Source: Armatimonadota bacterium (lineage in GTDB: Bacteria; Vulcanimicrobiota; JACPDS01). From it: 26,909 nt of DNA. Below, one piece after another: positions 1 through 26,909 of this stretch (within the stretch, counting starts at the first letter, position 1; the number at the start of each line of letters is the position of its first letter). The notes below the pieces were generated by a model. The model searched no databases, was not told the origin of the DNA, and saw nothing but the letters and a program-made list of their open reading frames with translations. Made by a program: the position numbers and the translations under genes. Location of the stretch: the NCBI GenBank assembly GCA_016183885.1, contig JACPDS010000149.1, forward strand, positions 1-26,909. Reading direction: 5' to 3'.

Positions 1-10
1 CTCACCCTTA

Positions 11-140
11 CCCTCTCCCACCCCGATGCTTCGATCGGGGTAAACGAAGGAGAGAGGGCGTCCCGATGCCGCAAAAGGTTCGCGCTTAGCAAACAGCCTT
101 CAACCATCGGGACTACAATCCTACCCCGCTTGCAGCGGGG
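11..140. repeat. Cluster of nested GC-rich palindromes (REP-like)
   Basis: ACCCCGAT(20-27)/ATCGGGGT(34-41) nested inside CCCTCTC(11-17)/GAGAGGG(52-58); GTCCCGATG(60-68)/CATCGGGAC(105-113); CCCCGCT(124-130)/AGCGGGG(134-140). Confidence 0.75.
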
Positions 141-203
141 CAATAAATTAAGTAAGATATAAGGATTTTTTGGACCTCTCCCCTGCATTATTTTTAATTT
201 TAT

Positions 204-2186
204 CTATAATAAAGAATATGGATCTACATCTAAATGAAATTTTATCTCTTTATGGAATTTATATTTATCTAAACAATTTTTAAAAATTTCCATATCATTT
301 TTTAAATTATTACTGCGTAAAATAAAATGCCAGCGATAAAAATTATTTATTTTGCCGAAAATACAGGGAGCAGGGCCTGAAAATTTAAATTCTTTTAAAT
401 TTTCTTTTAAAAAATTTATTAAATTTTCACTTTCTTGTTTCACTAATTCGCAATCTTTGGAACTTAAAATAAAATTAACTAATTGCGCAAAAGGAGGAAA
501 ATTAGTTTCTTCTCTTATTTTAATTTCTTCATGATAAAATTTTTGATAATCCTGTAAAGAAGCATTAATAATACAAGAATGTTCTGGGACATAAGTTTGA
601 ATAATTACTTTTCCTGCCGTTCTTCTCCCGGCTCTCCCGGCAACCTGGGCAAGCAATTGAAAAGTCCGCTCCTGGGCTCTAAAATCAGGAAGATTTAAAA
701 TCGTGTCCGCCAGAATAACTCCCACTAAACCTATATAAGGAAAATCCAAACCTTTGGCAATCATCTGCGTGCCAATAAGAATTTTAGCTTCTCCTTTGGC
801 AAATTGGCTTAAAATTTCGTTATGCGAACCCTTTTTTACAGTAGTATCGCGATCCATTCTTAAAATTTTTACTTTAGAAAAATATTTTTTTAATTCTTCT
901 TCCGCCTTTTGAATGCCAAAGCCGCCGTATTTAAATTTAAAGCCTCCGCATTTGGGACAAAGATCGGGCAAATTTTTTTGATAAAAGCAGTAATGACAGC
1001 ATAATTTTCTTAAATCGGCATGATAAGTTAAAGAAATATTGCAGCGCAGACAGCGAAAAACATATCCGCAGCTCCTGCAAAGGATATAATTATGGTAACC
1101 GCGGCGGTTTAAAAATAAAATAACTTGTTTATTTTGATTTAAAGTATTTTCAATTTCTTTTAATAATTTTTCGCTAAAAATTGTTTTTTCTTCGCAGGAT
1201 AAACTAACTATTTCCACTTCCGCTAAAGGATAATTATCAATTCGATGAGGCAGAAAATAATAATGATATTTTTTCTGCATTGTTGAATAATAGCTTTCTA
1301 TTGATGGAGTGGCGCTTCCTAAAACCACTAAAGCGTTATGATAATGAGCCCTTTTAATCGCCACTGTTCTTGCATGATATCTTAAAAAATTTTCTTGTTT
1401 ATAACTGCCGTCCTGCTCTTCGTCAATAATGATTAAGCCTAAGTTGGCAAAAGGCGCAAAAACCGCCGATCTTGTTCCCAAAGCTATATGCACTTTTTTT
1501 TGATTAATCCTCTGCCATTCTAATGCCCGCATATTGTCAGACATTCTTGAATGTAAAACTGCAATATCGCCAAATCTCCCTTTATAACGTTCAACAGCCT
1601 GAGGAGTAAGAGCGATTTCGGGAACCAGGACTATGGCTTCTTTATTTTCTTTTAAACATAAATCAAGTATTTGAAGATAAACTTCTGTTTTTCCGCTTCC
1701 GGTAACGCCGTGCAATAAAAAAACCTCTTTTTTATCCGAAAAGAAAGTTTGAGTGATTAATTTTAAAGCTTCTTCCTGATGATGATTAAGTTTTAAATTA
1801 AAAGTAGCCGGATATATTTCTTTTTTAATTTCTTTATTTAAACTTTCTTTTTTCTTTTTAAAAAAATCTCTTATGGCTCCGGGTAAAACACAATTAAAAG
1901 CATCTCTTAAATTAACTCCGTAATATTTGCTTAAATATTGGATTAAATTTATTAATTCGGGCAAATAATCTGAATTTTGAGGAATGAGTTTAATAATTTC
2001 TTTAGTCTCAAAATCCACTTTCTCGCTAAAACCAACCACATATCCCAAAACGTTAAGATTCCTAAATGGAACCAAGACAACCGTTCCTAATTTAACTTTA
2101 TCTTCTAAATTTTCCGGGATATGATAAATAAAAGTTTTATCAGGAGCTTTTATGTAATTTTCTACTATAATTTCAGCGAATTTCAT
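204..2186 (-). CDS. priA: Primosomal protein N' (replication restart helicase)
   Basis: N-terminal 3'-binding-like segment (TFIYHIP...VLVPFR), Walker A GVTGSGKT, LVPEIALTPQ, DEEQD, LNRRGY, four CxxC Zn motifs, GTQMIAKGLDF, QVAGRAGR, terminal DVDP. Confidence 0.97.
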   Translation of the reverse strand: MKFAEIIVENYIKAPDKTFIYHIPENLEDKVKLGTVVLVPFRNLNVLGYVVGFSEKVDFETKEIIKLIPQNSDYLPELINLIQYLSKYYGVNLRDAFNCVLPGAIRDFFKKKKESLNKEIKKEIYPATFNLKLNHHQEEALKLITQTFFSDKKEVFLLHGVTGSGKTEVYLQILDLCLKENKEAIVLVPEIALTPQAVERYKGRFGDIAVLHSRMSDNMRALEWQRINQKKVHIALGTRSAVFAPFANLGLIIIDEEQDGSYKQENFLRYHARTVAIKRAHYHNALVVLGSATPSIESYYSTMQKKYHYYFLPHRIDNYPLAEVEIVSLSCEEKTIFSEKLLKEIENTLNQNKQVILFLNRRGYHNYILCRSCGYVFRCLRCNISLTYHADLRKLCCHYCFYQKNLPDLCPKCGGFKFKYGGFGIQKAEEELKKYFSKVKILRMDRDTTVKKGSHNEILSQFAKGEAKILIGTQMIAKGLDFPYIGLVGVILADTILNLPDFRAQERTFQLLAQVAGRAGRRTAGKVIIQTYVPEHSCIINASLQDYQKFYHEEIKIREETNFPPFAQLVNFILSSKDCELVKQESENLINFLKENLKEFKFSGPAPCIFGKINNFYRWHFILRSNNLKNDMEIFKNCLDKYKFHKEIKFHLDVDPYSLL

Positions 2187-2192
2187 TTGAAT

Positions 2193-5100
2193 TTATTTTA
2201 ATTTTCCTTGAATTAAATTTAACTTCGAGGAAGGAGCTATGTTTAAAGCTTTTTTATAATAATTTTCAGCTTCTTCTTTTTGGTTTAGTTTCTCAAACAG
2301 ATAAGCTAAATCGTAAAAATAATTCCAATTTTTATTATTTAGTTTGATAGATTTTTGCAGTTCATCTTTAGCTAAATCAAACTTACCTGAATTTAAAAAA
2401 ATTTTTCCCCGCAAATAATGATAATAATCTTTTTCCTGAGGCATAATTTCCAAAAATTTTTCGCACATTTTAAGCCCTAAATCATATTTTTTATTTTCTA
2501 TCAAGATTGGAATTAATTCTTTATAATTTTCTTCTTCAAAAGGGGCTAATTTAACGGCTTTTTCAAAAAATTCTAAAGCTTTATGTTTATTATTATTTAA
2601 ATTATAAGCTTTTGCTAAAAGAGCGATTATTTTATAATTTTTAGGTTCTAATTTTAAAGCTTTTTCTAAAACTTCGATAGATAAATTAAACTGCTCTTCA
2701 TTAAAATAAGCTAAACCTAAATAATAATAAACCGCCGCGTCATTGGGCAAAAAGCTGGAAGCGGTTTTTAAAATTTCTATAGCTAATTTATAATTTTTAG
2801 AATCTAAATAACTTTTTCCTAAATTCAGATAAGTTCTTATTATAGCCTGATGTTCCTGAGCGCTTTCAGGGGTTAATTCAATAGCTTTTCGAAAATAATC
2901 AATCGCTGAATCTATTTGATTTGATTTTTGATAAGCTTTGGCTAAATAAATATGAATAATATGCGATTTAGGGTTAAGCGCCAGGGCTTTTTGATATTCT
3001 AAAATAGCTAAGTTGATTAAACCTTGTTTTAAATAAATTCTTCCTAAAAATCCATAAACTAAATAATCCTTTGGATTTAAATTAAGGGCTCTTTTAAGAA
3101 ACTTAACAGCTTCCTCCAATTTTCCTTCATCCTCGTAAAGCACTCCTAAAACCTTATAGTAATCTATATTTTGACTATCCAAAGTCACGGCTTTTTTTAA
3201 TTCGCCTAAAGCTAAATCTTTTCTATTATGCCAATAATAATACATTCCTAAATCTTCATGATAAGAAGGATTATAGGGTTTTAATTCAACAGCTTTTTTA
3301 TATTCCTGATAAGATAAATCTTTGTATTCTTTTTTAAAATAAATCATTCCTAACTTATTATGCAGTTCGGCATTTTGAGGATTTAAATTAACGGTCTTTT
3401 CAAAATAATTTAAAGCTTGATCTAATTTATTTTGACTTAAATATAATTCCCCCAGCTGCTGGGTAACCCGAGCGTCTTGAGGATGATATTTATTGATTAC
3501 TTCTAATTCTAAAACAGCTTTCTCAATTTCTTTTTCTTTCAGGTAGTAATTGGCCAATTTTTGTCTGGCTTCAAAGTTTCCCGGGTCTAAATTAAGAGCT
3601 TTATTTAATTCGCCTAAAGCCTGATCTATTCTATTTTGTTTTAAATATAATTCTCCCAGATGAGCGTAAATATTGGGATTAACCGGGTTAATACTTAAAG
3701 CCAAGCGCAAATTTTTTTCCGCGGAAGACCACTTTCCTGTTTTTATATATAAATTTCCTAAATATTGCAAAGCTTGTTCGGAATTAGGATTTAATTCTAA
3801 AACTTTTTCAAATTCTGAAATAGCCTCCTTGGTTTTTCCTAAATAAGAATAAATATAAGCTAGTTGAAGATGAGCTTCTTGATTTTTATAATTAAGGTTT
3901 AAAACTTTTTTATATTCTTCCAGCGCCAAATCTAAATTCCCTTGCTGAAAATACAATAAAGCTATGCGGATTATAATATCTTCATCATTGGGATTAATAT
4001 TCAGAGCTTTTAAATATTCTTTGAGCGCTTTTTCTTTTTGATTGCTCTGTTGATAAAGTAAAGCTAAAGTTATATAAGTTTCTATATAATCGGGATTTAT
4101 ATTTTGAGCTTTTTTTAAATTAATTTCCGACTCATTAAAAAGGTTTTGTTCAAGATAAATTTTCCCTAAATAAAGACAGCTTAAAAAATAATTCGAATCT
4201 TTTTCTAAAGAGTTTTTAAATTCTTCCTCGGCTTTTTTGTAATTACCTTCTTCAAAATATTTTAATCCGTTTTTATAATAAAATTCAGCATCGTTATCTT
4301 TTATAAAATCTTTTAATAAAGATTTTCCGCAGTCTTGACAATATTGACTCTTAGGAGAGTTGGCATATTGGCAGTAAGGACAAACAATCCATGAAGAAGG
4401 GATCCCCGCTTCTTCTTCTTCTATTTTTTGCATCAAACTTTCATCTTTTTTTATACGCTCGATAATTTTTTGATATTTTTCTTTTTCTTCAATAATCTGA
4501 GTGATATTTGAGTTTAAATCGGTTTTAGGCTGTTCTATTTTACTTTTGCTTAAAGCTTCTGATTTTTCAATTTCTTTTAAGTCCTTAACAATTTCATCCG
4601 CGGTTTGATAACGATTTTCAGGACTTTTACTCATAGCTTTTTTAACAACTTTATCGTAAACTAAAGGAAGATTTGGATTATACTTAAAAATACTCGGCAC
4701 CGGGCTGGTTAAATGTTTTTGAATCATTTCCGAAGGATTCTGCGCTTCAAAAGGAAGATTTTTGGTTAAAATTTCAAATAAAATAATTCCTAAAGAATAA
4801 ATATCAGTCCGATGGTCAATTTTTTCACCCTTAGCTTGTTCCGGAGAAAAATAAGCAATTGTTCCTATTACCGCTCCTAATTCTGTTAAAGAATGCCGAT
4901 CTTCCAGACAAGCCAATCCGAAATCCATAACCTTTACTTTAAAATCAGATGTAACCATGATATTTTCGGGTTTTAAATCCCGATGGACAATTTTTTGTTC
5001 GTGGGCATATTTTAAAGCTTCGCAAATCTGGATAAAAATATTTATAGAAGTTTTAAGATCAAGTTTTTCTCCTTCAATTAATTCTTTAAGAGAATTCCCT

Positions 5101-5375
5101 ACTATATATTCCATAACAATATAAAAGGTTTCATCTACTTTGCCTAAATCATAAACCTTAATAATATTAGGATGATCTAAACGGGCAGACAGCCTGGCTT
5201 CCCGCAAAAAGCGCTGAATAAGAGATTTCTGCGAAGCTTTTATGGGAGGAAGAAGTTTAATTGCGACTAAACGCTCTAAAACAGGGTCTTCACCCTGATA
5301 AACAACCCCCATTCCTCCTCTTCCTAATTCTTTAATTATTTTATAACGTCCGATTTTTTTTAAATTTTCTATCAT
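2193..5375 (-). CDS. Hanks-type Ser/Thr protein kinase with double-CxxC zinc ribbon and about 20 TPR repeats
   Basis: GRGGMGVVY, VAIK, HRDLKPENIM, DFG, GTIAYFSPEQ, DIYSLG; CPYC-x11-CQDC; about 690 aa of 34-aa TPR-like repeats (e.g. YQKALALNPK); no TM segment. Confidence 0.93.
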   Translation of the reverse strand: MIENLKKIGRYKIIKELGRGGMGVVYQGEDPVLERLVAIKLLPPIKASQKSLIQRFLREARLSARLDHPNIIKVYDLGKVDETFYIVMEYIVGNSLKELIEGEKLDLKTSINIFIQICEALKYAHEQKIVHRDLKPENIMVTSDFKVKVMDFGLACLEDRHSLTELGAVIGTIAYFSPEQAKGEKIDHRTDIYSLGIILFEILTKNLPFEAQNPSEMIQKHLTSPVPSIFKYNPNLPLVYDKVVKKAMSKSPENRYQTADEIVKDLKEIEKSEALSKSKIEQPKTDLNSNITQIIEEKEKYQKIIERIKKDESLMQKIEEEEAGIPSSWIVCPYCQYANSPKSQYCQDCGKSLLKDFIKDNDAEFYYKNGLKYFEEGNYKKAEEEFKNSLEKDSNYFLSCLYLGKIYLEQNLFNESEINLKKAQNINPDYIETYITLALLYQQSNQKEKALKEYLKALNINPNDEDIIIRIALLYFQQGNLDLALEEYKKVLNLNYKNQEAHLQLAYIYSYLGKTKEAISEFEKVLELNPNSEQALQYLGNLYIKTGKWSSAEKNLRLALSINPVNPNIYAHLGELYLKQNRIDQALGELNKALNLDPGNFEARQKLANYYLKEKEIEKAVLELEVINKYHPQDARVTQQLGELYLSQNKLDQALNYFEKTVNLNPQNAELHNKLGMIYFKKEYKDLSYQEYKKAVELKPYNPSYHEDLGMYYYWHNRKDLALGELKKAVTLDSQNIDYYKVLGVLYEDEGKLEEAVKFLKRALNLNPKDYLVYGFLGRIYLKQGLINLAILEYQKALALNPKSHIIHIYLAKAYQKSNQIDSAIDYFRKAIELTPESAQEHQAIIRTYLNLGKSYLDSKNYKLAIEILKTASSFLPNDAAVYYYLGLAYFNEEQFNLSIEVLEKALKLEPKNYKIIALLAKAYNLNNNKHKALEFFEKAVKLAPFEEENYKELIPILIENKKYDLGLKMCEKFLEIMPQEKDYYHYLRGKIFLNSGKFDLAKDELQKSIKLNNKNWNYFYDLAYLFEKLNQKEEAENYYKKALNIAPSSKLNLIQGKLK

Positions 5376-5443
5376 TTAATTTAAAGATAAGATATTTTTT
5401 TCTTCTCTTGAATTTTTATATTCATGCTGCCGGAGATGTAAGA

Positions 5444-6628
5444 TTATTTTATTTTTTTTGTGAAATTTATTGCTTCGGGTTTAGTTTTAATTTTTCCTTT
5501 AAGTTGAAGAAAAGATAATCTCCTTAAAATTCTTTTAAAATCAGGGCCGGGAGTAAAACCTAATTGTTTTAAGTCATCTCCGTTTAAGAGAGGCTTAAAC
5601 GACCAATTAACTTTAAAATAAGATGCGAGTATTTTTAAAAAATTTTTATAATCTCCGGAAGAAATACCCGCCTGAGACAGGAATAAAACATCTAAAGAGT
5701 GGTTTTTAATTTCTAAGAAATTTTCCATTAAATTTTCTAAAGTCATAATGTCATTATATTTTATCGCTAAGTTTAAATAATTTAATTCTTTATTGCTTAA
5801 TTTATAATTTTTAAGTAAAAAAGAATTTTCCGGAGAAAACAAAGAGGCTAATTTTAATAAAGTAAAACGCTTTCGATTATCTGATAAAATTTGGTTAAAA
5901 TATTCTTTTATTTTTACTCTTTCTTTAGTTTTTAAACTAACTTCATAAAGATTTTCCAAATTTTTTAATTTTAATAAAGAAATTTTAAAGTTAAATAATC
6001 TATTTAAAATATTTAAATTCTGCATTAATTTTAAAATAGAAAAGCTTTTTTTAAAATATAAAATTTTAAATAATTCGTCGCGGATGCGCTCCGGAGAAAT
6101 TGTTTTTAGACCCGGAGCGTGTTTTTTTAGCGCTTTTAAAGTTTTTTCTTCTAATTTAAAATTCAAGGCAGCCTTAAATCTAAAAGCTCTTAAAATTCTT
6201 AAAGGATCTTCGGTTAAATTTTTTTCACTTATAAGAGAGATTATTTTTTTGTTTAAAGCCTCTTTTCCTGAAAAAGGATCGATAATTTTATTATTAAGCA
6301 GATTTAAAGCTAGAGCATTAATAGTAAAATCGCGTTTTTTTAAATCTTTTTCTATCCTGACGGAAAGAGGAGAAAAATCAAAATTATATTCTTTTACAAT
6401 TACTCGAATAAGTTTAAATTTTTCATTTAAAATAACCATTCTGCCTTTAACTCTTCTGGCAAATTCTCGCGCAAATTTTTCTAAGTTTCCGTCAATTACC
6501 AAATCAAAATCATGAAACTTTCTTTTTAAAATTAAATCCCGAATACTCCCTCCCACTAAATAACCTGAAAAGCCGAAATGCTTTAGAAGATCGATAATTA
6601 AAAAAAGATAAGCATTTTTTTTTAACAT
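5444..6628 (-). CDS. cca: Class II tRNA nucleotidyltransferase (CCA family; loop deletion suggests CC-adding type)
   Basis: VGGSIRD, DFD, RDFTINA, EDPLRILRAFRF, ERIRDEL, C-terminal LNGDDLKQLGFTPGP; no HD motif and no poly(A)-polymerase G(R/K)(R/K)F signature seen. Confidence 0.88.
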   Translation of the reverse strand: MLKKNAYLFLIIDLLKHFGFSGYLVGGSIRDLILKRKFHDFDLVIDGNLEKFAREFARRVKGRMVILNEKFKLIRVIVKEYNFDFSPLSVRIEKDLKKRDFTINALALNLLNNKIIDPFSGKEALNKKIISLISEKNLTEDPLRILRAFRFKAALNFKLEEKTLKALKKHAPGLKTISPERIRDELFKILYFKKSFSILKLMQNLNILNRLFNFKISLLKLKNLENLYEVSLKTKERVKIKEYFNQILSDNRKRFTLLKLASLFSPENSFLLKNYKLSNKELNYLNLAIKYNDIMTLENLMENFLEIKNHSLDVLFLSQAGISSGDYKNFLKILASYFKVNWSFKPLLNGDDLKQLGFTPGPDFKRILRRLSFLQLKGKIKTKPEAINFTKKIK

Positions 6629-6629
6629 T

Positions 6630-7943
6630 TTAAAATTCTAATATATTATAGCCGCTTTCTTCTTCTTTAAATAAAAATTTTCGCAAAGTGAAATTAAAAA
6701 TAATCATTTGAGGATGATTTAAATTTTCTAATGGAATTTTTATTTCTATAATATCTTTAAAAACAATATTTTTAGATTTAAAATTTATTCTAATAAATTT
6801 TGATTCTCCTTTTTTATTTATACCTCTTAAATTCATTTGGAAATTAAAAATTCTTTTATTAGGATCAAATCTAAAATAAAGCGCTTTAGAATCCCGAATG
6901 ACATAAATATTGGAAAAAGAATAAATTTTATCTAGATTAAATAAATACGGCGGAATGTTTATCCAATCTTCTTTTTTGCCGTCAATAAATATAGTTTTTT
7001 CATTAACTTCTTCTACTTTATATTCAGGAACTATGCCAAAAAGTTCATTGGTTTTCATAAAAGAAAACAGAAATTTTTTCATGGTAATAAGCTGGCTTTT
7101 ATAATTTAATAAAGCTTGATATTTTAAATCTATTTCTCTTGAATTTAAAGGATAAGCCAGCCATTTTAGATTTAAATAATAAAATTCATCGGGCAGAATA
7201 AGTTCTGTTTTTAATTCTCCTTTTTCCGTTTTAGGCCAGTTAGAATGATGGATAGGATATACAAAAATTTTAGTATTTTTAAGCAGATTATTTAATTTAA
7301 GTTTTTCCAAGACTAAATTAACAAAACAGAAAGCGGCTCGATGATCGGGATGTTGGTCGTAAGGATCGGGAAGATATATTTCATCGGGTTGATATGTTTT
7401 TAAAATTTTCTCAATATTATTAAATAAATTAACCCCGGTATAATTTACTTCTTTTTGAAAACTCTGGGGATAAGGCGAAAAATTAGTTTTAGTATATTGG
7501 GAATTATAAGGTTTTTCCCAAAAATCCTCCCAGATTTTTTTTAATCCTCGATCGGGAAAACTTAAAAATATAGGAGAGCGCTTCAGCTTTAAAATTTTTA
7601 AAGCTCCTTGGGCTTCTTTTTGTCTAAGAGCGCCATATTCTATAAACTGATAATTTTTAAGAAATAAACTTTTAAATTCTCTTTCTGCGGAAAAAGTATA
7701 AGCATCGCCATTAGTGATAAAAATTACTAAAACTTCACGGGCATTTTTTATTTTATTTATAATTAATCCGCCGCATCCAAGAGTTTCATCATCGGGATGA
7801 GGACTAAAAATTAAAATATTATTTGAAATTTCTTTCTCTTGGTTAATTAAGGGAAAAAGCGGATTACAAAAAGAAAGATTGCAAAGGAAAATAAAAAATA
7901 TTAATCCATAAAATAATCTTAAGAACCTGCAACAATAAAACAT
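6630..7943 (-). CDS. PIG-L/LmbE family deacetylase, probably exported
   Basis: FSPHPDDETLGCGG, TNGD, DQHPDH metal-binding motifs; hydrophobic N-terminus; C-terminal IDGKKEDW segment. Confidence 0.88.
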   Translation of the reverse strand: MFYCCRFLRLFYGLIFFIFLCNLSFCNPLFPLINQEKEISNNILIFSPHPDDETLGCGGLIINKIKNAREVLVIFITNGDAYTFSAEREFKSLFLKNYQFIEYGALRQKEAQGALKILKLKRSPIFLSFPDRGLKKIWEDFWEKPYNSQYTKTNFSPYPQSFQKEVNYTGVNLFNNIEKILKTYQPDEIYLPDPYDQHPDHRAAFCFVNLVLEKLKLNNLLKNTKIFVYPIHHSNWPKTEKGELKTELILPDEFYYLNLKWLAYPLNSREIDLKYQALLNYKSQLITMKKFLFSFMKTNELFGIVPEYKVEEVNEKTIFIDGKKEDWINIPPYLFNLDKIYSFSNIYVIRDSKALYFRFDPNKRIFNFQMNLRGINKKGESKFIRINFKSKNIVFKDIIEIKIPLENLNHPQMIIFNFTLRKFLFKEEESGYNILEF

Positions 7944-7988
7944 TTTTAAAATCTTGTCAGGCTGTTAAGAATATATTCCAAACAAGAT

Positions 7989-9272
7989 TTATTTTTTTCC
8001 AAGATTTACTGCGTCAACTAAATGTTTTTTACCCTCATGTTTATTTTCTGGATTATGGTTATTGCTTATTTCTTTTAAACCGGCCGATTTTCGCAAAATA
8101 TTAATTTTATCAATTTTTTCCCAAGTAAGTTCCAGTTCGGGTCTCCCAAAATGTCCGTAACAAGAAATTTGACGATAAATAGGACGCTGTAAATTAAGAT
8201 CCCTAATAATAGCGCCCGGACGCAAGTCAAAATGTTCTCTAATTAATCTGGTAATTTCGGGATGGGAAATTTTTTCAGTCCCGAAAGTTTCTATATTAAT
8301 AGAAAGTGGCTTAGCCACTCCAATAGCATAAGCTAAAGCTACTTCACACTTTTCAGCTAAATCTGCCGCTATTATATTTTTTGCAACATACCTGGCCGCA
8401 TAAGCGGCGGAACGATCTACTTTAGTAGGATCTTTTCCCGAGAAACAACCCCCTCCGTGGCGAGCCATGCCGCCGTATGTATCCACAATAATTTTTCTTC
8501 CTGTTAAACCGGTATCTCCTTGAGGGCCTCCGATTACAAATCTGCCGGTGGGATTAACATAAATTTTAGTATTTTTATCCATTAAGTCTTTAGGAACCAC
8601 TAATTTTATAAGCATTTCAATAATATCGGTGCGTATAACCTCTAATGGAATATCCGGACTGTGTTGAGTTGAAACTACAATATTTTCTATTCTAACGGGT
8701 TTTCCATTTTCATATTCCACAGTTACTTGTGTTTTCCCGTCAGGACGCAAATAATGAATATTGTTATTTTTTCTAAGAGCGGCAAGCATTTTAGCTAATT
8801 CATGAGCCAGAGTAATCGGCAAGGGCATCAGTTCGGAAGTTTCTTTGCAGGCATAACCAAACATCATTCCTTGATCGCCGGCGCCTAAATTTTCGATTCC
8901 ATTTTTAGTGACCATTTCTCCCTTTTTAGATTCCAGAGATTTATCTACGCCTAAAGCAATATCCGAAGATTGTTCGTCAATAGAAACTAAAACTCCGCAA
9001 GTCTCCGCATCAAAACCATATTTTGCTCTTACATAACCAATATCAGCTAAAACCTGGCGGACAATTTTATTGATATCTATATAACATTCAGTAGAAATTT
9101 GTCCTCCGATATGAACGCAGCCGGTATGTATAAAAGCTTCACAAGCTACTCTCCCGCAAGGATCTTTTTCTAAAATAGCATCTAAAACAGCATCGGAAAT
9201 TTGATCGCAAATTTTATCGGGATGTCCTTCTGTAACTGACTCCGAAGTAAATAAATGCCTTTCTTTATTCAT
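7989..9272 (-). CDS. metK: S-adenosylmethionine synthetase
   Basis: [55 protein letters not shown]; SD GGAGG upstream. Confidence 0.99.
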
Positions 9273-9381
9273 TTTCCACCTCCATAATTTTATTAACTTT
9301 AGACAGCCGTTAAGCTGCAGACGTCAAATATTTAAATTTTTTATTTTATTTAAGGCTTGTTTGCTTAAGCGCTTTTTATTT

Positions 9382-10662
9382 CTATGTTCCCATTTCCCAT
9401 GAAGAAAGATAGTCTTCCTGCTCTTTAGTTAACTTATCAATTTCTATGCCAAGAGTATGAAGTTTTAATTTAGCAATTTCTTTATCAATACTATCGGTAA
9501 CTTTATAAACTTTATTCTCTAATTGTTTATGAAAGTCTAAAATATATTTAACCGCTAAAGCTTGATTAGCAAAACTCATATCCATTACTAATGCAGGATG
9601 TCCTTCCGCGGAAGCTAAATTAATTAATCGGCCTTCTCCTAAAATATAAATTTTTTTCCCGTCGGAAAACAAATATTCTTCCACATATTCCCTGAGTTTT
9701 CTCTTTTTAGCGGTAATTTTTTCAATCTCCGCTAAATCAATTTCCACATTAAAGTGTCCTGAATTACAAAGAATAACTCCATCTTTCATCGATTTTACAT
9801 GTTCTTTGCGAATACAGTTAATATTTCCTGTAGCGGTAACAAAAATATCTCCTAATTTAGCGGCTTCTTTTATATTATATACTTCATAACCATCCATAAA
9901 AGCTTCCAGAGCTTTTAAATAATCCACTTCTACCACAATTACTCTGGCTCCCATTCCGCGAGCCCTCATCGCTATACCTCTGCCGCACCATCCATAGCCA
10001 ACTACTACAAAGCTCTTACCGGCTAAAAGAATATTGGTGGCTCTTAAAATTCCATCAATAGTGCTTTGTCCTGTTCCATAACGATTGTCAAAAAGATGTT
10101 TGGTTTTAGCGTCATTAACTGCGATAATAGGATATTTTAAAGCTTGGTTTTTTTCCATACTTCTTAGTCTAATTACACCGGTGGTAGTCTCTTCTGTGCC
10201 TCCTAAAATATTTTCCAATAAATCCTTTCTTTTAGTATGAATAGTAGAAACTAAATCTGCGCCGTCATCCAGGGTAATTTGAGGAGAATGTTCTAAAGCC
10301 ATATTTATATGATTATAATAGCTTACATTGTCCTCGCCTTTCATGGCAAAAACAGGAATCTTATGAAATTTAACTAAAGCCGCGGCTACATCATCTTGAG
10401 TGCTGAGAGGATTAGAAGCGCAAAGACACACTTGCGCCCCTCCTAATTTTAAAGTTTTCATCAAATTAGCGGTTTCAGCTGTAACATGCAGACAAGCAGA
10501 AATTTTAATTCCTTTAAAAGGTTTTTCTTTAGAAAAGCGGTCTTGAATTACTTTTAAGACAGGCATTTGCTTTTCCGCCCATTCAATTTTAAGTTCTCCT
10601 TCCTCGGCTAAATTAAGATTTTTTACATCATAATTTTCTTTGCATTCTAAAGTACTTTTCAT
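9382..10662 (-). CDS. ahcY: Adenosylhomocysteinase (start revised to ATG 10662, 426 aa)
   Basis: SCNP-like [65 protein letters not shown]; AGGAGG lies directly before the second ATG, inside the longer ORF call. Confidence 0.98.
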
Positions 10663-10692
10663 TTTTTTCCTCCTAATCATTAAATATTGGAT

Positions 10693-10709
10693 TATGTGAG
10701 TAATTCACA
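10693..10709. promoter_or_regulatory. Putative TF operator TGTGA-N5-TCACA upstream of ahcY-metK
   Basis: TATGTGAGTAATTCACA; 15/17 identical to 25816-25832. Confidence 0.5.
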
Positions 10710-10934
10710 GAACCTTAAATTTATTTATGTTATTTTATATTAAAATATCCGCTCTTAAATTTTATGCTTTAGCTTTATAATATTTTATCTTTTATTACTT
10801 AATTTATCAAGTTTTTCCTTTTATAATTTAATTTCTAAAAGTTAAAATCCTGTTTATTGATTATTTTTAACTTAAATGTAAGCCTATAGATTATTCATAA
10901 AAATAAAAATTCCTTTAAAATTTAGCAGAAAATT

Positions 10935-12635
10935 TTACCATGAACTTCCTCCCCCGCCTCCGGAGCCGCCGCCGGAAAATCCACCCCCGCTTGAAAATCC
11001 GCTTCCTGAAGAGCCGCTTGTTCTATAGGTAGCCGCAAAAGTTTCCGCCATCAAAGCAGAGGATTGAGAAAGAGTATTTGTAAAATTATAAGTATTAAAA
11101 GAACCGATACTACTCCCTTCATACCAGGAAGGCGATTCTTTATAGATATTTTCAAAACGTTTAGCCCATTCTCTTTCTAATTTTAAAACCATGGCATAAG
11201 GCAGATATTTTTCAAAAATATTTTCTTTAACTTCCCATTCGATATGATATTTTTCAGCTTTCTTAATATATTCTTCAAAACCTAAAATTTCTTCTAATGC
11301 TTTAACCCCTTTTGAAGTCTTTTTGGGCATAAAAGGACTGGCGATAATAAACTCTATTCCTGAAATAATTAAAGTTAGAAAAAATAAATAACTTAAGGGA
11401 AATAAAAAAAAGCTGCAGAATAATATAAAAATTCCGATTATTTTATAATTTGCTCTTATTTTTTCTGGATTAGTTTGGAAAAGATTATTTTTCACCATAT
11501 TCTCATAAGCTTTATTTTTTAGCTTAGCTAAATCTTCAGCAAAATTATATTTTAAACTGGATAATAAAACTTTTTCTTTGGTTCCAAAAATTTTCTTAAA
11601 AATTTCTTTTTCAAATTCAGTAATTAATGGACTATCTTCAATCTCTTTTAATTTTATAAATTCATAACCTTTATTTAGATAAAAGTCAATTTCTTTTATC
11701 TTTAAAAACCCCTTAACGGCTAAATTAATTACGGCGGCTGAAATATCCCGAGGATCTAATTTTTCATCAATTAAAATTCCCACTTCGGTCGGAGAAAGCC
11801 AATTTCTATTATCAATTTTAGGCGGTTCATACATTGGTATAATTGTTCCTCTTTTTTTAGGATCTCTTCCGTAAGTAAACCATTTATAAAACAAAAATAT
11901 AAAGGTTATAAAAGGAATAAAAATAAACCAATTATTTAATAAAAAATAAATTATATTTAAGAAAGGATTTTCTTTTTGGATAATTCCCGTTGGAAAGCGA
12001 ACTGCTCCGCTAAGTCCTTCGCGTGAATTTAAATTAACGGCTTCAAAATAAAAAGTGCGCGCATCTAAAATTTTAGCTATACACTTTTCGCTCGTTGATC
12101 CGTAAGCTCCTACAAAACCTTTTATCTGCATAGAATTAAGCGGAGCATCTTTGGGTAATTTAAAAATGGCTTTAGCCTTATTAATCGGAGCATCCCAATC
12201 ATTGCCGGTGATATTCCAATATAATTCATCGGATTCCTGAAAAGTTTTAATTACACTGCGTATTTTGTATTTTATTATATAAGTATAATTGCCCAGAATA
12301 ACTTTATTAGGATTCCCGATTTTTAAAAAAATATAATTACCGCGATAATTTTTCTTATATTCTAAATCTCTTCCACTAGAATCAGTAACGCTTAAAAGTT
12401 CAAAACCTAAATCACCGTTTCCTAAGAGATTAAATCCTCTGGAAATAGGAATAAATCTGATAATTCCATGTTTTTCCACTTCAAAATTAGCCAGTATCTT
12501 CTCGGTAACTTCAACTGTCCTATCTGGCTGAACATCAACTTGAACATCAAAATCATTAATCTGCCAATTATAAGCCCAGCTATAATTGATAGAGAAAAAT
12601 AAAAAAACTAAGATCGCAAAAATTCTTTTTAGCAT
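10935..12635 (-). CDS. DUF2207 family membrane protein
   Basis: Signal peptide, ELYWNITGNDWD, central TM helices, YLPYAMVL, Gly/Ser-rich tail SGGGFSGGGSGGGGGSSW. Confidence 0.9.
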   Translation of the reverse strand: MLKRIFAILVFLFFSINYSWAYNWQINDFDVQVDVQPDRTVEVTEKILANFEVEKHGIIRFIPISRGFNLLGNGDLGFELLSVTDSSGRDLEYKKNYRGNYIFLKIGNPNKVILGNYTYIIKYKIRSVIKTFQESDELYWNITGNDWDAPINKAKAIFKLPKDAPLNSMQIKGFVGAYGSTSEKCIAKILDARTFYFEAVNLNSREGLSGAVRFPTGIIQKENPFLNIIYFLLNNWFIFIPFITFIFLFYKWFTYGRDPKKRGTIIPMYEPPKIDNRNWLSPTEVGILIDEKLDPRDISAAVINLAVKGFLKIKEIDFYLNKGYEFIKLKEIEDSPLITEFEKEIFKKIFGTKEKVLLSSLKYNFAEDLAKLKNKAYENMVKNNLFQTNPEKIRANYKIIGIFILFCSFFLFPLSYLFFLTLIISGIEFIIASPFMPKKTSKGVKALEEILGFEEYIKKAEKYHIEWEVKENIFEKYLPYAMVLKLEREWAKRFENIYKESPSWYEGSSIGSFNTYNFTNTLSQSSALMAETFAATYRTSGSSGSGFSSGGGFSGGGSGGGGGSSW

Positions 12636-12863
12636 TTGACTTTTAATATTTGCCCAAATTTTTATTAATTCCTCTTAAATAAAATTACTTGTAAAAATTA
12701 ATCCAATAAAAATTTCTAATTTATTTTCTCCTAATTAACTTTTCTTAATATTTTTTATCCTAAAAAAATCTTGAATGGCAACGCTTATTAATTAAGCGCA
12801 ATGCAAACCTATTTTAAAACATCGCTGACAAATACTTAACCCGTCTGAATCTTTCTGTTATTG

Positions 12864-13586
12864 TTAGCCGTTATGCTTTCGTGGAGGCTGTCGGTTAATC
12901 TCCTCCATTAAATCTATCTGAATTCGTTGAATTTCAAGTAAACTTTGCCATTGATGTGTAAGAAGATGGTCTATTTTTTGATGAAGATGGCGAATTTCTA
13001 ATTCTGCTTTAAGATTTATCCGATAATCATGTTCAGCCCTCAAGCGATCTTTCGCTTCTTGTCGATTCTGGCTCATCATAATCACAGGGGCTTGCATAGC
13101 GGCAATACAGGAGAGGACTAAATTTAGCAGGATGAATGGATATGGATCAAACGGCTTCCAGATTAATATAATAGAATTGATAATAATCCACAGCGTGAGA
13201 ATAATGCCGAAGATAATAATAAATTTCCAACTTCCGCCGAAATCAGCAACTTTGTCAGCGATCCTTTCTCCAAATGTTAGTTTGTATTCAAATTCAAGAT
13301 CAACGTTTTTGGAAAGCAATTCTTGCTTTTTTAAGCTTTCGATTACCTCAAAATCTAATGCTGAAAGTTCGCCTTTTTCAACTTCAAGAACATCTTGAAC
13401 ATATTTCGCCCTGAATTGATTAAGACAGGAAATACATATAAAATTATCCGCCGTCCAATCAGGATGTTCTCTTTGAATTATTTCGGCAACTGGACCATGA
13501 ACCACTTCTCCATGCATGATCTCGCCTGAACGCTTTTGCTTTTGGCAAATAGGACAGAGAAAAATCTCCTTATGATTTTTTGTCAT
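12864..13586 (-). CDS. DUF1003 membrane protein (start revised to ATG 13586, 240 aa)
   Basis: TFGERIADKVADFGGSW, FDPYPFILLNLVLS, APVIMMSQNRQ, NLKAELEI; N-terminal CPIC...CISC. The longer ORF start runs into the tRNA remnant; GGAG precedes ATG 13586. Confidence 0.9.
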   Translation of the reverse strand: MTKNHKEIFLCPICQKQKRSGEIMHGEVVHGPVAEIIQREHPDWTADNFICISCLNQFRAKYVQDVLEVEKGELSALDFEVIESLKKQELLSKNVDLEFEYKLTFGERIADKVADFGGSWKFIIIFGIILTLWIIINSIILIWKPFDPYPFILLNLVLSCIAAMQAPVIMMSQNRQEAKDRLRAEHDYRINLKAELEIRHLHQKIDHLLTHQWQSLLEIQRIQIDLMEEINRQPPRKHNG

Positions 13587-13605
13587 ATAACTTATTATCT
13601 CCAAT

Positions 13606-13691
13606 TGGTCGGGGCGAGAGGATTTTCCCGATGCCAATCTTATTGCTATTATGTTTCGGGATCCCGACTATCGTCGGGAGAACCTCCGACC
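13606..13691 (-). pseudogene. Orphan tRNA-Pro 3' half interrupted in the T-loop by a 54-nt palindromic insert
   Basis: Minus strand GGTCGGAGGTTC [13679-13626] AAATCCTCTCGCCCCGACCA; removing the insert gives a canonical variable loop/T-arm/acceptor 3' strand/ACCA. No matching 5' half directly upstream. Confidence 0.8.
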
Positions 13692-13723
13692 TAGTCGATG
13701 CAACATCGGCTCGCGCTATATAA

Positions 13724-13800
13724 TGGTCGGAGTGGGCGGATTTGAACCGCCGGCCTCCTGGTCCCGAACCAGGCGCTCTACCAAACTGAGCCACACCCCG
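13724..13800 (-). tRNA. tRNA-Pro (anticodon CGG), CCA encoded
   Basis: CGGGGTG TG GCTC AGTTTGGTA GAGC G CCTGG TTCGGGA CCAGG AGGCC GGCGG TTCAAAT CCGCC CACTCCG ACCA; 77 nt, complete cloverleaf, C1-G72 and A73 as in tRNA-Pro. Confidence 0.97.
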
Positions 13801-13848
13801 AATGCAAACTAATACAACTCTCCCCTTAATACAAATTACAGATATATT

Positions 13849-14193
13849 TCAAATTAAAGCCAGATGAATTTTTAATTTCATATCAACCTCTTTCATATAT
13901 TCCGTTTTGAAAGTTCCAATTTTATTTTTCAGCCTCACCTTATCAAATGTACATATATCGGGAATCCTTACTAAGCTTTGCCTGTCAAGACAGTTATTTT
14001 TATCGGGTTCAACTATTACGACAATAGGTATTCTTTTTATGTTGCCTGTTAGAGGCACAACTGTTACCTTTGAACCTTTACTATTTGCAATATCATTTGA
14101 GACGATTAATGCCGGCCTCGTTTTTCTGATTTCAGTTCCCATGGAAGGATCAAATTCTGTCAACCATATTTCACCGCGTTTCGGGTAGTTCAC
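13849..14193 (-). CDS. mazF: PemK/MazF family endoribonuclease toxin
   Basis: KRGEIW...DPSMGTEIRKTRPALIVSND; GTG start overlaps the antitoxin TGA (GTGA). Confidence 0.92.
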   Translation of the reverse strand: MNYPKRGEIWLTEFDPSMGTEIRKTRPALIVSNDIANSKGSKVTVVPLTGNIKRIPIVVIVEPDKNNCLDRQSLVRIPDICTFDKVRLKNKIGTFKTEYMKEVDMKLKIHLALI

Positions 14194-14432
14194 TTCTTCT
14201 TATAACTCCTTGCAACATCTTTCAAAGAGGACGATTCATATTCATTCCACCATTCCTTATCATCTTCTTTGCAGAATTTATAATACTCTTCATAAGCCTT
14301 TGCTAAATGTTCTTGCTCTTTTCTTTTTCTGTATTCTTGAAGTATTGTAACAATGGCTTTACTTCGATTCTTTCCCTGTTTATCTAAAAATTCAATCACT
14401 TCTTCTGGCATTGATATCGATATTTTAGGCAT
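14190..14432 (-). CDS. Ribbon-helix-helix antitoxin
   Basis: KISISMPEEVIEFLD...NRSKAI RHH pattern, acidic C-terminus, upstream of and overlapping the toxin; SD AAAGGAGG. Confidence 0.85.
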   Translation of the reverse strand: MPKISISMPEEVIEFLDKQGKNRSKAIVTILQEYRKRKEQEHLAKAYEEYYKFCKEDDKEWWNEYESSSLKDVARSYKKK

Positions 14433-14456
14433 ATAGCATAACCTCCTTTACGCACT

Positions 14457-14488
14457 TATATGGTAGCATATATTGGTAATAAAATCAA
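14457..14488 (-). promoter_or_regulatory. Sigma70-type promoter of the TA operon with overlapping operator
   Basis: -35 TTGATT (14488-14483), 17-nt spacer ending TGC, -10 TACCAT (14465-14460); inverted repeat TATATG-gtag-CATATA (14457-14472) covers the -10. Confidence 0.65.
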
Positions 14489-14566
14489 TGCCTCCATTTA
14501 GTCATACTTATTATAAAAAGGACAATAAGTTAAAAAGCCCCTATCATACTAAGAGAGCAATCTAGG

Positions 14567-14716
14567 GGGGGCTGTCGTCCGAAAAGTCAAATTTAAAATA
14601 TTTATATGCTATATATGATATGGTAGCCGCCCCGATGTAACTTCGGGGCGCTATATATAGTATATTTACGCTCCGATGCGACATCGGAGCGGCTACCCCT
14701 CTTTTGGGCAGCCCCC
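14567..14716. mobile_element. Possible 150-bp non-autonomous element (MITE-like) with imperfect terminal inverted repeats
   Basis: Left GGGGGCTGTCGTCCGAAAAG versus reverse complement of right end GGGGGCTGCCCAAAAG; no credible ORF; no clear target duplication. Confidence 0.45.
14622..14697. repeat. Inverted REP doublet (REPIN-like), GTAG-headed hairpins
   Basis: 14622-14650 GGTAGCCGCCCCGATGTAACTTCGGGGCG and reverse complement of 14669-14697 GGTAGCCGCTCCGATGTCGCATCGGAGCG; 24/29 identical. Confidence 0.75.
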
Positions 14717-14789
14717 GTTTTATTAACCTTGCTGGCTTAAGCGGGTTCAATAAATTAAACCCCTACCCTTTAGGTTATCTTAATATAAG

Positions 14790-15698
14790 TTAGGCAATCA
14801 AATGCTTTTTTTCTTTTAAAGCCTCTTTTTGATAAATGGGCGAGCCTTCTATTTTAGTTATTTTTCTAAATTCTTCTAATAATCTTAAAGTTAATTTCCC
14901 CGGTTTCCCTTCTCCAATTATTCTCCCGTTAATTTCCACTACAGGTATAATTTCCGCAGCCGTTCCTGTTAAAAAAAATTCTTCTGCCACAAAAAGATCA
15001 TGGGAAGTAAGTAATGATTCTTCAACTTTAATTCCTAAATTTTGGGCAATTTCTAATACAGTATCTCTGGTAATTCCTTCTAAAATTCCTACTGAACCTC
15101 GAGGAGTAGAAAGAATTCCTTTTTTATAAATAAATATATTTTCAGCGGAACATTCGGTAACAAAGCCGTTAGTATTAATTAAAACCACTTCTTCCGCTCC
15201 GGCTTGAATGCCTTCAATTTTAGCTAAAATATTATTTAAATAATTTAAAGATTTTATTCTTGGATTTAAAGCTTCGGGGAAATTTTTTCTAGTGGCGGCA
15301 ATAATCACTTTTAATCCATTCTGATATTTTTCTTCAGAATAAAGATTAATTTTATCGGCAATAATAACTATAGTAGATTTAAGACATTTCCTAGGGTCTA
15401 ATCCCAAATCTCCTATTCCTCTAGAAATTACCAAGCGCACATAGCCATCGGAAATATTGTTTTTTCTGCAAGTTTCCAAGACCGCTTCGATCATTTCCGC
15501 TTTGGCAAGAGGAATTTTTAATAAAATAGATTTTGCGGAATCATATAAGCGATCAATATGCTGATCAAGTCTAAAAATTCTTCCATTATAAGCTCTTATT
15601 CCCTCAAATATCCCGTCTCCATATAAATAACCATGGTCCCATACAGAAATTTTGGCTTCTTCTTGAGGATAATATTTACCATCAATATAAACTTGCAT
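14790..15698 (-). CDS. ilvE: Branched-chain amino acid aminotransferase (class IV PLP)
   Basis: DHGYLYGDGIFEGIRAY, IKSLNYL (PLP Lys), ECSAENIF, ILEGITR, TGTAAEIIP; SD GGAGG. Confidence 0.96.
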   Translation of the reverse strand: MQVYIDGKYYPQEEAKISVWDHGYLYGDGIFEGIRAYNGRIFRLDQHIDRLYDSAKSILLKIPLAKAEMIEAVLETCRKNNISDGYVRLVISRGIGDLGLDPRKCLKSTIVIIADKINLYSEEKYQNGLKVIIAATRKNFPEALNPRIKSLNYLNNILAKIEGIQAGAEEVVLINTNGFVTECSAENIFIYKKGILSTPRGSVGILEGITRDTVLEIAQNLGIKVEESLLTSHDLFVAEEFFLTGTAAEIIPVVEINGRIIGEGKPGKLTLRLLEEFRKITKIEGSPIYQKEALKEKKHLIA

Positions 15699-15819
15699 TG
15701 GTTTTTAATTCCTCCATTTTTTACTTTTAAAGCCTAAATTAAATTTTAAAGATAATTTTAATTCATTATATTCTCCCGCTTCATTATTTTAAAAGTAAAA
15801 ATATACACCAGCTTAAATT

Positions 15820-16587
15820 TTATTCATTTTTCTTTATAATATCTAAAAATGGCTTAAGAGTATCAATTGGGACAGGGAATAAGATTGTTGAACTTTTTTC
15901 TACGGCAATTTCAGTTAAAGTTTGTAAATATCTTAATTGCAGGGTGGTTGGTTCGCTGGCAATAACTTTAGCGGCATCGGCTAATCTTTGAGCGGCTTGA
16001 AATTCTCCTTCAGCATGAATAATCTTAGCTCTTTTTTCTCTTTCAGCCTCAGCCTGTTTAGCCATTGCTCTTTGCATGGTTTGAGGGAGTTCCACATCTT
16101 TTATTTCCACAACAGTAACTTTAATGCCCCAGGGTTCGGTTTGATCATCAATAATTTTTTGTAATTTCTCGTTAATTTCTTCACGTTTGGATAAGAGTTC
16201 ATCTAACTCTGATTGACCTAAAATACTTCGAAGAGTAGTTTGAGAAATTTGAGAAGTTGCTCTAATATAATCTAAGACTTTAATTACCGCGTTTTCAGGA
16301 GAAACTATCCTAAAATAAAGCACCGCAGTTACTTTAACGGTGACATTATCTTTAGTAATAATTTCTTGGGGAGGTATTTCCATAGTAATTACCCGTAAAT
16401 CCATTTTAATCATTTTCTCTACAAAAGGCAGCATAAAAATTAAGCCCGGTCCCCGGGTGCGGTTATATTTTCCTAATTGAAAAATACAACCTCTTTCCCA
16501 TTCCTGAACAACTTTAACAATCATCGGTCCAAAAATTGCTACCGCTATAATAATCATAAATAAAGACGATCCAAATAATGCTTCCAT
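15820..16587 (-). CDS. SPFH/stomatin-like (slipin) protein
   Basis: N-terminal [65 protein letters not shown]. Confidence 0.96.
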
Positions 16588-16655
16588 TTATTCCTCCTTA
16601 TATTTTCTTCCAGCTCTTATTTTAATTTTAATTCACCTTAAGGTAAATTATTAAA

Positions 16656-16997
16656 TTACTGGATACCCGCTTTATATCGGGAAACTTTTAGTTTTAATCC
16701 GTCAATATCTTCTACTTTAACTTTTTCCCCTTTTATAATCACCCCCTCATTGGAATAAGCTTTCCAGAGTTCCCCGTTTAAAAAAATTATTCCTTCAGGA
16801 TCAAGCTGGCTTCTTACAATGCCTGTAGAGCCGATTAATTCCTCTTTTCCGCTCACAGGTTTTTGTTTTTGATGTTTTATTGTTAAAATCAAAGATAATA
16901 AAAAAATTACGCTGAGAGCGATAATTATACTTATCAAAACTAACGGATTATTTTCTAAAAATGATTTTAGTTTAAATAATAACTCTATTTTAAACAT
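16656..16997 (-). CDS. Short NfeD-like protein (TM helix plus OB-fold)
   Basis: One hydrophobic helix, then PVSGKEELIG...GELWKA...GEKVKV...GLKLKV. ATG 16997 preferred over TTG 17003. Confidence 0.85.
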   Translation of the reverse strand: MFKIELLFKLKSFLENNPLVLISIIIALSVIFLLSLILTIKHQKQKPVSGKEELIGSTGIVRSQLDPEGIIFLNGELWKAYSNEGVIIKGEKVKVEDIDGLKLKVSRYKAGIQ

Positions 16998-18297
16998 CTT
17001 CAAATTTCTCTACAATTAAATTTAAACCATCAAGTTTAATGACTTTAACTTTTTCTCCTTCTTTAATAGTTCCTTTTAAAACTTTAGCTTTCCAAAGTTC
17101 TCCTAGAATAAAAACTAAACCAACCGGTTCTAAATTAGCTTTTGCTATGCCTATAGAGCCGATAATTTCTTCTTTTCCGCTCACAGGTTTTTTTCTTAAC
17201 CCCCGGGCCACCATAGTAATAATTATCCCAAAAAATAATCCTGAAATTAAAGCGGCGGAAAAAATTACACTTTTAGAAATCTGCAAATATGGATAACCGG
17301 CGGGAATTAACATCATCGCTCCTAAAATTAAAGAAATAATTCCTCCAATAGTTAAAGCCCCATGAGTAGGAGCTTTAATATCAAGAATAAATAAAATAAA
17401 GGAAAAAATTATCAAAAACACGCCGGCATAATTTATGGGAAGAGTTCCTAAAGAATATAAAGCTAAAATTAAGCAAATTGCCCCTACCAATCCGGGAAAG
17501 ATTGCTCCGGGAGAAGCTAATTCATAAATTAAACCATAAACGCCTAACATCATTAAAATAAAAGCAATATTAGGGTCGGTGATAGTAAATAAAAACTGTT
17601 CCACCGCAGTCATTTTAATTTCTTTGATTTTTGAAAGATTAGGCTTTAAAACTACTTTTTCTTTAAGCAGTTTAATTTCTCTGCCTTTAATTTGTTTTAA
17701 AAGATCTTCTAAATCTTCGGCGATAATTTCAATAATTTTTAATTTTTTAGCTTCCGGGGCAGTTACAGAAACGCTTTCTCTTACAGCTTTTTCCGCCCAA
17801 GAAATATTTCGGCCGTGTTTTTGAGCTAAACCTTTAATAAAAGCTGCCGCGTCATTGGTAATTTTTTGAGTCATTACATCGTCTTTTTTCTCCGCGCCTT
17901 CTTTTCCCATCTGGACCGGATGAGCCGCTCCCAAATTTGTGCTGGGCGACATAGCGGCTATATGAGCGGAATATAAAATATAAACTCCGGCTGAAGCCGC
18001 CCTTCCTCCTTGAGGATAAACATAAATTACTACAGGAACAGCGGAGCTAATTATTTTTTGGATGATTATTCTCATAGATTGATCTAAGCCGCCGGGAGTA
18101 TCCATTTTTATAATGCAAATTGCCCCGTCTTTTTCTGAAATTTCAATTCCACGGTTAACATAAGAAGCTAAAATAGGATTAATTACTCCTTTAACAGTTA
18201 AAACATCCACAGGCTGATTATTTTTATCTAAAGCAAAAGCCGGAATAAATAAAAAAAATAAGAGTAATATTCCTAAAAAAATATTTTTTTTCAGCAT
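16990..18297 (-). CDS. nfeD: Long-form NfeD (ClpP-like protease domain, TM domain, OB-fold)
   Basis: MDTPGG, RAASAG (Ser), QKITND (Lys), multiple TM helices, C-terminal GELWKA OB-fold; adjacent to SPFH gene; SD GGAGG. Confidence 0.95.
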   Translation of the reverse strand: MLKKNIFLGILLLFFLFIPAFALDKNNQPVDVLTVKGVINPILASYVNRGIEISEKDGAICIIKMDTPGGLDQSMRIIIQKIISSAVPVVIYVYPQGGRAASAGVYILYSAHIAAMSPSTNLGAAHPVQMGKEGAEKKDDVMTQKITNDAAAFIKGLAQKHGRNISWAEKAVRESVSVTAPEAKKLKIIEIIAEDLEDLLKQIKGREIKLLKEKVVLKPNLSKIKEIKMTAVEQFLFTITDPNIAFILMMLGVYGLIYELASPGAIFPGLVGAICLILALYSLGTLPINYAGVFLIIFSFILFILDIKAPTHGALTIGGIISLILGAMMLIPAGYPYLQISKSVIFSAALISGLFFGIIITMVARGLRKKPVSGKEEIIGSIGIAKANLEPVGLVFILGELWKAKVLKGTIKEGEKVKVIKLDGLNLIVEKFEDV

Positions 18298-18313
18298 TTA
18301 AACCTCCATTAAG

Positions 18314-18447
18314 AAATTCTAAATTCTAATATCTAAACAATTTCAAAATTCAAATACCAAAACTTAAATTATTCTAACTCATAGATTCTCTTTATTTTTT
18401 TAAATTTTAATCATTTGAATTTATTTCGAATTTAGTGTTTAAAATTT
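18314..18447. repeat. Heptamer-periodic imperfect inverted element, copy A
   Basis: Left arm AAATTCT-AAATTCT-AATATCT-AAACAAT...; right arm TCATTTGAATTTATTTCGAATTTAG; homologous to 20662-20816. Confidence 0.7.
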
Positions 18448-18625
18448 TATTTTTTTATTCATTATTAAAGATTGCGCTTTATTCTTATCTGCCCTTATTA
18501 TAATTTTCTCTTAAATTCTTTTCTTTATTTACTTTTCCCTTTTTAAATATATATAAATTTTAACATTATTTTAACATGAAACAATTGTTTAAAAGAAATA
18601 TTTTTTATTAAAATATTAAAGTATC

Positions 18626-19864
18626 ATGAAAATAAAATCTAATTTTTCCACTTATATTATTACTGCTAAAAATCATAAGGATTATTTAAATTTTATTCAA
18701 AATTATAAAAATAATCCTCAGGTAAAAATTGAGCAAAAAATTCCTTTGACAAATACTTTTATCGCAAAAGTTCATGCTCAATTTATTTCTAAGGCGGCAG
18801 AAAATTATTCTTTATTTAAAAACGAAAAAATTCAAGAAATTCCTGATTCTTATTTAAAGCCGTTGCCTTCGAGCACTTTTAAATTAGATGCTGTTAAAGA
18901 CATTTTAGGAGTAAACAAAATTCACCAACTTGGATTTACCGGTAAAGGAATTGGAATAGCTTTTTTAGATTCGGGAATTTACCCGCATTTAGATTTTGGC
19001 AATCGCATCGTTTGTTTTAAGGACTTTATAAATCAGAAAAAGATTCCTTATGACGATCGCGGTCATGGCACCCATATTGCCGGTGATGCGGCAGGCGGAG
19101 GGCTGATTTCTCAAGGGAAATTTAAAGGAATGGCGCCTGAGGCTGATTTAATCAGCCTAAAAGTCCTTAATAAAAAAGGGAAAGGATATACTTCTAATAT
19201 AATTAAAGCGATTAATTGGGTAATTAAACATCGCAAAGAATATAATATTAAAGTTTTAAATATTTCTTTTGGCTTTCCGGTTAAAATTTCCTATAAAGAT
19301 GATCCGATAATAAAAATTTTAGCTGAAGCGGAAAAATTAGGAATTACTATCGTAGCCGCCGCCGGTAATGACGGTCCTGAAGAAAAAAGTATCGGATCGC
19401 CCGCTAACGCTCCATTTATTCTAACTGTAGGAGCTTTGGATGACCATGATAGCATTCAAAAAACAGATGATTCTATTTATAAATTTTCATCTATCGGGCC
19501 CACCTTAATCGATAATATTCCCAAACCTGACTTAATAGCTCCCGGTGTTAGAATTACCGGCACTAACGCTATCGACTCATTTCTTGATAAAACAAAACCG
19601 GCTTTATCTCATAAAGGAAAATATTATCTTACTTTGACGGGAACTTCTTTTGCTTCGCCAATCACAGCTGGAATAACCGCTCTTTTAATTCAGGCTAATC
19701 CTAATTTAAAACCTAAAGATATAAGAGAAATTTTAATGAAAACCGCTAAAGCATTGCCAAATTTTAGTCAAAATGCCCAGGGAAAAGGAGTAATTGATCC
19801 GGCTTCGGCTTTAAATGAAGCCCTAAAATTAAAACTTAAAAATACACTTTCTTTACAAATTTAA
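18626..19864 (+). CDS. Subtilisin-family (S8) serine protease, AprX-like, no signal peptide
   Basis: Catalytic triad IAFLDSG (D), HGTHIAG (H), GTSFASP (S); oxyanion AAGND; KPDLIAPG. Confidence 0.95.
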   Translation: MKIKSNFSTYIITAKNHKDYLNFIQNYKNNPQVKIEQKIPLTNTFIAKVHAQFISKAAENYSLFKNEKIQEIPDSYLKPLPSSTFKLDAVKDILGVNKIHQLGFTGKGIGIAFLDSGIYPHLDFGNRIVCFKDFINQKKIPYDDRGHGTHIAGDAAGGGLISQGKFKGMAPEADLISLKVLNKKGKGYTSNIIKAINWVIKHRKEYNIKVLNISFGFPVKISYKDDPIIKILAEAEKLGITIVAAAGNDGPEEKSIGSPANAPFILTVGALDDHDSIQKTDDSIYKFSSIGPTLIDNIPKPDLIAPGVRITGTNAIDSFLDKTKPALSHKGKYYLTLTGTSFASPITAGITALLIQANPNLKPKDIREILMKTAKALPNFSQNAQGKGVIDPASALNEALKLKLKNTLSLQI

Positions 19865-20633
19865 GTTTATCATTTAGAAAATATTCCGCTAAAAGTTTAA
19901 AAGCTTCTATATTTCCGGTGGTAAAAAATTTATCGGGAGATTTTTTTTGTAAATTTAATTGTTTTTTTGCCTTTAAAATTTCTTTTAATTCTTTTGCCGC
20001 AAAATAAGCCGGGTCTAATAAATATATTTTCTCTCCCACAACCTCTTTCACTTTTTCTTTAATTAAAGGATAATGCGTACAGGCTAAAATAAGCGTGTCA
20101 ATATTTTCTTTTAAGAGCGGCTTTAAATATTCATTTAAAACTTCCTTTAGTTTTAAACTTTCGAGTTTATTTTGTTCTATCAAAGGAACTAATTCAGGAC
20201 AACTTGCTTGATAAATTAAAGCGCCGTGATTATATTTTGAAATTTCCTGAATATAGGCTTTGCTTTTTACCGTTACGGGATTAGCCATAACGCCGATTCT
20301 TTTATTTTTAGTGATTTTTAAAACCTCCCGCGCCGCGGGATGAATCATCCCTAAAATAGGAATTTTTAATTTTTCTTTAAACAAAGGCATGGCTAAAGCT
20401 GAAGAAGTATTGCAGGCCATCACGATAGCCTTAACATTTTTTGAAAGTAAAAAATCAATAATCTGAGAAACAAAATCCAATATTTCTTCTTTGCTTTTAT
20501 CTCCATAAGGAACCCTGGCGCTGTCTGCAAAATAAATTATTTGTTCTGCGGGAAGAATTTGCGCAACTTCTTTTAGAACTGTTAATCCCCCTATTCCTGA
20601 ATCAAATATGCCAATTGGATTTTGATTAGACAA
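19836..20633 (-). CDS. murI: Glutamate racemase
   Basis: IGIFDSGIGGLTV, PYG, MACNTSS, LACTHYP; TTG start with SD GAGGTG. Confidence 0.98.
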   Translation of the reverse strand: MSNQNPIGIFDSGIGGLTVLKEVAQILPAEQIIYFADSARVPYGDKSKEEILDFVSQIIDFLLSKNVKAIVMACNTSSALAMPLFKEKLKIPILGMIHPAAREVLKITKNKRIGVMANPVTVKSKAYIQEISKYNHGALIYQASCPELVPLIEQNKLESLKLKEVLNEYLKPLLKENIDTLILACTHYPLIKEKVKEVVGEKIYLLDPAYFAAKELKEILKAKKQLNLQKKSPDKFFTTGNIEAFKLLAEYFLNDKLKFVKKVYF

Positions 20634-20661
20634 TTTTACACCTCTTTAAAAATAAAATCTT

Positions 20662-20816
20662 AAATTCAAAATACTAAATTCTAAACAATATCAAAATTTA
20701 AATATCAAAACTTATTTCAATTTTTTCAATTTAAAAGTTTGTTCTTCAAAATTATATTGTTTTGAATTTCGGTCATTTGAATTTATTTAGAATTTCGAAT
20801 TTAGCGCTTAGAATTT
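20662..20816. repeat. Heptamer-periodic imperfect inverted element, copy B
   Basis: 20681-20711 matches 18333-18363 at 28/31; 20773-20788 is identical to 18411-18426. Confidence 0.7.
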
Positions 20817-20818
20817 CC

Positions 20819-21968
20819 TTATAAGGCTTCCACTAAATGTTTTACTTTTAAATTATTAATATTTTCTTTTCTTAAACCGCTTTCAATTTGAAATATACAA
20901 CCAGGGCAAGAACTTAAAACAATTTGAGGATTATTTTCTTGAATAACTTTTATCAGCCGATGATTGATTTTCATTGAAAGATCGTAATAATCAAAATTAA
21001 ACACTCCTCCAAAACCACAGCAAAGATCTTCAACTAATTTTATTTTTTCTCCTCCAAGATAATTAATTGTTCCTTTCAGTTCTTCTTTAATTTTAACCCG
21101 GCGATTTAAATGACAGCTAAAATGATAAAGCATACTTTTATTTAATTTTTTATATTTAAAATTAAATAAGGCAAAGATTTGAGAAAAATCAATAAAACTT
21201 TTTATTAAATTGTCAAATTTTTTAAGTTCTTCTTCGTTTAATAAAATTTTTAATTTAACTTTCATCGTTCCCAAACAACTCGGACAGGCAAAAACAATAT
21301 AATCTAATTTAAGTTTTTCGAAAACCTCCAGATTCTTTAAAATAAATTTTTTTGCTAAACTTGGATTTCCCAAAGAAAAAAGAGGAAGTCCGCAGCAAGT
21401 TTGCTCTTTTGGAATTACTACCTCCCAATTATTATTCTTAAAAAAATTAACTAAAGCTAAACCAATTTGAGGATAAAAATAATCAATCATGCATCCGGTG
21501 AAAAAGCCTATCTTATTTTTTGAGTTATTTAGCGGCGGAAAACTATTAAAACGAAAAATTGTTTTAGAAATTTTAGGAAAACTTCGGGGGTAAAATTTTT
21601 TTACTACATGTTTAAATTCCATCAGACTTTTTTCGCAAGAAAAATTAAAAATTAATTTTCCAAAAATTTTATTAAACAAAATTAAACTTTTAAATAAAAC
21701 CGGATTAGGCAAGACTTTTTCAAGTAAAATTTTTTTACTATAAATAGGAGTTTTAATTTTAGCTAATTTTTCCCACTCTGAAATTAAAATAGTATTTATA
21801 GGTATATCATTGGGACAGAGCGCCTTCTTCTTCGTTTAAAGCTTTAATCAGGGTTAATTTTCCTCTAGCGGTGCTTTGTTCTAAAAATTCTTCTTTATAA
21901 ATAGGACAACTGGTGGTGCAGGTTCCGCATTTAACGCATTTATTAATTTCAGATAAATAATCTAGCAT
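20819..21968 (-). pseudogene. glcF: GlcF-type Fe-S/CCG-domain subunit, disrupted by an internal deletion and frameshift
   Basis: 53-aa ORF 21968-21807 (CVKCGTCTTSCP, ARGK) coupled to the glcD stop (TAATG); the second frame resumes at KALCPNDIP and is in frame with 20819-21712 (FFTGC, TCCG, CPSC, CHL, CCGFGG, CPGC). Confidence 0.85.
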
Positions 21969-23347
21969 TAATCAACAAAAATTTTGCCTGGATTTAAAAT
22001 ATTATTTGGATCAAAAATAGTTTTAATCTTTTTCATTAATAAAATTTGTTCTTCTTTTAAAGCATAACTTAAATATTTAGATTTTAAAAATCCAATTCCA
22101 TGTTCTCCGGAAATTGCTCCCTGCATTTGTATAACTTTAAGATATAAGGCATTCAAAGCTTCTTCTGCATTTTTCATCACTTGAGGCGTTCTTGATTTTA
22201 ATAAAATATTAAGGTGCAAATTTCCATCTCCGGCATGTCCAAAATTAGCAATTTCCAAATTATATTGTTTGGAAATGCTTTGAGTTTCTTTAATTAATTC
22301 TGTCAATTTATTTCTAGGCACTACTACATCTTCGTTTAGCCGTAACGGACTAATTTTTCCTAAAGCCGGAGAAACTGCGCGGCGGGCTTCCCAGATTTTT
22401 TCTCTTTCTTCAAAAGTGGAAGCGCTTTTAAATTCTATAACATTTTCTTCTTTGCAAATTTCTTTAATTTTATTTAATTGAATTTTTGTGGCAGTATCTT
22501 CTCCATCAACTTCAATCAAAAGTAAGGCATGAGCTTCTTGAGGTAATCCCAAGTGCGAATATTCTTCTACGGCTTTAATAGAAAAATGATCCATAAATTC
22601 TAAAGTGGAAGGTAAAATTCTAGCTTGAATAATTTTAGAAACGCACTTTGCGGCGTCTTCCATAGTAAAAAAAGAAGCTATTGCAGTTTTAAAATTTTCC
22701 GGGAGCGGAATAAGTTTAAGGATAATTTTAGTAATTACTCCTAAAGTACCTTCAGAGCCGATTATTAATCTAGTTAAATCATATCCAGTTACGTTTTTAA
22801 TTACTTTGCTCCCGATTTTAATAATTTCTCCCGTTGGCAGAACTACTTCTAATCCTAAAACATAATCCCGGGTAACCCCGTATTTTAAACAATGGGGGCC
22901 TCCGGCGCATTCAGCGGCATTACCTCCTAAAGTGGACATCTTCATACTGGCCGGGTCGGGAGGATAAAAAAGTCCTAATTTCTCAACAATTATCTTAAAT
23001 TCTTCGGTAATTACTCCAGGTTCTACAAGAGCGGTTAGATTTTCTTGATCAATTTCTAAGATTTTATTCATTCTTGTCAAGACTAAAGCCATTCCCCCTA
23101 AAATAGGAATCGACCCGCCGCTTAATCCTGTGCCGCCGCCTCGAGGAACAACGGGAATTTTTTCTTGATTTGCAATTTTTAAAATTTCAGAAATTTGTTC
23201 AGGAGTTTTAGGAAAAATTACTAATTCCGGCTTAAATTGAAAAGTAGTGGCATCATAAGAATAACAAATTAAATCTTCTTTTTCGTCTAATAAATTTTCT
23301 TTTCCAAGAATTGCCCTTAATTTGTTTTTTACTGTTTTAGAAATCAT
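21968..23347 (-). CDS. glcD: FAD-linked oxidase, glycolate oxidase/D-lactate dehydrogenase subunit family
   Basis: PRGGGTGLSGG, YPPDPAS, GGNAAECAGG, KYGVT, GSEGTLG, GHAGDGNLH, ISGEHGIG, DPNNILNPGK. Confidence 0.93.
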   Translation of the reverse strand: MISKTVKNKLRAILGKENLLDEKEDLICYSYDATTFQFKPELVIFPKTPEQISEILKIANQEKIPVVPRGGGTGLSGGSIPILGGMALVLTRMNKILEIDQENLTALVEPGVITEEFKIIVEKLGLFYPPDPASMKMSTLGGNAAECAGGPHCLKYGVTRDYVLGLEVVLPTGEIIKIGSKVIKNVTGYDLTRLIIGSEGTLGVITKIILKLIPLPENFKTAIASFFTMEDAAKCVSKIIQARILPSTLEFMDHFSIKAVEEYSHLGLPQEAHALLLIEVDGEDTATKIQLNKIKEICKEENVIEFKSASTFEEREKIWEARRAVSPALGKISPLRLNEDVVVPRNKLTELIKETQSISKQYNLEIANFGHAGDGNLHLNILLKSRTPQVMKNAEEALNALYLKVIQMQGAISGEHGIGFLKSKYLSYALKEEQILLMKKIKTIFDPNNILNPGKIFVD

Positions 23348-23389
23348 CTAAAAATAATTTTATTAAACACTAAATACTAAATACTTTTA

Positions 23390-24112
23390 TTAGCGGGCAA
23401 TAAAAGCTTCTTCAGACATTCCAATTAATGGAGGAGCGCTCTTTAGAATCTCTATTTTTAATTTAGAAAGAGTATTGAGGACTATATTGGGAGCTTGAAT
23501 ATGAGCTATGGTAGTAACTTCTGATTTAATTAATTTTCCTTCTTTATAGGCAAATAAGGTTTCTCCGTTTGCTTTTAATGTTTGAAATACATTTTCGTCT
23601 AATTTTATTTTAGTTTCCGGAGAATCAATTTTTATGACCGCGCAATGATAACCGAGAAAATTTTCAAAACCGCTAAAGGTATAATAATATTTAATAATTA
23701 AAGGTTCGGGTTTTTGGGGAAGATTTATTATGCTTTCTCCCTCCCATCTATCCCCTATCCTGACTAATTGTTCTGGCAAAGACGGCTGAGTGAAAGGAAT
23801 ATCAACAGAGGTTTTAATAATTTCTCCATTTTTACGCATTAACATCGAAATTTTCTGACCTACATTGGGAAGGGCTTCTTCTTTCCCATTAACTTTAACC
23901 GAACCGGACTTAATAGTAACTTCTATTGCAGCTGTTCCATCAAGTTCCAGCATTGCGGCTTTTTGCTCCATAATCATTTCAACTAAAGATTGCTGCTGGA
24001 CATTTTTTTCACCGTCATTATAATCATTATTAGATTCAATATTAGTTTTATATTCTAAAATTTCTCCGCTTTTTAACTTATATTCCAGTTTAACACTTTC
24101 TTCTTGAACCAA
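23390..24112 (-). CDS. Hypothetical beta-rich protein (possible DUF6263-like fold)
   Basis: 240-aa ORF, TTG start with SD GGGAGG; motifs LEYKLKSGE and LPEQLVRIGDRW. The family guess is from memory only. Confidence 0.75.
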   Translation of the reverse strand: MVQEESVKLEYKLKSGEILEYKTNIESNNDYNDGEKNVQQQSLVEMIMEQKAAMLELDGTAAIEVTIKSGSVKVNGKEEALPNVGQKISMLMRKNGEIIKTSVDIPFTQPSLPEQLVRIGDRWEGESIINLPQKPEPLIIKYYYTFSGFENFLGYHCAVIKIDSPETKIKLDENVFQTLKANGETLFAYKEGKLIKSEVTTIAHIQAPNIVLNTLSKLKIEILKSAPPLIGMSEEAFIAR

Positions 24113-24132
24113 ATTTTTATCCTCCCTCTTAT

Positions 24133-24223
24133 TTAGCTTTAAGCGTTAAGCTGTAAGCGATAAGTTCTTTAAAACTTACTTATTTAATTTTCTTAACGCT
24201 TTACGCTTATCACTTATCGCTTA
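24133..24223. repeat. Inverted arrays of TAAGCGN heptamers
   Basis: TTAGCTT-TAAGCGT-TAAGCTG-TAAGCGA-TAAGTTC (24133-24167) facing CTTAACG-CTTTACG-CTTATCA-CTTATCG-CTTA (24192-24223). Confidence 0.8.
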
Positions 24224-24226
24224 TTT

Positions 24227-24254
24227 ATTATAGCTTTCTCTTAAAAAAAAACAA
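24227..24254 (-). promoter_or_regulatory. Possible sigma70 promoter for the 240-aa gene
   Basis: Perfect TATAAT (24232-24227) with TTGTTT 16 nt upstream; the AT-rich context weakens the call. Confidence 0.4.
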
Positions 24255-24492
24255 ATCCTGCTAAATTCAATATTTTTTCCCATCTTGTATTAAATTTCTA
24301 ACGTTCAATGCTAAAAAAAATATACGTCAAAATAGCCATTTGTTAACTGTTTTTTGCCACATATCAATTAAAAATTAAGTGAACTATTTAAAAATTAGCT
24401 AACAGCACCCAATTTCTTGTAAAATTCTCATGCAGTAGTGTTTGCAAGTTATTAATTTTTCAATTAATCGTTCATATCAATTTCTTCTTTTT

Positions 24493-25788
24493 TTAAGGAA
24501 TCAAGCGATTAATATCTCGAGGAAATAAAGAGGCTTCTCTAATATTCGCTAATCCAAGCATACGGGCGGTAATTCTTTCCAGTCCTATGGCTAATCCTCC
24601 ATGAGGAGGCATTCCATATTTAAAAGCTTCTAAATAAAAATTAAAATTATCCGGATTCATCCTGAGCTTTTTCATTTTAGTAAGATAATCTTCATAGCGA
24701 TTTATCCTTTGTCCGCCTGTTGTAATTTCCAAACCCCTGAAAAGCAAATCAAAACTTTTAGTATAACCGGGATCTTCGGAATCATCCATAGTATAAAAAG
24801 GACGTTTATCTGATGGGAAATGAGTAATAAAAATAAATTCTGAATTATATTTTTCTTTAGAATATTGACAAATTAATCTTTCGTCTTCCGGATCAAGGTC
24901 AGGTTCTCCTAAACAAGTTTTATGATAATTTTTTTCTAAAATACTTTGAGCTTCTCTTAATTTTAAATGAGGAATTTCTTCCGGAACAAAAGGTATTTCC
25001 ATCTCAAAAAACTTAAATTCTTCTTGAGAAGTCTTCTTCAATTCTTTAAGCATATAAATTAATAAATTATTTTCCAGCCTCATTATATCTAAATGATTTT
25101 CAATGAAACCCATTTCATAATCTAAACTTACATATTCGTTTAAATGCCGGGCGGTATTGTGCTGTTCGGCGCGAAAAACCGAACCAACTTCAAAAACTCT
25201 TTCAAAAACTCCTACCATAATTTGTTTGTAAAATTGGGGGCTTTGAGCTAAATAAGCCGTTTTATCAAAATATTCCACTTTAAAAATATTTGAGCCGCCT
25301 TCCGCTCCGGCGCAGACAATTTTAGGAGTAAAAATCTCGGTAAAATTTTGGGTAATCAGATATTCTCTAAATAATTTAGCAATTTGAGCTTGAATTTTAA
25401 AAATAGCGCTAATTTGAGGATAGCGTAAACTTACAGAGCGGTAATCCAGCAAAGTATCTAAATTAGCGGAAATTTTCTTTTTATTAATTTGTAAAGGATA
25501 ATCTTCTACTACCCTGCTTTGTATTTTGATCTCTTTAATTTTTAATTCTATTCCTTGAACGGCTCTTTCTTCTTTTACTACTTCTCCTTTTAATTTTACG
25601 ACTGTTCCTATAGATAATTCTTCCGATAAATCCGTTTGATTTTCTATTACCCCCTGGATAAATCCAGAATAATCTCTTAAAATTATAAAAACTATTCCTC
25701 CTAACTTTCTAATCTTATGAATCCAGCCCCAGACCCATATTTCTTGATTAATAAAATTTACCGCTTGATTAATTAAAGCGCGTTCCAC
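24493..25788 (-). CDS. aspS: Aspartyl-tRNA synthetase, short archaeal/non-discriminating-type architecture
   Basis: GWIHKIRKLGG OB-fold, AQSPQFYKQ, FRAE...HLNEY, EITTGGQR, GMPPHGGLAIGLER; 431 aa without the bacterial GAD insertion; GTG start with SD. Confidence 0.95.
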   Translation of the reverse strand: MERALINQAVNFINQEIWVWGWIHKIRKLGGIVFIILRDYSGFIQGVIENQTDLSEELSIGTVVKLKGEVVKEERAVQGIELKIKEIKIQSRVVEDYPLQINKKKISANLDTLLDYRSVSLRYPQISAIFKIQAQIAKLFREYLITQNFTEIFTPKIVCAGAEGGSNIFKVEYFDKTAYLAQSPQFYKQIMVGVFERVFEVGSVFRAEQHNTARHLNEYVSLDYEMGFIENHLDIMRLENNLLIYMLKELKKTSQEEFKFFEMEIPFVPEEIPHLKLREAQSILEKNYHKTCLGEPDLDPEDERLICQYSKEKYNSEFIFITHFPSDKRPFYTMDDSEDPGYTKSFDLLFRGLEITTGGQRINRYEDYLTKMKKLRMNPDNFNFYLEAFKYGMPPHGGLAIGLERITARMLGLANIREASLFPRDINRLIP

Positions 25789-25814
25789 ATTTCTCTCCTT
25801 TAATATTACTATAG

Positions 25815-25835
25815 ATATGTGAATTATTCACATAT
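25815..25835. promoter_or_regulatory. Perfect palindrome, putative operator upstream of aspS
   Basis: ATATGTGAAT-T-ATTCACATAT, 10-bp arms. Confidence 0.5.
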
Positions 25836-25850
25836 TTCTATCACTAATAA

Positions 25851-26846
25851 CTATTGACTTTTAATTAATTGCTTAATTTCTTCCCATAATTTTTCATTTA
25901 TATTTAATAACTCGCTTCTCTTTAAATTTAGATGAGGCACGCCCCAGGGATACCATTGACTTCTACATTTTTCATAATTTTCATCTTGATAAACACAAAC
26001 TACCGGTATCCCAACGGCTGAAGCTACATGCGTAGCTCCCGTATCCATAGTAAAAAAAAGGGCGCATTTTTTAATTAAACTTGCCCAAGTTTTTAAAAAA
26101 AGACCGCCAATTATAAATACTTCTTTTAAATTTAAATCACCTTCTAAATTTTTAGCTAATTCCATTTCAGCTTCTCCATAAGTAATTACAATAGGTAATT
26201 TAAATTTATTCTGGATTTTATTAATCAAATTTTTAAAATCAATTATTTTAAAATCTTTATAAAGCCATTTATTGGATAAATGAAGGCCGATTATCGGAAG
26301 CTTAATTCTTTTTTCTAAGAATATTTTTTCAACAAACTTAAGATCATTTTCTTCCAGGGGTAAAAATCATACTTGAGCATTTATTTTCCAATTAAAATAT
26401 TTAGCTATAGATAAAATTTGTTCTACTTCATGGGGTATATTCTCTTTCCTTTTTAAAGTTTCTTCTATATATAAAATTAACGGATGAGTAAAAAAAATTT
26501 TAGCGAATATTTGATTAAAAAGCCTTTGAGAGTAAATTATCCCTGTTCTAATTTTTGCTCCGCTCAAATAAGCTAAAAGATAAGCTTTAAAAACAGGAGA
26601 AAGAACAATTACAAGATCGAATTTTCCCGTTTTTATTTTTTTGCTTGAATTAATAAAAGAATCAAAAATTAAGATTTCATCCAAGGCAGGATTTCCTACG
26701 ACTATTTCTTTGGTGTAAGAATTTACTAAAATTGAGATATGACTTTCAGGGAAATTTTCTCTTACAACCTTTATAAAAGGGGTAGAACAAATTAAATCGC
26801 CTATTTGGTCGATTCTTATAATTAAAATTTTATTTATTTTCTTCAA
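25851..26846 (-). pseudogene. Glycosyltransferase family 9 (heptosyltransferase-like) with one in-frame TGA
   Basis: RIDQIGDLI at the N-terminus and DTGATHVASAVG at the C-terminus; the two ORF-track pieces are in the same frame, joined by TGA (26369-26367) and 46 sense codons; 331 codons in total. Confidence 0.88.
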
Positions 26847-26909
26847 ATAAAGCCTCTTTTACTACATTTAAATAATGATATTGAAGAATAATTTCTTTAA
26901 ATAAATTAA
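26830..26909 (-). CDS. Possible 3' end of an upstream gene truncated by the window edge
   Basis: Open frame ...NLFKEIILQYHYLNVVKEALFEENK* whose stop overlaps the GT9 start; only 25 codons visible. Confidence 0.3.
   Translation of the reverse strand, partial: NLFKEIILQYHYLNVVKEALFEENK

Follow-up and report, generated by a model that had tools for sequence, protein, structure and literature searches.

What kind of element divides a tRNA T-loop with two palindromes in tandem, what is the object that it divides, and does the same arrangement recur elsewhere? The locus that raises these questions lies in a 26.9-kb window (the whole stretch of DNA analysed) of a groundwater MAG of 1.71 Mb, which is spread over 246 contigs, has a GC content of 31.6% and is 75% complete. 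A first-pass annotation, made from the letters alone, had placed an insert of two palindromic units in a T-loop on the minus strand, and the sequence reads exactly as it was written there (Table 1).

Table 1 Features of the split tRNA-Pro locus, in the order in which they are read on the minus strand; coordinates are those of the window
Feature	Coordinates	Strand	Remarks
Intact tRNA-Pro(CGG)	13724-13800	minus	ARAGORN; Rfam tRNA, 68 bits
TAGCGCG	13712-13718	minus	Likely leftover of the D-stem 3' strand and position 26; weak evidence, 7 nt only
19-nt hairpin, AGCCGATG-TTG-CATCGACT	13693-13711	minus	In place of the 17-nt anticodon arm
AGGTCGGAGGTTC	13680-13692	minus	Variable loop AGGTC, T-stem 5' strand GGAGG and T54-T55-C56
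Insert (cassette)	13626-13679	minus	54 nt, exact, between C56 and A57 of the tRNA-Pro T-arm
Cassette unit 1	13662-13679	minus	18-nt hairpin TCCCGAC-GATA-GTCGGGA
Cassette unit 2	13626-13661	minus	36 nt: TCCCGA, 24-nt AT-rich interior, TCGGGA
A57-A58-A59-T60 and 3' end	13606-13625	minus	T-stem 3' strand CCTCT, acceptor 3' strand CGCCCCG, discriminator A and CCA follow the four loop bases
DUF1003 gene	12864-13586	minus	Pfam PF06210, E 9e-44; ATG 20 nt past the CCA of the remnant

The two units of the cassette are arranged head-to-tail and meet at the joint GGGATCCC. Both are bounded by TCCCGA..TCGGGA ends, that is, by 6-nt inverted repeats, and the direct flanks of the cassette are GGTTC on one side and AAATCC on the other. 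When the 54 nt are taken out, the flanks agree at 33/33 positions with the 3' part of the tRNA-Pro(TGG) gene that contig C89 carries intact, and a single possible placement of the insert restores GGTTCAAATCC in this comparison. Because one placement alone does so, the cut falls exactly between C56 and A57, and there is neither a target duplication nor damage to or loss from a flank, in keeping with what had been proposed at the outset. A pattern for the complete structure has a single match in the window and none in 100 shuffles. Two familiar identities were considered for the cassette and rejected. A MITE would share the inverted ends, which are present here as 6-nt repeats, but no target-site duplication (the MITE criterion) accompanies the window cassette and the flanks rejoin exactly to GGTTCAAATCC without one. 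A group I or group II intron, already set aside in the annotation, finds no match either, since no Rfam family is reached at gathering score and the insert measures 54 nt where hundreds would be expected. Neither a promoter nor a terminator signal was found at the cassette.

The annotation had also named an assembly artefact among the outcomes that would refute its account. A Logan contig of the public groundwater run X1, built independently, spans positions 13200-13761 at a depth of 5.5 with 0 differences and confirms the junctions. X1 and the MAG probably come from the same sample, so that this contig excludes an artefact of binning or of the assembler, not one that is specific to the sample. 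Three other groundwater runs (X2-X4) contain only the tRNA and mazF parts of the region, and neither an empty-site variant nor the joints were seen in them.

We next turn to the host of the insert. The remnant that carries it starts 5 nt downstream of the complete tRNA-Pro(CGG) and reaches back to the D arm. From the CCA of tRNA-Pro(CGG) to GGTTC there are only 44 nt, so that the acceptor 5' strand is absent along with the greater part of the D arm. Neither ARAGORN nor Rfam detects a second tRNA at the locus, whether in the sequence as it stands or after removal of the 54 nt, and ARAGORN finds none in the insert-free sequence even at a relaxed threshold. The split object is thus a non-functional tRNA-Pro 3' remnant and not a tRNA gene. 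Here the annotation has to be corrected: it had treated the host as a tRNA, but a 3' remnant that adjoins an intact gene could not work as one after excision, and no missed tRNA came to light at the locus once the insert was removed.

The origin of the remnant can be narrowed by comparison with intact genes. Its last 20 nt (13606-13625) are identical at 20/20 positions to the tRNA-Pro(TGG) on C89 (blastn). AGGTCGGAGGTTC is identical to the corresponding part of tRNA-Pro(CGG) in genome G001, and its last 12 nt are also those of the tRNA-Pro(TGG) of the same MAG. TAGCGCG matches tRNA-Pro(CGG) of G001 and of G002 at 7/7 positions and the MAG's own tRNA-Pro(TGG) at 6/7. Over TAGCGCG, AGGTCGGAGGTTC and the last 20 bases together, the remnant agrees with tRNA-Pro(CGG) of G001, the only relative in the same order, at 40/40 positions, with the anticodon arm replaced. 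The window and the tRNA-Pro(CGG) locus of G001 have no gene in common, so that orthology between them is not demonstrable. The neighbouring tRNA-Pro(CGG) was rejected as the parent of the remnant, since the 3' parts match at 27/33 positions, with six differences.

The DUF1003 gene is a neighbour only and lies outside the element. Directly upstream of tRNA-Pro(CGG), a MazF/PemK toxin gene and a small upstream ORF, likely its antitoxin, occupy positions 13849-14432 on the minus strand; the mazF part has 71-76% DNA identity to the family f10 genomes of the phylum and is found in three further groundwater runs. Comparison of 20 ORFs of the 26.9-kb window with Pfam brought up housekeeping genes and the MazEF pair, and no integrase, transposase or GIY-YIG gene.

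The cassette is not a one-off, an outcome that the annotation itself had named as refuting; it recurs in the same genome on contig C178 and, as described below, in unrelated bacteria. The C178 locus (about 880-1290, minus strand; L065) begins with bases 1-26 of tRNA-Ala preceded by 19 upstream bases and continues with a 19-nt hairpin, AGGTC, a decayed T-stem, TTT and a pair of TCCCGA units, 66 and 29 nt long and placed head-to-tail; the 66-nt unit has a further palindrome nested in its loop. The cassette lies at the T-loop junction of a tRNA-Ala remnant, the same position as in the window, and the 19-nt hairpin has the same borders in the tRNA-Pro and the tRNA-Ala remnant. After the cassette come a small GIY-YIG ORF that is broken by a TAA codon and, last, the intact tRNA-Ala(CGC). 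On contig C239 (13380-13434, minus strand; L034), an intact tRNA-Ser(CGA) has immediately in front of it the first 35 bases of tRNA-Ser(TGA), and the D loop of this remnant is split by 33 bases that make up two hairpins with the joint GGGATCCC. The octamer GGGATCCC occurs eight times in the genome, five times at junctions of TCCCGx hairpins. A scan of genome contigs for a module common to the window and C178, CATCG.CTAGGTC..GGTTYTCCCGA, gave 0 matches.

Short hairpins with GC stems are abundant in this genome in general, where 628 of them, belonging to several families, compare with 67 in a shuffle; there are 11 short TCCCGA hairpins, and some single TCCCGA hairpins have GTAG-like flanks. Several further repeats were noted in passing. 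The stem AGCCGAT/ATCGGCT, which replaces the anticodon arm in two tRNA remnants (window 13693-13711 and C178 around 1227-1245), also forms the variable arm of both intact tRNA-Ser genes (C117 and C239); among the 10 other genomes that gave a tRNA-Ser match, no tRNA-Ser has it. A 52-nt family has four copies (window 61-112, C147, C151 and C176) with the ends TCCCGATG..CATCGGGA of the 19-nt hairpin and 36 extra bases in place of its 3-base loop, which looks like another insertion into a hairpin apex. At 14622-14697, the window holds a REPIN-like doublet of GGTAGCC-headed hairpins in inverted orientation, and similar units are also found on C34, C108, C109, C136, C190, C200 and C203. Contig C9 (2150-2225) carries, just after tRNA-Met, a tRNA-like sequence of 67 nt with an acceptor, an anticodon-like arm and a T-arm and without a normal D arm, and C241 (384-415) has an orphan fragment of T-arm and acceptor before a tRNA-Lys cluster; neither of these two contains a cassette.

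Beyond this genome, a two-unit cassette with TCCCGA..TCGGGA ends and the joint GGGATCCC sits between C56 and R57 of 3' tRNA remnants at no fewer than 13 other loci. The remnants come directly after intact tRNA genes, and the loci include Kaiserbacteria, Bacteroidetes and nine metagenome contigs. A scan of genomes, with one genome per species and a pattern of GGTTC, TCCCGA, 4-34 bases, TCGGGA and RAWTCC, gave 12 matches, four of which are true T-arms; the other eight lie in coding DNA and were rejected as chance. In a Kaiserbacteria MAG from groundwater, a GIY-YIG ORF runs into tRNA-Ala(TGC), and 29 bases further on there is a 3' remnant split between C56 and G57. In three Bacteroidetes MAGs, tRNA-Pro(GGG) is followed by a GIY-YIG ORF of 99 aa and a 40-base repeat of the tRNA 3' end that is split by a 22-nt palindrome. 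GGATCC is found inside all four true T-arm inserts, though it was absent from the search pattern. A second pattern, in which GGATCC was required, was run on JGI metagenome contigs, and all of its matches (9/9) consist of an intact tRNA and then a split 3' remnant of the same tRNA type. The tRNAs concerned are those for Ala, Thr, Gly, Glu and Pro, the remnants lie 10-321 bases past the intact tRNA on contigs of 33-50% GC, and they are split between C56 and R57 by two head-to-tail units with the joint GGGATCCC. At one of these loci (L090), tRNA-Pro(CGG) precedes a remnant with flanks identical to those of the window. The order of the long and the short unit varies between loci, the seventh stem pair covaries between the units (C-G versus T-A), and the remnants at the other loci are decayed. 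The description of the insert as a tiny palindromic element, which recurs in other tRNA-derived sequences, is supported.

The distribution is patchy. When the two-unit cassette was searched for with a pattern that leaves out the tRNA flank, 400 other genomes of the same phylum as the window gave no match, an absence that speaks for horizontal spread and not for descent. Part of the resemblance between cassettes could be convergent, because the termini TCCCGA and TCGGGA were fixed in the search patterns and hairpin stems with TCCCGA are over-represented in several genomes anyway.

What the annotation did not see, while its description of the element itself stood, is the link of the cassettes to small GIY-YIG genes: at 9 of the 15 loci examined, a single-domain GIY-YIG ORF of 80-100 aa lies within a few hundred nt. 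These ORFs were detected with a profile from four local GIY-YIG proteins, and the proteins at cassette loci have a mutual identity of 32-75%. NCBIfam gives generic GIY-YIG matches only, and the nearest sequence in the PDB is that of the UPF0213 protein BH0048. All three small GIY-YIG genes of the MAG flank tRNA genes (C178 and C117), and the only one of them that adjoins TCCCGA units is the broken gene on C178. We considered a general adjacency of small GIY-YIG genes and tRNA genes and rejected it, since in 17/17 relatives the small GIY-YIG genes have no tRNA within 1.5 kb; the link is thus specific to a subfamily. Two of these arrangements deserve a separate description. On C117 (1260-1960, minus strand; L023), tRNA-Ser(TGA) stands between two intact small GIY-YIG genes, whose products measure 79 and 85 aa; after the second gene comes an 18-base repeat of the tRNA 3' end, and this gene is bounded by inverted GACTACGC and GCGTAGTC. 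In a Chitinophagaceae MAG (L042, 3700-4400), GIY-YIG cassettes stand in tandem after tRNA-Pro(GGG), and about 200 nt of unrelated sequence are inserted in the first GIY-YIG ORF.

Copies also occur at sites other than the T-loop. At L086, a second cassette lies in the anticodon loop of the remnant. The unflanked cassette pattern matches seven viral contigs, of which five are related and about 5 kb long (L094 and L096-L099; 52-62% GC) and carry an 18+18-nt TCCCGA cassette with the joint GGGATCCC; in L096 and L099 it stands at the apex of a GC-rich hairpin of the GGGGGGAGAGGGA type. No tRNA or GIY-YIG gene lies near the cassette in any of the seven, or anywhere on the five related contigs, and the pattern with T-loop flanks has 0 matches in viral contigs. 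In one Bacteroidetes MAG (G042), the 22-nt form is present six times, once in a T-loop and five times inside another repeat. Taken together, the D loop on C239, the anticodon loop at L086, the phage hairpin loops and the repeat in G042 indicate that the target is the hairpin apex in general, of which the T-loops of tRNA remnants are a frequent case. The notion of a mobile hairpin that targets the T-loop is therefore upheld in so far as the same T-loop position recurs, on C178 and in unrelated bacteria, and has to be widened in so far as the T-loop is not the sole target.

On balance, we lean to the reading that what lies in the window is a solo copy, without a nuclease gene, of a selfish GIY-YIG/hairpin module that spreads horizontally, colonises tRNA genes and leaves behind an intact tRNA and a hairpin-split partial copy. 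The anatomy of the cassette, its exact junction, its recurrence across phyla and its association with GIY-YIG genes have been demonstrated; from these, and by analogy, we infer recognition of the hairpins by the nuclease, a single-stranded DNA substrate, the route of insertion and the order of events. Specifically, the hairpins would be the recognition element of the nuclease on single-stranded DNA, as the NTS hairpin is for SsnA. A tRNA gene, when single-stranded, may fold its arms into GC-rich DNA hairpins with the loops as exposed bases, and the cassette would enter at a loop apex, with the T-loop as the commonest site. Repair of the break or template switching could then duplicate or replace part of the tRNA gene, and only those arrangements that keep one intact tRNA would survive. 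In favor of the solo-copy reading we count the 33/33 match to the empty-site paralogue on C89, the finding that the remnant is not a gene and the GIY-YIG ORFs at 9/15 loci; against it we count the absence of a GIY-YIG gene from the window, the broken GIY-YIG gene on C178, the viral copies without a nuclease gene and the mismatch to the published SRM motif. A broader claim is put forward tentatively, at less than even confidence: the cassettes may represent a distinct class of tRNA-gene parasites, in which a two-hairpin cassette is moved by a miniature Ssn-like single-strand nuclease, lands on folded arms of tRNA genes (above all between C56 and R57 of the T-loop), crosses phyla and passes into ssDNA phages, and persists as its insertion goes with a duplication or replacement that leaves one working tRNA. 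For now, we would not make the finding a new category and would place it with GIY-YIG/hairpin-repeat modules and REP-like nested palindromes. Literature searches that combined GIY-YIG with tRNA, T-loop and palindrome returned no description of hairpin cassettes in tRNA-gene loops beside small GIY-YIG genes.

Other accounts of the locus have to be weighed against the module reading. The cassettes could be ordinary REP- or BIME-like repeats of the lineage, moved by a RAYT or IS200/IS605-type transposase or by slippage and settling in dispensable hairpin loops, with the tRNA remnant serving as free intergenic DNA and the GIY-YIG link incidental. The excess of short GC-rich hairpins over the shuffle (628 against 67), the 11 short TCCCGA hairpins and the GTAG-flanked copies fit this account, as do the lack of a GIY-YIG gene at the window locus, the phage copies without a nuclease gene nearby and the published cases of REPs inside small palindromes (PMC3733652). 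We nevertheless regard it as unlikely: the MAG, at 75% completeness, yielded neither a RAYT nor a Y1 transposase (PF01797), a GTAG head is lacking from the cassette, a GIY-YIG ORF is present at 9/15 loci, and the same two-unit T-loop design is found in other phyla, yet in 0/400 genomes of the same phylum.

Fragments of tRNA 3' ends beside tRNA genes are the classic trace of integration by tyrosine integrases. The remnant might accordingly be what an integrase-driven island, formerly lodged in a tRNA-Pro gene, left behind as an attR-like site, to which the hairpins came later and independently; orphan 3' fragments of tRNA-Ser exist in relatives too. We hold this to be rather improbable, since the remnant, which begins 5 nt past the intact gene, includes sequence as far back as the D arm, no integrase or transposase is encoded among 20 ORFs of the window scanned against Pfam, and the same layout elsewhere accompanies GIY-YIG genes, not integrases. 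A function as RNA, be it as an alternative 3' end of tRNA-Pro, as half of a split tRNA or as a tRNA-like leader that determines where the DUF1003 mRNA begins, would agree with the possible pairing between the acceptor 3' strand CGCCCCG and CGGGGTG, the 5' strand of the tRNA upstream, with the T-stem that is kept in the fold and with the DUF1003 start codon 20 nt downstream. There is, however, no 5' half, no tRNA after removal of the insert, no match to an Rfam family and no promoter or terminator signal, and the unit order differs between loci whose remnants are decayed, which makes such a function very improbable. We give almost no weight to the idea that the junctions are an assembly artefact; the MAG is fragmented into 246 contigs and rich in repeats, but the separately built contig of the public run spans the region without a difference and the same architecture is present in unrelated assemblies.

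Taken by itself, the window teaches a modest practical lesson: what has been split is a relic, and the set of tRNAs for proline is unharmed. If the module reading holds true, the tRNA T-loop ('most conserved 11 bases in biology') would be a landing site, shared across phyla, for a mobile element of a few dozen bases. Such an element would account for many of the orphan tRNA fragments, and of the tRNA remnants in tandem, that uncultured bacteria carry, and for some of the tRNA calls missed by gene finders. It would also give Ssn-type single-strand nucleases a second biological setting besides transformation in Neisseria, and natural pairs of nucleases and hairpins could offer new specificities for single-stranded DNA tools.

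Several known systems share one or more of these traits. Thermoproteales archaea have non-canonical tRNA introns, in the T-loop as well, which are short, are thought to be mobile, lie within complete genes and are removed at a bulge-helix-bulge by the splicing endonuclease. They resemble the cassette as short insertions at positions of tRNA genes other than the anticodon, whereas the host here is a bacterial remnant unable to yield a tRNA. The SDR4-6 repeats of Nostocaceae, said to have been described by Elhai et al. in 2008, are reportedly mobile repeats of about 21-27 nt that have no known enzyme, insert precisely and nest in one another; they differ from the cassette in sequence and in host group, and we know of no link between them and tRNA loops or GIY-YIG genes. 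SegB, a free-standing homing endonuclease of the GIY-YIG type, is encoded within the cluster of tRNA genes in T-even phages (PMC13096335). Here too a GIY-YIG gene lies amid tRNA genes and brings about rearrangement of the region, but SegB has no known hairpin cassette and is not known to leave split tRNA remnants. SegB is also the larger enzyme and acts on double-stranded DNA.

REP, BIME and REPIN sequences come closer, being short extragenic palindromes that are clustered and nested and have no target duplication (PMC3733652; Bertels and Rainey 2011, PMC3116915), and insertion of REPs into the center of other palindromes has been reported (Di Nocera et al. 2013, PMC3733652). In contrast to these, the cassette is without a GTAG or CGTC head and is flanked by GGTTC and AAATCC. 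REPINs are reportedly inherited vertically within lineages, whereas the cassette is patchy across phyla.

The closest counterpart is one that the annotation missed when it stated that it knew of no named element class, namely the Ssn nucleases with their NTS/SRM hairpins (PMC11893778). The SsnA protein of Neisseria meningitidis, 94 aa long, has GIY-YIG as its single domain and binds the NTS hairpin only as ssDNA; its cut falls a few bases upstream of the NTS, which consists of TTCCCGCG..CGCGGGAA with oriented flanks (Chenal et al. 2025, PMC11893778). The ssnA genes are typically flanked by hairpins as NTS-ssnA-NTS, a layout like that of an insertion sequence (PMC11893778). A hairpin-flanked single-domain GIY-YIG gene of this kind is absent at the window locus and present at 9/15 loci, including C178, and the published SRM search motif (PMC11893778) fits a single site in the whole genome, which is not the cassette. 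In the Ssn system, the gene for a protein of about 90 aa with a single GIY-YIG domain has hairpin repeats with GC stems on its flanks, of 20-30 nt and the type TTCCCGCG..CGCGGGAA; the comparable genes at cassette loci lie near GC-stem hairpins of the type TCCCGA..TCGGGA. The repeats of the Ssn system are dispersed in the genome and recognised as ssDNA (PMC11893778), and by analogy the hairpins of the cassette may be recognised in the same way. tRNA is never mentioned in PMC11893778, whereas here a two-unit cassette lies inside the loops of tRNA-gene remnants. We thus take the Ssn nucleases with NTS/SRM hairpins to be the nearest system described, to which the cassette module would be related but from which it appears distinct.
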